From: Planctomycetota bacterium
GTDB taxonomy: Bacteria; Planctomycetota; UBA8108; SXIK01
Direction: 5' to 3'
NCBI GenBank assembly: GCA_965223265.1
Contig: OZ244999.1
Coordinates: 7,136,001 to 7,200,000, forward strand
DNA length: 64,000 nt
The notes under the pieces were generated by a model. The model was not told the DNA's origin. It did not search any database and saw only the letters and a list, made by a program, of their open reading frames with translations. Below are positions 1 through 64,000 of this stretch, one piece after another. Position 1 is the stretch's first letter. Each line of letters begins with the position of its first letter. The position numbers and the translations under genes were made by a program.

Positions 1-1863
1 CTCCTCGCCCCCGCCGCTCAGACGGATCGTGTGGATGGAGACCAGACGGGTTCGGTTACGCAGCCGGATCGCACGGATAATCTCCGCGGGATCCGTGATG
101 CGCCCACGACTGGGAGCTCCGTCGGAGAGAAGATAGATCGTGTCAACCTGCGCGTCATCGAAGGCGCGCGAGAGAGAGTCGTAGATATTCGTCCCGCTCC
201 CGGCTTCGATCTTGCGCACGAACTCGAGGGCCTCAGCGCGGCCGCCTCCCGCCACCGCCCTTAACGACTTGCTCCATGAGACGACAGTTGCGTCGAACTT
301 GACAACGTTCAACCACGCTTCGTCGGGCAAACCGCTGATCACCGCTTCCAACTCCGACTTGGCGACATCGATGCGCCGCTGACGGGGAGCAGGCGGTTTC
401 TTGCTCTTTCCCTTCTTCTTTCTCCGTGCCGACTTCTTCCCTTTCGCCTTCTTTCGCTGATCGTCGTCTGATTTCTCGAGGCTCATTTTGGCCTTCATGC
501 TGCCCGAGATATCCACAAGGAATACGACGCGATGCGACGCGACCTCGATTCCAAAGTAAGACAAGTCATGGAGAGTTCGGCTGGTCCTACTTTCGCTCTT
601 CGCGTCGAACTCGAACTTGGATCGATTGACCGACCACCACTTCTGCCAATCGGCCGCTTCCAATCCCATATTGCTGCCGGTGAGCCGTACGAGGGCCCGG
701 AGCATCTCCACGCGAAGACGATATTCAGTCTCTTGACCTAGTGCTTCGATCAAAACATCGATCGTCGGCAGCTTTCGAATCAAGCCCAGTCCACGAATCG
801 ACGCCAGGCGCACGCGTGAATCTCCAGCTTTGATCGTCTCTGCGAAAACCTCGACCGTGTCGGGGCGTTCCGTCATCTGCGCCAGACTTCCAAGCGCGAG
901 GAGCTGGCGTTGCGGAGACTTTGCGCGCGCTTCACCGACCAAGAACTCGTATGAGACATCATCGTCACTGCGAGCCAAAGCGTCCATCGCGTTGACGAAG
1001 AACTCAACGTCGGCACGCTTGCGCTTTTTAAGCATCTTGATGATTTGCTTTACGTCCGCAGCCTCAAGACCGAATGCCGCCAACGCCTCCACGGCTGCCG
1101 CCGCGACGCGTGGAGCAATGCTGAGCACTAGACGTCGGATTCTGCGGCGGGCGGCGTCGATTCCGTCGCGAACGCACAAACGCACCACCAAAACCTGCCG
1201 CTCCGACACGCGGCCGGCGGCCTTGAAGGCTCGCTCCGGCAGCCAGTCTCGCATGACATCTGAGTCGAACTGCCCGAGTACTTCGAGCACGATCCGGGCA
1301 TGAGCCAGTTCTTCATCGCGCCTTTGTGCTTTCGCCGGCAGTACAGTCGACAGAAGCGCTTTCGCTGCGTCTTCGCTATGAAGTCGTCCGAGAATCGGCG
1401 CCAACGCCGACCTTGCCTCGACACCGCGAACTTTTCTCGATAACTGGAGCAGCTCCGTCTCGAACGCACCGGCATCCTGGAGCACTGTTCGCAACGCGTG
1501 CAACGCCGCGGCCTGAACCGAAGGCATATGCGGGCCCAAGTTCTTGAGCAGAAGCGAATGTGCCTTCGCGTGTGGCGAGCGTACGATCGCCAGGGCGCAG
1601 ACGACACGAATCTCCTCCCGTGTGCGACCGAGCTCGCGGATCAAAAAATTCAACGACGCGTCCGACCCTTCCGCGGCGATCGCGAACGCCGCGGGCGCCA
1701 CGTTCTCCTTGATCTTCTTCTGACGCGCTTCCTCATCACCGCCGGCGGTCGACTTCGCGGCGTTGTAGGTCTCGATCAGGGCAGCCAACTCCTCGGCGCC
1801 AGCGGCCAAGGGCACGGCGAAAACCAAGGCGAAGAGGGCGACGATCAAGCGCAGAGAACACAT
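1..1863 (-). CDS. Secreted HEAT-repeat + C-terminal VWA-domain protein (3' end runs off the window)
   Basis: Manual translation from ATG 1863 gives a signal-peptide-like start (MCSLRLIVALFALVFAVPLAA), HEAT-like helical repeats, then VWA motifs VVFLVDISGSM (MIDAS DxSxS), GTNIYD and DTIYLLSDG. The frame stays open to base 1, so it is absent from the ORF track. Confidence 0.8.
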   Translation of the reverse strand, partial: MCSLRLIVALFALVFAVPLAAGAEELAALIETYNAAKSTAGGDEEARQKKIKENVAPAAFAIAAEGSDASLNFLIRELGRTREEIRVVCALAIVRSPHAKAHSLLLKNLGPHMPSVQAAALHALRTVLQDAGAFETELLQLSRKVRGVEARSALAPILGRLHSEDAAKALLSTVLPAKAQRRDEELAHARIVLEVLGQFDSDVMRDWLPERAFKAAGRVSERQVLVVRLCVRDGIDAARRRIRRLVLSIAPRVAAAAVEALAAFGLEAADVKQIIKMLKKRKRADVEFFVNAMDALARSDDDVSYEFLVGEARAKSPQRQLLALGSLAQMTERPDTVEVFAETIKAGDSRVRLASIRGLGLIRKLPTIDVLIEALGQETEYRLRVEMLRALVRLTGSNMGLEAADWQKWWSVNRSKFEFDAKSESRTSRTLHDLSYFGIEVASHRVVFLVDISGSMKAKMSLEKSDDDQRKKAKGKKSARRKKKGKSKKPPAPRQRRIDVAKSELEAVISGLPDEAWLNVVKFDATVVSWSKSLRAVAGGGRAEALEFVRKIEAGSGTNIYDSLSRAFDDAQVDTIYLLSDGAPSRGRITDPAEIIRAIRLRNRTRLVSIHTIRLSGGGEE

Positions 1864-2219
1864 ACACCAACCTTGAGGGTGTGCCGGAGCGGTCAGCTCA
1901 CGCACCTCAGACTCAAGCCGGCACGAAGAGAACTTCGAATCGTTGCCACTCTATAGTCGACAGCCGACGTCACCGGCGAAAAACAGGATGACCATTCTAC
2001 GCTGCAGCTCCCGCCCGGTGCAATCGTACGGCGCCACTCGACCGCCAATGATCGGCCTCTCTCCCAACACTGCGGGCTGCGGTTTTCGCCGCACTTCAGC
2101 CACACGTTCGCGGTCTGGCGACGCGAAACGGAGCGAAGCGCAGCCGCGGTCGAATCATTCGACGAAGAGATCGGCCTCTTCACGCTCGCCTGCTGCTCGA
2201 AGCAAGTTCGAGTGGGCGC

Positions 2220-3191
2220 TCAACTCGGCACGACGCTAGCAACCCGAACGCAGTTTCGCCCGTCTCGTTTGGCGAGGTAGAGCGCTTGATCCGCCAGATC
2301 CAAAACCTCTGTGACTCCTAGGCGGCTCTCTGGTTTGTGGTATGCGAGACCAACGCTCACAGTGATGCGCTCGAGGGGCTCCGGCATACACGCTTTCTCC
2401 ACCGCAAGGCGCAGACGCTCGGCGAAATCGTAGGCACACTCTTGCGCTGCGTCCTCCGCGAGAACAACGAACTCCTCGCCGCCGTAACGGGCAATCTGAT
2501 CGGTGTCGCGCAGATTGCATCGAAGCACACTCGCGACTGTCTGCAAGACCTGGTCGCCGAAGAGATGTCCGTAGCGATCGTTCACTGTTTTGAAGCGGTC
2601 GATGTCGATGCAGAGCACCGCGAATGATCGCGCCGAGGGAGGATCGTCGGCCGGCGCGTCGAGTTCGCTGAGAACTTCATTGAGAAAACGCCGATTCGGC
2701 AGCAACGTCAGAGGATCACGTTTCACCAAGGCCTGCAGTTCGGCCACGAGCCCCTGCTCACGCTCGATTTTCGCCTCCAGATCGTCCACGAGGGCACACA
2801 GTTGCTCGAGCAACTCGGAGCGCACGCTCTCGTCATGACCCAAAGCGATCCAGGTATCACCTCCTACACGCCTGAAGGTGTAGGACACCATCCTCGGGCC
2901 GGCGGGCAACGAGTGGTGGAGCGAGAGGTTGACGCTGGCGCTTTGCGCATCCGTCAGGGCCCGTCGAACATCGCGACTGCACTCGTCAGTCAATGTCGAG
3001 AGGAAATCTGTCGACGACGGACAGTCGCACACCTCGCGGCAGAACAGGCGATTCGCGAACTCGATCCGGCAGGCATCGTCCAAGACAACGATGAACATGC
3101 CTGGAGCGTCCAGCACCATATCCCGCAGTTGAGCCTGCAAATGCTCCGGAAAACACAGGTTTTTCTCTGCTGTTTTCTCGCCCAGGGTCAC
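2220..3191 (-). CDS. Diguanylate cyclase (PAS-like N-terminus + GGDEF domain)
   Basis: Motifs DPLTLLPNRR, DIDRFKTVNDRYGHLFGD, ARYGGEEF and ADQALYLAKRDGRN. Confidence 0.92.
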   Translation of the reverse strand: MTLGEKTAEKNLCFPEHLQAQLRDMVLDAPGMFIVVLDDACRIEFANRLFCREVCDCPSSTDFLSTLTDECSRDVRRALTDAQSASVNLSLHHSLPAGPRMVSYTFRRVGGDTWIALGHDESVRSELLEQLCALVDDLEAKIEREQGLVAELQALVKRDPLTLLPNRRFLNEVLSELDAPADDPPSARSFAVLCIDIDRFKTVNDRYGHLFGDQVLQTVASVLRCNLRDTDQIARYGGEEFVVLAEDAAQECAYDFAERLRLAVEKACMPEPLERITVSVGLAYHKPESRLGVTEVLDLADQALYLAKRDGRNCVRVASVVPS

Positions 3192-3346
3192 GAAAGCTTC
3201 TCCCCTACCACGCGAGGCCTATTCGGTTCCAAAAGGGCGACCCAACGTCGACGAATTGGACCGCCTTCCGAACTATCGGCGCGATCGACGGCAGCACCAA
3301 AGTCCAGTTTGACGAGTGCCGGGAAAGTCGAATGGACCGCTCTAGC

Positions 3347-3386
3347 AAAAAAAAAACCGACGGACATGGCGGGACGCTCGTCAACC
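3347..3386 (-). terminator. Putative intrinsic terminator between the VOC gene and the diguanylate cyclase
   Basis: On the minus strand, an imperfect hairpin GACGAGCGT..ATGTCCGTC is followed by T10 (A10 at 3347-3356 on +). Confidence 0.45.
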
Positions 3387-3476
3387 TCACGACAGCGCGA
3401 GGTGAAGTTCGGATCGGACTCACTTCTTTAGCCTCGAGCTTGGCCATGGCCTCAGGGATCGCGACCGCACCTCGAG

Positions 3477-4355
3477 TTATGAGAATTCCAACCCTCGTGG
3501 TTCGCTCTCTGTGAGCTCGAAAAGATATCCGGACGGATCCTTGACGACGAAGAATCTGTGGCGGCCCGCCGCGAAATCGCTGTCGACGATCGTGAGGTCG
3601 GCGCGCACTGCGTTCTCGTAGTAGATCTCAACGTCGGCGACCTGAACGATAAAGAGCGCTCCCCAACCAAGGGACGACGGGGGCTCTCCCAGCGCGTAAG
3701 GGTCCCCTTTGCCGAGTCGGTCATGGCCATGAATCGCGACGTGAACACCCTCGATTTCGAATTCGGCGTAGCCGCGCGCAGTCTGACTCGTGTGAACCGG
3801 TTCGATCGAGAAAAGCTGTCGATAAAACTCGACCGACGCAATGGGATCTCGAGCGGCGAGCAGAATCAAAGCGAAGCGCGGCGGCGCGGCAGGCACGCGA
3901 ACGTCCGACCGAGAGAGGCGCTGGATAATCTCAGCTTGAGTCCTCTCGATGCGACGCTCACTGATGAATAGCTCTCGCTCTCGAAGAAGCTCGTCAGCTT
4001 GCCGACGCGAAGGAGCATTGAGGAGATTCTTCGCCAGATTGAGATAGCTGCGCAGTTCATGCCGAACCAGAGGGTCCTGCCAGATCTCGCGCAGGAACTC
4101 TCGCGCCCCGACCTGGCTGTCCCAGAGCCGACCGTATCGCCGCAAATACTCTGTCGCCGCACGAGGCTCGGACTCGGCACTCGGGTACCAGATTTCCTGC
4201 GGATGATAAGGTTCTCCGAGAAGCAGCGGCGAAATGTAGAGGTTCTCGAAAAACCCCCGGCGCAGACACACGACGGCGCGAGCGACGTCGGATTGCCGAA
4301 ACGCCTCGACGGCGTGGTTGAACAGATCGCAAGCCGTCAGTCTTTCTTCCGCCAT
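3477..4355 (-). CDS. Helical N-terminal domain + C-terminal VOC/glyoxalase-family domain protein
   Basis: C-terminal ASVEFYRQLF...FFVVKDPSGYLFEL is typical of VOC proteins. Start placed at ATG 4355 (MAEERL). Confidence 0.7.
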   Translation of the reverse strand: MAEERLTACDLFNHAVEAFRQSDVARAVVCLRRGFFENLYISPLLLGEPYHPQEIWYPSAESEPRAATEYLRRYGRLWDSQVGAREFLREIWQDPLVRHELRSYLNLAKNLLNAPSRRQADELLRERELFISERRIERTQAEIIQRLSRSDVRVPAAPPRFALILLAARDPIASVEFYRQLFSIEPVHTSQTARGYAEFEIEGVHVAIHGHDRLGKGDPYALGEPPSSLGWGALFIVQVADVEIYYENAVRADLTIVDSDFAAGRHRFFVVKDPSGYLFELTESEPRGLEFS

Positions 4356-4551
4356 CAAGTTCCCGTTGGAATCGCTGAGTAGATCGTCGGCAGGCACACG
4401 AGCACACCGTAGCGCCGCTTGACTCCACAGTGCGCTCGGTAGTATACACCAGCCCACTTGTCGACCGACAAAGCAACGCCGCTGTTCGAGGTCGACCCGA
4501 ACGCTTGTCTATTACTCCGAAGCTCGTCCCCTCGGTATCCCGAGTCACCGC

Positions 4552-5643
<1,092 letters not shown>

Positions 5644-5717
5644 CCGATCTCTCGGTGGAGACAGCCGCGGACGAAGACGGCGATCCGCGCCACAGCATGT
5701 TCACGGAGTCGTCGCCA

Positions 5718-8700
5718 TCAACCGTCGTTGCGATCGGGACGCTCGCCGGAACTCTTCTTCGCTTCACGTCTCAGGTCGCTTGGAAGTGGCGGCGGCGGTT
5801 CGTTCTCCGAACCGATCTCGAAACCGATTCCGACGGTCACAAACTTCGGCGACGGATTGGCGAGATCACCTTTGACAACGATGCGGCCCGTCACCGACTT
5901 GATCGCGCTCAGAACGCTCTCAAACACGGGCACTTCGACGTTGAACAATCTTGGCAGGAGCGTCAGGTTCAGCTTCCCGTCGAAATCCATCGTGCCGTCT
6001 CCGCGTAGCTTGATGCCTCGGCTTTCGATGCGAATCCCGTTGGGCGTGGCGACAAACTTCCCATCCTTGATCAAGTACTCCAGATCGACAGAGTTGAAGT
6101 AATGATCCCCAAGCGAGTCGCCGAACAGAACACCGAGAATACCCACGAAGAGCGGTAGTTGGACGAGTTTCGCGCGTTTGATGCTACCGCGTCCCTGGCC
6201 AACGACCGATCGGCTGTCGCCGACGCGACCGGCAAACTCGACTTCGCCGCTGGCTTCACCCTCCGTTCCTGTCCCCGGAGCGCCAAAAACATCCTCAGCG
6301 GCCATGGCCACTTTGAGGCCGTCAGCCGTGAAGTGTCCTGCCAAGTCTTTCTGTTCGCCGGCATCGACGTAGAGAAAACCGTCAAACCGCCCGCCGTACA
6401 TCTCCCTCGACGCCAGAAACGCCTGGAATGTCTCGTCGACACTGCTGCGCGTCAGTCGGCGGACAAATGAGCGCGGTGGATCATAGCGCTCCTTTGCCGC
6501 CTCGTCGCCATCGCGGACCGCGCGAATGTGCGGGTGCACCATGCCGAGGCAAAACTCGACGACGGTACCCGTCAGGTGCAACCGGTTGAACCAGGCGGAA
6601 GATGCCCTCACCTCGCCCATCAAAGAGTGCGGCTTGCCGGGAAACTTTGTCCCGGAGAACGAACTCTTGGCATCAATCTCCTTGATTCGCAGGCCGAAGT
6701 CGACCTCGCCGCCCTCTAGGACGATGTCATCGCCACGGTACGAAATCGCCACGTGGCTCGGGTCCACCTCATCAAACTCGAATGTTCCCGTCAGTTTTCC
6801 ACCATAGGTGCCCCCCAAGCCGATCTTTTCAACAAAGCGCCGGAGTTGTGGCGGCAAGGCAGCGACCAGGCGGCCATCGAACTGCAACTCCGCAATATCG
6901 AGCCCGAACCCCAGTGTGCGCTGCGTTCCCTCTTGAATCAGTTCGCCGTGGAATTCAACACGCGGACGGAAATCGTCGGGAGTACGAACGCCCGAGAACT
7001 TCAGCGTCTCTTCTCCCAAGAGCTCGAGACTGCCGCCTTCAAGTGGAATGCGATAGGGAAAATCTTTATGGCGAACGGACCCTCGGTGCAGAGACGCGAG
7101 CGAGTTGACGACAAGGCCGAGCGACTCAGTGGACTGAATCTTGACGTCCAACCCGACCTCGCCGCGAAAATCGAAATCCCGAAGTAAATTTCGCCCACTC
7201 TCCGGAATTGCCTCAGCGAATTCTTCGTCAACACGCAGAGAGTCGGCGTGAAGGGAAACGTGAAATAGCCCTTCTTCTCCGAAGTCGACAGCGCCTTGGC
7301 CCGTGATCGTCTGATCACCGTGCTGTCCCTTCAGGCCAACAATCGTCATGAGGTTGTCGGGGAAATCGAGACGGATCTCGCCGCCGATGTTCTCGACTTG
7401 GTATGGGAAGTGTCGATACGCAATGTGAAGCTGTCGCGGAAAGATGTTCACAGCCACTCGAATACGCCGAAGTTCGCGCAGCTCATCTTCAGGTAGCGTC
7501 GGATCGTACTGCGCTCGGTAAACGTTCACGACTCCATCCGCCGTGCCTGTCGCGCGAAAGTCGTCCCAAATCTGACGCGACTGCAGCGGTAGACTGCCGC
7601 GAAAACGTTCGTCGAGCGGCACACCGGCTATGCGCACAACGATTCCAACCTTGCCGCCCGCTCTCAAATCCGCACCGTAGCCGCTGACTGCGACCCTCAC
7701 AGGGCCTTCGGTCGCCTCGATGGGTCCAGGAAACTCGAGACGCCCGTCCTTGACGACGATCTGGCCACGTGCGCCGCGCACCAGATACGGAAAGTGACGA
7801 TAAGAAACGTCGACACCGTCGAGCGTCAACGTCGCGAGCACGTCCCGCGGGCGCGGCGGAAAGACAAGGCTTTCCGCAACATCCAGCTCGATCCCGATGC
7901 GTCCCGTTGGACTATACTCGTCGTAGATCTCACGCGCATGGCCGGTGAGCACGTCCCGAAGTCGATGGTTCACAGGGAAGGACGCAGCACGCGCTCGCAT
8001 GGTCCAGCGCTGCAGCTCCCACTGTCTGGAGAACTCCGCAGAGCCGCTGAGTGACAAGGGGCCGCCGCCGACCTGACCGGAGAGCGAATCGATCGCAACG
8101 ACCTGATTGCGCATCGACAATCTGCCCTCGATTCCCTTGAGCGGAAATGGCAGTCGCTCGTGGTCGACGTCGCACCGTGAGATGCTCGCCGATAGGCGCT
8201 GGATCTGAAACCCTTCTAAGCTGTCAAAGCTCAGATCAGCATGCAGATCCGCAACCCCACTGACACGAATTCGTTTGATCGTTTGCGCAACGTCTGGGTT
8301 CTCCACGTAGGAGTGAAGGGGTGCTCCCAGGTCGAGTTTCTCGACACTCACCGCGGCGCGCACCTGTCCCGTATCTGAGACGTCGCCCACGACACGAGCG
8401 CGTCGCATGTGCGGCGCTCGACACTCGCCCTGAAATCTCAGCGCACCGCCTTCCTGGCGCCGAAGCGAGGCAAAAACATCTTCGAGCACGACTTCTCGCT
8501 GCGGCCTCACCACTCGATCCACCAAACGGATGCGGCCACCCGCCAAACGAAACGACGACAAAATGGGCGACGCCGCCTCCGGCTGCGCCGCAGACGAGTC
8601 TGCGTCTGCATCGCTCTGCGCTTCAATCGCGTCGAGAATGGAAGCAAAGTTCCATGTGCCGTCGCCGCGACGCTCAAGCGCAAGCCGAGGTTGCTCGAGG

Positions 8701-9101
8701 ACGAAGGCGTCTACTTCGAACGCCCCTTTCAGGAGAGAAAGATACTTGGGGACGAGTCGGACGCGCTCGACACTCAACAGTGGGGGCTCACGCCTAGCGA
8801 CGGATGTCGACGACACATCTGAAGAAGAAGTGGATGGGGCCGGGTGCGTCAGTCGCAATCCTTCCAACTCGACACCGCGCGCCCAGGTGATTCTAAGGGA
8901 TTCGAACTCTGCAGCGAGGCCGAAAGCCGCCCTGAGGTGATCCCGCGCGCGCGACTCGAGCACGGCGGGACGGAGAGCCAAAAACAGATTCAGAGCAACG
9001 CCTATCACAACCACGAGCGCCATCACCGCGCACGTCGAGAATGACACACGGCGAGGTTTTCGTCGGCGGCGCTGGCGCGCGCGACGCGATGTCAGGAGCA
9101 T
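5718..9101 (-). CDS. AsmA-like (AsmA/TamB/YhdP-type) membrane-anchored beta-rich protein
   Basis: 1127 aa with an N-terminal TM helix, PRLALERRGDGTWNF and long beta-rich repeats. The C-terminus (GDGTMDFDGKLNL...VKGDLANP) is AsmA-like. Confidence 0.75.
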   Translation of the reverse strand: MLLTSRRARQRRRRKPRRVSFSTCAVMALVVVIGVALNLFLALRPAVLESRARDHLRAAFGLAAEFESLRITWARGVELEGLRLTHPAPSTSSSDVSSTSVARREPPLLSVERVRLVPKYLSLLKGAFEVDAFVLEQPRLALERRGDGTWNFASILDAIEAQSDADADSSAAQPEAASPILSSFRLAGGRIRLVDRVVRPQREVVLEDVFASLRRQEGGALRFQGECRAPHMRRARVVGDVSDTGQVRAAVSVEKLDLGAPLHSYVENPDVAQTIKRIRVSGVADLHADLSFDSLEGFQIQRLSASISRCDVDHERLPFPLKGIEGRLSMRNQVVAIDSLSGQVGGGPLSLSGSAEFSRQWELQRWTMRARAASFPVNHRLRDVLTGHAREIYDEYSPTGRIGIELDVAESLVFPPRPRDVLATLTLDGVDVSYRHFPYLVRGARGQIVVKDGRLEFPGPIEATEGPVRVAVSGYGADLRAGGKVGIVVRIAGVPLDERFRGSLPLQSRQIWDDFRATGTADGVVNVYRAQYDPTLPEDELRELRRIRVAVNIFPRQLHIAYRHFPYQVENIGGEIRLDFPDNLMTIVGLKGQHGDQTITGQGAVDFGEEGLFHVSLHADSLRVDEEFAEAIPESGRNLLRDFDFRGEVGLDVKIQSTESLGLVVNSLASLHRGSVRHKDFPYRIPLEGGSLELLGEETLKFSGVRTPDDFRPRVEFHGELIQEGTQRTLGFGLDIAELQFDGRLVAALPPQLRRFVEKIGLGGTYGGKLTGTFEFDEVDPSHVAISYRGDDIVLEGGEVDFGLRIKEIDAKSSFSGTKFPGKPHSLMGEVRASSAWFNRLHLTGTVVEFCLGMVHPHIRAVRDGDEAAKERYDPPRSFVRRLTRSSVDETFQAFLASREMYGGRFDGFLYVDAGEQKDLAGHFTADGLKVAMAAEDVFGAPGTGTEGEASGEVEFAGRVGDSRSVVGQGRGSIKRAKLVQLPLFVGILGVLFGDSLGDHYFNSVDLEYLIKDGKFVATPNGIRIESRGIKLRGDGTMDFDGKLNLTLLPRLFNVEVPVFESVLSAIKSVTGRIVVKGDLANPSPKFVTVGIGFEIGSENEPPPPLPSDLRREAKKSSGERPDRNDG

Positions 9102-9943
9102 GCCGAGTCTGACTCCATCAGCTTGTGCTCAGCTTCCGTGGGGCGCATATAGATCGGCACCAATCGGTGAATCTCCTCCCTTGAGCGCGCCACGCGCGAT
9201 CGCCAAGGGGTGGCCTCGTCGCCCGGCTGCTGCAGCGCGTCCAGCGCCAGCAAGGCCACAGCGAGGCTACGATCGAGCGGCGCGGTGCTACAAGGCGTGA
9301 ACGTTACCTTGCCCATCGCTTCACGGTCGACGTGCGACTCCACGAGAGTCAGAAACTTCTCTGCCCCCTCGCCGACGATCCCGAGCTGTCGCACACCGAG
9401 AACGCCGAGCTTCGAGACCAGGGCCGGACAGAGCTCTGCGGCACGATCGACGCTCTGGGGGATGGCCGGAGCCGCGAGCTGAAGCCCGGTCGGCGGCCAC
9501 TGGGGGTCCGCCGCGGAGCGAAAAGCCGCGGCAAAGAGGAAGTCTTGTCTGCCGTCGAGGACGCTCAGACTCCACAGCTCACCACGCTCCCCAGCACGGC
9601 GGGCGGCGAGCAGGCGCGCCGCAGCGACGGCGCGGAGTGTTTCGACGCCAACGACCGGACAGCCGAGAGCCAGTCCAAGGGTTTTGGCGCTGGTAACGCC
9701 AACGCGCACGCCGGTGTACGATCCCGGACCGACGCTGACCCCGACAGCGGCCACGCGACTGATCGCCACGTCGGCCTTCTCCAGCAGACCCCGGATCGAC
9801 GAGACGAGATCTTCGCCATACGAAAACCCGCACGTAAACTCATGTGCAGCGAGCACTTGCCCAGCTTCGAAGAGGGCGACACTGCCGTGGGCAGTCGACG
9901 TCTCGATCGCAAGTATTGGCTCGGAAGGAATCACGGTCTTCAA
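9092..9943 (-). CDS. tsaB: tRNA threonylcarbamoyladenosine biosynthesis protein TsaB
   Basis: ILAIETST, GPGSYTGVRVG and C-terminal PIYMRPTEAE. Confidence 0.9.
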   Translation of the reverse strand: MKTVIPSEPILAIETSTAHGSVALFEAGQVLAAHEFTCGFSYGEDLVSSIRGLLEKADVAISRVAAVGVSVGPGSYTGVRVGVTSAKTLGLALGCPVVGVETLRAVAAARLLAARRAGERGELWSLSVLDGRQDFLFAAAFRSAADPQWPPTGLQLAAPAIPQSVDRAAELCPALVSKLGVLGVRQLGIVGEGAEKFLTLVESHVDREAMGKVTFTPCSTAPLDRSLAVALLALDALQQPGDEATPWRSRVARSREEIHRLVPIYMRPTEAEHKLMESDSACS

Positions 9944-10104
9944 TCTTCAATGCGCCAGGTGGAAACGGACGAACGTGCCAGGTGGCTCAGCGAGTCGACC
10001 TGCTCCTTGAACCTCTGGCCAGTCGCCACTTTACGCCCCCATCGGGGCGAAGAGGCGCAAAATCCGCGGTGGACATACCGGCTAGGTTTCTTACCACCAG
10101 AAAC

Positions 10105-10133
10105 TTGACTTTGCCGCGAAGAATTTCTACGTT
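10105..10133 (+). promoter_or_regulatory. Putative sigma70-type promoter upstream of tpiA
   Basis: TTGACT-17 nt-TACGTT in the divergent tsaB/tpiA intergenic region. Confidence 0.45.
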
Positions 10134-10406
10134 AAGGGGTTCTTACTCGTCGCAGGGTGGTCATGATGGTGCGTGAGTGCGTCGCTCAGCTCTGAAGTCT
10201 CCCGGGAACTCTCCCCCCTGGTGAGGCTCTCTCAGTAACCGGCGTTTTATCCCACCAGTTCGACGAAGACGCTTAGGCACGATCTCGGCGGAGCCCGTAC
10301 GCCGGAGATCGACAAGCAGTGGCGATCGACGGCTGGTGAGCGACGACGAAAGAGTGTCATAACGGGGAGCGTTTCTCGGAATCGGGCTCAGCGAGTGAGT
10401 TGAAGG

Positions 10407-11186
10407 GTGCGCACGAACTACATAGCAGGCAACTGGAAAATGCACAAAACGGTTGCCGAATCGCAGGCCATTGCGACCGAAATCGCGCGCCGTTTGCCCG
10501 CAGGCGATACGCCAAGAGTCGGTCTCTTTCCGAACCTGATTTCACTCGCTGCAGTGGCACAGGCTGTGGAGGGAGCAGCCCATCACGTCACCGTCGGAGC
10601 ACAGAACATCCATTGGGAACGCCGTGGCGCGTTCACCGGCGAAACCGCCGCCGAAATGGTGCTCGGCGGCGGCGGCGAAGCGACGCTCGTCGGCCACTCG
10701 GAGCGTCGCCACGTCTTCGGCGAGACGGACGCCGAAACGGCGAAGAAAGTAGCGCGGGCGCTCGACGCCGGCCTGGAGCCAATCCTCTGCGTCGGGGAAA
10801 CCCTTGACGAGCGTGAAGCTGGTCGTACGACCGATGTCGTTCAGCGCCAGCTGAGCGCGGGACTAGAAGAGATTAAGGTGGCGGCAGACTTGTCTCGCGT
10901 CGTCATCGCGTATGAGCCGGTCTGGGCGATAGGGACCGGTAAAACGGCGACGCCCGCCCAGGGGCAGGAGGTCCACGAGTTCATCCGAGGCCACCTGCAG
11001 GGTCAATTCGAGCGATTAGGCGGAAGCGGAGAAGAAGTCCAGCAAACGTTGATTCTCTATGGCGGCAGCGTTAAGCCTGAAAACTCTGGCGAGCTCCTAG
11101 CCGAAAAAGATGTCGACGGCCTCCTTGTCGGAGGCGCCAGCCTCGAGGCAGACTCGTTTCTCGCGATCTGCGAGTCTTCGTTCTGA
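10407..11186 (+). CDS. tpiA: Triosephosphate isomerase
   Basis: AGNWKM, GAFTGE, GHSERR, AYEPVWAIGTG, YGGSVK and LVGGASL. Confidence 0.97.
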   Translation: MRTNYIAGNWKMHKTVAESQAIATEIARRLPAGDTPRVGLFPNLISLAAVAQAVEGAAHHVTVGAQNIHWERRGAFTGETAAEMVLGGGGEATLVGHSERRHVFGETDAETAKKVARALDAGLEPILCVGETLDEREAGRTTDVVQRQLSAGLEEIKVAADLSRVVIAYEPVWAIGTGKTATPAQGQEVHEFIRGHLQGQFERLGGSGEEVQQTLILYGGSVKPENSGELLAEKDVDGLLVGGASLEADSFLAICESSF

Positions 11187-11193
11187 GTGCCCT

Positions 11194-11218
11194 GTTTTCG
11201 GCTCGAAGCACTGTTTCA
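11194..11218. repeat. Remnant of the MITE right end
   Basis: GTTTTCGGCTCGAAGCACTGTTTCA matches GTTTTCGGCTCGAAGCACTTTTTCA in the 57.5-kb copy. Confidence 0.55.
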
Positions 11219-11296
11219 GTGAAACCCGGATGGCTCGATTGAAACCCCAGATGGCGCCTTGAAACCTCAGAAGGTACGAATCGGAGACGGATCATA

Positions 11297-11830
11297 ATGC
11301 ACGAATTGCTTCTCGCGTTGAGTTGGACCGGCGTGACGCTGACGCTGCTCGGTGTCTTGGTCGTGATTCTTGGCCTGCTTCTGATCGCGATCATCTTGAT
11401 CCAGGATTCGAAGGACACTGGTTTGACGAGTGCGTTCGGCGGTGGCGGGTCCAGCAGTGCGCTCCTCGGCGCGCGAATGCAAAAAGGTCTCACCCGCATG
11501 ACGACCATCCTCGCGATTCTATTCGCAGGTTGCGTCATTCTCATGGGCATCATCGGCAACTGGGGCCAATCACGCTCGGTAGCGGAGCAAGACGAATCGA
11601 CCGCGACAGGCGACGCCTCTCCGGGCACGCCCGACGTCGACGCCGGGACTGGCGCCGAAACTGGCGCAGCGGGAGATGCCGACGGCGCCGTCGACGGCGT
11701 GGTCAACCCCCTCGAACCGTCTACCGACTCAGCGACAACGCCTAGCGGTGAAAGCGCAGGCGCGGTGGTGCCAACGACGCCTCCGGAAGGTGACGTCACC
11801 CCAACGTCGCCACCGTCAGACTCCGAGTAG
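11297..11830 (+). CDS. secG: Preprotein translocase subunit SecG with long low-complexity C-terminal tail
   Basis: TM-ILIQDSK-GLTSAFGGGG-TM pattern, in the usual position after tpiA. Confidence 0.88.
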   Translation: MHELLLALSWTGVTLTLLGVLVVILGLLLIAIILIQDSKDTGLTSAFGGGGSSSALLGARMQKGLTRMTTILAILFAGCVILMGIIGNWGQSRSVAEQDESTATGDASPGTPDVDAGTGAETGAAGDADGAVDGVVNPLEPSTDSATTPSGESAGAVVPTTPPEGDVTPTSPPSDSE

Positions 11831-11888
11831 ACAATCAGCCAGGTCATCGTGGCTGTCATACAAAGCCGCGCCGACGCTGGAGGACGAA

Positions 11889-12056
11889 CAGCCCGTTGAA
11901 AAAGTCATTCGGCCGAGAAACTGCCCTCTTCACGCCCAGCTCGACGGCGTCAAAACGCGCCGAAACATCTTCTAGTCGCAGTATGTCTCGGGAGAGGATC
12001 CGGAAACTACCCGCGCATGCAGCAGTTCTCGATTCGAAGCACCTTGCAACAGGCTG
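11889..12056. mobile_element. MITE copy A (~168 bp)
   Basis: Ends are CAGCCCGTTGAAAAAG and CAACAGGCTG. The left ~60 nt are near-identical to the 57513 copy. Confidence 0.75.
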
Positions 12057-12076
12057 CTAGGACGACGGAAAACTCC

Positions 12077-12967
12077 ATGCTGAAGAGCATGACTGGCTTC
12101 GGCAACAGCCGAATTGAAACGCCTGACTTCGTGCTGACGCTTGAGCTCAAGAGCGTCAACAACAAGTTTCTGAAGATTACTGGACGCGTCTCGGAAGAAT
12201 TCAGCTTTCTGCAACGCGAGATCGAAGAACGCATACGCCGCTACGTCGCTCGCGGTTCGATCCACTACGTCGCGCTTCTGGAACCAACGCACAACGCGGA
12301 TCTTTACGACATCGACATGGAAGTGCTTGAGAAGTACTCACGATCGCTCAAAGCCTCCGGCGCGCTCTCGTCAAGTTCCGGCGCGAACGACCTCGACCTG
12401 CAGGCGCTCCTGCCTCTGCCCGGCGTGGTTCGCGTGCGGGAGGCGGTGGAGGTGCAGCGCGACGCTCTCCTGCCGGTGGCTGAGAAGGGTGTGGACGAAG
12501 CAATGCAGGGGCTTGTGAGCATGAGAACACGGGAAGGGAAGCACCTTCACTCGGAGCTCAGCGCACGCGTTAACGGGATGACTCGTCAAGTTCAAGACAT
12601 CAGCAAGTTGGCTCCTGAGGCGGCCAGGGTCCACTACGCCAAGTTGACGCAACGCGTGAACGACCTTCTGGAAGGTACGGAAGTCGCGGTGAATCAGGAC
12701 GACGTCGTTCGCGAGGTCGCGATTTTGGCAGAGAAAGCTGACATCACCGAAGAGATCAGTCGATTCGAGAGCCATCTGATGCAGTTCGACGCGTCGCTCG
12801 ACTCCCCCGAGCCGATCGGCCGCAAGCTCGAATTCATCACTCAAGAAATGTTCCGCGAGTCGAACACCATGGCGGCCAAGTCAACGACTCCCGAATTGAG
12901 CCGTGCGATCGTCGACTTAAAAGCCGACGTCGATCGACTCAAGGAACAAGTCATGAACATCGAATAG
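12077..12967 (+). CDS. yicC: YicC/YloC family endoribonuclease
   Basis: MLKSMTGFG, ELKSVNNKFL, DITEEISR, GRKLEFITQEMFRESNT and KEQVMNIE. The upstream ORF extension lies inside MITE A. Confidence 0.9.
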   Translation: MLKSMTGFGNSRIETPDFVLTLELKSVNNKFLKITGRVSEEFSFLQREIEERIRRYVARGSIHYVALLEPTHNADLYDIDMEVLEKYSRSLKASGALSSSSGANDLDLQALLPLPGVVRVREAVEVQRDALLPVAEKGVDEAMQGLVSMRTREGKHLHSELSARVNGMTRQVQDISKLAPEAARVHYAKLTQRVNDLLEGTEVAVNQDDVVREVAILAEKADITEEISRFESHLMQFDASLDSPEPIGRKLEFITQEMFRESNTMAAKSTTPELSRAIVDLKADVDRLKEQVMNIE

Positions 12968-12982
12968 GGGCAAACAGAGCTT

Positions 12983-13597
12983 ATGTCGTCACACGGTGGA
13001 ACAGTCGTCATAGTCTCCGGCCCTTCAGGCGTCGGCAAGTCGACGCTGTGCGAGGAGCTGCTCAAGCTCCCGAGTTTTCGCCGCGTCATCACGTGCACAA
13101 CGCGGCCGCCGCGAGGAGCCGAGCGCGAAGGTGTCGACTACCACTTCCTCACTCACGACGAGTTCGAACGCCACATCGCAGATGGCGACTTCTTGGAGTA
13201 CGCGAAAGTTCATGACAACCACTACGGCACGCTGAGATCGGAAGTTTTGCGGCATCTCGCACCAGGAGTCTTCGTTCTGCTCGCAGTCGATGTTCAGGGT
13301 GCCGAAAGCCTCCGACGCGAGCCCATGTTTAAGGATGGGCGCGCCCGAGGAATCAGTATTTTCGTCGAGCCGCCGAACGAAAAGACGCTCGTGGAGCGAC
13401 TACGAGGCCGCGGGACGGAGAGCGCCGAGCAGGCTGACGCTCGGCTAGCTGCCGCGCGCGATGAGCTTCGCGAATCCGGCAAGTTCGACTTCGTCGTTAT
13501 CAACGACCAGCTCAATCGTGCGGTCGAAGAAGTTCTTCGACTTTTGGGAGTTTCACAAGACGTAGAGAATTCAGCCTCGAAGATTTCAAAAGCTTGA
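12983..13597 (+). CDS. gmk: Guanylate kinase
   Basis: SGPSGVGKST, TTRPPR, GVDYHF, YGT and DVQGA. Confidence 0.95.
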   Translation: MSSHGGTVVIVSGPSGVGKSTLCEELLKLPSFRRVITCTTRPPRGAEREGVDYHFLTHDEFERHIADGDFLEYAKVHDNHYGTLRSEVLRHLAPGVFVLLAVDVQGAESLRREPMFKDGRARGISIFVEPPNEKTLVERLRGRGTESAEQADARLAAARDELRESGKFDFVVINDQLNRAVEEVLRLLGVSQDVENSASKISKA

Positions 13598-13747
13598 ACG
13601 CCGAGCCGCTCGAGCAGCTGCCAGAGGAATGAGGAGGTGACATACCCGGTGACACTTGATCCAATGAATCAAACACGTTCCGTATCGAATTTGGACTCGT
13701 CCGAGTCAGAAAAAGCCTATCCGAGAGATCATTCACAAGAGGGGAAC

Positions 13748-14125
13748 ATGCTCGACATTGATTTGGAAGAAGCCCTGGTAGAGAAAGTCGGTGGCAAGTT
13801 CGCTCTCACCTCGCTGTTGCAGAAGCGTATGGTCGAGCTGAATCGAGGGGCACTGCCGCTGATTCAATGTGACACCGAGGACGAATCGAAGGATCTCCGC
13901 CGTCTCGCCTGTCGCGAGATTCTCGAAGGAAAGATCGTGCTGGGTCCCCGTGACGAGATTCAGCATGTCGTCGAGGAAGAGCCTAGCTTCCCCGACACAC
14001 CGCCTGAAAAGAGCGAAGCGCCGGTCGAAGGCGAAGAGTCACAAGAGGTCTACGGCTCCGACATCAAAAAGATCAAGGAGCAGCGAATCAGAGAGCTGGC
14101 TCAGCTTCTCAATCCGAAGAAGTAG
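13748..14125 (+). CDS. rpoZ: RNA polymerase omega subunit with C-terminal extension
   Basis: VGGKFALTSLLQKRMVELNRGA...REILEGKI, in the gmk-rpoZ-coaBC gene order. Confidence 0.82.
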   Translation: MLDIDLEEALVEKVGGKFALTSLLQKRMVELNRGALPLIQCDTEDESKDLRRLACREILEGKIVLGPRDEIQHVVEEEPSFPDTPPEKSEAPVEGEESQEVYGSDIKKIKEQRIRELAQLLNPKK

Positions 14126-14370
14126 CGGGTCTGTCGATCAAACAGCTGCTGAAAGTCGTTCGGTAGAGCAGCTTGCCACTTTGCGCAATTCGACAGCGTT
14201 GTTCGTGCGGTAGTATGGATCTTGAGGAATCGGGTCGTGAGCGGCGCGCACGGGGGCGGGCAGCGTGCCGTTCGGTTTCCCTCCATCGCCGATAGAGGCC
14301 CCAGACGCAACTCGCAAGCGAAGCGGCGAGGATGTCGCTACGAGTCTCTCGAACAGACGGAAGGTTCCTG

Positions 14371-14913
14371 ATGGCCAACATCTTGCTCGGCGTCTCTGCC
14401 GGTATCGCCGCATACAAGAGTGCGGACTTGGCGTCCAAGCTGACGCAAGATGGCAACGAAGTACGCGTCATCCTTACGGCGCACGCGCAGAAGTTCATCA
14501 CCGCCTTGACCTTCCGCGCCGTCACCCAGCAGCCAGTGTACGTCGATACGTTTGAAGACGATCCGGCATATCGCCCGGAGCACATCGCACTGCCGGAGTG
14601 GGCCGACCTTGTCGTTGTTGCACCGACGACGGCTGATCTCATCGGCAGAATGGCCGCAGGACTTGGCGACGACCTGTTGACCGTAACGCTCCTCGCCTGT
14701 ACTAAGCCAATCCTGCTGGCTCCCGCAATGAATGACCGTATGTGGGAGAATCGTATCGTGCAGGAAAACCTCAAACGGCTACGAGACGTTGGCTTTCACG
14801 TAATCGATCCCGAGCCCGGGCATCTCGCCTGCGGCTCTGTCGGCATGGGGCGACTGGCTGAGCCGGACAAAATCCTCGCGGTGATTCAGAAAACGATCGC
14901 GAAATCTCCGTGA
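14371..14913 (+). CDS. coaC: Phosphopantothenoylcysteine decarboxylase (stand-alone CoaC)
   Basis: GIAAYKS, EHIAL, APTTAD, APAMNDRMW and LACGSVGMGRL. Confidence 0.9.
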   Translation: MANILLGVSAGIAAYKSADLASKLTQDGNEVRVILTAHAQKFITALTFRAVTQQPVYVDTFEDDPAYRPEHIALPEWADLVVVAPTTADLIGRMAAGLGDDLLTVTLLACTKPILLAPAMNDRMWENRIVQENLKRLRDVGFHVIDPEPGHLACGSVGMGRLAEPDKILAVIQKTIAKSP

Positions 14914-15548
14914 CTCCTGCGTGCCGCCTCTTGATCACGGCCGGGCCAACGCGCGAAGCCATCGATCCGGTACGGTTTATCTCCAACGCGTCGAGCGGAC
15001 GTCAGGGCGTCGCCATCGCGCGCGAAGCGCTCAAAAAAGGTTGGCAAGTCGACCTTGTGCACGGACCTCTCGAAATCTCTGTTCCACGTGGCGTCTGCGC
15101 GCATCGGGTCGTCTCGACCGCGGAAATGATGGCCGCCTGTAAGTCGCTGCACAGCTCATGCGATGCACTGGTAGCAGCCGCCGCCGTCTGCGACTTTCGG
15201 CCACGTCAGTCCAGCGACACCAAGCGAAAGCGAGCGGGATCGAACTGGACCCTCGAGCTCCTCCCCACCGAAGACATCGCGGCCGAGCTAGGTCGAGAAA
15301 AAGGGCGGCGCGTACACGTCGGATTCGCGCTCGAGAGTGACGACGGCGAACGAAATGCCGCAGAGAAGCTCGCGCGCAAGAACCTCGACTGGATCGTGCT
15401 GAACGATCCGTCAGCCATTGGCGTCGACGCCGGCGTGTACACGCTGTTGGGTGCCAGAGGCCAAAAACGTGTGCTTGGCCAACTCCGCAAATCCCAGCTC
15501 GCCGCCCACCTGGTGGGTCTCATCGAAGAAGAGCTGGCGGCGAGATAG
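14910..15548 (+). CDS. coaB: Phosphopantothenate-cysteine ligase (stand-alone CoaB)
   Basis: LITAGPTREAIDPVRFISNASSG, AAAVCDF, VGFALE and KNLDWIVLN. GTGA overlap with coaC. Confidence 0.9.
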   Translation: MTPACRLLITAGPTREAIDPVRFISNASSGRQGVAIAREALKKGWQVDLVHGPLEISVPRGVCAHRVVSTAEMMAACKSLHSSCDALVAAAAVCDFRPRQSSDTKRKRAGSNWTLELLPTEDIAAELGREKGRRVHVGFALESDDGERNAAEKLARKNLDWIVLNDPSAIGVDAGVYTLLGARGQKRVLGQLRKSQLAAHLVGLIEEELAAR

Positions 15549-15840
15549 CCCGCGTTTCTCACGAGATTTCGTAGCGAAGAGCCGCAAGTCGTGTCGTGGC
15601 AAGGAAGGCTTTACGATTCGACCGTTGAGTCCGACCGAGGAGGGAGGACGAAAGCGCGACTTACGGTGCCGCAGTAGGAATCTTGTGAGAAATGCGGGAT
15701 CGGGCTCCGCGGCCGCACACCAGCAAGCGGTAGCGAGCGCTGAGAAACGGCTCAAGGGCGGAGGCAAACATGCCGATAAACCCGGTACGGCGGCGCCGGC
15801 GGAGCCCGCTCCAGCGTCCGAGAGAAGTCGAGAGAAGAGC

Positions 15841-18510
15841 ATGCAGCAAGAATCCCGTCGCGAGATGTTCGCTTTCTCAATGGTCGGCGTAGCTTCGTTC
15901 CTTTGGGTTTGCCTCGCAACCCACGAACCTGAGGACTACCTAGGGCCTTCTTTTCCAATCCACAACGCCTGCGGACCGTTCGGCGCTGCGGTGAGCTTTC
16001 ACCTCACCTCTTGGGTTGGTCACTTGGCGGCGTACGGACTGACGCTCCTCCTTGGGTCGTTAGGTGCCATCGCGCTGTTCAGACGCCAAGTGAAAGAATG
16101 GGGCTGGAAACTTGTCGGAATCTGCTTGCTGACACTCGCGCTGTCCGCACTTGAAGTGGCGCTCTACAACGACGCCGAACTACTCGGGACACTCCCTGGC
16201 GGATTCTATGGCCAATTCTTCTTCGAGTTTCTGATCGGCCAGCTGTCATCTTTCGGCACGTTTCTCATTCTGGCGCTCGTCATGCTCGTGGCGATCATGA
16301 TCTCGACCGACGCCGTCTTTTACCCCTTTCTCAGTCGTGCCGGTACCGTAGCCCTGGACCGCGAGCGATGGCAGAAAGCAGGTTCGCAAGTCAAGGGAGG
16401 ACTTTTGCAGCTGCCGCGCTTCGCCTCAACCGTGCGTGACAACCTACCCCGGCTCCAGGTGGGCGCTCGAACGACGACGAAAAAACGGTCGAAGACTTCG
16501 ACGAGTGCAGAGCGCAAGCGGACCACAGCGAAGAAGCGGCGCGGCGCCAAAAAACAGCACGACGAACTGGAAGCCGAGGCCGTCGAAGACGAAGAACTCA
16601 TAGGCGAAGAAGAAGAAGCTGATGAGGATCTCGCGCTAGAGGAAGCGGAGGACGAGGAGGAAGAGGAAGAAGAGGAAGAGGAAGAAGAAGAGGAAGAAGC
16701 CTCGCCTCCCAAACGAGACCGACCTCCTCTCGTCATCCACACCCAGACGCCCACTCCGACAAAGAGCGCGATCGCGAAACGCCCATCCAAGCCGCGACGA
16801 GCGGGGCCCTATCGGCTGCCACCACTGGATCTTCTCAAGAACAACCCGACGTCAGCCAAGGCGATCGACCGCCCGCGACTCGAGCAGACCGCCGAAAAAA
16901 TCGAGGCGACCCTACGTGACTTCAAGATCGAAGCAAGTGTCGTCGAAGTGCAGCGCGGTCCGACCATCACGCAGTACGAGGTAACGCTCGCCGCCGGCAT
17001 CAAGGTCAACAAGATCATCAACTTGGCCGACGATCTGGCGATGGCGCTCAAGGCGACGAGTATTCGCATCGTTGCTCCCATCCCTGGAAAGTCGACCGTC
17101 GGGATCGAGGTTCCCAACGCCAAGCGCAGTGCCGTGGGCCTCCGCGATCTCCTCGAATCGCCCGAGCTGCGCGACGAAGACTACAAGCTTCCTTTGGCAC
17201 TCGGAAAAGGCATCGCCGGCAACTGTGTCGTCAGTGATCTCGGCGATATGCCGCACTTGTTGATCGCGGGGTCGACAGGATCTGGCAAGTCGGTGTGTAT
17301 CAACTCCATCATTACGAACATCCTCATGACCCGGAGCCCAGACGAGGTCAAGATGATCCTCGTCGACCCGAAGATGGTAGAACTCGCGCCGTTCGAGAAC
17401 ATCCCGCACCTTCTCTGCCCGGTCGTCACCGACATGAAGAAGGCACCGGCGGTCCTCGGCTGGACGGTGGACAAGATGGAAGAGCGATACGAGCTGCTGG
17501 CGCTCGCAGGCGTCCGCCACATCGGTGCGTTCAACAACCTGGGAAAGGATCGACTTCACGAGCGTCTACTGAAGAAGCTCGAACCGCACGAGATCGAGAA
17601 CGTTCCAGAGTATCTGCCGTTTATCGTTGTGATCATCGACGAGCTCGCAGATTTGATGATGACGTCGTCGAAGGAAGTCGAGGCGTCGATCACGCGGCTC
17701 TCACAAAAATCTCGCGCTGTCGGAATTCATGTGATCCTTGCCACACAACGTCCATCGGTAGACGTGATTACCGGACTCATCAAAGCCAACATGCCGTCAC
17801 GAATCTCGTTCCACGTCGCCTCGAGGATCGACAGTCGAACGATCTTGGACCGCAACGGCGCCGAAAAGCTCCTCGGCAAGGGTGACATGCTCTACTTGCC
17901 GCCCGGAACGTCAGCTTTGCGGCGTGTCCAAGGCACTTTTATCTCTGACAAAGAAATCCGCGACGTGGTAGAATACGCCGTCCAACAAGCTGAGCCGCAG
18001 TTTAGCCCCGAGCTCAGCAAGTTCGGCATCGAAGGCGCGGACGGTGCTTGCGAAGAGGACGAGCTGTTCGAAGACGCCGTGCGCATTGTACTAGAATCTC
18101 AGCGCGGGTCTGTCACGCTCCTCCAGCGCCAGCTGCAAATCGGCTACACGCGTGCTTCGCGCCTGATGGAGATCATGCACGATCGGGGCCTGGTCGGCCC
18201 GTTCAAGGGAAGCAAGGCGCGGGAAGTCTACTACACTCTCGAAGAGTGGGAAGAAGCGAATGCTAAGCGCAAGCGGCAACAAGAATCAGCCGAGACAGCA
18301 GGATCAAGCGCAGAAGAAGACGTCGCTGACGCAGAGGACGAGGATATCGAAGACGACATCGAAGAAGAGGACGACGAGGAAGAAGAAGAGTACGAAGACG
18401 ACGGAGAGTACGAGGAAGAGGACGACGAAGACGACGAGGAAGAAGAAGAGTACGAAGACGACGGAGAGTACGAGGAAGAGGACGACGAAGACGAGCCACC
18501 TCGGAAGTAG
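15841..18510 (+). CDS. ftsK: DNA translocase FtsK/SpoIIIE (4TM + motor + gamma domain + acidic tail)
   Basis: N-terminal TMs, HLLIAGSTGSGKS, IIDELADLM, ATQRPSVDVITG, GAEKLLGKGDML and gamma-domain LLQRQLQIGYTRASRL. Confidence 0.95.
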   Translation: MQQESRREMFAFSMVGVASFLWVCLATHEPEDYLGPSFPIHNACGPFGAAVSFHLTSWVGHLAAYGLTLLLGSLGAIALFRRQVKEWGWKLVGICLLTLALSALEVALYNDAELLGTLPGGFYGQFFFEFLIGQLSSFGTFLILALVMLVAIMISTDAVFYPFLSRAGTVALDRERWQKAGSQVKGGLLQLPRFASTVRDNLPRLQVGARTTTKKRSKTSTSAERKRTTAKKRRGAKKQHDELEAEAVEDEELIGEEEEADEDLALEEAEDEEEEEEEEEEEEEEEASPPKRDRPPLVIHTQTPTPTKSAIAKRPSKPRRAGPYRLPPLDLLKNNPTSAKAIDRPRLEQTAEKIEATLRDFKIEASVVEVQRGPTITQYEVTLAAGIKVNKIINLADDLAMALKATSIRIVAPIPGKSTVGIEVPNAKRSAVGLRDLLESPELRDEDYKLPLALGKGIAGNCVVSDLGDMPHLLIAGSTGSGKSVCINSIITNILMTRSPDEVKMILVDPKMVELAPFENIPHLLCPVVTDMKKAPAVLGWTVDKMEERYELLALAGVRHIGAFNNLGKDRLHERLLKKLEPHEIENVPEYLPFIVVIIDELADLMMTSSKEVEASITRLSQKSRAVGIHVILATQRPSVDVITGLIKANMPSRISFHVASRIDSRTILDRNGAEKLLGKGDMLYLPPGTSALRRVQGTFISDKEIRDVVEYAVQQAEPQFSPELSKFGIEGADGACEEDELFEDAVRIVLESQRGSVTLLQRQLQIGYTRASRLMEIMHDRGLVGPFKGSKAREVYYTLEEWEEANAKRKRQQESAETAGSSAEEDVADAEDEDIEDDIEEEDDEEEEEYEDDGEYEEEDDEDDEEEEEYEDDGEYEEEDDEDEPPRK
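18370..18494 (+). repeat. Exact 60-bp tandem duplication in the ftsK 3' end
   Basis: GACGACGAGGAAGAAGAAGAGTACGAAGACGACGGAGAGTACGAGGAAGAGGACGACGAA occurs twice in tandem. Confidence 0.9.
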
Positions 18511-18580
18511 TCGTGGAGCGTCCAGCGGTCAGAGCAGGCAAGAGACGCGTAGAGACCTGATCGATTCAACGCCAAACACC

Positions 18581-19999
18581 TTGCGCGTGCACATGGCAAG
18601 TCTCGGTTGCCCAAAGAACCTCGTCGATTCGGAAGTGATCCTGGGCAACCTTGGCTCCGCCGGCCACGTGATTGTTGACGAACCTGAGACGGCCGACGTC
18701 ATTGTCGTCAACACCTGCGGCTTCATCGACCAAGCCAAGGAAGAGTCAATCGACACGATTCTTGCCGCCTGCGGATTGAAAGATGGCCCAGCCGCTGTTC
18801 GCAAAGTGATCGTCACCGGCTGTCTCGGGCAAAGGTACGCCGTCGACATCAAAGAGCAGATTCCAGAAGTCGATGCCATCGTGGGGCTTGGAGAGTACGA
18901 CGACATCGGATCGATCGTCACAGATGTAGTTGCCGCGGATTCGCGCGCATCGACGCTAGCGACAGCTGGCAACCCGTTGATCCGTGTGCAGCCGCAAGAC
19001 CAGGCTTGTCAGCGTGAGGTTGGGCGGTTTCGGTTGACTCCACGCCACTACGCGTACGTGAAGATCTCCGAAGGCTGTGACAACCCGTGCACCTTCTGCT
19101 CGATCCCGTCAATTCGCGGCGGCTTTCGCTCGAAGCCCATCGCCGAAGTCGAGGCAGAAGTACGCGAGTTGGTCGCAACGGGCGCCAGCGAGATCATCCT
19201 CATCGCACAGGACACGACCTCGTACGGCATTGATCTCTACGAGCGGTATGAGCTCGTGCGACTACTCGAGACCGTCGCCGCGATCGATGGCGTTCGGTGG
19301 ATCCGCCTGCTCTACGCCTATCCAGCTTCGCTCACAGATGAAATGATGCGAGCGATTTCAGCGATCCCAAACGTTCTCCCTTACGTCGACATTCCGCTGC
19401 AGCACATCTCTCAGAAGATGCTGCGCCACATGGGTCGACGCCTCATGGAAGAGCAGACCCGCACTCTCCTTCAGAGGCTCCGCGACAGCGTCCCTGGAAT
19501 TTACCTCCGCACGACGTTCATCGTCGGCTTTCCCGGCGAAGACGAAGCGGAATTCGAAACACTCAAAGACTTCGTCCGCGATTTCGAGTTCGAACGGCTT
19601 GGCGTTTTTGCATACTCGCACGAAGAGGGAACGCCATCGGCAGAGTTCGCCGAACAGATTCCAGACGCAGTCAAGAAGCGCCGGTTCGAAGAACTCATGC
19701 TCATCCAGCAGGACATCGCGTTTCGCCATAATACCTCTCGTGTTGGTGGCGAGGTCGAGGTTCTCGTCGACGAGGTGGAAGCTGAGGGGGAAGACCCACC
19801 GAGGCTCGTAGGAAGAACGTTCGGCGAAGCGCCAGAAATCGACCCGGTGGTTTACGTCGACGCTCGTGCTCATCCAGACGCCGCTGCCGCGCTCGGATCA
19901 GCACCTCACTTCGACTTCTCGACGCTCGTTGGCCGATACGTATCGGCTCGCATCGTTTCTTCCGATGGATACGATTTGCACGCAGAAATCGCCCCTTAG
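18581..19999 (+). CDS. rimO: Ribosomal protein S12 methylthiotransferase (start codon approximate)
   Basis: SLGCPKNLVDSE, NTCGFI, radical-SAM motif CDNPCTFC and APEID in the TRAM domain. Confidence 0.93.
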   Translation: MRVHMASLGCPKNLVDSEVILGNLGSAGHVIVDEPETADVIVVNTCGFIDQAKEESIDTILAACGLKDGPAAVRKVIVTGCLGQRYAVDIKEQIPEVDAIVGLGEYDDIGSIVTDVVAADSRASTLATAGNPLIRVQPQDQACQREVGRFRLTPRHYAYVKISEGCDNPCTFCSIPSIRGGFRSKPIAEVEAEVRELVATGASEIILIAQDTTSYGIDLYERYELVRLLETVAAIDGVRWIRLLYAYPASLTDEMMRAISAIPNVLPYVDIPLQHISQKMLRHMGRRLMEEQTRTLLQRLRDSVPGIYLRTTFIVGFPGEDEAEFETLKDFVRDFEFERLGVFAYSHEEGTPSAEFAEQIPDAVKKRRFEELMLIQQDIAFRHNTSRVGGEVEVLVDEVEAEGEDPPRLVGRTFGEAPEIDPVVYVDARAHPDAAAALGSAPHFDFSTLVGRYVSARIVSSDGYDLHAEIAP

Positions 20000-20017
20000 A
20001 CACGCGCTCGACTGCTC

Positions 20018-20713
20018 ATGACGACGGATTCGAAGACGAACACACCTGAGGAGGCGCCCCTCGACCTAACGACGTCTCCTGCCGAGACAGCACGCCGCGA
20101 GCGAGCTGAGTCGATCTGGAACATCCCGAATCAGCTCACAGTGGCGAGACTGATTCTGTCGGTGATCTTCTTCGTTTTGATGGCGCTCGAAACTCACAAG
20201 TCGTTGCCGTTCGGACGGCAAGCCGCCCTCAACATCGCGTTCGTGCTTTTTGTTTCTGCCGTCCTCACAGATTTCCTCGATGGATTTCTTGCTCGTCGAT
20301 GGAATCTTACGTCAACCTTTGGCCGTATCGCCGATCCATTCGCTGACAAAATCGTCATCGTCGGCGGATTCATCATGCTGACGGCGGTGACGACCCTGAT
20401 CGAACCTTGGTTCGCCGTCGTGATCATGTTTCGGGAGTTTCTCGTATCAGGCCTGAGGAGCTTCTTGGAGTCGAGGGGCGTCGCGTTCGGCGCTGTCGCG
20501 ATCGGCAAGATCAAGATGGTCGTGCAAAGCGTTGCCATCCCCGCGGTGTTGCTCTACGAAGCGAACTTCGCGCCGGGTGCCGGTGAAGAACTCACCGCGA
20601 CCGGAACTTTTTTCTGGTACGTCGCGGTCGCGACGCTCGTTCTCACGCTGGTGCTGACAGTCGTCTCATGCGTGAGTTATCTGCACCGCGCTTATCGGCT
20701 GATTCGCGCGTAG
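20018..20713 (+). CDS. pgsA: CDP-diacylglycerol--glycerol-3-phosphate 3-phosphatidyltransferase
   Basis: NIPNQLT, TDFLDGFLARR and FGRIADPFADK. Confidence 0.9.
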   Translation: MTTDSKTNTPEEAPLDLTTSPAETARRERAESIWNIPNQLTVARLILSVIFFVLMALETHKSLPFGRQAALNIAFVLFVSAVLTDFLDGFLARRWNLTSTFGRIADPFADKIVIVGGFIMLTAVTTLIEPWFAVVIMFREFLVSGLRSFLESRGVAFGAVAIGKIKMVVQSVAIPAVLLYEANFAPGAGEELTATGTFFWYVAVATLVLTLVLTVVSCVSYLHRAYRLIRA

Positions 20714-20854
20714 CAGCCTCCGGAGTCGCTTCCGAAAACCCGATCGCTGGGCCACACGGAAGCGCCTGACAACGTTCGAGCAGGGCAGTCTGAAGAAGCG
20801 CATGGGGGTCAATTCGACCACCATCGACGCGCGTGATATGCTTTTTTCAGACCA

Positions 20855-21292
20855 ATGGATACGTCAATCTACGAACTGACCATTCCGCTGGATCTCGCCG
20901 AGCTCGCGGGACTACGGAGCAACGTCCGATCGATCTGCATCGGGCATGGTGTTCCTTCCGTGACGGTGCGCCGCACCGTCATGGCGGTTGACGAGGCGGT
21001 CACGAACATTATCGAACATAGCTCGGAACCGAAGAAAAAACGCATAGCGCTGCGTATCGTATTCACTCAATCGGAAATGACGATCGAGCTCTCCGACGAG
21101 GGATCTCCCTTCGACCCGACCGCTGCATACCACCCCCCATCGATTGCTACATTTCCGCGGCGAGGCTTCGGTCTCTACCTGATCCACATGATCGCCGACG
21201 GCCTCGAATACCGCCGTACTCGTGACGGAAAGAACATCCTCATCATGAGAAAACTTCTCGACCAGCGGAGCTCAAGCGCCACCTCAGCCTGA
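20855..21292 (+). CDS. RsbW/SpoIIAB-like anti-sigma factor (HATPase_c)
   Basis: AVDEAVTNIIEH, DEGSPFDP and GFGLYLI. Confidence 0.88.
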   Translation: MDTSIYELTIPLDLAELAGLRSNVRSICIGHGVPSVTVRRTVMAVDEAVTNIIEHSSEPKKKRIALRIVFTQSEMTIELSDEGSPFDPTAAYHPPSIATFPRRGFGLYLIHMIADGLEYRRTRDGKNILIMRKLLDQRSSSATSA

Positions 21293-21311
21293 CGGACGGA
21301 GACAGACCGAG

Positions 21312-21671
21312 ATGCCCACACTGAAAGTTTGCAACGAAGATCAGCGAGACGGAGTCGTGTACTTCGAGCTCGTCGGCCTTCTCGACGCGCACAACTTCGA
21401 ATCCCTCGAGGCCCTGTTCGAGAAGCACTTCGATAACGGCGCGTTTCGCTTCATCGTGGACATCAATCGCGTCGACTATGTCTCGAGTGCAGGCGCCGGC
21501 GTCTTCATCGGTGCCGTTGGCACCTGCCAAGAAAACGAAGGCAATGTGGTCCTGGTGCAACCGAGCCAGGAGGTCAAAGAGACCTTCGAGCTCCTCGGCG
21601 TGTATCAAATCTTCCCCGTCCTACCATCGCGTGAACAAGCTGTCGACTTTTTCGCGAAAGCAGCTCTTTAA
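21312..21671 (+). CDS. STAS-domain anti-anti-sigma factor (RsbV/SpoIIAA-like)
   Basis: GLLDAH, phospho-Ser motif VDYVSSAGAG and VKETFELLG. Confidence 0.88.
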   Translation: MPTLKVCNEDQRDGVVYFELVGLLDAHNFESLEALFEKHFDNGAFRFIVDINRVDYVSSAGAGVFIGAVGTCQENEGNVVLVQPSQEVKETFELLGVYQIFPVLPSREQAVDFFAKAAL

Positions 21672-21750
21672 GGCGGCGCCGAAATCGCGCAGCTCTCAAA
21701 GCGTTTCACGAGCGACGGATGTGCGCCGCGGGTGCGACATATCGGTCCGT

Positions 21751-21779
21751 TTGACGGTGTTTCCGGCCCATCATAGACT
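21751..21779 (+). promoter_or_regulatory. Putative sigma70-type promoter upstream of rpoN
   Basis: TTGACG-17 nt-TAGACT. Confidence 0.45.
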
Positions 21780-21962
21780 TCAGTTGAGTGGTCATAACGC
21801 CGGTACAAATGAACTTTCAACGGGAAGAATCGGAAGAACGGTCGGCGGGATTGGGCCCGCAAGTCTCGCGAATTCTCTTGGACGTGTTAACGGCCGATGG
21901 GGTTTCGAGAGACGCGCGGATCAGGGACGTGGGCTTCGTTAGAACTTCCGGAGTGGAGGACA

Positions 21963-23381
21963 ATGAAGCTCGAACTCACGCAGAAACTTCAGCAACAGCA
22001 GATCCTTGCGCCGCAGATGATCCTGTCCATGGACATTCTTCTGCTGGCCTCTCAAGACCTTCAACAACGGATCGAAAAGGAGTTCGCTGAAAACCCAGCC
22101 CTCGAGTTGGTCGAACCACAGCTCAAGGAGCGGAAGTCTGAACTCCCCAGCGCTCCAGTCGATTCCTCGCCCTTCGAGAAGGTCGATCACCTCGCCAAGC
22201 AGTCTGACTCGTCTTTCGACATGTCGTTTCGTCGGCGCAAGAGCAGCAGCGACGACAAGTACGAAGCTCTACAGAATACAGAAGGAAGACCACCCGGGCT
22301 GCGGGACCACTTGACTCAGCAACTTCGCCTCCTGAGCCTAGAGCAAAACATTCAGAGAGTCGCGGTCGAGCTCGTCAACAACATCGACACGCGGGGCTAC
22401 CTGGTGGCGAAGCCAGAGGAACTCTATCACTCGCTGGCACAGTCATGCAGCGGTGAGGAATTTCAGGCCGCGCTGCGTGCTGTCCGCAGTCTGGAACCGG
22501 CAGGCGTCGGCGCAGAAAACCTGCAGCAGTGCCTGCTGCTACAACTGGCACGAGATCAACAGGAGTATCCTCTTGAGACGGAGCTCATCCTCAACCACCT
22601 CGAAGACCTCGGTGAGAATAAGATTCCTAAGGTCGCCAAAGAGCTCAAATCTACGATCGACGACATCCAGGATGCCCTCGAAATCATTCGCTGCTTGGAT
22701 CCGCGCCCCGGGCTGAAGTATGAACCCGCCGCGACCATGTACGTGCGACCCGACGTGATCGTCGAGATCGATGAGAACGGCGAGCTGCTCGTCACCATCG
22801 AGTCGTCGAATCTTCCGCAGTTGAACGTCAGCGAGTCTTGCAAACGACTTCTTAAGGCGAAGGAACAGCCCGACGTCAAGAAGTTCGTCCGCAAGAAGAT
22901 CGAGTCGGCGCAGTGGTTGATCCAGGCGATCCAGCAACGCCAACGAACTCTGCAAGACATTGCCGCGGCGCTCGTCGACTATCAGCGAGAATTCATGACA
23001 AAGGGTCCGGAACACTTGCGTGCGATGAAGATGCAGACGATCGCGGATCTCGTGAACGTCCATATCTCCACCGTCAGTCGAGCCATCAAGGGGAAGTACG
23101 CTCAGACGCCGTGGGGAGTCTACGAGCTACGCTACTTCTTCACAGGTGGCGTCGGCAACTCAGACGGAGAAGTCGAGTCGCGGCGCAACATCTATCGCAA
23201 GATCAGCGAGATCATCGACAACGAGAACAAGTCGCGACCACTGTCGGACTCAGCCATCGCCAAAATCCTCCAGGAGAAGGGATTTAGCATCGCACGTCGA
23301 ACCGTGACGAAGTACCGCGAGCAGGAAAAGATTCCCTCGTCGCGGCTGAGAAAGAAGTACGTGGAAAAGTCTTCGATTTGA
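21963..23381 (+). CDS. rpoN: RNA polymerase sigma-54 factor
   Basis: Q-rich region I, ENPALE, HISTVSRAI and RpoN box ARRTVTKYRE. Confidence 0.96.
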   Translation: MKLELTQKLQQQQILAPQMILSMDILLLASQDLQQRIEKEFAENPALELVEPQLKERKSELPSAPVDSSPFEKVDHLAKQSDSSFDMSFRRRKSSSDDKYEALQNTEGRPPGLRDHLTQQLRLLSLEQNIQRVAVELVNNIDTRGYLVAKPEELYHSLAQSCSGEEFQAALRAVRSLEPAGVGAENLQQCLLLQLARDQQEYPLETELILNHLEDLGENKIPKVAKELKSTIDDIQDALEIIRCLDPRPGLKYEPAATMYVRPDVIVEIDENGELLVTIESSNLPQLNVSESCKRLLKAKEQPDVKKFVRKKIESAQWLIQAIQQRQRTLQDIAAALVDYQREFMTKGPEHLRAMKMQTIADLVNVHISTVSRAIKGKYAQTPWGVYELRYFFTGGVGNSDGEVESRRNIYRKISEIIDNENKSRPLSDSAIAKILQEKGFSIARRTVTKYREQEKIPSSRLRKKYVEKSSI

Positions 23382-23444
23382 CGAAGTCCGCCTGCGGTGA
23401 TCAAAGCCGAGAATCTTGCCGGCGGAGATCGAAGATCTAGTCAC

Positions 23445-23776
23445 GGAAGCGAGAGATCTGAACAGAAAACAACGGACACACGTTCGAGTTGCCGCGAGGC
23501 GAACTGGCGGCGCGAATGAAGAACGCGCGAACGAGCAAGTGAGAAGCGTCACTCCTCCTTGGTTCCTTTCGTTGCCTCTTGTTCAGACTCTCTGCCTGCT
23601 TCCCAAGAACGCACAAAAAGCGAAGTTCGAAACGACCGGAGGCCCCTCGAAAAGGTGAGAAGAAGAGGGCACGTACGGGTGAGATCCTGGCTGGATGTGG
23701 GTAGGTCGTCTGGTATGTCGAGGGACCTCCGGTATTCGGTCATCGACGCCAGGTGCTAATGAAGCGCCTGGCGTCG
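23445..23776. ncRNA. Candidate structured non-coding region (three long hairpins) downstream of rpoN
   Basis: Inverted repeats at 23445-23476/23568-23603 (imperfect), 23635-23650/23718-23733 (15/16) and 23744-23757/23763-23776. No credible ORF. Confidence 0.35.
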
Positions 23777-23928
23777 GTTCCATTCGCAACCTTCGCGTTT
23801 CCTTTTGACGGCCGAAGACCTGACGAGCCAATGCCACGTTTTTGAGCGTGGCGCTGGAGGCGCAACAAGGTGCATCGCGTCAAGTCACGTTCTCGAGCGA
23901 CAAAGGGGCTGCGCTCTCGCCGATACGA

Positions 23929-25347
23929 TCAAGGAGTGTCGCACTCGAGAGGGTCAATCGTCGGATCCGTCCCACTAGTCGGGTAGGGCGACGGAGGCGG
24001 CGGCGCACCAAGGAACAAGAAGTTCAGTAGGTAGACGGGATCACTGATGTTGACGTCCCCATCGTCGTTTGCGTCGAGCGCGTCGAGACACGCAGCCGTG
24101 GCCTCTCCTAGAAACAGGAAGCCAAGAATGGCAAGGGGATCTGCGATGTCGAGCTGGCCATCTCGAGCGGCGTCACCGCGAAGAAATTTCTTAAGTTCCC
24201 CACTGCCTGGTGGTACGACGCAGACGATTCCGCTCGGCGTCCCGAGTGTCTCGCCGCTGTCGGCGAGCCAGCGGACGACCTCTCCCAAGTCAAGCGCGTC
24301 GCCGTCGCCGTTGGCGTCGAAGGCACGGAAGATCGCGTCTGCCGCGCCGTCGAGGAGAAGAAAACTACCGTCGTCAAGTGGTAGGAAGTCGTTCGTGTCG
24401 GAGACCGGCTCGTCAACCGACGCGTCGACGACCACAGTGACCTCTCCAGCGCCAGAGATTGTCCCGTTGGAATCCACGTCTCGAAATCGCACCAGCAGTC
24501 CGACGTCCTCATCGCAAGCGTAGACCTCGTCTTCAACCACAGCGAGACAGTCGACATCGTTCAGAGCGACCGGTCCGCTGCCGTCGTAGAAGATCGCCAC
24601 CTCTCCGGCGTCGAGAAAATCGCGGTCTCCGTTGAGGTCCGTCAGTTTCCAAATCATGCCGGTGCTGCTGTCGCCGACGACTGCGACTCCATCGTTCAGA
24701 AACGCCAGAGACTCGATGTCAGCGGGTACGGCACTCGACAAGGCCGTGTCGTCGAGGACGATGCTCACTTCACCGACGTCGAGTGCGTCGCCGTCGTTGT
24801 TCGTATCCTCGAGTCGCAGTACGCGCCGCGCACCGCTGCCATCGTCCGTGATGTAAAACGCCCCGTCAGGCCCACGAACCAGCGTGTTGGGAGTAGCGAG
24901 AGCGACGGCACCTTCGTCGCCGCTATAGAACACGGCGTACTCGCCACTTCCTTCGGCGGTACCGTCCCCATCGAGGTCACGCAGAACCAAAACGGCGTCA
25001 AGCGTACCGCCATCGAGCAGATAGAGAGCGCCCGACCCATCCGTCGCTAGGTGCGATGGCGTTGAGAGTGGTGGTCCGGTGGTCACCTCCCCGTAGTAGA
25101 CCGTGATCTCCCCATCAACGCCCGGCTCGATCGTCCCGGAGGCGTCGAGATCCCGAAGCGCGAGCACTCGGTCGTCGCTGGCGTCACAAACAAAGATCGT
25201 GCCGGTCGTGGGGTCCGCCTCAAGGCTCGAACCAACCAGTGCCCACACCGCGAGGAGTGAGCAACGCAACCGACGTCGAGGGCAGCGGCCGAGTCCGGCA
25301 TGCTGCTGGAAGTGGCGAAAGAAAAGGAACAAGAATGGAAAAGGCAT
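23929..25347 (-). CDS. Secreted beta-propeller-like protein with six DxD/NxDG loops and a C-terminal planctomycete dockerin-type domain
   Basis: Repeats LRDLDASG, LRDLDGDG, LEDTNNDGD, LTDLNGDRD, FRDVDSNG and AFDANGDGD. C-terminus FLRGDA..DGQLDIADP..C.DALDANDDG.VNISDP. GGAGG RBS before ATG 25347. Confidence 0.75.
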   Translation of the reverse strand: MPFPFLFLFFRHFQQHAGLGRCPRRRLRCSLLAVWALVGSSLEADPTTGTIFVCDASDDRVLALRDLDASGTIEPGVDGEITVYYGEVTTGPPLSTPSHLATDGSGALYLLDGGTLDAVLVLRDLDGDGTAEGSGEYAVFYSGDEGAVALATPNTLVRGPDGAFYITDDGSGARRVLRLEDTNNDGDALDVGEVSIVLDDTALSSAVPADIESLAFLNDGVAVVGDSSTGMIWKLTDLNGDRDFLDAGEVAIFYDGSGPVALNDVDCLAVVEDEVYACDEDVGLLVRFRDVDSNGTISGAGEVTVVVDASVDEPVSDTNDFLPLDDGSFLLLDGAADAIFRAFDANGDGDALDLGEVVRWLADSGETLGTPSGIVCVVPPGSGELKKFLRGDAARDGQLDIADPLAILGFLFLGEATAACLDALDANDDGDVNISDPVYLLNFLFLGAPPPPSPYPTSGTDPTIDPLECDTP

Positions 25348-25605
25348 TGAGTCGAAACCTCCTGTAATAACTGCGTCGGTCTCCGGCGACGCGGAGGTAT
25401 AAGCACGTCGAGTGCCAGAGCGCGTCAGGTTTCGCGATTCGGCGCAAATTCGCCAACACAAAAGACTAGTGACAACGGCTCCGACTCACGGGATGATGCG
25501 GCGAGGTGCGATGTCAAATTCGAACGTCCGTAATCGAACAGTGCGTCGTTTTTGACACAGCGAACCGTGTTTCATCCTTAAATAGCAGCGAAAAGTGCAG
25601 TCGCG

Positions 25606-26355
25606 ATGTCGTCTCCGCGTAAGAGAGTCCGTCTCCACAAGTTCATCGCCAACTGCGGCTACACTTCGAGGCGACGTGCCGAACTCCTCATAGGTGCCGG
25701 CCGCGTTCGCGTCAACGGCCGCGTGGCTACGAACGTCGGCACGACGATCGACCCGGACAAAGACACGGTCGAAGTCAACGGTGAAACCGTCGAGCTACCT
25801 GCTCCGGTGACCATCATGCTCAACAAGCCAGCGGGCATCCTGACTTCCACGCACGACACCCATGATCGGCTCACCGTCATGGATCTGCTGCCGAAGAGTC
25901 TGCGTGAAACGGGGGTGCTGCCCGCCGGGAGGCTTGATCAAGACACGGAAGGACTTCTCGTCCTAACGAACGACGGAGATCTTGGCCACCGCATCACGCA
26001 TCCTCGCTACGAGACAGAAAAAGAGTATGAGGCGGTCGTCGCAGGTCGGCCAAGCACGGCAAAGCTGGATCGCCTCGAGCGCGGAGTGGTCATCGAAGGT
26101 CGCACGACGGCTCCCGCAACGGTCGTCTCCGTCGCGGCAGCAGATCAGGCGGGTGAGCCGCAGACAACCGTCCACTTGATCATTCGCGAAGGCCGCAAGC
26201 GCCAAGTGCGCCTCATGTTCCGCGCGGTCGGACACGACGTTCTCAAGCTGCGCAGGGTCCGCGTCGGCGGCCTCAAGCTCGGAAAGTTGCCGTGCGGCGA
26301 GTGGCGGGAGCTGCGGCCGGCGGAACTCGAGGCGCTACTGGGCAGCCAGGCTTAG
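25606..26355 (+). CDS. rRNA pseudouridine synthase (RsuA/RluB family, S4 domain)
   Basis: SRRRAE, LNKP, catalytic GRLDQDTEGLL and EGRKRQVR. Confidence 0.92.
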   Translation: MSSPRKRVRLHKFIANCGYTSRRRAELLIGAGRVRVNGRVATNVGTTIDPDKDTVEVNGETVELPAPVTIMLNKPAGILTSTHDTHDRLTVMDLLPKSLRETGVLPAGRLDQDTEGLLVLTNDGDLGHRITHPRYETEKEYEAVVAGRPSTAKLDRLERGVVIEGRTTAPATVVSVAAADQAGEPQTTVHLIIREGRKRQVRLMFRAVGHDVLKLRRVRVGGLKLGKLPCGEWRELRPAELEALLGSQA

Positions 26356-26360
26356 CTTAA

Positions 26361-26456
26361 CAGCCTGCCTGAAAAAGTGCTTCGAGTCGAAAACTGGTCG
26401 CTTCGCGTCCAGATCGGTCGCGGCGAACGTAGGTAATCTCCGAGCCCTCTTCTATA
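26361..26456. mobile_element. MITE copy B, first half (interrupted by the transposon)
   Basis: CAGCCTGCCTGAAAAAGTGCTTCGAGTCGAAAACTGG... matches the reverse complement of the right part of the 57513 copy. Confidence 0.75.
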
Positions 26457-26697
26457 TGCTGAGTCCCACAAACTCTGGCTCGTGAGCAGCGACGAGTCTC
26501 AGATTCACTGACCCGGAAACGCCCCGGCATACCCCGCCGAACCGACCGTCCGATCATACCCCGCCTACCCCGCGCCCCCCGTTCGACGCTGCGCCCTGGA
26601 CCTTCGCTCGACTCCTCGCCTCACCTCGAGTAAAGAGGGGAGCGGAGAGACCGGTGTTGGTGCACTTCTCTCCGCAAGTCCCCGTACGGAGAGAGCG

Positions 26698-27366
26698 ATG
26701 CTACCCCATTTGGTCAACGCGATACAGAGCTATGGCGAAGCTGTTCGCCGCCGTGAGATCCAGCCGACCTGTAACCGCTGCCCGAATTGCAGCGGGGAGC
26801 CAGATCGGTTCCGCTACCGCGGTCACCGAGAGCGCGTGTTCCTCGTTATCGTCAGGCGTCTGGTCGAACCTGTCCTGTCGCTTCTGAGTCGCTGGAAGTG
26901 TCCTCTGTGTAAGCGCTCCTTCACGCTCTACCCGCCCTTCGCGCTGCCGGGGAAACGCTACGTTCGCGACTGCGTTTTCGATCACGCTCGGCGCTACCTC
27001 CAGATCGACGAGCTTTCGTATCGCGAAGCCGTCAAGGTCGAACACATGCCCGTCTTCCACGAGGGTGACGACAGGGGAGCGATCGACGAGCGCAGCCTCG
27101 CGCACTCAACACTTCATCGTTGGCTTTCGTTCTTTCGCTCTCTCAACGCCACGCTCCTGGAGGCTCTCCGCCTCATCCGAGAGCGCTCGGCGAGGTCCGA
27201 CATCTTCCGCAAGGTCTTCGCCGTCCGTCCAGCCAAGTACCGAAGCGAATCACGGCGGGACACTCTCGTCGCGGCACTTCGAGCTCTCTCGATCGACCAG
27301 GTGTTCCGTTCCCTCTTCGGCCGATCGATCTTCCCCGACTTGGCAACCTCCGCAGCCTGGGCGTGA
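26698..27366 (+). CDS. Transposon accessory protein with CxxC..CxxC zinc finger (DUF6431-like)
   Basis: CPNC...CPLC, FTLYPPFALPGKRY and STLHRW. First gene of the element. Confidence 0.65.
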   Translation: MLPHLVNAIQSYGEAVRRREIQPTCNRCPNCSGEPDRFRYRGHRERVFLVIVRRLVEPVLSLLSRWKCPLCKRSFTLYPPFALPGKRYVRDCVFDHARRYLQIDELSYREAVKVEHMPVFHEGDDRGAIDERSLAHSTLHRWLSFFRSLNATLLEALRLIRERSARSDIFRKVFAVRPAKYRSESRRDTLVAALRALSIDQVFRSLFGRSIFPDLATSAAWA

Positions 27367-27406
27367 GCGAGAATCACGCCTCGCTCGCCCCATGCGAGGT
27401 GTGATC

Positions 27407-28969
27407 ATGAAAGCGAAAGATCTCGATTGGGCTATCTTCTGGGCGGCTCTTCTCCAGCCCGTCGTCATCGGCGAGGTGCCGGAGGAGGAAGCCGCGCGAT
27501 TTCTCCGCGAGCTCGCCAAAGAAGAGCGCATCTTTCCCGACGGATCGCGACGCAAGCCGGCTCTTTCGACCCTGAGGCGGAAGCTTCGCATCTATCGCGA
27601 GGAGGGCTTCGAGGGTCTTGCCCGCAGGCCGCGAAGCGATCGCGGGAAACCGCGTGCCCACGGCAAAGAGCTCGTCGAGAAAGCCGTCGAGCTGAAGCGT
27701 GATCAGCCACTGCGCTCCCACTTCGCCATCAACAAGTTCCTCCAGGCTCAGCACGGAAAGACCATTCCGCGTTCGACCCTCTTCCGCTACCTCAAGATCG
27801 CCGGCGCGACGCGGCTGAAGCTCGGTGTCGAGAGGAGGAAAGTCCGGAAACGCTGGACTCGTGACTCCACCCATGCCCTCTGGGTCGGCGACTTCGCCGA
27901 TGGACCCTACGTGCTGCACGACGGCGAAGTCGTCCCCACCTTCCTCTGTGTTCTCATCGACTGCTACAGCCGCTCGCTCGTCGAGGGGCGCTACTACCTT
28001 CGGCAAAATCTCGAGGTCTTGATCGACTGCTTGCTGCGGGCGTGGGCCAAGCACGGTGCTTCGGACGAGCTCTATGTCGATCAGGCGAAGGTCTATATCT
28101 CCAAAGCGCTCAAGGCGGCATGCCTTGCCGTTGTCACCCGGCTCATCCATCGCGGCAAGGGCGATCCGCCACCGGGTGGTCTCGTCGAACGACTCATCGA
28201 GACGATACAGGGCCAGTTCGAGGCCGAGGTCAGAGCCGGCGAGATCCTCACTCTCGACTCGCTCAACGGAAGCTTCGATTCCTGGAAGACCGTGGCCTAC
28301 CACCGCCAGGTCAACACCGAGACCGGCGAAACACCCGAGGCACGAGCCGAGGCCGGCCTCAAACGGCCTATCCGACACGTCGACATTCAGCGCGTCACCG
28401 AGTTCTTCATGTGCCGCGAGACGCGGCGCGTTCACCCGGACTTCTCCGACGTCCAGCTCGATCGCCGCTTCTATCGCGTCGACAAGAGTCTGCGCGGTGA
28501 CAAGGTCGAAGTCCGCTACGATCCCTTCTCCGCGCCCGACACGGTTCTCATCTACTCCAGCAACGAAGAGTACCTCGGAAAGGGCGTCCTTCACGAGCGC
28601 GAAGAGGGCGAGGACGCCGGTGCTCCCGCCCCTCCCGCCAAAGCGAAGCACAACTATCTGGAGCTTCTTCGCCGTGAGCACGACGAGGAGCTCAAGAAGC
28701 GCGCCCAGGGGATCGACTACCGTCGTGTCATCGCCTCTCGCCAGTGGCCCTTCACCGACTTCGCATGCCTTCTCGGCCGGCTCATGGGGCGCAAGGGCGC
28801 CCTCTCGAGCTTCACCGCCGAGGAGCTCGAGGAACTCAAGAAGTTCTACAACCGTACTCCCAGCCTCACCGAAGTCCTCTTGCTGAGGGCCTTCGAGAAG
28901 GCTCCGGAGAAATCCATTCCCTACATCGCCTACGAGCTTCAACGACTCGCAGGCAGAAAGGAGGACTGA
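27407..28969 (+). CDS. DDE-type transposase/integrase with HTH and Mu-transposase-like C-terminal domain
   Basis: PRSDRG linker, LWVGDF (D), LYVDQA (D), GLVER (E) and C-terminal VEVRYDP. Confidence 0.9.
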   Translation: MKAKDLDWAIFWAALLQPVVIGEVPEEEAARFLRELAKEERIFPDGSRRKPALSTLRRKLRIYREEGFEGLARRPRSDRGKPRAHGKELVEKAVELKRDQPLRSHFAINKFLQAQHGKTIPRSTLFRYLKIAGATRLKLGVERRKVRKRWTRDSTHALWVGDFADGPYVLHDGEVVPTFLCVLIDCYSRSLVEGRYYLRQNLEVLIDCLLRAWAKHGASDELYVDQAKVYISKALKAACLAVVTRLIHRGKGDPPPGGLVERLIETIQGQFEAEVRAGEILTLDSLNGSFDSWKTVAYHRQVNTETGETPEARAEAGLKRPIRHVDIQRVTEFFMCRETRRVHPDFSDVQLDRRFYRVDKSLRGDKVEVRYDPFSAPDTVLIYSSNEEYLGKGVLHEREEGEDAGAPAPPAKAKHNYLELLRREHDEELKKRAQGIDYRRVIASRQWPFTDFACLLGRLMGRKGALSSFTAEELEELKKFYNRTPSLTEVLLLRAFEKAPEKSIPYIAYELQRLAGRKED

Positions 28970-29760
28970 TGTTCACCACCCATTTCAAGATGACGACGCA
29001 GCCCTTTCTCGAGCGCGCGCCCGTCGAGCAGATTCTTTCCGACGAGCGCATCACCCAGGGACTCGCTCGACTGGAGTACCTCGCCAAGTCGGGCTCGATC
29101 GGCCTGGTGACCGGACTCACCGGGGTGGGGAAGTCGTCTCTGGTGAAGCTCTTCGTGCGCTCGCTGAGCCGCAACCTCTACGACCCGATCTATCTCTCGC
29201 TGACCTACGTCGGGGCAAACGGCATTCTGAAGCTCCTGGTTTCCAGCCTCGGCGAGCAGCCCCGCCGTGGCAAGGAGCGGCTCTTCCTCCAGATCCTGGA
29301 TCGCGTCGGGGCGAACGAGCACACGACAATCCTCGTCATCGATGAAGCGCACCTGCTTCCTTCGGAGTCGCTCACCGATCTGAGACTTCTGGTCAGCTCC
29401 GGACTCGAGGACGGCCCGCCATTGAAGATCCTCCTCAGCGGACAAGAGACCCTGAGAAAGGAGCTTACCCGAGCGCGCCACGCCGATCTCACGCATCGGC
29501 TCAGCGTGCGCTACCACGTGCCGCCGCTCAGCAAGGAGCAGACGGTCGAGTACATCGACTTTCAGATGCGCGCAGCCGGCGCCTCGCAGAAAGTCTTCGA
29601 GCCTGAAGCGAAGTCGCTCATCCACGACTACTCAAGCGGCGTGCCGCGGCGCATCAACAACATCGCCACCGCCTGCCTCATTCAGGCCGCGAGCAAGAAC
29701 GTCCAGAAGATCTCCGAGGCGCTCGTCAACGACACCGCCCCCGAGTTCCATCTGCCCTGA
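28969..29760 (+). CDS. ExeA-family AAA+ ATPase (transposition helper)
   Basis: Walker A GLTGVGKS, Walker B ILVIDEAH and SGVPRRIN. TGATG coupling to the transposase. Confidence 0.9.
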   Translation: MFTTHFKMTTQPFLERAPVEQILSDERITQGLARLEYLAKSGSIGLVTGLTGVGKSSLVKLFVRSLSRNLYDPIYLSLTYVGANGILKLLVSSLGEQPRRGKERLFLQILDRVGANEHTTILVIDEAHLLPSESLTDLRLLVSSGLEDGPPLKILLSGQETLRKELTRARHADLTHRLSVRYHVPPLSKEQTVEYIDFQMRAAGASQKVFEPEAKSLIHDYSSGVPRRINNIATACLIQAASKNVQKISEALVNDTAPEFHLP

Positions 29761-29779
29761 GAACGGAGACTGACGCGCC

Positions 29780-30073
29780 ATGTTCCACAAGACCCTGATG
29801 CCTCGAGTCAACGACTTCGCCGAGTATCCTGAGCTCGCCGTTTTGATGACCCTCGCGACGAACCTCGAGATCGCCCTGTTCGCTCTGAACGCCGCGTACC
29901 CCGATCTCGACTTCGACTACACGCAACGCTCCTCCTACACCGAGCAAGACGCCTATCTCGCCGCCTTGGGCGCTCAGCTGCGAGCGCTCCAGATCGTCCT
30001 CGAAGAGTATCTCGAGAGCCTGCAACGAATCCGATATTTGAAGGCGCCGAGCGGTGGAGGTGGCGTCGCATGA
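29780..30073 (+). CDS. Small hypothetical transposon protein
   Basis: 97-aa ORF with GGAG RBS, overlapping the next gene by ATGA. Confidence 0.65.
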   Translation: MFHKTLMPRVNDFAEYPELAVLMTLATNLEIALFALNAAYPDLDFDYTQRSSYTEQDAYLAALGAQLRALQIVLEEYLESLQRIRYLKAPSGGGGVA

Positions 30074-30387
30074 CAGGACGATTCTCCGGCAAGCTCCTGC
30101 GGTCGTTGAGAAACGATATACCGATCGCGTGGCTCCTCGATCTGCTCGGCGTCCCCGCGAAAATCTCCGAGGGCTACGTGCGCTTCCTCTGTCCGCGGTG
30201 TCGCGAATTCAACACCGCGACGAAGGCGTCCACCAACCTCGCGCGTTGCTTTCGCTGCGAGACGAACTTCAACCCGATCGACCTGGTCATGATCGTCAAG
30301 CGGCTGAATTTCGTCGACGCCGTCGAGTTCCTCGCCGAGCTCCGCGATCGTCGCGGTGACGCTCGCGCCACGCCTCGCCCTTCGTGA
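30070..30387 (+). CDS. CHC2/primase-type zinc-finger protein
   Basis: FLCPRC...ARCFRC..NFNPIDLVM....NFVDAV resembles the DnaG zinc-binding domain. Confidence 0.75.
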   Translation: MTGRFSGKLLRSLRNDIPIAWLLDLLGVPAKISEGYVRFLCPRCREFNTATKASTNLARCFRCETNFNPIDLVMIVKRLNFVDAVEFLAELRDRRGDARATPRPS

Positions 30388-30521
30388 TTCCCCGGGTCGT
30401 CGTGCCGTCCGGGACACGACGACCCGCGCCTTCTCGCCTCGCAAATCGCATCTCGCACCCGCGAATCAGCACCATGCCATTTAATCTGGGATTTCCGCGC
30501 CAGATACTGTGGGACTTAGCA

Positions 30522-30610
30522 TCTATAAGATATATACGGCGAGGCTCGCCGCGGTCGATCTGGGCGTGAAGAGGCAAGTTTCTCGGCCGAATGACTCTTT
30601 CAACGGGCTG
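30522..30610. mobile_element. MITE copy B, second half
   Basis: ...TGGGCGTGAAGAGGCAAGTTTCTCGGCCGAATGACTCTTTCAACGGGCTG is the reverse complement of the MITE left end. Confidence 0.75.
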
Positions 30611-30628
30611 TTAGCATCGCGCATCCGC

Positions 30629-31468
30629 TCAGAGATCGTCCAGGAGCTCCAACCCCGGCCCTTCGTCCAGGGACTCATCGCTTTCGACTTCGCCTTCGTT
30701 TTCGCGAGAGGAACGCGCGTCGTCCGTGCCGGCTGATTCCCCGGCGGCGCTCTTTAAGCTTTCGGCAACGTTCTCGTAGCGCTGCCGAAAATCGTCGGGC
30801 ACGCGGACGCCACTCTCCTCGAACGTCTGGATCTTTTTTGCGAGCGCCTCGATTCCCCTTTTTGCACGACCTCGGTTGTCGATGCGATCTGTGATCACAT
30901 CGTTCAACCTTGTTTCGAGCTCGGCCAGCTGCGTGGTCGTTAGTCGCACCACTTCGGAAGGCCCCGAATCCTCGCGCGGCGCGATCGTCCCGGTGACCTC
31001 CGCGGTGCGCGGAGACTCGCTCGCCCCCTCACCCGGTGACTCCATAGAGCGCACCACAAACAGGTAAGCAATGATCCCCACCACCACCAAACAGACCGCT
31101 GCAAAGAGCGTCCCTTGAACGACGGTTCGACGATCCAGAGGTGCCGCTCTGCGCCGCCGGCGACGCATAGGAGGACGGCCACGTCGATGCCGGGCGTGCG
31201 GTGCCGACCGCGCAGCGGACACATTACGAGTCCGAGTTGCGGCCGGTGACGCGCCGCCTGTACGTTTCGCGACTGCAGCGTTGAGCTTCTGGGCCTCCGC
31301 GGCATTGAGCACGCCGTTCTTCACCAACACCTCGACAGCGCGCGGGCGTCGGCCCGTCGTCCGCTCCCGTTCGCTGCACAGCGCGAGGACCTTCTGAGCC
31401 GTCTCCGCCGGGACCATTCCGGAGGTGACGGCGATTCTACACAGCAAGATATCGCGGTCGCGAGACAT
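30629..31468 (-). CDS. Hypothetical single-pass membrane protein
   Basis: 279-aa ORF: helical N-terminus, Arg-rich linker, one TM and an acidic C-terminus. Confidence 0.7.
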   Translation of the reverse strand: MSRDRDILLCRIAVTSGMVPAETAQKVLALCSERERTTGRRPRAVEVLVKNGVLNAAEAQKLNAAVAKRTGGASPAATRTRNVSAARSAPHARHRRGRPPMRRRRRRAAPLDRRTVVQGTLFAAVCLVVVGIIAYLFVVRSMESPGEGASESPRTAEVTGTIAPREDSGPSEVVRLTTTQLAELETRLNDVITDRIDNRGRAKRGIEALAKKIQTFEESGVRVPDDFRQRYENVAESLKSAAGESAGTDDARSSRENEGEVESDESLDEGPGLELLDDL

Positions 31469-31561
31469 AGTTGGCGCCTAGTGAAAGACTGGTATGGAAG
31501 GCATGAGCGTCAGCAACGCTGAGGTGGTTGGAAAGGTGAATGTGAAGCCGTGCGCACTCAA

Positions 31562-31620
31562 CAGCTTGCCTGAAAAAATGCTTCGAGCCGACTCGGCCGG
31601 TTGACTTTTTCAACAGGCTG
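31562..31620. mobile_element. MITE copy C, internally deleted (59 bp)
   Basis: CAGCTTGCCTGAAAAAATG...GACTTTTTCAACAGGCTG, flanked by TCAA on both sides. Confidence 0.7.
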
Positions 31621-31624
31621 TCAA

Positions 31625-31878
31625 CTCGAGTTTGGCCATTTCGCGTCGAGCCTGCCAGCGCCAGGAGCGTCGAGGCCAAGGAGCGACGACAATGCGATCC
31701 CGCTCGGGTCGTGGCGGAGGACGGGCGCAGGCATCGGCGCTCCTGGCGTTCCCCGAAGGGCCGGACAGGAGTTTTTGAATGGGCACAAGGGTTCTCAGGG
31801 TACGAAAAAGTCGAAAGGGCCTCGGAAACCCCCGCGAAACTCGTCCGGCCAGGCCGGCGCGAAATGGCCAAACTCGAG
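31625..31878 (+). ncRNA. Candidate ~254-nt structured RNA/element (three-way junction) upstream of selB
   Basis: A 21-bp perfect closing stem (31625-31645/31858-31878) extends to about 29 bp. Inner stems lie at 31659-31673/31734-31748 and 31759-31774/31837-31850. Confidence 0.5.
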
Positions 31879-32163
31879 GTCAAGGCCTGAGAAGGAAGGT
31901 CGGCACTCCTTGCGATCTTAGGTCCGACGCGAAATACTGTCAAGAATCGTTAAGTTCGACCCAAACACCTGCCTCCCGGCAAGTGTGCCGACCTTGCGGA
32001 TTCTGGCGCCGCAACTTTGTGACCTGTCGCAGACGGCCTCGCATGCCGCGCAACGCGTTCGTCACGTCTAGGAGATAGCTCATTCGAGTGGAGACTGCAC
32101 GACACGCGCCGAGCGCAGCGATTCGTTGCCCTCGCTTGTGGCCGCGTTGACCCAACCGCTCAT

Positions 32164-34122
32164 ATGAAGACCAACGCTGAAAGTATCTTCAACGTCGTCG
32201 TCGGCACTGCAGGCCACATCGATCACGGCAAGTCCGCACTCGTCGCCCAGCTCACTGGCGTGCATCCGGATCGGTTGCCGGAGGAAAAAGAGCGCGGGCT
32301 CACGATCGATCTGGGCTTCGCGCCTCTCACCCTAGCCTCGGGTCTGCGCGTCGGCGTGATCGACGTTCCGGGTCACGAGCGCCTCGTGAAGAACATGGTC
32401 GCTGGTGCTACAGGGATTGATCTTGTGATCCTGGTCGTCGCCGCCGACGACGGCGTCATGCCTCAAACCGAAGAACACGTCGCGATCATGGAGTTGCTGG
32501 GGCTCAAACATGGCATCGTGGCCATCACGAAAATCGATACCGTCGAGACCGACCTCCGCGAACTTGTCCGCGAGGACATCCAAACCTCGCTCAGCGGCAG
32601 TTTCCTTCGCGATGCGCCGATCGTGGAAGTCTCATCCGTGACGGGAGAGGGCATCGAAGAGCTGCGTGCTCTGCTGAACGATGAGCTATCCCGGGTCAAG
32701 CCGCGTGACACTTCTGGTGTCTTTCGCATGCCAGTGCAGCGAGTCTTCTCGGCACGCGGATTCGGCACAATTGTTACTGGCGTGCCGGTCCAAGGCGAGA
32801 CAACAATTGGAGCAACGCTTGAAGTTTCTCCCCTCGGGGCTAAGGGTCGCGTCCGCGGCATCCACGCCTACAGAGAAGCCACCGACAAAGCCCGCGCTGG
32901 CCACTCGGCCGCTATCAACCTCACCGACGTCGACTACAAACAAGTACGCCGCGGCATGGTCGTGGCAGAACCGGGCTACGCGCGAAGCGCAACAATGTTC
33001 GAGGCACGTCTCAGTTATTTGCTGAGCTGTTCGCGCCCGCTTCGCCATCAGGCGCCGATACGACTACACGTCGGAACCGCAGAGGCGCTCGGCCGCGTCT
33101 TTTTACTCGAGCGCAAGGAAGTACAGCCCGGGGAAGAAACCTTCGTGCAGTTTCGCCTCGACGAGCCGGTCGTCGCTGCCGGAGGAGACCGGTTTGTCCT
33201 ACGTTCCTACTCGCCCGCCGCGACGATCGGCGGTGGTGAGATCGTCTCGCATTCACGGTGGCGACTCAAGACCGGCAAGCAATACGTCTTAACGCAGCTT
33301 GAAGAGAAGGCAAGCTCGGTCGGCGATCCACGAAGGAGTCTTCTCAACTTGCTCAAAAACTCAGGCCTGAACTGTTTGACGCCTAAAGAGATCTCGCTGA
33401 GCCTCGGGTTGCTGCCGGGCGACGTCGCAGAGCTGATCAAGGCGCTGATCGACTCTGGTGAAGTGCGACGGTCTGGGCGCGGGGACGGTCACTATTCAGT
33501 GGAGCAAATGCGTCTCGCAGCAAAGAAGGTTACGGATCACGCCGCGTCGTTTTTCCGCGAGCATCCCAGACGACTGCTGCTGGACAAGTTGCATCTGCGG
33601 CAAGCACTCGGAGCCAGCGACGCTTTTTTGCTGGACCTGCTCGGGTTCATGACCAGCGCGGAGACGCTCGAGGAGCCGACACCGGGAAAACTGCGTTTTC
33701 GTGGCCTGGAGCCGCAACTCTCCGACGAAGAAGCCGAGATCAAGGCAGAACTGGCTGAAGCGATCGCAGCGGGAAAGTTCTCGCCCCCGGACACGCAAGA
33801 AATCGCCACTGCACGGCGGTGGAACGTACGCGTTGCTGAGGAACTCGCTCAACTGCTCGAGGACGAGGGTGAACTCGTCCGCGTCGGCGGCGGACTGCTC
33901 TTCCACCGCCGCGCGATCGAGGCAGCGAAGACAGCACTGGCAGAACATCTGAACGAGCACGGACCGATGACGGCTGCCGAAGCGAAGGCAGTGCTACAGT
34001 CAACGCGAAAGTACTGCATCCCGCTCCTCGAGTATCTCGACGACGTTGGATTCACGGCGCGCAGTGGGGACACGCGCCATCTACGCGCGCCAGCCGACAC
34101 CAACAATGGGGCGGAATCGTAG
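32164..34122 (+). CDS. selB: Selenocysteine-specific translation elongation factor
   Basis: GTAGHIDHGKS, EEKERGLTIDLGF, DVPGHE and C-terminal winged helix STRKYCIPLLEYLD. Confidence 0.95.
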   Translation: MKTNAESIFNVVVGTAGHIDHGKSALVAQLTGVHPDRLPEEKERGLTIDLGFAPLTLASGLRVGVIDVPGHERLVKNMVAGATGIDLVILVVAADDGVMPQTEEHVAIMELLGLKHGIVAITKIDTVETDLRELVREDIQTSLSGSFLRDAPIVEVSSVTGEGIEELRALLNDELSRVKPRDTSGVFRMPVQRVFSARGFGTIVTGVPVQGETTIGATLEVSPLGAKGRVRGIHAYREATDKARAGHSAAINLTDVDYKQVRRGMVVAEPGYARSATMFEARLSYLLSCSRPLRHQAPIRLHVGTAEALGRVFLLERKEVQPGEETFVQFRLDEPVVAAGGDRFVLRSYSPAATIGGGEIVSHSRWRLKTGKQYVLTQLEEKASSVGDPRRSLLNLLKNSGLNCLTPKEISLSLGLLPGDVAELIKALIDSGEVRRSGRGDGHYSVEQMRLAAKKVTDHAASFFREHPRRLLLDKLHLRQALGASDAFLLDLLGFMTSAETLEEPTPGKLRFRGLEPQLSDEEAEIKAELAEAIAAGKFSPPDTQEIATARRWNVRVAEELAQLLEDEGELVRVGGGLLFHRRAIEAAKTALAEHLNEHGPMTAAEAKAVLQSTRKYCIPLLEYLDDVGFTARSGDTRHLRAPADTNNGAES

Positions 34123-34162
34123 CCGCACTCCTGATACGCCTCGCTTGCGCGTCCGAGAACTC

Positions 34163-34684
34163 TCAATCTGCGGCGATTTGTGCCATATGGTCGATGAACT
34201 CGAGGTGCAGCTCTTCTGCCTCGAGACAGGTGACGAAGTGCTCAGTGACTGCTGCTGATTCGGACTTCCAGGGCAGCAGCTGACCGCAGACCATGATCCG
34301 TTCTCCGAGCTCGAGCAAGAAGTCGAGCATCTGGCGCGTGCTCCCAAGCGACTTGATCTTGTCGGCGAGCTGCGCGAGAGGCTCAGGTCCCGGGCGGGCG
34401 TCAATCTCCTTATCCGCACCGCCCACCTGTACGACGAGAGCACGCCCCGCTTCAACCGGCTCTGCAAACCTCAGAGACCAATCGCGACTGAGGAGTTGGA
34501 GTAGGACGCGTGCCTCCCCTTCGGAGGTGGCGATGAGCTTCTCATAGAGGTGCAACTGTGCCAGCTCGCCGGCGATGATGCTCACGAGCGCGGCGTCGTC
34601 CGCAGGGAGTTCGCCGTCGTCGAATTGAACAAACCCGTTGGCACGATCAAGCGTGATCGCGTCGAGGTCGAAGTCTTCACTCAT
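34163..34684 (-). CDS. Hypothetical protein
   Basis: 173-aa ORF downstream of ileS with no recognised motif. Confidence 0.6.
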   Translation of the reverse strand: MSEDFDLDAITLDRANGFVQFDDGELPADDAALVSIIAGELAQLHLYEKLIATSEGEARVLLQLLSRDWSLRFAEPVEAGRALVVQVGGADKEIDARPGPEPLAQLADKIKSLGSTRQMLDFLLELGERIMVCGQLLPWKSESAAVTEHFVTCLEAEELHLEFIDHMAQIAAD

Positions 34685-34756
34685 GGTGCGCAAGTTCCGC
34701 CACGGCACCAGGCTCGCGGCTCTACTTCCGAAGGTATCTGGAGTCGATCGTCCACG

Positions 34757-37700
34757 TCAAGCTTCCTCAAAATCGATACGGAAGTCGTCGTCGCCGACTC
34801 GTCCGTCACGCACGCCACCTGCGGAGGAGAGAGACTGCTGCGACACAGAGAGCGACAGTGTCTCCTGCTTGACGTAGTCCACATGACGCTCGAAGGCTGC
34901 CCGCAGCCAACCATCACACCAGACGCTCAGGTGAATCCTGGCTTCATACGCCAGTGCGCGTTCTCCACGCAGCCCATTGACGGCGGCAACGAGTTCCCGT
35001 GCCGCCCACTTCTCGAGAAGCTCATCAGTAATCGCAGTCTCGAGCACCAACACGACACCGCGCCCCGCACGTGCGGCGTAGCCTTCCTTTGGAATCAGCC
35101 GCACCTCGAGCTCCTCAGCAGTCAGTGCCACGGCGTCGCCGTCAACGTCGACCTCGCAGCTGCCGGACTCGTCGAGCTCCCTGCGTAAGACGGCACCGTC
35201 GGCGTTTTCCAGAACCTGCTTGAGCCGCTGCACACGACGCCCGAGGCGCGGCCCAATGAGCTTGAAGTTCGGTTTGAAGTGATAGTCGACGAATCGGTGC
35301 GCGTCAGTGGCGAACTCGAGTGACTCGACGTTCAACTCTTTGCGAACTAGCGGCAACAACTCCTCAAGCGCAGCCTCCATGCGCGGCTCGGCGAGTACCA
35401 AGATCGCCTTCGACAGGGGCTGACGCACCCTGATCTTGGCCTCGACGCGCGCGGATCGTCCAAGCGCGACGACTTCCCGCGTGAGTGCCATCCGCTCAGC
35501 GAGCTCCGTGTCGATGAGATCGCTACGCACCTCGGGAAAAGACGTCAGATGCACACTGCGCGCCTGAGTCGCCGGCCAGACACCGCGAACGAGGTTCTGG
35601 TAGAGACTTTCCGCCAAGAAGGGAAGAAACGGTGCCGTCAATTGGCTGAGTGTCACCAGAGACTCGTAAAGGGTCCAGAAGGCATCATATTTGTCCTGGG
35701 CCAAGCCGGACGCCCAGTAGCGGCTGCGGCCGGTGCGCACGTACCAGTTCGAAAGCGCGTCCACGAAATCGTAGAGCGCTCGCGCCGCCGTCATGATGTC
35801 GTACTCTTCCAAGGAAGACGTCACGCGCGCGCACGTCGAATGGAGCTCGGAGATCATCCAACGGTCCATAAGCGACCGCTCAGCGACGGGCGCGTATCCG
35901 TCTGATTGCGACAGCACCTCCGGCGTGCTGGTCGCGGCAGAAGCATTGCCAAGCGACGGGTCGAAGCCGTCAATGTTCGCGTAGATCAGAAAGAAGCTCC
36001 ACACGTTCTGCAGCCGAATGATGAAGTCTTTTTTCGCTTCGGCGACTCGATCCATACTGAATCGCGTGTTGGTCCAAGTGTGCCCTTGGGAGAGAAAGTA
36101 CCAGCGAAGTGCGTCCGCGCCATGCGCATCCAGCACCTCGTTCGGATCGAGGTAGTTGCGCTTCGACTTCGACATCTTCTCGCCCTTGTCATCGCAAACG
36201 TGCCCCATGACGATGCAGGTGCGATAGGGGTGCGGAAGCTCAGCGTCGTCATGCAGCAAGGTACTCTCGGCAAGAAGCGTGTAAAACCAACCGCGCGTCT
36301 GGTCGATCGCCTCAGAAATGAAGTCCGCCGGAAACGCCCGGCGAAACTTCTCGTCCGATCCTTCGACGTGCGGGTAACCCCACTGCGCGAAAGGCATCGC
36401 ACCGCTGTCATACCAGCAATCGATGACCTCCGGCACACGGCGCATGCGAGCGTTCGGATCCGCTGACGACTGGTAGTGCACGGCGTCGATGTACGGCTTG
36501 TGCACGCGCAAATGATCGGAGAGGGAGGAATCCTTCGCCTTGGCGGCATCGAACACCTCAGTGCCTTGAACGTCAGGTTTGCCGAGAAGCTCGGCGAAGG
36601 AGCCGATCGCCTCCATCTCACCGGTCGATTCGCACGTCCAGATCGGTAGCGGTGTTCCCCAGTACCTCTCGCGAGAGAGTGCCCAGTCGACGTTTCCCTC
36701 AAGGAATTTGCCGAAGCGCCCGTCGCGGATGTGCTCGGGAACCCACTTAACGCGCCGACTGTTCTCGAGCATCGCATCACGAAAACGGCTCGTAGAGATG
36801 AACCACGCGGGACGCGCGTACTGAATGAGAGGCTCGTTGTCCGCTCGCCAGCAAAACGGGTAGTCGTGATTGTACACTTCCTCGCGAAAGAGCAGGCCAT
36901 CGGCGCGTAGCCTCCGGATCAAAGCGCGATCCGCTTCTTTACAGAAGACCCCAGCGACCTCAGTCACGGGCGCCGTCATGCGACCTGCATCGTCGACGAG
37001 TTGAAGGAATCCCAGCCCTTGATCTTTCGCCAGGCGGTAGTCGTCCTCGCCAAACGCCGGGGCGATGTGAACAAGGCCAGTCCCGTACCCCACCTCAGCT
37101 GACGGATCGATGGTGACGAAGTCAGCGGCAACGATTCTAAAACTATCACCGTCCTGGGGCGGGGCGTAAGGCAGGAGCTGTCGGTATCGGCAGCCAACAA
37201 GCTCGCTGCCCGGAAACGGATCCGACACGCTCAATGGTTGAATCTTGTCGGTGAGGACTTTCGCTACCAGCGCCTGCGCCATGACGAGAGTCTCGGCACC
37301 GCCGCCTTCGGTTTCGACCTCGACACGAACGTACTGACCATCGGCTTTCACGGCGAGGCCAACATTGCTCGGAAGTGTCCACGGCGTCGTCGTCCACGCG
37401 AGGTAGCTCAACTTCGAGTCATCGGCACTGCGGAATCGTACAAAAACACTTGGGTCGCTGACCGTCTTGTAGCCAAGTCCGACTTCAGCCGCAGACAGCG
37501 TGCTACCACCCTGCGGCCACCACCAGACCACCTTGCGGTCCTGATAGAGGAGTCCCTTTTCGAAGAGTGTCTTGAGTGACCACCAAACACTCTCGACGTA
37601 GCTCTTGTGAAACGTGACGTAAGCATCGAGATCGACCCAAAAACCGATCCGCTCGGTGAGTTCTTCCCACTCTTGCGTGTATCGAAACACGCTATCGATG

Positions 37701-38089
37701 CAGCGTCGCGTGAACTCTTCGACGCCATACTCCTCGATTTCCTCTTTGCCCGAGATACCAAGCTCTTTTTCAACCTCGATTTCCACCGGCAATCCGTGCG
37801 TATCCCAGCCCGCTTTGCGCGGCACGCGATAGCCTTGCATCGTCTTATAGCGCGGGAACAGATCTTTCACGACGCGGGTGAGCACGTGCCCGGGATGGGG
37901 TTTGCCGTTCGCAGTCGGTGGGCCTTCGTAGAAGACAAACGTTTCCGCGCCGTCACGCTGCGCCAGCGACTCTTCGAAGATGCGCTCCTGACGCCAAAAA
38001 CGCGCCACCTCACGCTCGACTTCAGATGACGAAACTTGTGCCGGGAGTGACTCAAAGACAGTGTCGTGGGAAGAGGATTTCATGCTCAT
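34757..38089 (-). CDS. ileS: Isoleucine--tRNA ligase (type 2)
   Basis: YEGPPTANGKPHPGH, GWDTHGLP, WTTTPWTLPSN, DWALSRERYWGTPLP, DQTRGWF and KMSKS. No C-terminal zinc finger, as expected for IleRS2. Confidence 0.96.
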   Translation of the reverse strand: MSMKSSSHDTVFESLPAQVSSSEVEREVARFWRQERIFEESLAQRDGAETFVFYEGPPTANGKPHPGHVLTRVVKDLFPRYKTMQGYRVPRKAGWDTHGLPVEIEVEKELGISGKEEIEEYGVEEFTRRCIDSVFRYTQEWEELTERIGFWVDLDAYVTFHKSYVESVWWSLKTLFEKGLLYQDRKVVWWWPQGGSTLSAAEVGLGYKTVSDPSVFVRFRSADDSKLSYLAWTTTPWTLPSNVGLAVKADGQYVRVEVETEGGGAETLVMAQALVAKVLTDKIQPLSVSDPFPGSELVGCRYRQLLPYAPPQDGDSFRIVAADFVTIDPSAEVGYGTGLVHIAPAFGEDDYRLAKDQGLGFLQLVDDAGRMTAPVTEVAGVFCKEADRALIRRLRADGLLFREEVYNHDYPFCWRADNEPLIQYARPAWFISTSRFRDAMLENSRRVKWVPEHIRDGRFGKFLEGNVDWALSRERYWGTPLPIWTCESTGEMEAIGSFAELLGKPDVQGTEVFDAAKAKDSSLSDHLRVHKPYIDAVHYQSSADPNARMRRVPEVIDCWYDSGAMPFAQWGYPHVEGSDEKFRRAFPADFISEAIDQTRGWFYTLLAESTLLHDDAELPHPYRTCIVMGHVCDDKGEKMSKSKRNYLDPNEVLDAHGADALRWYFLSQGHTWTNTRFSMDRVAEAKKDFIIRLQNVWSFFLIYANIDGFDPSLGNASAATSTPEVLSQSDGYAPVAERSLMDRWMISELHSTCARVTSSLEEYDIMTAARALYDFVDALSNWYVRTGRSRYWASGLAQDKYDAFWTLYESLVTLSQLTAPFLPFLAESLYQNLVRGVWPATQARSVHLTSFPEVRSDLIDTELAERMALTREVVALGRSARVEAKIRVRQPLSKAILVLAEPRMEAALEELLPLVRKELNVESLEFATDAHRFVDYHFKPNFKLIGPRLGRRVQRLKQVLENADGAVLRRELDESGSCEVDVDGDAVALTAEELEVRLIPKEGYAARAGRGVVLVLETAITDELLEKWAARELVAAVNGLRGERALAYEARIHLSVWCDGWLRAAFERHVDYVKQETLSLSVSQQSLSSAGGVRDGRVGDDDFRIDFEEA

Positions 38090-39282
38090 AGGCCGGGGTG
38101 CCAGACGTAATAAAGCTTGGGAGAAGTCTTGAGGGAGCGGGCGCGCAGGCTCAGCTCGACGTCTTGCCGGTCACCCGCTTGGCCGTGAAAGGCCGCTTCG
38201 AGGCGTGTGTTGCTGCTTCCAGCTCGCGTGTAGTGTATGACTGTCGGGCTCGAAATGGCAGCCATTTCCGTGGCGCTGTCAATTGCGTCGGCAAGATAAC
38301 CGGTGGCGTCTGCAAGACCAAGTCGCGCGCTCTCAATCCCTGAAAAAACTCGACCATCGGCGAGCTCTCGAACCTGATCGGCGCTCAGGTTGACACGCCC
38401 ACGCTCGACGACGCCGAGGAACTGTTCGTACATGTCATCGACCAGATCTTGAAGCACTTGGCGCTCGTCAGCGCTCATCGGTCGGAAGAGCGAGTTGATG
38501 TCCTTTTTGTCCGACGACTTGATCGGTACGGCGCGCACCCCAACCGAGGCGAGAAGGTCGGAGGCATCGAAGCTGTGCAAAATCACACCAATGCTGCCGA
38601 CGATCGCCGTCGGGTGAGTGAACACACGGTCGGCAGCCATCGCAATGTAATAGGCGCCGGATGCACCTTGTTCGACGATGGAGGCAACGATCGGAATGCC
38701 CGTCTCTTCTTTAAACTTGAGGAGCTGACGATGAATCAAATCGCAAGCAGTGACTTCACCACCAGGGCTGGAGATGCGCAGTACGATCGCCTTCACTTGT
38801 CGATCGCTACGAATCTTTAGAAGTCTCGACCTCATCTCCGCCACCGCATTGTGACTCGTAGAAATCAGGCCGAATCCCTTGTCGCTACTGATCATGCCGT
38901 TGATTTCAATGACAGCGACCTTCTCCTTGCTCAGGAATCCACGTCCACGAACGAGGACGTGCTCTTCGAGTGACTGCGGCTTGAGAAGATCGCCGATGGG
39001 GATCACGATGCAGCCCGGAGAAAGAGCGAGCAGCGCGCCGACGAGAACCGCGGGAAACACCCGAGATCGTCGTCCGATCGACGCAGCGAGCGTCGTTACG
39101 AAACTGGCTCGCACATCGGGAAGTCCACTCACCGCGAGCTTTGAACGTCGTGGACAGTCCACGGGAGGGAGGGCAGGGCACACGACCTCCGCCGACGATC
39201 CTGGTAGCTCGCGGCCATGGGACTGCGCTCGCGCCGTCTCGCTCGTGACTCTTCTGAAAACTTCGGGTCGAACTCGTTTCAT
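38086..39282 (-). CDS. sppA: Signal peptide peptidase (S49)
   Basis: ISSPGGEV, GASGAYY, GSIGV and ADGRVFSG. Confidence 0.88.
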   Translation of the reverse strand: MKRVRPEVFRRVTSETARAQSHGRELPGSSAEVVCPALPPVDCPRRSKLAVSGLPDVRASFVTTLAASIGRRSRVFPAVLVGALLALSPGCIVIPIGDLLKPQSLEEHVLVRGRGFLSKEKVAVIEINGMISSDKGFGLISTSHNAVAEMRSRLLKIRSDRQVKAIVLRISSPGGEVTACDLIHRQLLKFKEETGIPIVASIVEQGASGAYYIAMAADRVFTHPTAIVGSIGVILHSFDASDLLASVGVRAVPIKSSDKKDINSLFRPMSADERQVLQDLVDDMYEQFLGVVERGRVNLSADQVRELADGRVFSGIESARLGLADATGYLADAIDSATEMAAISSPTVIHYTRAGSSNTRLEAAFHGQAGDRQDVELSLRARSLKTSPKLYYVWHPGL

Positions 39283-39297
39283 CGTGGTCCTCTCTCA

Positions 39298-40080
39298 TCA
39301 CTCATCGCCCGCCTCGACTTCCTCAGGGTCCCCAGATCGACGGCCCGTCCGTTTATCGGCATTTGCCTGCGGAAACTTGCGCCGCGCCTCAATCCAAGCC
39401 TCAAAGTCCGCCGGACGATTGATGTTCGTCAAGACGCGCTCGAAGAACCTCAACCGCTCGCTGCTGTCACCAGGCACCACCTTCTCTAGCTGCTCGCACT
39501 CCATGACGTCGAGGACTCGCATGCCCGAAATCTCTGCCAGTTCGGTCATCTGCAGCCGGCCGGCACTGAGGCGCTCGCGCACGCGCCGGCGTAAGGCACG
39601 CGAGTACACGGCGAACGTCGGGTAGAGTTGCCGGGCGCAGATCGGCATGCACCCAAGCGCGCCGTCTGAGGAGCGCCAGAGGGCATGAATCAAAGGTGCA
39701 AAGACCTCCGGCATGTCGACGCCGACGACGAAGACGGAGGGACGTTCGCAGACCTCGAGAACACTCCAAAGCGCCGCCAGCGGCGACGACGGCTCCGCAC
39801 GATCAGCAATAACACGCACCGTCGCCGTTGGCGTGGTATCGCGAAAGCGGTCGATCTCTGCGCTCAAAGCTGACGATGGCCCATCCGCGCCGACGCTCAC
39901 CGCCAGCTCGTCAAAGTGTGGGGCTAGTGCGCGAAGCGACCTGTCCAGGAGAGTCACCCCGTCGAGGCGTAGAAGCGCTTTGTCGACGCCCATCCGCCGA
40001 CTGCGACCACCGGCGAGAACGACACCGACACCGTCGAGGACGCGGCGATCGGCATTCACGACGGGCAGCCACCGATCCAC
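39298..40080 (-). CDS. mobA: Molybdenum cofactor guanylyltransferase
   Basis: VVLAGGRSRRMGVDKA, VDMP and NINRP. Confidence 0.85.
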   Translation of the reverse strand: MDRWLPVVNADRRVLDGVGVVLAGGRSRRMGVDKALLRLDGVTLLDRSLRALAPHFDELAVSVGADGPSSALSAEIDRFRDTTPTATVRVIADRAEPSSPLAALWSVLEVCERPSVFVVGVDMPEVFAPLIHALWRSSDGALGCMPICARQLYPTFAVYSRALRRRVRERLSAGRLQMTELAEISGMRVLDVMECEQLEKVVPGDSSERLRFFERVLTNINRPADFEAWIEARRKFPQANADKRTGRRSGDPEEVEAGDE

Positions 40081-41315
40081 TGCGCGGGGAACGCTTCGCC
40101 GCTCGCAACGCCGTCACGATCCGCGGGCAGAACGATGATCGCATTGGCATCGGCGAGTGACGACAGGAGCCCCGAGCCTTGCTTCCCAGGCGACTCAACG
40201 ACAAAACCCCCGGCAGTCGATTCGAGATCGGGAACGATCCGTGCGCGGAGAAGGAAAACCCGCCCACTCGGATAGCGAAAGTCGAACGGGAAACGTACGC
40301 GGAAGCGCGGCTCGTAGACCTCCGCCTCTCCACGCATGCGACGCAAGGCGGGTCGCACAAGAATTTCGAACGATATGATTGAAGCTGCAGGATTGCCCGG
40401 CATGCCGAAGAGCGGCACTCCATCGAAAAGTCCGAACACCTGCGGTTTCCCCGGACGCATGGCGACTTTGAAACGAAACCCTGGTCGAGCCTCTTCGCGG
40501 ACGATTTCTTGCACGAAATCGAAATCTCCGGCGCTGACGCCGCCCGTCGACAGAAGGGCATCGGCGCCGCGGTCGATGGCAGCCGAAATGGCGTTTCTGA
40601 TGGCCCGTTTGTCATCTGCAATGATCTCGCTGTAGACGACTGTGGCGCCGAGCTCTTCAACCGCACCCCGCAGCGAGTAGGAGTTGGAGTTGCGGATCTT
40701 CCCTGGTCCACAAGGCTGATCGACTTCGACCAGCTCGTCTCCGGGCGACAGAATCGCCACGCGCAGCGGCCGGGAGACTTGAAGCTTCGACCAACCGAGA
40801 GTCGCGGCGATCGCCATGTGCGGCGCACGCAAGAGACGCCCCGAGTGGAGACCGACGTCGCCCGGACGAAAATCTTCGCCGGCGCGACGGATATTCTGTC
40901 CGTCGCGGACAGCGCGGTTGAACGTCACGCGGTCGTCATCAAACACGGTCAGCTCGTGCGGGACGACCGCGTCGACTCCGGGAGGCACGGGAGCTCCAGT
41001 CATGATACGGACAGCCGTACCGGCGGCGAGTGGGCGCTCGCCAGCATCGCCGGCGGCGACAACCCCCGCAATCGATAGCGATATCGGGCGGTCGGTGCTG
41101 GCATCGCCGATGTCGGCTGACCGCACCCCAAACCCGTCCATCGCCGAGTTGTCGAACCTGGGCAAGAGCTCGCGCGAAAGCACCGACTCGCGAAGGACAC
41201 AGCCGATCGCCTCGGCGAGTGACCGCGACTCCGTTTCGACCGGTTGCACCTGCTCCAGGATCTTCTCTTGAACCGTCTCAATCGCGATCAGGGGTTGGCC
41301 CAGCTCCTGCGGCAT
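40056..41315 (-). CDS. moeA: Molybdopterin molybdenumtransferase
   Basis: SAMDGF, IMTGAP, GDEL, TGGVSAGDFD, RPGKP and PGNP. Confidence 0.95.
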   Translation of the reverse strand: MPQELGQPLIAIETVQEKILEQVQPVETESRSLAEAIGCVLRESVLSRELLPRFDNSAMDGFGVRSADIGDASTDRPISLSIAGVVAAGDAGERPLAAGTAVRIMTGAPVPPGVDAVVPHELTVFDDDRVTFNRAVRDGQNIRRAGEDFRPGDVGLHSGRLLRAPHMAIAATLGWSKLQVSRPLRVAILSPGDELVEVDQPCGPGKIRNSNSYSLRGAVEELGATVVYSEIIADDKRAIRNAISAAIDRGADALLSTGGVSAGDFDFVQEIVREEARPGFRFKVAMRPGKPQVFGLFDGVPLFGMPGNPAASIISFEILVRPALRRMRGEAEVYEPRFRVRFPFDFRYPSGRVFLLRARIVPDLESTAGGFVVESPGKQGSGLLSSLADANAIIVLPADRDGVASGEAFPAQWIGGCPS

Positions 41316-41319
41316 AAGG

Positions 41320-41658
41320 TCAAACGCGCTCCGTACTGTCGTGAACCCACTGAAAGTAGTCAGCGTTGCCCGCGCCGACTGGCACTGCTGCGATGGCGGG
41401 AACTTCGTAGGGATGCTCGGCTCGAAGTCGCTCGGTCAGCGTCCCCACATCCGCAGCTCGGCACTTCAGGATCAGCAGGCTTTCACCATCCTCTTGGATT
41501 TCTCCCTGCCACCAGTAGTAGCTTCTGACTCTCTCGACGACGTTGACGCAGGCGGCCAGCTTCGACTCGACGACGACGCGAGCAAGGCGCGAAGCGTGGT
41601 TGGGAGGACAGGTCGAGAAAACGACATGGACTTCTGCCATCTTGCTTGGGTTCGACAT
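41320..41658 (-). CDS. cutA: Divalent-cation tolerance protein CutA
   Basis: LAACVN, SYYWWQG and HPYEVP. Confidence 0.9.
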   Translation of the reverse strand: MSNPSKMAEVHVVFSTCPPNHASRLARVVVESKLAACVNVVERVRSYYWWQGEIQEDGESLLILKCRAADVGTLTERLRAEHPYEVPAIAAVPVGAGNADYFQWVHDSTERV

Positions 41659-41991
41659 TGACGGTCTCGCTCGACGGGGTTGCGGCAGGGAAAACGCTGA
41701 AATAGCCCCCAGCCGCGGCGGCCGCGGTGAGCGCTTCGGGCACTTGAGTATTATCATCAGTACGAATACATATAAAATGGCCGGCTGCAAAACGCGCCGC
41801 GCCAAGCCAGCCCGGAGCCGTCCGGTGAGTCGAATTCCCAGAGGTCATCGAATTCCCAGAGGCAACCGCACCCGGGTCGACCGATACCGGATATCAAGCG
41901 ACGGCTTCACCCGGTGTCGGACCGAAGCGCCGGAGCGGCGCGCTGGGCAAGCGTTACCTGTCACGGCGAGATTTCTGGTGAGCGATCAAAG

Positions 41992-43410
41992 ATGACTTGG
42001 CTACGTCGAGTTCGAATCCTGGTGGGGGCCCTCGTTTGGATCGCTGTCGGAGCGGCAACAGCTCGGCTTCTGACAGAGACTCGAGACAGCGGCAAATCGA
42101 ACACCCTCGCTCTGATTTCGGACTACGTGGCCGCCGAGCCGATCGAGCTTGAGATCGAGATCACCGCCCCGAGGTTTCTTGAGCTTGGCGACACCGTGTC
42201 CATCGCCCCGGGCGGTGACATCGAAACCGGTGACAACGAAACCGGTGACAACGAAACCGGTGACAAACAAACGAATGGCGGTCAACCCGGCGCGGTGGCG
42301 GCCATAGGCGCCGAGAACGGCAACGGATCGGTCGCCGACGCGGGGCAACCGATCGGCGTCGTCGTCGCCCTCGTCGACGAGAGCGGCAATGCGATTCCAC
42401 GTTTCTACCATCAGAGCGTCCGTGTCGCGCGGATCCGCATCTTTGACCGCGCCGCTGCCGATCTGCGTGCCGACGCCAGCGCGAGGCTCCTTCTCGTGCC
42501 CGATGCCCTCGACTGGGTCGTCGACACCCTGATCACCTCCGACAACATTCCTCAACTCGCCTTCGAGTGGAACAAGATGATGCTGCGGCACCGCGAAGAG
42601 ATCTTCCGTCTCCTCACGCCCATCGTCCGCGACGTCGTGCGCGACATCGAAGCCACCGTAGAGGAGTCGTTCGGCGCGTTCGTGGCACGACATCGCGACA
42701 AAACAGCGAAGATCGGCGCGGCCATGCGCTCTGAGTTCGACACCGAGGCTCTCCGCGAAGTCGTCGCTGCTGAGGTCTTTCCGATTGCCGAGGCGAAGCT
42801 GAGACCTGTCTTCGACAGTATCAGTGCAAGAATCTGGGACAAAGCCCCGCTATGGAGCTTCACCTGGCGCGTCGCGGTCCAGTCGCTCCCGCTTACCGAC
42901 GACGACTACGTCGAGACAGCGTGGAATCGCTTCGCGCGCGAGGAGGTCAGACCCATCTTGCAGGATCACCTCGACGAAATCGTCGGTGCGTCGAAGGAGA
43001 TCGCTGCTGCCGCCCTCGCCAGCGACGGCGTGCGCGATCAACTCCGCGGCATGTTCGCAAAGCTGCTCGACAATTCCGACTTTCATGCGCTGGCGCAGAT
43101 TTTTATCAAAGAGACGTTTCTAGACAACCGCGACTTCCACGAGCGCATGCTGACGCGCCTGCGCTCGCCAGAGGTGCAGCGAGCGCTCGATGCCGCCTCA
43201 CGTCACGTCGAACCGATGCTGAGGCGTATGGGCGATATCATCTTTGGGACACGCCAGGCCGGCATCACTACCGAGTTCGCGCGTGTGCTGCGGGCACAAA
43301 TCCTCCGCAAGGATCGACGACGCTTCGTCCTCACACGAGGCAGCGATCCGCGGCGACTGCAGGAAGGCACGCGACTCCGCGCGTCGGTCGAATGGGACAA
43401 CCCGAAGTGA
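41992..43410 (+). CDS. Membrane-anchored hypothetical protein (possible divergent MCE/MlaD-like partner)
   Basis: N-terminal TM, a short beta region, then a long helical region. GTGA overlap with the ABC gene. Confidence 0.6.
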   Translation: MTWLRRVRILVGALVWIAVGAATARLLTETRDSGKSNTLALISDYVAAEPIELEIEITAPRFLELGDTVSIAPGGDIETGDNETGDNETGDKQTNGGQPGAVAAIGAENGNGSVADAGQPIGVVVALVDESGNAIPRFYHQSVRVARIRIFDRAAADLRADASARLLLVPDALDWVVDTLITSDNIPQLAFEWNKMMLRHREEIFRLLTPIVRDVVRDIEATVEESFGAFVARHRDKTAKIGAAMRSEFDTEALREVVAAEVFPIAEAKLRPVFDSISARIWDKAPLWSFTWRVAVQSLPLTDDDYVETAWNRFAREEVRPILQDHLDEIVGASKEIAAAALASDGVRDQLRGMFAKLLDNSDFHALAQIFIKETFLDNRDFHERMLTRLRSPEVQRALDAASRHVEPMLRRMGDIIFGTRQAGITTEFARVLRAQILRKDRRRFVLTRGSDPRRLQEGTRLRASVEWDNPK

Positions 43411-45098
43411 ACGAGACGACTCACGAAAGCGCCGAACAGAGCGGAGACGGGAGCGAAAGCGAACACAGCGCAGCCGGCGACCGCGTCAACGGAGCCGGCA
43501 TCGCAATCGAGAACCTGACCGTGCGCGTCGCCGGGCGGACGCTACTGGAAGGAACCGACGCCGAATTCCCGGGCGGGCGGGTGACGCTCGTCGTGGGCGC
43601 GAGCGGGGCTGGCAAGACAGTCCTTATGCGCATCCTCGCCGGCCTCCTCAGAGCCAGCGATCCCGCCGTGGAGATCACAGGCACAGTGCGGGTCGGCTCG
43701 CACGCCGTGGCGCTCACTGGCGGTCCTCGAGAAGCTTCTCCGGTGGGCATCGTCTTTCAGAACTTCGCGCTTTTCGACGAGCTCTCAGCCGAAGAGAACG
43801 TCCGCTTCGCGCTCGATCACGTCGAACATCACCAACAAGGAAATCCGGACAGAGCGGCGCAGGCAGTGCAAAACGAATCCGTCCGCACAGCGACCACGAC
43901 GGCGCGCGCACTCGTCGACGAATTCTCTGTTCCGACCGAAGTTCCCGTGAGCGCTCTCAGTGGCGGCCAGAAGCAGCGCCTGGCGATCGCACGCACTTTG
44001 GCCTACGACCCGCCGATTCTCCTCTATGACGAGCCGACCTCTGGTCTCGACCCGGCGAACGCACGTCGAGTTGCCGAGCGTATCCGCAGCACGGGCGAAG
44101 TTCACGGCAAGACGACCATCGTCGTGACGCACGACTACGCCCACCTGGCGCCGATCGCGGATGCGGTCTTTCTCCTCGATCCGCAGGCGCAGAAACTCGT
44201 TGAACTCGAGCCAAGTCAGCGCGAACGCCTCGCCGAGCTGACGGCCGCACCGGCGGCGCCGGAAAGAAACCGCCCAGCGGCGTCGTTTCTCGGAGGCATC
44301 GCGCGACAAGGCCAGCAGCTCCTCGAGCGGACTGGCGGCGCGGCCGAGAAGGTTCTCACGACCCCGCTGGCCCTCCTTCCCATCTGGCGCAGCTGGCGCT
44401 GGGGCCTGCGGTACCTCCGCCACTATCTGTCGCTCATCGCCTCACCCAGCGCGTGTCTCTATTTCGCCGCGGCAGGATTGATCGCGGGGTTCGTGTCGAC
44501 GCACTTCGTATTCAAATTCTTGCCGCACAAACAGTACACCGAGCCTCTCCTGGTGGATGAGCTTCTGCAAGGATTGGGCTTCGCGCTCTACCGGATTCTA
44601 GTTCCGGTGCTGCTGACGGTCCTCCTGGCGGCCCGTTGCGCCGCCGCTGTCGCCGCCGACATCGGGCATCGCATCTACGCGCATCAATTCGACGCGATGC
44701 GCTCACTCGGAGCTCGCCCCGAGCGCTACCTGCTCACCAACATTCTGCTCGCTTTCGTCATCGGCACGCCGGTCCTGGTGGGCCTCGGTTTTCTCGCAGC
44801 GAAATACACCAGTCTTGTCGTGTTTCTCTACAACTACCCCAATCGAGGTGCCCATTTTTGGGACGCCAACTTCCACCTGGACCTGCGGGTTCCGGGCAAG
44901 ATTTTTTACTGGGGAAGCTCTTGGCTTTTGGCTAAATTGCTGATCGCCGGATTGGGTGTAGGAAGCATCGCGTATCACATAGGCCGACTCCCCAAGCCGT
45001 CGGGAGTCGCTGTGGCGAAAGGCATTACAGCGACGATTATCGGAGCGACGCTCTACGTCCTGTTGGTCCACTTCGGGTTCGCATTTCTGGAATTCTAG
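43407..45098 (+). CDS. ABC ATPase fused to MlaE-like permease
   Basis: GASGAGKT, VFQNFAL, LSGGQ, LLYDEPTSGLD and VTHD. C-terminal PVLLTVLLAARCAAAVAADIG..QFDAMRSLG..P.RYL is MlaE-like. Confidence 0.8.
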   Translation: MNETTHESAEQSGDGSESEHSAAGDRVNGAGIAIENLTVRVAGRTLLEGTDAEFPGGRVTLVVGASGAGKTVLMRILAGLLRASDPAVEITGTVRVGSHAVALTGGPREASPVGIVFQNFALFDELSAEENVRFALDHVEHHQQGNPDRAAQAVQNESVRTATTTARALVDEFSVPTEVPVSALSGGQKQRLAIARTLAYDPPILLYDEPTSGLDPANARRVAERIRSTGEVHGKTTIVVTHDYAHLAPIADAVFLLDPQAQKLVELEPSQRERLAELTAAPAAPERNRPAASFLGGIARQGQQLLERTGGAAEKVLTTPLALLPIWRSWRWGLRYLRHYLSLIASPSACLYFAAAGLIAGFVSTHFVFKFLPHKQYTEPLLVDELLQGLGFALYRILVPVLLTVLLAARCAAAVAADIGHRIYAHQFDAMRSLGARPERYLLTNILLAFVIGTPVLVGLGFLAAKYTSLVVFLYNYPNRGAHFWDANFHLDLRVPGKIFYWGSSWLLAKLLIAGLGVGSIAYHIGRLPKPSGVAVAKGITATIIGATLYVLLVHFGFAFLEF

Positions 45099-45300
45099 GC
45101 GAAGCCACGACCAGTTGAAATCCGAAGAAACAAACTACCGGCCCGTCGGGAGAGGGTCATCTCCGTCGGCCGGAGAACGCGCACCCAAGTTTCGCGCCAG
45201 GCTCGCTGACGGAGGCGCCGCGCGACCCAGCGTGGGTGGAAGTCTACAACTAGCATAATCCGACGACTCTTCTCGAAAAGAACTGGAGAGAGGCCCTTCG

Positions 45301-47400
45301 ATGGACGCAATTCTTTACGGCAGTCTGGCTGTCGCGATCGTTTCGCTCGGGTTCGCCTTCTTTCGCCGTGCCACCATCTTCAAGCACGACCGCGGCACGG
45401 CGGAAATGATCGAGATCGCGCAGGCAACGCAGCAGGGCGCCATGGCCTTTCTGCGCCGCGAGTACAGTGTCTTAGTTGTGTTCGCAATCATCGTCTTCGT
45501 CTGCATCGGTTTCGGCCTGAGCGATTCGGGAGGTTGGTGGACGGGCGTCTGTTTCTTGTACGGTGCGTTTTCAAGCGCATTGGCAGGATTCGTCGGTATG
45601 CGAGTGGCAACGAGCAGCGCCGTACGGACCACTGAAGCAGCAAAGACTGGGCTCGCCAGAGCATTGAACGTCGCATTCTCGAGTGGTGCGGTCATGGGCT
45701 TCACGGTCGTCGGCCTTGGTCTTCTCGGTGTCTGCGTCCTGACATTGGCCTTCAAGACCGTCGGTGCTGAGGAACTCGGACTCGGGCGGTGGATTGACCC
45801 GATCTTCGGGTTCTCCTTCGGCGCCTCGTCTATCGCACTGTTTGCGAGGGTGGGGGGTGGTATTTTCACCAAAGCGGCAGATGTCGGTGCTGACCTTGTG
45901 GGCAAAGTGGAAAGCGGCATCCCGGAAGACGACCCTCGCAACCCAGCAACGATCGCTGACAATGTCGGTGACAATGTCGGCGACGTGGCCGGAATGGGTG
46001 CGGATCTCTTCGAGTCCTACGTCGGCGCCATCATCGCCTCGATGGCGATCGGCTATGCGCTTCTGAACGCCGAGGGCACGAATGAAGCGCTGATCTTCTT
46101 TCCCGTGATGCTGGCAGGCATTGGCATCCTGGCGGCCATCGTTGGCACCTTCGCGGTGCGCGCCAACGACGAAGCCAAGGTCAACTCTGCCCTCTTCAAC
46201 GGTCTTCTCGTCGCCTCCGTCGTACTGGTCGGCGGTTCCGCGATTCTGACGCATTTACTTGGCGAGCGACTCTCCTTCACCACGTCGTCTGAAACGGTCG
46301 TCAGCAACTGGGCGATCGCTGGCACCGTGTGGCTCGGGCTCTTCCTCGGGCTCGCCATCGGCAAGATCACGGAATACTACACCTCAGAGAAGATGCGTCA
46401 CGCGCAGGCGATTGCGGAGCAATCGCTCACCGGTACGGCGACGAACATCATTCACGGGCTCGCTGTGGGCATGCAGTCGACGGCACTGCCGATGATCTGT
46501 ATCGCAGTAGCGATCTACCTTTCGCATCACTTCGCGGGTCTCTATGGGATCGCGATCTCCGCGGTCGGAATGCTCTCAACGCTCGGGATTTCGCTGGCTG
46601 TGGATGCCTACGGCCCCGTCGCCGACAATGCGGGCGGTATCGCCGAAATGTCCCACTGCGATCCAGAAGTCCGCAACCGCACCGACTCCCTCGACGCGGT
46701 CGGCAACACGACCGCAGCGATCGGCAAGGGATTCGCGATCGGCTCCGCCGCCCTCACCGCCTTGGCCCTCTTCGTCACCTTCAAGCAGGAGGTCATGGCG
46801 CGCGCCGCAACCATGGAGGGGCACCCCTTAGCCGGAGGCTTTCAGATCGACGTACTCTCACCGAAGGTGATGATCGGCCTCTTGATCGGCGGTATGATGA
46901 CTTTTCTCTTCACAGCGCTGACGATGAAAGCCGTCGGACGCGCCGCGAGGAAGATGATCGAAGAGGTACGAGATCAATTCAGGACGCGAAAGGGAATCCT
47001 CGACGGTACGGAAAAGCCCGACTACGCGCGCTGCGTTGATATCTCGACAACTGCGGCGCTCAAGGAAATGGTGCTCCCCGGAGTCCTTGCGGTTGTCGTG
47101 CCGATCATTTTCGGTAAGTTCATCGGCGTGGAAGCGCTCGGCGGCCTGCTGGCGGGAGCACTGGTCAGTGGTGTTCTCCTGGCGATCTTCATGGCGAACT
47201 CCGGCGGCGCCTGGGACAACGCCAAGAAATACATCGAAAGCGGCCACCACGGCGGCAAGGGTTCAGACGCTCACAAAGCGAGCGTCGTCGGCGATACCGT
47301 CGGCGATCCGTTCAAAGACACGTCGGGACCATCGATCAACATTCTCATCAAACTGATGTCGATCGTGTCTCTCGTGTTCGTACCGTTCTTCCTGAGCTGA
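45301..47400 (+). CDS. hppA: Membrane-integral pyrophosphatase, K+-dependent type (probably Na+-translocating)
   Basis: [33 protein letters not shown] (Ala marks the K+-dependent subfamily) and [10 protein letters not shown]. Confidence 0.93.
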
Positions 47401-47574
47401 ACACCAGCGAGGCTCGGAAAGAATCACAGCGTCGGCCGACTCGAGGCGAGGACCTTTGAGGGCTATCTAGCGCCCGGGGTTTGGGGCTTGAATATGGTGC
47501 GCACTGCGAGCTCCGAATTGCGCGGCGATCGAACTTTTCCCTTGAATCACCCTGACTTCATCAGCCTAATGTAG

Positions 47575-47605
47575 GAAAGATTTTTCTCATATCATAGAAT
47601 CTTTC
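47575..47605. promoter_or_regulatory. Operator-like palindrome in an AT-rich promoter region
   Basis: GAAAGATT-N15-AATCTTTC upstream of the gene at 47736. Confidence 0.35.
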
Positions 47606-47735
47606 TTAAACTACAAAACGGGAAGTCTGGCAAAGGATCCATGGGTTGTGATCCTCTCGCGTAGTCAAAGGCGAGACCAGGCAACTTCTTGCACAGGCAT
47701 TAGGTCGAAGTGCCTCTCAGGCAGGAGGGTGTGTC

Positions 47736-48461
47736 ATGACGTCGACAGGACGCCGTGCCGTAGCAACCATCGCGGCCGCCGCGAGCGTGATGATCGTCGC
47801 GCAGTGGACACTCTCGGATCACACCGGCAGCGGGCAAGGGGGCATTGACGACGTCGAATTGATCGGCATCAAGGACCCGGAGGAACTCCAGGTCTTTCGC
47901 TCCGTGCTCAACGACGCGTCGGTTCAAGAACTCGTACTTACCACCGCCCACCCGCTTCCACTCTGGTCGATCACATCGCGTCTCGTCCCGACCGAGGCTG
48001 GAGAGTCCTGCCTCGCTCCCGACGTCGGCGATAGCGGGCAAAAGTACCTGCTGTCGCTAGATTTCGCGGCGCGAAGTCGGACCACTCGACGCGTCTATCG
48101 AGTCGAATACTCAGCGTGCAAGATCGACACAACATCCTACGACGTGCGTTTGCACTCGGCTCGATTTGCCAGCGGTGGAGAGCCCACGGTGTCGGCATTG
48201 CCCGTGGTCTCCGGCAGGTCGAGCTACACAATTCTACGGAACGCGTTTTCAGACCCAGTGGTCACCGACGAACTAGAGCTCTATCTGGGCGGCGTCGAAC
48301 TCTCCTTCACCCTGCGATATGACGCCGAGCGCAGCACTGTCGAAGGCCTCGACTGGTTTCACCTCCTGGTGAAGGAGGGTGGCAACGAATCGGTGGTCGC
48401 AACGTTTGAAGTGCTCTACGACGATGCGGCCGACACGGTCGAGTTCACGCACCTGGATTGA
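47736..48461 (+). CDS. Hypothetical exported protein
   Basis: GGAGG RBS and a signal-peptide-like N-terminus. No recognised family. Confidence 0.65.
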   Translation: MTSTGRRAVATIAAAASVMIVAQWTLSDHTGSGQGGIDDVELIGIKDPEELQVFRSVLNDASVQELVLTTAHPLPLWSITSRLVPTEAGESCLAPDVGDSGQKYLLSLDFAARSRTTRRVYRVEYSACKIDTTSYDVRLHSARFASGGEPTVSALPVVSGRSSYTILRNAFSDPVVTDELELYLGGVELSFTLRYDAERSTVEGLDWFHLLVKEGGNESVVATFEVLYDDAADTVEFTHLD

Positions 48462-48513
48462 TCGTCCGGGAGCAGCGACGAGGGGGCCCGCAGCGAGAGT
48501 TGCAGTCAAACCT

Positions 48514-50070
48514 ATGAAATCAGCATGGCAGGAGCTGTCGAGATGTTTGAACGCGTACTGCTGCGAGGGAGACGCCGGAAGCTGGCCTCGCGCTGAACGG
48601 CTACTGATTCAACTGCCGTTAGATGGCTCGTCACCGCTCGAACGAGTTCACCGCAGCGCACAGTTCCTTGCCTCGTTTGGGCACACCGACGAGGCTCATC
48701 GAGTCACCGAGCTGCACCGAAAGCATCATCAAAGGATTCGATTCGCCGCGCCGGGAAGTGCTGGGTGCGAAGTGCAGCGGACGACAATCTACGATGCGAT
48801 CCACCTGGGGATCCGTATGCAGCAGCAGCGCGGCAATCCAGGCCCCTCCGTCTCCTGGAGTCGCCTTGGCGGTATCGGTTGGGTGGAAAACCTTCGCCTC
48901 GCCCTGGCTCTTCGCACTCACGAGCACAGCCGCGTGCTCGAGTGTCTACGGTCGAAAGCCCATCTCACCAACTACGACATGGCCTGCAGGCTCTGCTTGT
49001 TGGCAAGGCACTACTTCCTCCGCGGACATCTGTCGCGTGGGCTCGGCCTCATACGGTCCGCGTACCGTCGATTAGCGAAGGATGAGTCATGCGACGCTGA
49101 GCTCCGCCGCACCGAATGCTGTGGACTGCAGGGCATGATCGCGCTTCAGGAGGGCAAGCTCGATCTCGCTGAGGACTTGTTCCGCACGACGATCCGCATG
49201 GCGACCGAGCTCAAGCACGAACAACAGATCGCCTACTATCGCCAAGAGTTGGCCGTGTCCTATTCGCGTCGTGGAGACTTCGACGAGGCTCGGGCACTCA
49301 TGTGCGACCTACTCGATCACTTGAACGCCACGGAGCCAAGGAGCGACGCGCAAAGGGTTCGACGTGCCGCGATCGAAATTTCAGCAGCGCAAATGGCGCT
49401 CGACCGTGGTGACGTCGAAGCTGCGCGACAGCACTATCGCGTCGCCCACGAAGCGTTCGCCGCGACGACCGAACCAGTGATCCAAGGTCACCTGGCTCTC
49501 CTTCGCGCGCGACTCCTCAAGGAGGAGGGTGCTGCGAGGCTCCCCCACGCGCTCGCAGAATTCCAGGCCGCTGAACATCTCTTCGGCGGTTTCGGCGACG
49601 GCCTGATCCTCGGACTCTTCCGCGTCTCTCTGCACCGGGCACACGCGCTGCTGAGGTTCGGAGAATTAGACGCGGCGATGACTGACGTGCTCCGCTGTCT
49701 CGAATACGCGCGCGAGCGCCGCTACTTTCCAGCGCGAGCCGCCGGATTGCTGCTGAAGACTCAACTGCTGCTGCAAAAACAAGGCGGTGCGAAAGTCGAC
49801 AGCATGTACGAGGAAGTGCTGAGGGGTCTCGGCGCCATCGCAAATCCACGCATCCTCTTTCGAGTCGTCGCCAACCTTTACCTGCACACCTGGGATCGTC
49901 AGGACGACCTCGAGCTAACCCAATACCACCTCGACCAGCTCCACGAGCTCAAGCGTTTTTTCGACGCGCGATCCTACGAACGCCTCTACACCCGCTACGT
50001 CACCATGCCGGTGCTGCATCGCGCGCTGGCGGAGGGATTCGGCGAGACGCCGATCGAGGTGGCGGAGTGA
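48514..50070 (+). CDS. TPR-like all-helical protein
   Basis: TPR-like segments such as GMIALQEGKLDLAEDLF, LAVSYSRRGDFDEARAL and AQMALDRGDVEAARQHY. Confidence 0.7.
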   Translation: MKSAWQELSRCLNAYCCEGDAGSWPRAERLLIQLPLDGSSPLERVHRSAQFLASFGHTDEAHRVTELHRKHHQRIRFAAPGSAGCEVQRTTIYDAIHLGIRMQQQRGNPGPSVSWSRLGGIGWVENLRLALALRTHEHSRVLECLRSKAHLTNYDMACRLCLLARHYFLRGHLSRGLGLIRSAYRRLAKDESCDAELRRTECCGLQGMIALQEGKLDLAEDLFRTTIRMATELKHEQQIAYYRQELAVSYSRRGDFDEARALMCDLLDHLNATEPRSDAQRVRRAAIEISAAQMALDRGDVEAARQHYRVAHEAFAATTEPVIQGHLALLRARLLKEEGAARLPHALAEFQAAEHLFGGFGDGLILGLFRVSLHRAHALLRFGELDAAMTDVLRCLEYARERRYFPARAAGLLLKTQLLLQKQGGAKVDSMYEEVLRGLGAIANPRILFRVVANLYLHTWDRQDDLELTQYHLDQLHELKRFFDARSYERLYTRYVTMPVLHRALAEGFGETPIEVAE

Positions 50071-50111
50071 CCGGGAACGACGCGTAGCGGGGCGACTGTC
50101 GCCGGGGGCGG

Positions 50112-50415
50112 TTTTGCGTTTGCGTTTGCGTGGGAGTGCACGCTTCTTCAGCGTAGCAGGCACACGGCGTGTGCCGTCCGGCCTTGTCGGCGTGCGCGTC
50201 GGCCGTTCCCGTGGGTGTGGGAGTCCGTGTGGGAGGGGGAGTGGGAGGGGGAGTGGGAGGGGGAGTGGGAGGGGGAGTCCGTGTGGGAGTGGGTGCGCGC
50301 CTCTTCAACGTGGCAGGCACACGCCGTGTGCCGTCCGGCCTTGTCGGCGTGCGCGTCGGCCGTTCCCGTGGGTGTGGGAGGCCGTGTGGGAGGCCGTGTG
50401 GGAGGCCGTGTGGGT
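50112..50415 (+). repeat. G-rich 6/12-mer tandem arrays plus two ~90-bp direct repeats carrying REP-like palindromes
   Basis: (TTTGCG)3, (GTGGGAGGGGGA)4 at 50229-50276 and (GTGGGAGGCCGT)3 at 50374-50409. GT(A/G)GCAGGCACACG(G/C)CGTGTGCC at 50153 and 50310. Confidence 0.9.
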
Positions 50416-50429
50416 TGGGGTCACCGTAC

Positions 50430-50473
50430 GGCGGCGGTCTTGTCGAGCGTACGCGGTGCTCGCGGGTGTGAAG
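50430..50473 (+). ncRNA. 5' part of conserved four-helix-bundle leader 1 (separated from the rest by the recombinase element)
   Basis: GGCGGCGGTCTTGTCGAGCGTA is 21/22 identical to the reverse complement of 54553-54574. The following arm (50452-50473) can pair with 53175-53197. Confidence 0.7.
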
Positions 50474-50574
50474 TCGAGCACACAATGCACCTCCAACCTT
50501 CCGCTGTCGTAAGTCCTTTCGGTGTAAGCCGACGTAATCTGACGAATCTTTGATACAACCCGGTCGATTTACCT

Positions 50575-52665
50575 TCATAGGTCGTCGAAGAGCGTCATCT
50601 GGTTCTTCGCGCAGCCCTCCTTAGGCGGGAATCGACCCGTCGCCTTGAGCGTCGCCACGAGGCTCCGGACTCCTGGGGAGTCCAGCTCGTGGCGAGAGAC
50701 GCGCCAGGGGGCGAACTCGGCGACTTGGTTTTTCCTGATCAATCCTCGTTCGACAAGCGTACGTAATGCTATCGAGGAAACTCCTAGGTACTTGCTGGCG
50801 CCGTTCATCGACAACGCATCATCGGAGGACTGCGCTGAATTGATACCGTTGTGTTTGCGAAATTCGGTCACCTTGTCTTTGGTCCACCGTGTGGTCGTGA
50901 GCCTTCGTCTGTTAAGCACTAAGGCAATCTCGCTGTCACTATGCGCCGCGGCGCTGAGCCGCTTGATCAGCTCGAGCACCGAAACTTCCCTTGATGCCTT
51001 CGGAGAGGGGAATCGCAACAGCTCGGAGGTAGAGTGTACGCCGCCCTTCCAGTGAATCGTCAATTCCAGGCGGCGACTTTGCCGATTGGATCCAACGAGC
51101 TCGCCGCTCTCCTTGATCATGATCTCGTGAATCGCTGCTCGCAGCAGAGTCTTCTTCAGCCTGACATCAATCGTCGATCGCCAGACCAACTGGAAGTTCC
51201 GTGCGAGAGTCTCGAGACGTTTTCGCTCTGCGACAGTCAACGTCAATCTCGACGACTGCTGCTTGTGGAGTGTCTCCTTTGCCTCGGCAAGCCGCTGAAG
51301 CTTGTCGTTGAGACGTTTCTCGAGGTTGTCCGCAACAAGGCGATTCCTCGGATCGCACGCGTCGAACTGTTCGAATGCATGACTGGCGGCGTACTGCGCA
51401 GCCTCGATCTGCTGCTTCGCGTAGTTCAACTCGTCGGCTCGGCTCTTCTCGATCTGCTCGAACGCCCTGGTCGCAGCCTCGATCCCCGAGGAGTCAAGCG
51501 CTCGACACAACTGCTGCGCGACGATCGGGTCAACGCGACATGCCCCAACAGAGAGACAAATGCGTGAGTTCCCCTTTCGTGTGCCGTCGCAGTAATAGAA
51601 GGCCTTCTCGTATCGGTACCGGACCTTCAGCTGATCGCCACAGTGACCACAACGCAACATCCCCGCCAGGAGAGCCTGGCCTTCCCGCGCGGCTCCTCGG
51701 TTGCCGTCGAGCCCTCTTCGCGGTCGATTCTGCGATAGCTTCTTCAAGTTCGCTTCGTACTCTGACCAATCGATGTAGGCTGGGTGATGGTCACGGATCA
51801 TCACCCGAGCTTCACCAGGATCTTGCCGACGTTCACGCTGTTTGACCAGCCTCCCATCGGCGATCTTGCTTGTCGTCCTTGAACGACCCCAAGCGTAGGC
51901 TCCAGCATAGGTCGGATTGACCAGGAGGTTGTGTAGCGACTTGGCCGACGGCACCGCCCACCTGACCGTCTTGTTGCCCAAGCCCCGACTCGGAAACTCG
52001 ATCCCCGCGTCTCGGTAATGCAATGCGAGCTGTCGGGCACTACTGGAGCCACGGAAGTCCTGAAAGACACGGCGGATCGCGGTACGGATTCTCTCGTCGG
52101 GATCGAAGACAATCTCAGTGTCGTCGTAGACGTAGCCGATCGGTAACTGAATCCACAGCTCACCTCGCTTCGCTTTCGCCTGCTGACCTAGGCGCAACCG
52201 CAAGCGAATCGTCGCAAGCTCGGCTTCTGAGATCGAGCCACGGATGCCGATCAACAGTCTGTCGTTAGAGAGCGACAGATCGTAGACCTGCTCGGTGTCC
52301 GCGATCAGCGTATTGAAGTGCTGACAAAGCTCCATCAGTCGCGCCCAGTCCACCGAATTCCTCGACAGTCGGGAAATCTCGAGACAGAAGATAATCCCGA
52401 CTTCCCCGGCAATGACCCAGCTCTTCAGTTTCTCGAAGCCGGGGCGATCGACGAATCCAGAAGCCGACTCGCCGAGATCGTCCTCGATGAGAATCGGCTC
52501 GCGCCAGCCAAGATCGACCGCCTTGTGCCTCAGTTCGCGTTGCAGGCGCGTGCTCTCTTCGTTGTTCTTCACCTGTGTTGGCGACGATTGACGAATGTAT
52601 ACTACTGCCGCGCGCCTGAGGTGCTCGGTAGTGACGCCACCTGGATGATTGCTATCGATCCTCAT
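50575..52665 (-). CDS. Large serine recombinase (resolvase + recombinase + Zn-ribbon + coiled coil + HTH)
   Basis: Catalytic AVVYIRQSS, DRPGF, EISRLSRN, NPTYAG, HHPAYI and LLAGMLRCGHCG. Confidence 0.92.
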   Translation of the reverse strand: MRIDSNHPGGVTTEHLRRAAVVYIRQSSPTQVKNNEESTRLQRELRHKAVDLGWREPILIEDDLGESASGFVDRPGFEKLKSWVIAGEVGIIFCLEISRLSRNSVDWARLMELCQHFNTLIADTEQVYDLSLSNDRLLIGIRGSISEAELATIRLRLRLGQQAKAKRGELWIQLPIGYVYDDTEIVFDPDERIRTAIRRVFQDFRGSSSARQLALHYRDAGIEFPSRGLGNKTVRWAVPSAKSLHNLLVNPTYAGAYAWGRSRTTSKIADGRLVKQRERRQDPGEARVMIRDHHPAYIDWSEYEANLKKLSQNRPRRGLDGNRGAAREGQALLAGMLRCGHCGDQLKVRYRYEKAFYYCDGTRKGNSRICLSVGACRVDPIVAQQLCRALDSSGIEAATRAFEQIEKSRADELNYAKQQIEAAQYAASHAFEQFDACDPRNRLVADNLEKRLNDKLQRLAEAKETLHKQQSSRLTLTVAERKRLETLARNFQLVWRSTIDVRLKKTLLRAAIHEIMIKESGELVGSNRQSRRLELTIHWKGGVHSTSELLRFPSPKASREVSVLELIKRLSAAAHSDSEIALVLNRRRLTTTRWTKDKVTEFRKHNGINSAQSSDDALSMNGASKYLGVSSIALRTLVERGLIRKNQVAEFAPWRVSRHELDSPGVRSLVATLKATGRFPPKEGCAKNQMTLFDDL

Positions 52666-52855
52666 CGTTCTCGCCCTCCACACCGTGGTTCTCGATGATC
52701 GCCTGCAGGAGAATCGCCACTGCCCGAGCGATTTCCTCCCGCTCCTTCGCGCTCAGCACTGCGAGCACGCTTTGATCTTCCGGCGGCAAGAACGGTAGAG
52801 TAAGCTGCGTCCACACCATCGTCCTCCTCCTTGGTTCGAGTTGGTTCTGAGTCAA
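52652..52855 (-). CDS. Small hypothetical protein of the recombinase element
   Basis: QLTLPF...EIARAVAILLQAI. Overlaps the recombinase start. Confidence 0.5.
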   Translation of the reverse strand: MTQNQLEPRRRTMVWTQLTLPFLPPEDQSVLAVLSAKEREEIARAVAILLQAIIENHGVEGENDEDR

Positions 52856-53111
52856 GGATGGACGATGGTGCTTCTTGGAGTCGAGACTCTACGATCGCCG
52901 CAATGACGAGGAGCTCCTCCACGTCGATGTGGGGCGATCTACACAGCTCCACCCACATAGCGCTCTCCTCGGTCATCCAGCACGGCACCAAGAGCTGGCG
53001 CTTCTCGATTTGAACCAAGTAGCAGGGCGGTTCTCTCGAGGTCCGCCGAACGACCGGCAGAGAGCGTCCCGCAAGGGGGTGGTAGGGATAGAAGACCGTT
53101 ACGGTCGTCAA
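52662..53111 (-). CDS. Y4bD/Y4pK (DUF5372)-like small protein
   Basis: VTVFYPYHPLAGRSLPVVRR...LVPCWMT, the pattern seen upstream of this recombinase class. Confidence 0.6.
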   Translation of the reverse strand: MTTVTVFYPYHPLAGRSLPVVRRTSREPPCYLVQIEKRQLLVPCWMTEESAMWVELCRSPHIDVEELLVIAAIVESRLQEAPSSILDSEPTRTKEEDDGVDAAYSTVLAAGRSKRARSAEREGAGGNRSGSGDSPAGDHREPRCGGRER

Positions 53112-53138
53112 ACCAACATCAGTGTGGGCTACCCGTGG

Positions 53139-53265
53139 TCAAGGGTGCCCTCGCTGCGCTCGGCGCTGCGCGCCCTTGACACCCACTCCGCTCCGCGTTG
53201 GGGGGTGGAGTACCGCCGCCCGGACGCGGCGGAGCTGTTCACTCTACGCTCTGCGGAGGTCTCCC
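53139..53265 (+). ncRNA. 3' part of conserved structured leader 1
   Basis: TCAAGGGTGCCCTCGCTGCGCTCGGCGCTGCGCGCC is 35/36 identical to leader 2. A nested hairpin GGGTGGAG..CCGCCGC-loop-GCGGCGG..TTCACTC precedes the GGAGG RBS. Confidence 0.75.
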
Positions 53266-53589
53266 ATGCGCTTCATCGCTCTTGATGTCAGTCTCGGTTT
53301 GATTCGCGACTTGCGGGCTCCATTGCTGCGACTTCGGAGGCTTGATCCAGATCTCCATCGGCAGATTCGGCGGGCTGCTTCTTCCGTCGCGCTCAATCTC
53401 TCGGAGGGTGCCGAGCGCGCTGGAAAGGATCGGCTGCACCTCTATCGCGTGGCGCGCGGCAGTGCCCGGGAAGTCGAGACTGCCCTGCAGCTCTCGGTGG
53501 CCTGGGGCGATCTCAAGACCGAAGACGTCTCAGTGCCTCTGCAGACCCTCGATCGACTCCTGGCTCTTCTCAGCGGACTCACGCGCTGA
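53266..53589 (+). CDS. Four-helix-bundle protein (TIGR02436 / 23S-IVP / Avd-like), 107 aa
   Basis: QIRRAASSVALNLSEG..R....R..LYRVARGSAREV signature. Confidence 0.9.
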   Translation: MRFIALDVSLGLIRDLRAPLLRLRRLDPDLHRQIRRAASSVALNLSEGAERAGKDRLHLYRVARGSAREVETALQLSVAWGDLKTEDVSVPLQTLDRLLALLSGLTR

Positions 53590-53601
53590 GCGAGGCGCCC
53601 A

Positions 53602-53629
53602 AGCGCCCGCTACTTTCGTAGCGGGCGCT
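53602..53629 (+). terminator. 3' hairpin after four-helix-bundle gene 1
   Basis: Perfect 12-bp stem AGCGCCCGCTAC-TTTC-GTAGCGGGCGCT. No U tract. Confidence 0.5.
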
Positions 53630-53641
53630 GCTCACGGCGCT

Positions 53642-54021
53642 TCCGACTTCTGTATCTGGCCCTGTCTCCGTCATCCGAGTCCGTCTCTGGCTCTGCATCT
53701 GTATCTGTGTCTGTCGCTGACTCTGTCATCTGCTTCTGTATCTCTATCCGTCATCCGTCTCTGATTCCGTCTCTGTCCCCAACGTTGCAAAAGAGACGCG
53801 CCTTAAGACCGTGCGCGATTGCGATTGAGTGAGAGTTTGCGTGTACGTCTGCGTGTGGGTGTGCGTGGGCGAGGGGAACACGGCACACCGTCAACCTCAC
53901 CAAACGTGAGGTCCGCCACGACGTCCCTCAACTGCCGATCGAACCTCAGGGAAAGGGTTTCTGAGCCCTTCCTGCGAAAACTTATGCAACTGTCGGGTCT
54001 GTCTCTGCCTCCGGTTCCGCC
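53642..54021. repeat. Degenerate hexamer tracts between the convergent genes
   Basis: TCYGNN hexamers at 53642-53777 and 53998-54021. GTGYGT-type hexamers at 53818-53876. Confidence 0.75.
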
Positions 54022-54026
54022 TCAAA

Positions 54027-54052
54027 CCCGCCGCGCGAAAAAGCACGGCGGG
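54027..54052 (-). terminator. 3' hairpin after four-helix-bundle gene 2
   Basis: On the minus strand, CCCGCCGTGC-TTTTTC-GCGCGGCGGG lies 15 nt after the stop. Confidence 0.5.
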
Positions 54053-54067
54053 CCCAAGACCGCAACC

Positions 54068-54391
54068 TCAGCGCGTCAGCTTCCAAAGCATCGCCTGCAG
54101 CTCGTCGATGTCCGCAAGCACCGAAGCTGTCTCCTGCGCATCGACGTAGCCCCAAGCCTCAGCAACACAAAGCGCCGTACGCACCTCTTCGGCACTGCCT
54201 GAGGCAACACGCCAGAGATGCCCGCGGTCACGACCAGAGCGCCGATTGCCCTCGCCCAAATTCAGCGCCACGGAGGACCCCGCGTCGCGCAGCTGAGCGG
54301 CAAGCTTCGAGTCGTGACGACGCACACGCGAGACAAGCGGACGCAACTGACGAACGATACCAACAGAGTGATCCAAAGCGAGAAAGCCCAT
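54068..54391 (-). CDS. Four-helix-bundle protein (TIGR02436 / 23S-IVP / Avd-like), 107 aa
   Basis: QLRDAGSSVALNLGEG..R....R..LWRVASGSAEEV. Start is ATG 54391 with a GGAG RBS, colinear with gene 1. Confidence 0.9.
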   Translation of the reverse strand: MGFLALDHSVGIVRQLRPLVSRVRRHDSKLAAQLRDAGSSVALNLGEGNRRSGRDRGHLWRVASGSAEEVRTALCVAEAWGYVDAQETASVLADIDELQAMLWKLTR

Positions 54392-54574
54392 GAGAAGACT
54401 CCGGTCAACCGGTTGAGTGAAACTCTCGCCGCACGCCCGACGCGGCGGCGTTTCACCCCCGCCAACGGAAGCAGAGCCGGGTGCGGTCACTCTCAGAAGG
54501 CGCGAAGCGCCGAGCGCAGCGAGGGCACCCTTGAGGCCGGCTCTGCTTCCGTTACGCTCGACAATACCGCCGCC
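54392..54574 (-). ncRNA. Conserved structured leader 2 (uninterrupted, ~183 nt)
   Basis: 22-nt motif at 54553-54574. A 17-bp perfect inverted repeat (54464-54480/54537-54553) encloses the 36-nt motif at 54499-54534. Nested hairpin at about 54414-54458. Confidence 0.75.
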
Positions 54575-54603
54575 GCAAACGCCCCTTGGCGGCACACCTC
54601 TTC

Positions 54604-54923
54604 TCTGCTTCTGTCTCTGCTTCTGTCTCTGCTTCTGTCTCTGCTTCTGTCTCTGCTTCTGTCTCTGCTTCTGTCTCTGCTTCTGTCTCTGCTTCTGTCT
54701 CTGCTTCTGTCTCTGCTTCTGTCTCTGCTTCTGTCTCTGATTCTGTCTCTGATTCTGTCTCTGATTCTGTCTCTGATTCTGTCTCTGCTTCTGTCTCTGC
54801 TTCTGTCTCTGCTTCTGTCTCTGCTTCTGTCTCTGCTTCTGTCTCTGATTCTGTCTCTGATTCTGTCTCTGATTCTGTCTCTGATTCTGTCTCTGATTCT
54901 GTCTCTGATTCTGTCTCTGATTC
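54604..54923. repeat. Perfect 12-bp tandem array, ~27 units of two variants
   Basis: TCTGCTTCTGTC x11, TCTGATTCTGTC x4, TCTGCTTCTGTC x5, TCTGATTCTGTC x~7. Confidence 0.97.
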
Positions 54924-55099
54924 GCCACCGCTCGCCGTTTCGCTGCGGTCGCAGGGTGGAAGGCCTCTTCGCACGTGTTAGCATGGGCGCGTCCCCGAAT
55001 GTTCGGGAGCGGGCGCGGCTTTCCAAGCCAAAACGCATCGCTGTGACTCGTAGCCGCTGAACGCAAGTTCGACGTTCGTCTTCCAGCAAGCGACTTTTT

Positions 55100-57493
55100 A
55101 TGCGTCTCAAGTTTCCCCCAAGCCTTCTCGCCGCCGCGGTGCTGCTTCTCATGGGAGCGCTGGCTGCGGCGGAGTCTGCACCCCCTTCCCAGGCGCCTCG
55201 ACCGCTCCTGACACCGTTCGTGGAGACCTACTGCCAGCAGTGCCACGACGCAACCGGCCGGACCGCAGGGCTCGCCCTTGACGAGCTGCTTTCCGCCCCA
55301 ATGGAGGAGCATGTCGCGGAGTGGGAGTCGGTCGTCCGCAAACTCACAACGCGTCAGATGCCACCGCAGGATATGCCTCGGCCGGACGAAACGAGCTACG
55401 AGGCGATCTTGCTCCTGCTCACCTCTGAACTCGACGCAGCCGCCGAGCGTCAGCCGCGGACGGGACGTACGGAGTCACTGCGCCGTTTGAGCCGCACGGA
55501 ATACCACAACGCGATTCGCGATCTGCTGGGTTTGGAGGTGGACGTCAGCACGCTTGTTCCCGGCGACGAGTCGAGCCACGGGTTCGATCACATCACGGTG
55601 ACCGGTCTCAGCCCGATGCTGTTAAGTCGCTACATTTCCGCAGCGCAGAGAATCAGCCGCTTGGCAGTAGGCAACCCAGGGTGGGGAACTGGAGGCGACA
55701 CATTTCGAATTCGACCCGATATCACGCAAGACAACCACCGTGTGGAAGGGCTGCCTCTCGGAACACGAGGCGGCACGTTGATCCGCTACAACTTCCCGCA
55801 AGACGGCGAATACGACGTCCAGGTTTGGTTGATGCGAGATCGGAACGATGAAATCGAAGGCCTTCGAGACAAACACGAATTGGAAGTGCTGCTCGACCGT
55901 GAGCGCAAGGCGACATTCACCGTCGCGCCTGCGCCGCGCGGCCAAAGCGACCGCATGGTCGATGCGCATCTCAAAGCTCGACTCACGGTTCAGGCCGGGC
56001 CACACGACTTAGGCGTCACGTTCGTCAAGAAGCCCTCCTCGCTGCTGGAAAGCGAACGGCAGCCATTGAATGTGCACTACAACTACTACCGACACCCGCG
56101 TCTCGGACCCGCCGTCTACCAAGTCTCGGTCATCGGTCCTTTTCAGGCGAGCGGCCCGGGTGACACGCCGAGTCGCAGGCGCATCTTCGCGTGTCGGCCG
56201 GTCGGTTCCGAGGACGAAGACGCCTGCGCTCGTCGCATCCTGACGCGGCTGTTGCGTCGTGCCTATCGCCGGCCGGTAACTGAAGACGACCTCGAGACGC
56301 CGATGAAGTTCTTCTCGGCTGGCCGCGCGGGCGGATTCGACGTGGGAATCGAGCGTGCGCTAGCCGCGATCCTGGTGAATCCCAATTTTCTGTTCCGCAC
56401 AGAACGGCAGCCGGCGAACGCACGAGCGAACCGCCCCTACCGGATCAGTGATCTGGAAATGGCGTCTCGGTTGTCTTTCTTCTTATGGAGCAGCATTCCA
56501 GACGACGAGCTGCTACAGGTGGCGACACGTCAAGAGTTGAGCCGCGGCGAAGTGCTCGAGCAGCAGGTGCGAAGGATGCTCGTGGATGAACGGTCCCGGT
56601 CACTCGTGACGAACTTCGCCGACCAGTGGCTCTATCTGCGAAATCTCGCCTCGTTTGTGCCGGACGCGCGCCTTTATCCGGACTTCGGTCATAACCTACG
56701 TGACGCCTTTCGGCGGGAAACGGAGTCACTGTTCGAGCAAATGATGCGCGAGGACCAAAGCGTCCTGGTTTTGCTCGATTCACCTGCGACCTATTTGAAT
56801 GAACGACTCGCTCGGCACTATGGAATTCCGCATGTCTATGGCAGCCGGTTCCGGCGCGTGTTGTTGGATGAACGAAGCCGGCGCGGCGGAATCCTGCGGC
56901 ACGGCAGCATTTTGTCGGTCACGTCCTACGCAACGCGCACCTCCCCAGTGATTCGAGGTCAATGGATCCTTGAAAACCTGCTGGGCACACCGCCACCCCC
57001 GCCGCCAGCGAACGTTCCAGATCTGGAGGATCATACGGTCGCGGCTCACCTCACGGTACGCGAGCGTCTGGCTCGACATCGCGCCGACGCCGCATGCGCG
57101 CCTTGTCACGACGTGATCGATCCGGTCGGCTTCGGGCTCGAGAACTTCGATGCCGTCGGGCGCTGGCGGGAATCGGAATTGGGCCAACCAGTCGACGCTT
57201 CAGGCGGGTTGCCGGATGGAAGTGAATTCGACGGGATCAGCGGGCTGGAACGCGCGCTGCTCGAACGTCCTGAGTTGTTCGTCCAGACCATGACGGAGAA
57301 ACTGATGACTTTCGCGCTCGGACGCGGCGTCGAGTACTACGACGCGCCAGCGGTTCGCCGCATCCTTCGCCGTGCCAGGCGAGCGAACTATCGTTTCTCT
57401 TCTCTGATTCTAGGAATCGTCAACAGCACACCTTTTCAGATGAGGATGGCGGCTGACCAGGATGCCGAGAGCCCTGAAGACGCCGAGGGCTGA
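55100..57493 (+). CDS. Planctomycete cytochrome-c/PSD-domain protein (DUF1587/1592/1595/1588/1585-type)
   Basis: Signal peptide, CQQCH, RRLSRTEYHNAIRDLLG, ASRLSFFLWSSIPD, TSPVIRG and CAPCH. Confidence 0.88.
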   Translation: MRLKFPPSLLAAAVLLLMGALAAAESAPPSQAPRPLLTPFVETYCQQCHDATGRTAGLALDELLSAPMEEHVAEWESVVRKLTTRQMPPQDMPRPDETSYEAILLLLTSELDAAAERQPRTGRTESLRRLSRTEYHNAIRDLLGLEVDVSTLVPGDESSHGFDHITVTGLSPMLLSRYISAAQRISRLAVGNPGWGTGGDTFRIRPDITQDNHRVEGLPLGTRGGTLIRYNFPQDGEYDVQVWLMRDRNDEIEGLRDKHELEVLLDRERKATFTVAPAPRGQSDRMVDAHLKARLTVQAGPHDLGVTFVKKPSSLLESERQPLNVHYNYYRHPRLGPAVYQVSVIGPFQASGPGDTPSRRRIFACRPVGSEDEDACARRILTRLLRRAYRRPVTEDDLETPMKFFSAGRAGGFDVGIERALAAILVNPNFLFRTERQPANARANRPYRISDLEMASRLSFFLWSSIPDDELLQVATRQELSRGEVLEQQVRRMLVDERSRSLVTNFADQWLYLRNLASFVPDARLYPDFGHNLRDAFRRETESLFEQMMREDQSVLVLLDSPATYLNERLARHYGIPHVYGSRFRRVLLDERSRRGGILRHGSILSVTSYATRTSPVIRGQWILENLLGTPPPPPPANVPDLEDHTVAAHLTVRERLARHRADAACAPCHDVIDPVGFGLENFDAVGRWRESELGQPVDASGGLPDGSEFDGISGLERALLERPELFVQTMTEKLMTFALGRGVEYYDAPAVRRILRRARRANYRFSSLILGIVNSTPFQMRMAADQDAESPEDAEG

Positions 57494-57512
57494 CGTTTGG
57501 AAGTCGCGCTAA

Positions 57513-57672
57513 CAGCCCGTTGAAAAAGTCATTCGGCCGAAGAAACTGGCCTCTTCACGCCCAGCTCGACCGCGTCAATACTCGAAAATCCCGAAGATTG
57601 CCTCCGTTTGCCGCAGCCGATCTGGACGCGAAGAGACCAGTTTTCGGCTCGAAGCACTTTTTCAACAGGCTG
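57513..57672. mobile_element. MITE copy D (160 bp, complete)
   Basis: Terminal inverted repeats CAGCCCGTTGAAAAAGT and ACTTTTTCAACAGGCTG, with a CTAA duplication at 57509-57512 and 57673-57676. Confidence 0.85.
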
Positions 57673-57757
57673 CTAAGCTCGATCGTCAAGCGAAGCGCCG
57701 CACGGAGACAAACGAAACATTCACGCAGGCTCTCGTAAGAGCGTCGATCGCAGGAGA

Positions 57758-59104
57758 ATGATCATGTTCATCACGAAGAAGCACCTTCCCAGGCGAACCT
57801 TGCTGAAGGGAGTGGCAGCATCTATAGCGCTCCCGCTGCTGGATGCGATGATCCCCTCCATGACAGCGTTAGCGAACACTCCCGCGAGCCCGGCGCGGCT
57901 TCGCCGGCTTGGTTTCGTCTACATGCCGATGGGCTGCGATATCACGCGCTGGAAACCTCCACAGGCGGAAGCGCTCAGCTCACTATCGCCCTCTTTGAGT
58001 CCGCTTGAGCGCGTCAAAAAGAACGTCGTGATCATCAGCAACATGGAGCTGCGCAATGCCTATCCCGGCACGCATGCGACGTCGAATGCCGCCTTCTTGA
58101 GCGCTGCTAAGGCCAAGCGGACCGAAAGTACGGACTACCATCTCGGCACGACGGTCGACCAAATCGCCGCAGCGGAGCTCGGACGCGACACGCAGCTCGC
58201 TTCGCTTGAGCTGGCGATGGACCTAGCCGCCATGGTGGGTCAATGCGACAACGGCTATGCGTGTGTCTATCAGAACTGTCTGTCGTGGTCGTCGCCAACT
58301 ACGCCTTTGCCGGCCGAGGCACATCCGCGCATCGTCTTCGAACAGCTTTTCGGGGACGGCGGAACTCCCGCGCAGCGCCGTGCTGCGTTGCAGGAGCGCG
58401 CCAGCTTGCTCGATTCGGTCACCGGGGAGCTTCAGCGTCTTGGCGAAACTCTCGGCCGACGCGATCGTAGCCGAATCGGCGAATACTTGGATGCAGTTCG
58501 AGACGTTGAGCGACGCATCCAGAGAGCCGAGTCCACCGTGACGGAAAACGAACTGCCCGATCTGGAACGCCCTCTCGGTGTGCCATCCTCATACAGCGAT
58601 CACGCTCGTTTGATGTTTGATCTGCAGAGATTGGCACTGCAAGGCGACATCACCCGCGTGATCACGTTTCAGCTGGCGCGTGAAACCAGCAAACGGACCT
58701 ATCCAGAGATCGGTGTCAACGATCCTCATCATCCGTTGACGCATCATGGCAACGATCCAGAAAAGATCGCCAAAATGGCGCGCATCAACCGGTTTCATGT
58801 CTCGTTGTTTGCCGAGTTTCTGGAGAAGCTTCAGGAAACGCCCGAGAGTGACGGCTCGCTCCTCGACCACGTGCTGTATCTGTATGGCAGTGGGATGGGC
58901 AATCCCAACCTCCACGACCATACCAACCTGCCAATCATCGTTGCCGGCGGCGCTGCAGGAAAGGTGCGCGGCGGCCGTCACTTGAGTTTCGAACAAGCGA
59001 CGCCACTGTCGAATCTTCACCTCACACTACTCGACAAAGTCGGTGTACGGCTGAAATCGTTCGCGGACAGTAGTGGAACGGTAGACGAGTTGTTGGCGGT
59101 ATAA
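57758..59104 (+). CDS. DUF1552-domain Tat-exported protein
   Basis: RRTLLKG..IALPLLDAM, TVDQIAA, DITRVITF and HHPLTHH. Follows the DUF1592-type gene. Confidence 0.88.
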   Translation: MIMFITKKHLPRRTLLKGVAASIALPLLDAMIPSMTALANTPASPARLRRLGFVYMPMGCDITRWKPPQAEALSSLSPSLSPLERVKKNVVIISNMELRNAYPGTHATSNAAFLSAAKAKRTESTDYHLGTTVDQIAAAELGRDTQLASLELAMDLAAMVGQCDNGYACVYQNCLSWSSPTTPLPAEAHPRIVFEQLFGDGGTPAQRRAALQERASLLDSVTGELQRLGETLGRRDRSRIGEYLDAVRDVERRIQRAESTVTENELPDLERPLGVPSSYSDHARLMFDLQRLALQGDITRVITFQLARETSKRTYPEIGVNDPHHPLTHHGNDPEKIAKMARINRFHVSLFAEFLEKLQETPESDGSLLDHVLYLYGSGMGNPNLHDHTNLPIIVAGGAAGKVRGGRHLSFEQATPLSNLHLTLLDKVGVRLKSFADSSGTVDELLAV

Positions 59105-59214
59105 CAAGCCCGATTGGTCCAGAGACGTCGAACAAAGGCACAAGCTACCCTGAAGAACAGGGATTTCGGTCGCAACAGACGAGGATCGCCCGCGCTTTAG
59201 CGAAATTCTTTCCG

Positions 59215-62200
59215 ATGAACATCAAGCTAATTGCCGTGTTTGGTTTGGCGGCGGTTGTTCTCTTGTCGACGAACGCAGTGCGGGCCGACGAGGTCGCGGC
59301 AACTCTGGCCGATGCGGCTGAGAAAAACGACTCGGCCACCGTGGCCACTCTACTGGCGCAGGGCTGCGTCGTGAACCAGCCTCAGGTCGATGGCATGACG
59401 GCCCTTCATTGGGCCGTTTATCACGGCAACGAACATTTGACCCGGCGGTTAGTGGCTGCCGGTGCCAAAGCAGCAGCTAAAAACCGTTACGGTGTGCGGC
59501 CGTTATCCATCGCATGCCTCAACGGTGACAGAAACATCGTCAAGATTCTCCTACAGGCCGGGGCCGATCCAGAAACGGAGCTTCCAGGCGGCGAAACCGC
59601 ACTGATGACCGCGTCGCGGACAGGTCGCTTAGGTCCGGTAGAAGAGCTTCTTGCTCGAGGCGTCGACGTCGATGCGAAAGCAGACGGCGGTCAAACAGCG
59701 CTGATGTGGGCTTCGGCCGATGGGAATCTGCAAGTTGTAGACGCCCTGCTCAAGGCAGGAGCTGACTTTCGCACGCCGCTTCCTTCTGGTTTCACGCCGC
59801 TCTTCTTCGCCGTTCGAGAGGGGCGCACAGACGTTGCGCTCCGCCTCCTCGAGGAGGAAATCGATATCGATGCCCCTATGCGCAGCAGCAAGGAGCGAAG
59901 TCGTCCCAACGCGCTGCTACTGGCAGTCGAAAACGGTCATTACGCCACAGCTCTGGCGCTGCTGAAGGCTGGTGCCGATCCGGATGCGCAGCCGAAGGGG
60001 TACGCTGCGCTCCATGCTATCAGCTGGGTCCGTAAGCCGATCCGGGGGGACGGCGACCCACCTCCGATTGGTTCAGGCGATCTGAGCGACCTGGAGTTCG
60101 TGCGCGCGATGATCAAGCGCGGAGCCGACGTGAACGTGCAACTGGCAGACGGAGACTCCGGTTTCGCCGATTTCACCATGACAGGCTCAACTCCGTTCGT
60201 ACTGGCCGCGCGCACGGGGGATATGCCGCTGATGAAAACCCTACTCGAGTTGGAAGCCAATCCTTCGATCACGAATGCCGACAGATCAACCGCACTACTC
60301 GCTGCGGCTGGTATCGGCGACCTCGGCAGTGGTCAGCAGTCCGCGGGCAGCGAGGAAGAAGCCATCGAAGCCGCCAAACTGCTCTTAGAGCTTGGAGCCG
60401 ATGTCAACGCCGTAGACGAAAACGGCGAGACGGCGATGCATGGCGCCGCCTACCAAAACTGGCCAAAGATGGTTGCGTTTCTCGCCGGGAGCGGCGCCGA
60501 GATAAGTGTCTGGAACCGAAAGAACGATTGGGGGTGGACACCGCTGCTGATTGCCCAGGGCTACCGGGAGGGAAACTTTCGCCCGGATGTAGCTACAATC
60601 GAGGCCATCGAGCGGGTGATGCGTTCTGCCGGCGTGACACCTCCTGAGCCAGGTTCGGATGTCGTGGCGAACCAACAGAGCTGGGACAAGATCAAGCCGC
60701 AGCGTGAGCGGGCCAAAGAATCCCCAACGAACGAGACGACCGACGCCCGCTCTTCACTGGGTGCATTCCATATACGACCAGGGTTCACCGTCGAACTCAT
60801 CGCCGCCGAACCCCTGGTCGTTGACCCTGTCGCCTTCGACTGGGGGACCGACGGCACGCTGTGGGTAGTGGAAATGCGTGACTACCCTCTCGGACGTGAC
60901 GTTGAGACGGGCCTAGGCGGCTGCATTCGCCGGCTCGAGGACACCGATAGCGATGGGCGCTACGACCGCTCAACCCTTTTTCTCCAGGGACTGACGTTTC
61001 CGAACGGTGTCATGACCTGGCGTGATGGCGTTCTCGTCACCTCCGCACCGGAGATCTTCTACGCTGAAGATTCAGACGGAGACGGTCAAGCGGATCGGCG
61101 CGAAGTGCTCTTCGCAGGATTCGGTGAAGTCAATCCTCAGCACCGAGTCAACGGACTGCGCTGGGGACTCGACAACTGGATCTACTGCGCCAGCGGCGAC
61201 TTCGCGCCACGGCGTGATCGTCCGTCCGATGTCGCCGCGCTTCGCGCCGCCAGCGCCGGGCCATCCCTTGGGGCCACGAGAGACGTCCAAGGACTGATTC
61301 TCGGCGGCGCCGGCATCCGCTGCGTCAAGACCGGCGCCACTGTCGACATCCGCAACCGCGACCTTCGCTTTCGACCCGCGAGCGGCGTGCTCGATCCGCA
61401 GTCTGGCCAGTCGCAGTACGGTCGCGAGCGCGACGACTGGGGTAACTGGTTTGGCTGCAATCACGCCACGCCCATTTGGCACTACACGCTTGCCGATCAC
61501 TACCTGCGCCGTAACCCTCACGTCGCCGGACCGTCGCCGCGAACAGAGCCGCGCCGAACCGCACCACCGCGGACGTTCGCCATAGGTACCGACAGTCGAA
61601 GCAGCGGCACGCGCCGCAGCTCGAGTGGCAATGCCTTCACTTCCGCCTGCAGCGTCGTCCCTTATCGCGATGAGCTCTTCGGCGCCGACTTTTCCACTAG
61701 CTGGTTCGTCTGCGAGCCGGTCCACAACCTTGTCCACCGCGAAATCCTGACGCCGAGCGGCGTCACGTTCGCGAGTCGACGAGCCATTGACGAAACAGAC
61801 TCGGAGTTCCTCGCCTCACGCGACAAAATGTTCACGCCGGTGATGGCGCGAACCGGACCCGACGGGGCCCTGTGGATCGCTGACATGTACCGGGACGTCC
61901 TCGAACACCCACATTGGCTCCCGCGCGGGTGGGAGAAGACAACCGACGTGCGCGCTGGCGACGACAAAGGAAGAATCTACCGCATCTTCCCAACCGCAGA
62001 ACCGCCGCGCGCCGTGCCACGGCTCGATCAGCTTGACACCGACGCACTCGTCGGCGCGCTCGACAGCCCCAGCGGCTGGCAACGTGACAAGGTCCAGCAG
62101 CTCCTCATAGAACGTGACGACGCCTCGGCAGTGCCCCTGCTGCGAGCGCTCGCACACGAGAGTTCTCGCGCCGTTTGCCGCCTGCAGGCACTCTGCAGTC

Positions 62201-63741
62201 TTGATGGGATGGGAAGTCTCGACCCTGACCTCATACAGGGCGCAATGAATGACGTGCATCCCGAGGTCCGCCGCCATGGCGTTCGGCTCAGCGAGACACT
62301 GCTCGAAGACTTCCCGGAGCTTCAGGTCGGGCTCGCCGAGTTGGCACGTGATCGGAGCGCAGTCGTGCGGCTGCAGGTTGCCTGTAGCCTCGGTGCAGCG
62401 ACAACGCAGCGTGCTGCGCAAGCCCTGGGGGAGCTGCTCGCTGACTCGCGCGACGATCCTTATCTCAGAAGTGCGGCGATGAGCTCGGTGACAGCGCAAA
62501 ACGTTGCGTCGGTGACGCAGGCCACGCTCGAAGCAGTTCGACAACCGTCGCTGCCGATCATCAGGGATCTACTCAGCTCGGCGATCGGCTTCGACTCACA
62601 GCAGGCGACACGAAAGCTCCTCGGCGCGGTTGTCAGACCTGATCTGACGCAGCGTCGCGGCGACGCTGAGATGACCCACCACTGGCTCCTCCTCAGCGCG
62701 GTTCTCGACGTGATCGCACAGCACGAAACGTCTCTTCAAGAACTCACCGAGAAGGTGGCGCCGGAGAGCGCCGCTATGTCGCTTCATAAAGTGTTCGAAG
62801 CAGCGCGCAAGACGGCGACAGACTCGACGGCGTCGCTCGCGGCGCGACAAGCAGCGATCCCCCTCCTCGGCCGCTGCTTCAATAGGGAAAGCGAGGACAT
62901 CGGACGACTCTCAGCGCTACTGAGCCCCCGCAACGCCGACGCCATCCAGAGTGCCGCCACGCGAGCGCTGGGAGCGTTCAGCAGCCCCGACATCGCAGCG
63001 CTCTTCCTCGATCGCTGGAAGAGTTACTCGCCGTCCATCAGGTCCGAAGTGCTCGACATTCTTCTGCGCCGCGAGACGTGGCTGTCAACTCTTTTTGCAG
63101 CGCTCGAAAGAGGCGATGTCCTCGCAGTTGACATCGATCCAGCCACACGACAGCGCCTCGCTGCGTATCCAGTGGCCGAGGTGCGACGGCGCGCAGCACG
63201 GCTATTGAGCGACTCTTCGCAAGTCCGTGACACCCCCGATCGCGGCACGGTGGTCGCAAACGCCCGGCCGACGCTTCAGCTCGTCGGTGACATTGAGCGC
63301 GGGCGCACGCTCTTCACGCAGAAGTGCGCGCCTTGCCACAAGGTAGACACGGTGGGCGGCACGATCGGCCCCGACCTGACGCCCTACCGAAGCAAAGAAC
63401 CGGAGTGGTTCCTCACGGCGCTGCTGGACCCCAACCGTGCCGTGGAGGCACGCTTCGTCGGCTACAGCGCAGTGCTGACAAACGGAACAGTTCTCTTCGG
63501 CGCGATCACCGAAGAGACAGGAAATACGATCACGCTTGTCAGCGCTAGCGGCAGCCTCGACGTAGTTCTGCGCTCACAACTCGCTGAGCTCCGGAGCTCC
63601 GGGAAGTCGATCATGCCCGAAGGTCTCGAGAAGGATCTGAACCATCAGGCACTTGCCGATCTGATCGCATTTCTGCGCGCCAGCCATGGGGACCGCAATG
63701 ACTCGAGAGAGGGAGAATCGAACGGCAATGCAGAACGATGA
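59215..63741 (+). CDS. Ankyrin-repeat domain fused to PVC-type heme-binding CxxCH protein (propeller + HEAT + cytochrome c)
   Basis: Ankyrin repeats (GMTALHWA, GETALMTA, GFTPLFFA), then AAEPLVVDPVAFDW, GPDGALWIADMYR, HEAT repeats, CAPCH and SIMPEGLE. Confidence 0.85.
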   Translation: MNIKLIAVFGLAAVVLLSTNAVRADEVAATLADAAEKNDSATVATLLAQGCVVNQPQVDGMTALHWAVYHGNEHLTRRLVAAGAKAAAKNRYGVRPLSIACLNGDRNIVKILLQAGADPETELPGGETALMTASRTGRLGPVEELLARGVDVDAKADGGQTALMWASADGNLQVVDALLKAGADFRTPLPSGFTPLFFAVREGRTDVALRLLEEEIDIDAPMRSSKERSRPNALLLAVENGHYATALALLKAGADPDAQPKGYAALHAISWVRKPIRGDGDPPPIGSGDLSDLEFVRAMIKRGADVNVQLADGDSGFADFTMTGSTPFVLAARTGDMPLMKTLLELEANPSITNADRSTALLAAAGIGDLGSGQQSAGSEEEAIEAAKLLLELGADVNAVDENGETAMHGAAYQNWPKMVAFLAGSGAEISVWNRKNDWGWTPLLIAQGYREGNFRPDVATIEAIERVMRSAGVTPPEPGSDVVANQQSWDKIKPQRERAKESPTNETTDARSSLGAFHIRPGFTVELIAAEPLVVDPVAFDWGTDGTLWVVEMRDYPLGRDVETGLGGCIRRLEDTDSDGRYDRSTLFLQGLTFPNGVMTWRDGVLVTSAPEIFYAEDSDGDGQADRREVLFAGFGEVNPQHRVNGLRWGLDNWIYCASGDFAPRRDRPSDVAALRAASAGPSLGATRDVQGLILGGAGIRCVKTGATVDIRNRDLRFRPASGVLDPQSGQSQYGRERDDWGNWFGCNHATPIWHYTLADHYLRRNPHVAGPSPRTEPRRTAPPRTFAIGTDSRSSGTRRSSSGNAFTSACSVVPYRDELFGADFSTSWFVCEPVHNLVHREILTPSGVTFASRRAIDETDSEFLASRDKMFTPVMARTGPDGALWIADMYRDVLEHPHWLPRGWEKTTDVRAGDDKGRIYRIFPTAEPPRAVPRLDQLDTDALVGALDSPSGWQRDKVQQLLIERDDASAVPLLRALAHESSRAVCRLQALCSLDGMGSLDPDLIQGAMNDVHPEVRRHGVRLSETLLEDFPELQVGLAELARDRSAVVRLQVACSLGAATTQRAAQALGELLADSRDDPYLRSAAMSSVTAQNVASVTQATLEAVRQPSLPIIRDLLSSAIGFDSQQATRKLLGAVVRPDLTQRRGDAEMTHHWLLLSAVLDVIAQHETSLQELTEKVAPESAAMSLHKVFEAARKTATDSTASLAARQAAIPLLGRCFNRESEDIGRLSALLSPRNADAIQSAATRALGAFSSPDIAALFLDRWKSYSPSIRSEVLDILLRRETWLSTLFAALERGDVLAVDIDPATRQRLAAYPVAEVRRRAARLLSDSSQVRDTPDRGTVVANARPTLQLVGDIERGRTLFTQKCAPCHKVDTVGGTIGPDLTPYRSKEPEWFLTALLDPNRAVEARFVGYSAVLTNGTVLFGAITEETGNTITLVSASGSLDVVLRSQLAELRSSGKSIMPEGLEKDLNHQALADLIAFLRASHGDRNDSREGESNGNAER

Positions 63742-64000
63742 AACCAAAGTGAATCAGAACACCCAATCGTGCGCCCAGGTCGATCGGCGCACCATGCTGA
63801 AAGCCGCCGCCGGCGCGGCTTCTGGGATGCTCGTGCCGTCGGCCATGACGCCTGCTGAAGCGACTCCAGAATCCGATGACCTCACCATCGACGGTTACAC
63901 CGGCAGGCTGAGTTACGCGGCAGGCGAGCCCATCCATCTTCACGTCTCGACCAATGCGCCGTCGTATTCACTCGAAATTGCGCGTGTCGGCGCAGAGCGA
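63728..64000 (+). CDS. Tat-signal protein, N,N-dimethylformamidase beta-subunit-like N-terminus (partial)
   Basis: Manual translation gives MQNDET..DRRTMLKAAAG..IDGYTGRLSYAAGEPIHLHVST..YSLEIARVG. Runs off the window. Confidence 0.6.
   Translation, partial: MQNDETKVNQNTQSCAQVDRRTMLKAAAGAASGMLVPSAMTPAEATPESDDLTIDGYTGRLSYAAGEPIHLHVSTNAPSYSLEIARVGAER

Follow-up and report, generated by a model that had tools for sequence, protein, structure and literature searches.

What kind of genetic unit lies at positions 50112 to 54923 of the window (the whole 64,000-nucleotide stretch of planctomycete DNA analysed here), where two convergent 107-aa genes of diverged sequence carry nearly identical non-coding motifs? 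A sequence-only reading had proposed a "ribonucleoprotein or mobile cassette", a description that our analysis narrows. It is well supported that the locus is one site among about 40 small gene cassettes in a 9.2-Mb genome (36 intact genes and 4 decayed copies by genome-wide count), and equally that each cassette combines a ~160-nt structured leader, a PF05635 gene for a 107-aa protein of the Avd fold, and a hairpin 3' of that gene, set within six-base-periodic arrays. The intact genes split into two diverged paralogue types, A (n=17) and B (n=19), and the studied locus is one of seven convergent A/B pairs in this genome. Its features are as follows.

50112..50431, + strand: type B flank, with (GCGTTT)n, GTGGGAG-type 12-mer arrays and two REP-like hairpins
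50432..50470, + strand: 5' part of the type B leader, holding motif 1 and the true 5' arm of long stem P1, as judged against type B leaders that are uninterrupted
50471..53139 (+/-2), - strand: inserted serine-recombinase element, 2,670 bp, GT core
53140..53265, + strand: 3' part of the type B leader (motif 2, 3' arm, second hairpin, RBS)
53266..53589, + strand: type B four-helix-bundle gene, 107 aa, PF05635/TIGR02436
53602..53629, + strand: 3' hairpin of the type B gene, AGCGCCCGCTAC-TTTC-GTAGCGGGCGCT
53640..54020, no strand assigned: inter-gene spacer of the convergent pair, a degenerate NNTCTG array and a shared spacer module
~54026..54053, - strand: 3' hairpin of the type A gene, CCCGCCG..CGGCGGG with a T-rich loop, then TTTGA
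54068..54391, - strand: type A four-helix-bundle gene, 107 aa, PF05635/TIGR02436
54392..54580, - strand: intact type A leader (motif 1, 5' arm, motif 2, 3' arm, second hairpin, RBS)
54602..54923, + strand: 12-mer array TCTCTGCTTCTG x26.8

Both genes had been described as preceded by the same modules in the same order. This is true of cassette 2, which is contiguous; cassette 1 is split by the 2,670-bp insertion. Because the insertion separates motif 1 and the true 5' arm (50454-50470) from motif 2 and the remaining leader, the "variable 5' arm" previously assigned beside motif 2 is actually the end of the inserted element. The rest of the type B leader comprises motif 2 (53140-53175), forming the apical loop and upper end of P1, the 3' arm (53176-53199), the second hairpin (~53213-53232) and the RBS GGAGG (53255-53259).

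Cassette 1 is disrupted by a mobile element unrelated to the cassette, which the sequence-only reading overlooked. The element encodes a 702-aa large serine recombinase (50575-52683, - strand) with resolvase, recombinase and zinc-ribbon domains (PF00239, PF07508 and PF13408), and contains small unassigned ORFs at 52652-52855 and 52662-53111. Six copies are present in the genome, with 100% identical protein, and every one of them is inserted at one and the same GT in a type B leader, while their left flanks are of four kinds. Judged from these junctions, it is well supported that the type B leader acts as the attachment site of the element, with crossover at the GT in ..CT-GT-CAAGG.

The non-coding core is, as had been claimed, far more conserved than the coding sequence. 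Motif 1 (50432-50453, + strand, and 54553-54574, - strand) is identical at 21/22 positions between the two cassettes and motif 2 (53140-53175, + strand, and 54499-54534, - strand) at 35/36, whereas type A and type B coding sequences share 54% of nucleotides (dS ~2.2) and the two proteins 55 of 107 residues (51%), or "about half" as originally judged by eye. With 22 exact copies of motif 2 and some 40 leader-model matches in the genome, this sharing is far beyond chance. The leader covariance model finds the type B leader at 53107-53268 (81.6 bits) and the type A leader at 54389-54566 (68.3 bits); genome-wide, 40 of 41 matches at E<1e-5 lie at intact or decayed family genes, and 35/36 intact genes have a leader. 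A generic REP or IS end, the outcome against which the cassette idea had been set, is thus not what the leader is. The leader always stands at a fixed distance before the RBS and start codon, with its second hairpin beside the RBS.

That the leader genuinely folds, and into a conserved structure as previously asserted from two copies, is borne out by covariation in the long stem P1 (~25 bp), assessed in 39 of 50 unique leaders from this genome, a second planctomycete and Myxococcota: 86.1% of 936 cells are paired, whereas sliding the 3' partner lowers this to 27-47%, 18/24 pairs show changes on both sides, and the covariation score of 0.449 compares with 0.03-0.11 in slid controls and was attained by 0/500 shuffles. 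RNAalifold likewise finds 11/16 pairs compensatory, and the type A leader folds singly at -95.7 kcal/mol (z -2.6). The second hairpin is weakly supported in Myxococcota rows (74% paired versus 49-64% when shifted), and the apex of the fold is variable, with a single loop in some leaders and two or three hairpins in others. The leader matches no Rfam family.

On which nucleic acid does this fold act? One P1 pair is a conserved U.G wobble (20 UG, 6 GU) and G.U outnumbers A.C overall (69 versus 33), which favours one strand folding on its own. The sense strand is the more stable in 31/59 leaders (Wilcoxon p 0.45), and with both strands folding equally well the structure could also function in single-stranded DNA or be a palindromic DNA site. 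Across two phyla the stem tops TCAAGG/CCTTGA keep their sequence as well as their pairing, which would also fit a DNA-binding site.

The proteins are well-defined members of their family. Both 107-aa ORFs match PF05635 (51 and 54 bits, cut-off 33.8) and TIGR02436, and the predicted type A structure (mean pLDDT 93.6) has four helices, with 2RLD and 2GSC as best fold matches and Avd next (TM to Avd chains 0.81-0.84), so that the Avd fold claimed for the protein holds in the structure model. Median dN/dS is 0.14 among the 17 type A copies and 0.13 among the 19 type B copies; purifying selection on both proteins is strong. The two genes of the locus share the ending ...ACGCGCTGA, and a GC-rich hairpin follows each. 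The type B 3' hairpin is conserved among related type B copies and has no T run after it; a terminator scan called none of the cassette hairpins, and a sigma-70 scan of 50000-55100 returned 0 promoter-like sites.

Beyond this genome, many Myxococcota MAGs, as well as other Planctomycetota, share the leader, the gene and the pair layout: 80 loci yielded 78 leader matches at E<=0.01, of which 59 scored more than 34 bits, and convergent pairs number at least 14. PF05635 is present in 6/40 relatives and the leader in 4/150 other Planctomycetota sampled. A patchy occurrence in Planctomycetota and a frequent one in Myxococcota MAGs are well supported; a quick tree did not place types A and B as orthologues of the two Myxococcota partner types. 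The family, common to two bacterial phyla, is apparently undescribed. Within this genome, the composite including its arrays is duplicated in the same order at a paralogous pair (G000:C1:8302785-8304914) with unrelated flanks and no visible target-site duplications. An empty orthologous site was not found, the flanking genes not being syntenic in the nearest genome. The spacer module contains short GCGTNN repeats and hairpins, with the NNTCTG array at 53692-53748; its motifs have 13 and 15 genome copies, 6 of each within 1.5 kb of a four-helix-bundle gene.

The arrays, originally listed as a cassette module, hold up in part. An array lies within 1 kb of 33/36 genes, versus 4.3% of random windows, and polarity is fixed: array and gene run in the same sense for type A (25:2) and in opposite senses for type B (22:1). 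The rule that type A reads in the CAGANN/ACGCNN array sense and type B against it is well supported; here the array at 54602-54923 reads CAGAGACAGAAG in the type A gene sense, and 12-mer arrays precede the type B leader at 50229-50293 and 50372-50414. Outside this genome, an array of period 6, 12 or 7 lies no more than 250 nt upstream of 32/53 leaders, and pairs show the same sense/antisense split. However, such arrays are found genome-wide (201), with 149/201 more than 5 kb from any family gene, and other elements also occupy them in this genome, so the arrays may be just habitat. The REP-like hairpin GTAGCAGGCAC..GTGCCGTCC (50153-50179, variant at 50310-50336) has 167 genome copies. The arrays flanking a pair are direct, not inverted, with different unit families on the two sides, so an IVS-style arm-gene-arm hairpin is absent here.

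What, then, might the cassette be? It is well supported that the family behaves as selfish elements do and is akin to the 23S rRNA intervening sequences (IVS) that carry an ORF, and its multi-copy, patchy distribution with decaying copies fits a selfish or mobile cassette. Our favoured overall reading, which we hold tentatively, is that of an IVS-related selfish cassette in which an Avd-like pentamer attaches to the leader RNA of its own gene. On this view the leader would be transcribed as the gene's 5' untranslated region, and the pentameric product may grip hairpin P1, long and conserved in sequence, on the transcript that encodes it, thereby controlling its own translation or processing. 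The ~25-bp stem is also a plausible RNase III site; cleavage there would release translatable mRNA out of read-through transcripts. The arrays may be additional periodic protein-binding sites, and may provide homology for the copying of cassettes between array loci. The Avd pentamer holds, through all five protomers, an 11-bp stem-loop in the RNA of the element that encodes it (bioRxiv 10.1101/2023.10.23.563531), which makes a particle of protein and cis-encoded RNA a reasonable suggestion. Of the original description, the Avd fold and the conserved, structured leader stand; the protein-RNA particle itself is putative.

The rival that fares best, although we consider it unlikely, sees in the leader an ordinary cis-regulatory RNA, be it riboswitch, RNase III processing site or mRNA stabiliser, that works without the encoded protein, the genes being domesticated host paralogues and the arrays background. 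A covarying multi-stem structure immediately 5' of the RBS, proteins under strong purifying selection and genome-wide arrays all agree with this. However, 40 copies, four of them decaying, patchily distributed within and across phyla would be unusual for a host regulon, the variable apical fold is unlike a ligand pocket, and the array-cassette link and polarity rule recur in a second phylum.

We consider it improbable that the hairpins work as DNA, the leader being a non-autonomous mobile element end (a subterminal hairpin or inverted repeat) recognised by a recombinase in trans, and the paired leaders terminal inverted repeats. The leaders of a pair do face each other in that manner (~78% identical over 155 nt), and the conserved stem top, the equal folding of both strands, the duplicated composite with unrelated flanks and a recombinase that demonstrably recognises the leader site as DNA (six insertions at one GT) point the same way. 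Yet the cassette has no transposase, the serine recombinase disrupts rather than bounds it, single cassettes possess one "end" only, and target-site duplications are not visible; the fixed spacing to RBS and start, the second hairpin adjoining the RBS and the U.G wobble, an A.C mismatch on the opposite strand, also speak against a DNA end.

A retroelement-dependent module is very unlikely. Here, the Avd-like protein would serve a reverse transcriptase in trans with the leader as template or primer RNA, and arrays would arise by reiterative copying, on the model of the microsatellite tails of retrotransposons. The protein does have the Avd fold, heterogeneous short array units do border the cassettes, and the genome has 4 identical reverse-transcriptase genes; Avd itself is an obligatory RNA-binding partner of reverse transcriptase (bioRxiv 10.1101/2023.10.23.563531). 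However, none of the four genes (at 1.90, 3.42, 3.52 and 5.91 Mb) is near a cassette, and, judging by their size and the identity of the copies, they may be group II intron genes; most arrays are without a cassette, and the two sides of a pair have arrays of the same polarity and different families, where symmetric end-copying predicts otherwise. Finally, the idea that chance, or a generic REP/IS end unrelated to the genes, accounts for the motif sharing has a negligible probability and is rejected for the leader, which is almost confined to cassettes, covaries and is conserved alongside the gene in another phylum, and holds only for the generic repeats of the neighbourhood, the 201 arrays and the 167-copy REP-like hairpin.

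How do these units compare with known systems? The inserted element resembles the integrative elements of large serine recombinases (phage integrases, CcrAB, XisF) in its domains, single-site insertion and junctions fitting a 2-bp core; it differs in being minimal and cargo-free (a recombinase with one or two small ORFs) and multi-copy (6 identical). Its behaviour is that of an insertion sequence, because the type B leader to which it attaches is a repeat present in multiple copies. REP/BIME and short tandem intergenic repeats, such as the cyanobacterial STRR, share with this locus dispersed intergenic hairpins and short-period arrays of few unit families, and in both the repeats are also places where mobile elements insert. 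REP-like behaviour is limited, however, to the 167-copy hairpin and the arrays around the cassette, the leader-gene cassette being a discrete protein-coding unit with covarying structure. Avd of diversity-generating retroelements (PDB 4DWL, 8UB7) has the same four-helix-bundle fold at ~10% sequence identity, and the stem-loop that it binds, encoded beside its own gene, is a model for the proposed protein-leader contact. In contrast to Avd, the cassettes have no adjacent reverse transcriptase, and their closest solved relatives, 2RLD and 2GSC, are free-standing proteins of unknown function.

The sequence-only reading knew of no named system with this architecture, which overlooks the ORF-bearing 23S rRNA IVS of Coxiella burnetii and Leptospira, whose S23p ORF is of the same PF05635 family (PMC4990558). 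The Coxiella IVS is described there as RNase III-cut, with the ORF following short tandem GACAGAT repeats. PF05635 ORFs also occupy rRNA insertion sites in CPR bacteria, beside homing-endonuclease ORFs (bioRxiv 10.1101/2024.02.27.582315), and are found between cas genes (PMC3936711). Like the IVS (PMC4990558), the cassettes are small selfish units with a long RNA stem, without a recombinase of their own and with short CAGA-containing tandem repeats just before the ORF (Coxiella has GACAGAT, our cassettes CAGANN). Unlike the IVS, the cassettes lie outside rRNA (no rRNA match was found), their long stem is upstream of the ORF rather than enclosing it, and their flanking arrays are direct, not inverted; they have a conserved multi-part leader, RBS and 3' hairpin of their own, and occur in about 40 copies of two paralogue types, some in convergent pairs.

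A covarying leader is tied to a gene of the Avd fold (Avd being the accessory protein of diversity-generating retroelements, DGRs), and together they form a multi-copy, patchy and partly decaying cassette family. Two paralogue types of the gene, A and B, occur in this genome (G000), and one cassette of each type lies in the window, each with its own leader: cassette 1 (type B) and cassette 2 (type A). The features concerned are as follows; coordinates outside the window are those of its contig, C1.

53266-53589, + strand: four-helix-bundle gene, type B, 107 aa, PF05635/TIGR02436 match
54068-54391, - strand: four-helix-bundle gene, type A, 107 aa, PF05635/TIGR02436 match
50471-53139: inserted element, 2,670 bp, carrying a 702-aa large serine recombinase
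50153-50179 and 50310-50336: REP-like hairpin GTAGCAGGCAC..GTGCCGTCC, 167 copies in the genome

The sequence-only reading had described two facing PF05635/TIGR02436 genes of 107 aa and about half identity, and this is borne out by 55 identical residues of 107, PF05635 scores of 51 and 54 bits (cut-off 33.8) and TIGR02436 scores of 52.2 and 56.3 bits (cut-off 24). To our knowledge, this is a very large family with solved structures whose function is known only in DGRs. The protein model is a confident four-helix bundle (four helices, mean pLDDT 93.6), and structure comparison places it beside 2RLD (TM 0.89), 2GSC (TM 0.80, with a sequence match at E 3e-10) and Avd (TM 0.84 for chains of the DGR particle and 0.81 for free Avd, at ~10% identity). 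Both 2GSC and Avd form homopentameric barrels. The proteins are under purifying selection, as judged from the low median dN/dS between copies (0.14 for type A, 0.13 for type B). Residues R35, S40, N44 and E47 are invariant among 23 aligned members, at a spacing one residue off the conserved motif string GxxRxxxSxxxNxxE that excerpts of PMC3936711 give for PF05635. The conserved R-x-G-x-D-R-x-H stretch was considered as a HEPN-type Rx4-6H motif, but this was dropped, the histidine being missing in the aligned 2GSC.

The leader preceding each gene carries two conserved non-coding stretches, motif 1 and motif 2, which are present in both cassettes with 21/22 and 35/36 identical positions, as first described; the repeat arrays and the hairpins 3' of both genes are likewise present. 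That these motifs are better kept than the coding sequence also holds, the type A and type B coding sequences sharing 54% nucleotide identity with a dS of ~2.2: synonymous sites are saturated, and hence the 36-nt motif 2 is far better kept than neutral sequence. Motif 2 was rejected as coding sequence, since its reading frame would differ between the two cassettes. Uninterrupted leaders form a long hairpin topped by motif 2, here called P1, whose arms vary from copy to copy yet stay complementary beneath a constant top, TCAAGG...CCTTGA.

The claim that the leader is a conserved folded structure stands up to both slid and shuffled controls. We aligned P1 in 39 of 50 unique anchor-bearing leaders, leaving out six more copies from this genome, the related loci L046, L050, L061 and L072 (the last two with long apices) and one copy from a second planctomycete. 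RNAalifold found 16 pairs in this alignment, with compensatory changes in 11. According to our in-house pair counter, a 24-pair P1 has 86.1% of its 936 cells paired, against 27-47% when the 3' partner is slid by 1-3 columns, and many of the cells left unpaired come from type A rows, in which the outer stem is offset by one position. Changes on both sides occur in 18 of the 24 pairs, and the covariation score of 0.449 compares with 0.03-0.11 for the slid alignments and was reached by none of 500 shuffles; the count of extra pair types was not above that of the shuffles (290 of 500). Single-sequence folds of the leaders give z-scores of -2.6 and -2.2. Support for a second hairpin is weak in the Myxococcota rows; motif 1 pairs with the 5' side of this hairpin in one minimum-free-energy fold, both sides being nearly invariant here. 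The Rfam search that had been called for (Rfam 15) returned no match at E<=1 in 49500-55500, rRNA included, and none at E<=0.1 in seven related loci. The leader is a candidate new RNA family.

Does the folded leader work as RNA or as DNA? We infer that it acts as RNA and that, on the Avd model, a pentamer of the cassette protein may bind it: excerpts of bioRxiv 10.1101/2023.10.23.563531 describe Avd as binding, through all five of its protomers, a stem-loop in its own RNA. A role of the hairpin at the DNA level is possible, and is consistent with the equal folding energies of the sense and antisense leader strands and with the conservation of the top of the P1 stem in sequence. The RNA reading is further weakened by the lack of any promoter-like site, a scan for promoters and terminators having given no useful result. 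Canonical cUUCGg tetraloops were set aside as evidence for RNA: inspection by eye shows that the apical hairpins are palindromes centred on 3 nt, TTC or TGC, and so cannot tell RNA from DNA. A conserved, covarying leader travelling with its gene across two phyla offers a concrete, testable partner for the PF05635 protein.

The tie between leader and gene was assessed with a covariance model of the leader, which matches the genome 41 times at E<1e-5; intact or decayed genes account for 40 of these. Matches lie at 35 intact genes (the sole intact gene without one has lost the hairpin), at five genes whose leader bears the inserted recombinase element and at four decayed cassettes, with a single weak orphan. 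A generic REP or IS end independent of the gene is therefore excluded for the leader, and it is the arrays and the REP-like hairpin that do occur independently of the gene.

The window is part of a single contig of 9.18 Mb and 60.8% G+C, which holds 38 PF05635 matches. Intact 107-aa genes make up 36 of these, type A (MGFLALDH...) contributing 17 and type B (MRFIALDV...) 19; there are seven convergent A/B pairs with gaps of 264-488 nt, the remaining genes being single. Four cassettes have decayed, by a frameshift, an internal deletion and, in two cases, truncation. The entire composite with its arrays is repeated in the same order at C1:8302785-8304914 between unrelated flanks, and the repeats listed by a self-BLAST of 49000-56500 (matches >=120 nt) all belong to cassettes, arrays, spacers or the recombinase element. 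Planctomycete PSD-domain genes adjoin the locus, in keeping with kinship to the Planctomycetota. No orthologous empty site was found: relatives of the flanking genes (61% and 35% identity) lie 0.8 Mb apart in the nearest genome, so that the orthologous site does not exist there.

On both sides the cassettes are flanked by arrays with a six-base period, whose units fall into two families, CAGANN and ACGCNN, and an array lies within 1 kb of 33 of the 36 genes, compared with 4.3% of random windows. The gene types follow a strict orientation rule relative to these arrays, type A reading in the same sense (25:2) and type B in the opposite one (22:1). Through this polarity the PF05635 proteins are linked to intergenic short tandem repeats for which no explanation is known. 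Most arrays in the genome (149 of 201) have no cassette within 5 kb, and polarity is shared by 41 of 50 neighbouring arrays. A rare exception in polarity is the gene-less inverted pair at C1:805056-805566, with 264 nt of CAGANN and 165 nt of NNTCTG placed 83 nt apart.

The arrays also house IS110-like transposase units, the REP-like hairpin and a 198-nt tandem unit. The IS110-like units, ~1.7 kb long and in tandem, are bounded by CAGANN arrays at C1:490676-496072 and C1:5868154-5871825, so other mobile elements also land in the arrays; the transposase of the units (~407 aa) was named by eye from its DEDD-type N-terminus. Three tandem copies of the 198-nt unit, which contains the leader-loop 14-mer CTCGCTGCGCTCGG, stand directly upstream of a type A cassette at L094:1-600 (C1:403700-404300), and the unit also occurs beside an IS110-like element. 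Of the 167 REP-like hairpins, about half have an array no more than 500 nt away, and 42 have a four-helix-bundle gene within 1.5 kb.

Cassette 1 departs from the first description, in which its modules were contiguous. The inserted element, whose recombinase has resolvase, recombinase and zinc-ribbon domains, puts 2.67 kb between motif 2 (53140) and the upstream part of the leader, which consists of motif 1 (50432-50453) and the true 5' arm, ending at 50470. Six copies exist in the genome, with 100% identical proteins, the others being near C1:2581359, 6779239, 8598309, 8835856 and 8980044. All six occupy the same type B leader position (GT), each 2,670 bp long by the boundaries used, and four different left flanks among them indicate separate insertions. 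By its domains and its insertion at a fixed core, the element is of the large serine recombinase integrative kind. The junctions fit a GT core (attB ..CT-GT-CAAGG and attP ..CCCGTG-GT-GAAGTC; attL ..CT-GT-GAAGTCGAG and attR ..CCCGTG-GT-CAAGG), and their sequences suggest that crossover takes place there. An intact type B gene follows in five of the six copies; in the sixth, leader and gene are partly deleted. At 2.67 kb and without cargo the element is minimal, and its behaviour is IS-like, its target being itself a repeat. As a site-specific integrase of minimal size, apparently active and with its attB and attP defined, it also merits attention for itself. The genome has another large serine recombinase in two identical copies (C1:2468728-2470290 and C1:6104550-6106112), which shares 37% identity with that of the window.

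Beyond this genome, PF05635 was found in 6 of 40 relatives searched, with 13 matches in one same-order genome, where the array-leader-gene layout is identical and the loop core is retained; three same-family genomes have none. Among 150 other Planctomycetota sampled, only 4 carry the leader. Scanning species genomes for the pattern gave 80 loci, mostly from Myxococcota metagenome-assembled genomes, and within these the leader model has 78 hits at E<=0.01, of which 59 score above 34 bits. Myxococcota leaders retain the arms, the TCAAGG/CCTTGA top and a conserved GTGCTCG...CT(G/C)CGCGC segment, with two or three short hairpins at the apex instead. At least 14 tight convergent pairs, with a leader for each gene, and a few divergent pairs are among the loci. 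In other genomes, an array of period 6, 12 or 7 stands within 250 nt upstream of 32 out of 53 leaders; C-R-G-A-N-N reads sense for one pair partner and antisense for the other, so that the arrays on the two sides are direct.

A quick tree, for which 12 of 53 matches gave no ORF and six garbled translations were excluded, groups types A and B with the second planctomycete in a single clade and puts the two Myxococcota partner types in separate clades; orthology of types A and B to these partner types is thus unsupported by it. Two further Myxococcota leader classes with distinct conserved hairpins lie behind hexamer arrays, one at L029, L030, L032, L033, L035, L038, L040 and L049 and another, with a different hairpin set, at L037, L042, L048, L059 and L060. 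In another planctomycete genome, G155, 17 identical weak matches to the leader model (38.6 bits) on several contigs are probably an unrelated multi-copy repeat. Most of eight further PF05635 loci from other lineages have short tandem repeats beside the gene; a Peribacteria locus has inverted 9-mers on the two sides of it.

What might the cassettes be? One option, which we consider unlikely, is that PF05635 cassettes are an unrecognised class of selfish ribonucleoprotein elements without a transposase. An Avd-like pentamer would bind two targets, the leader's conserved hairpin and the short-period C-R-G-A repeats on its flanks, each paralogue type reading one strand of the repeats. So bound, the protein would favour the copying of its cassette from one dispersed array to another, which would spread by recombination in the manner of homing. 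The intervening sequences (IVSs) of 23S rRNA would then be a special case that landed in rRNA. If true, this would also account for a group of short tandem repeats, found between genes in several phyla, that have so far lacked an explanation.

Among known systems, we found no account of the leader or of this layout in the literature searched, and two comparisons are instructive. The first is with DGRs, in which Avd is adjacent to a reverse transcriptase, whereas the cassettes have none near; the four PF00078 matches in the genome are more than 1 Mb away from the window (which lies at 7.14-7.20 Mb) and probably represent a single group II intron or retroelement in four copies:

C1:1895554, C1:3424405, C1:3516453 and C1:5913461: four identical reverse-transcriptase genes, 449-455 aa, PF00078

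The second is with the IVS. An IVS sits in a helix of 23S rRNA, whereas 49500-55500 has no rRNA match and the cassettes are flanked by protein genes. Terminal inverted repeats enclose the IVS ORF in a long stem, whereas P1 closes upstream of the ORF, and in place of inverted arms the cassettes have arrays of the same polarity on both sides. Since they are outside rRNA and have a stem that does not enclose the ORF, we do not file the cassettes as IVS members. They are nonetheless related to the IVS through the shared protein family, PF05635, through the RNase III excision and the GACAGAT repeats preceding the ORF that excerpts of PMC4990558 report for the Coxiella IVS, and through the PF05635 ORFs that occur in rRNA insertions beside homing-endonuclease ORFs, as set out in part of bioRxiv 10.1101/2024.02.27.582315. 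P1, at ~25 bp, would in principle be long enough for RNase III.
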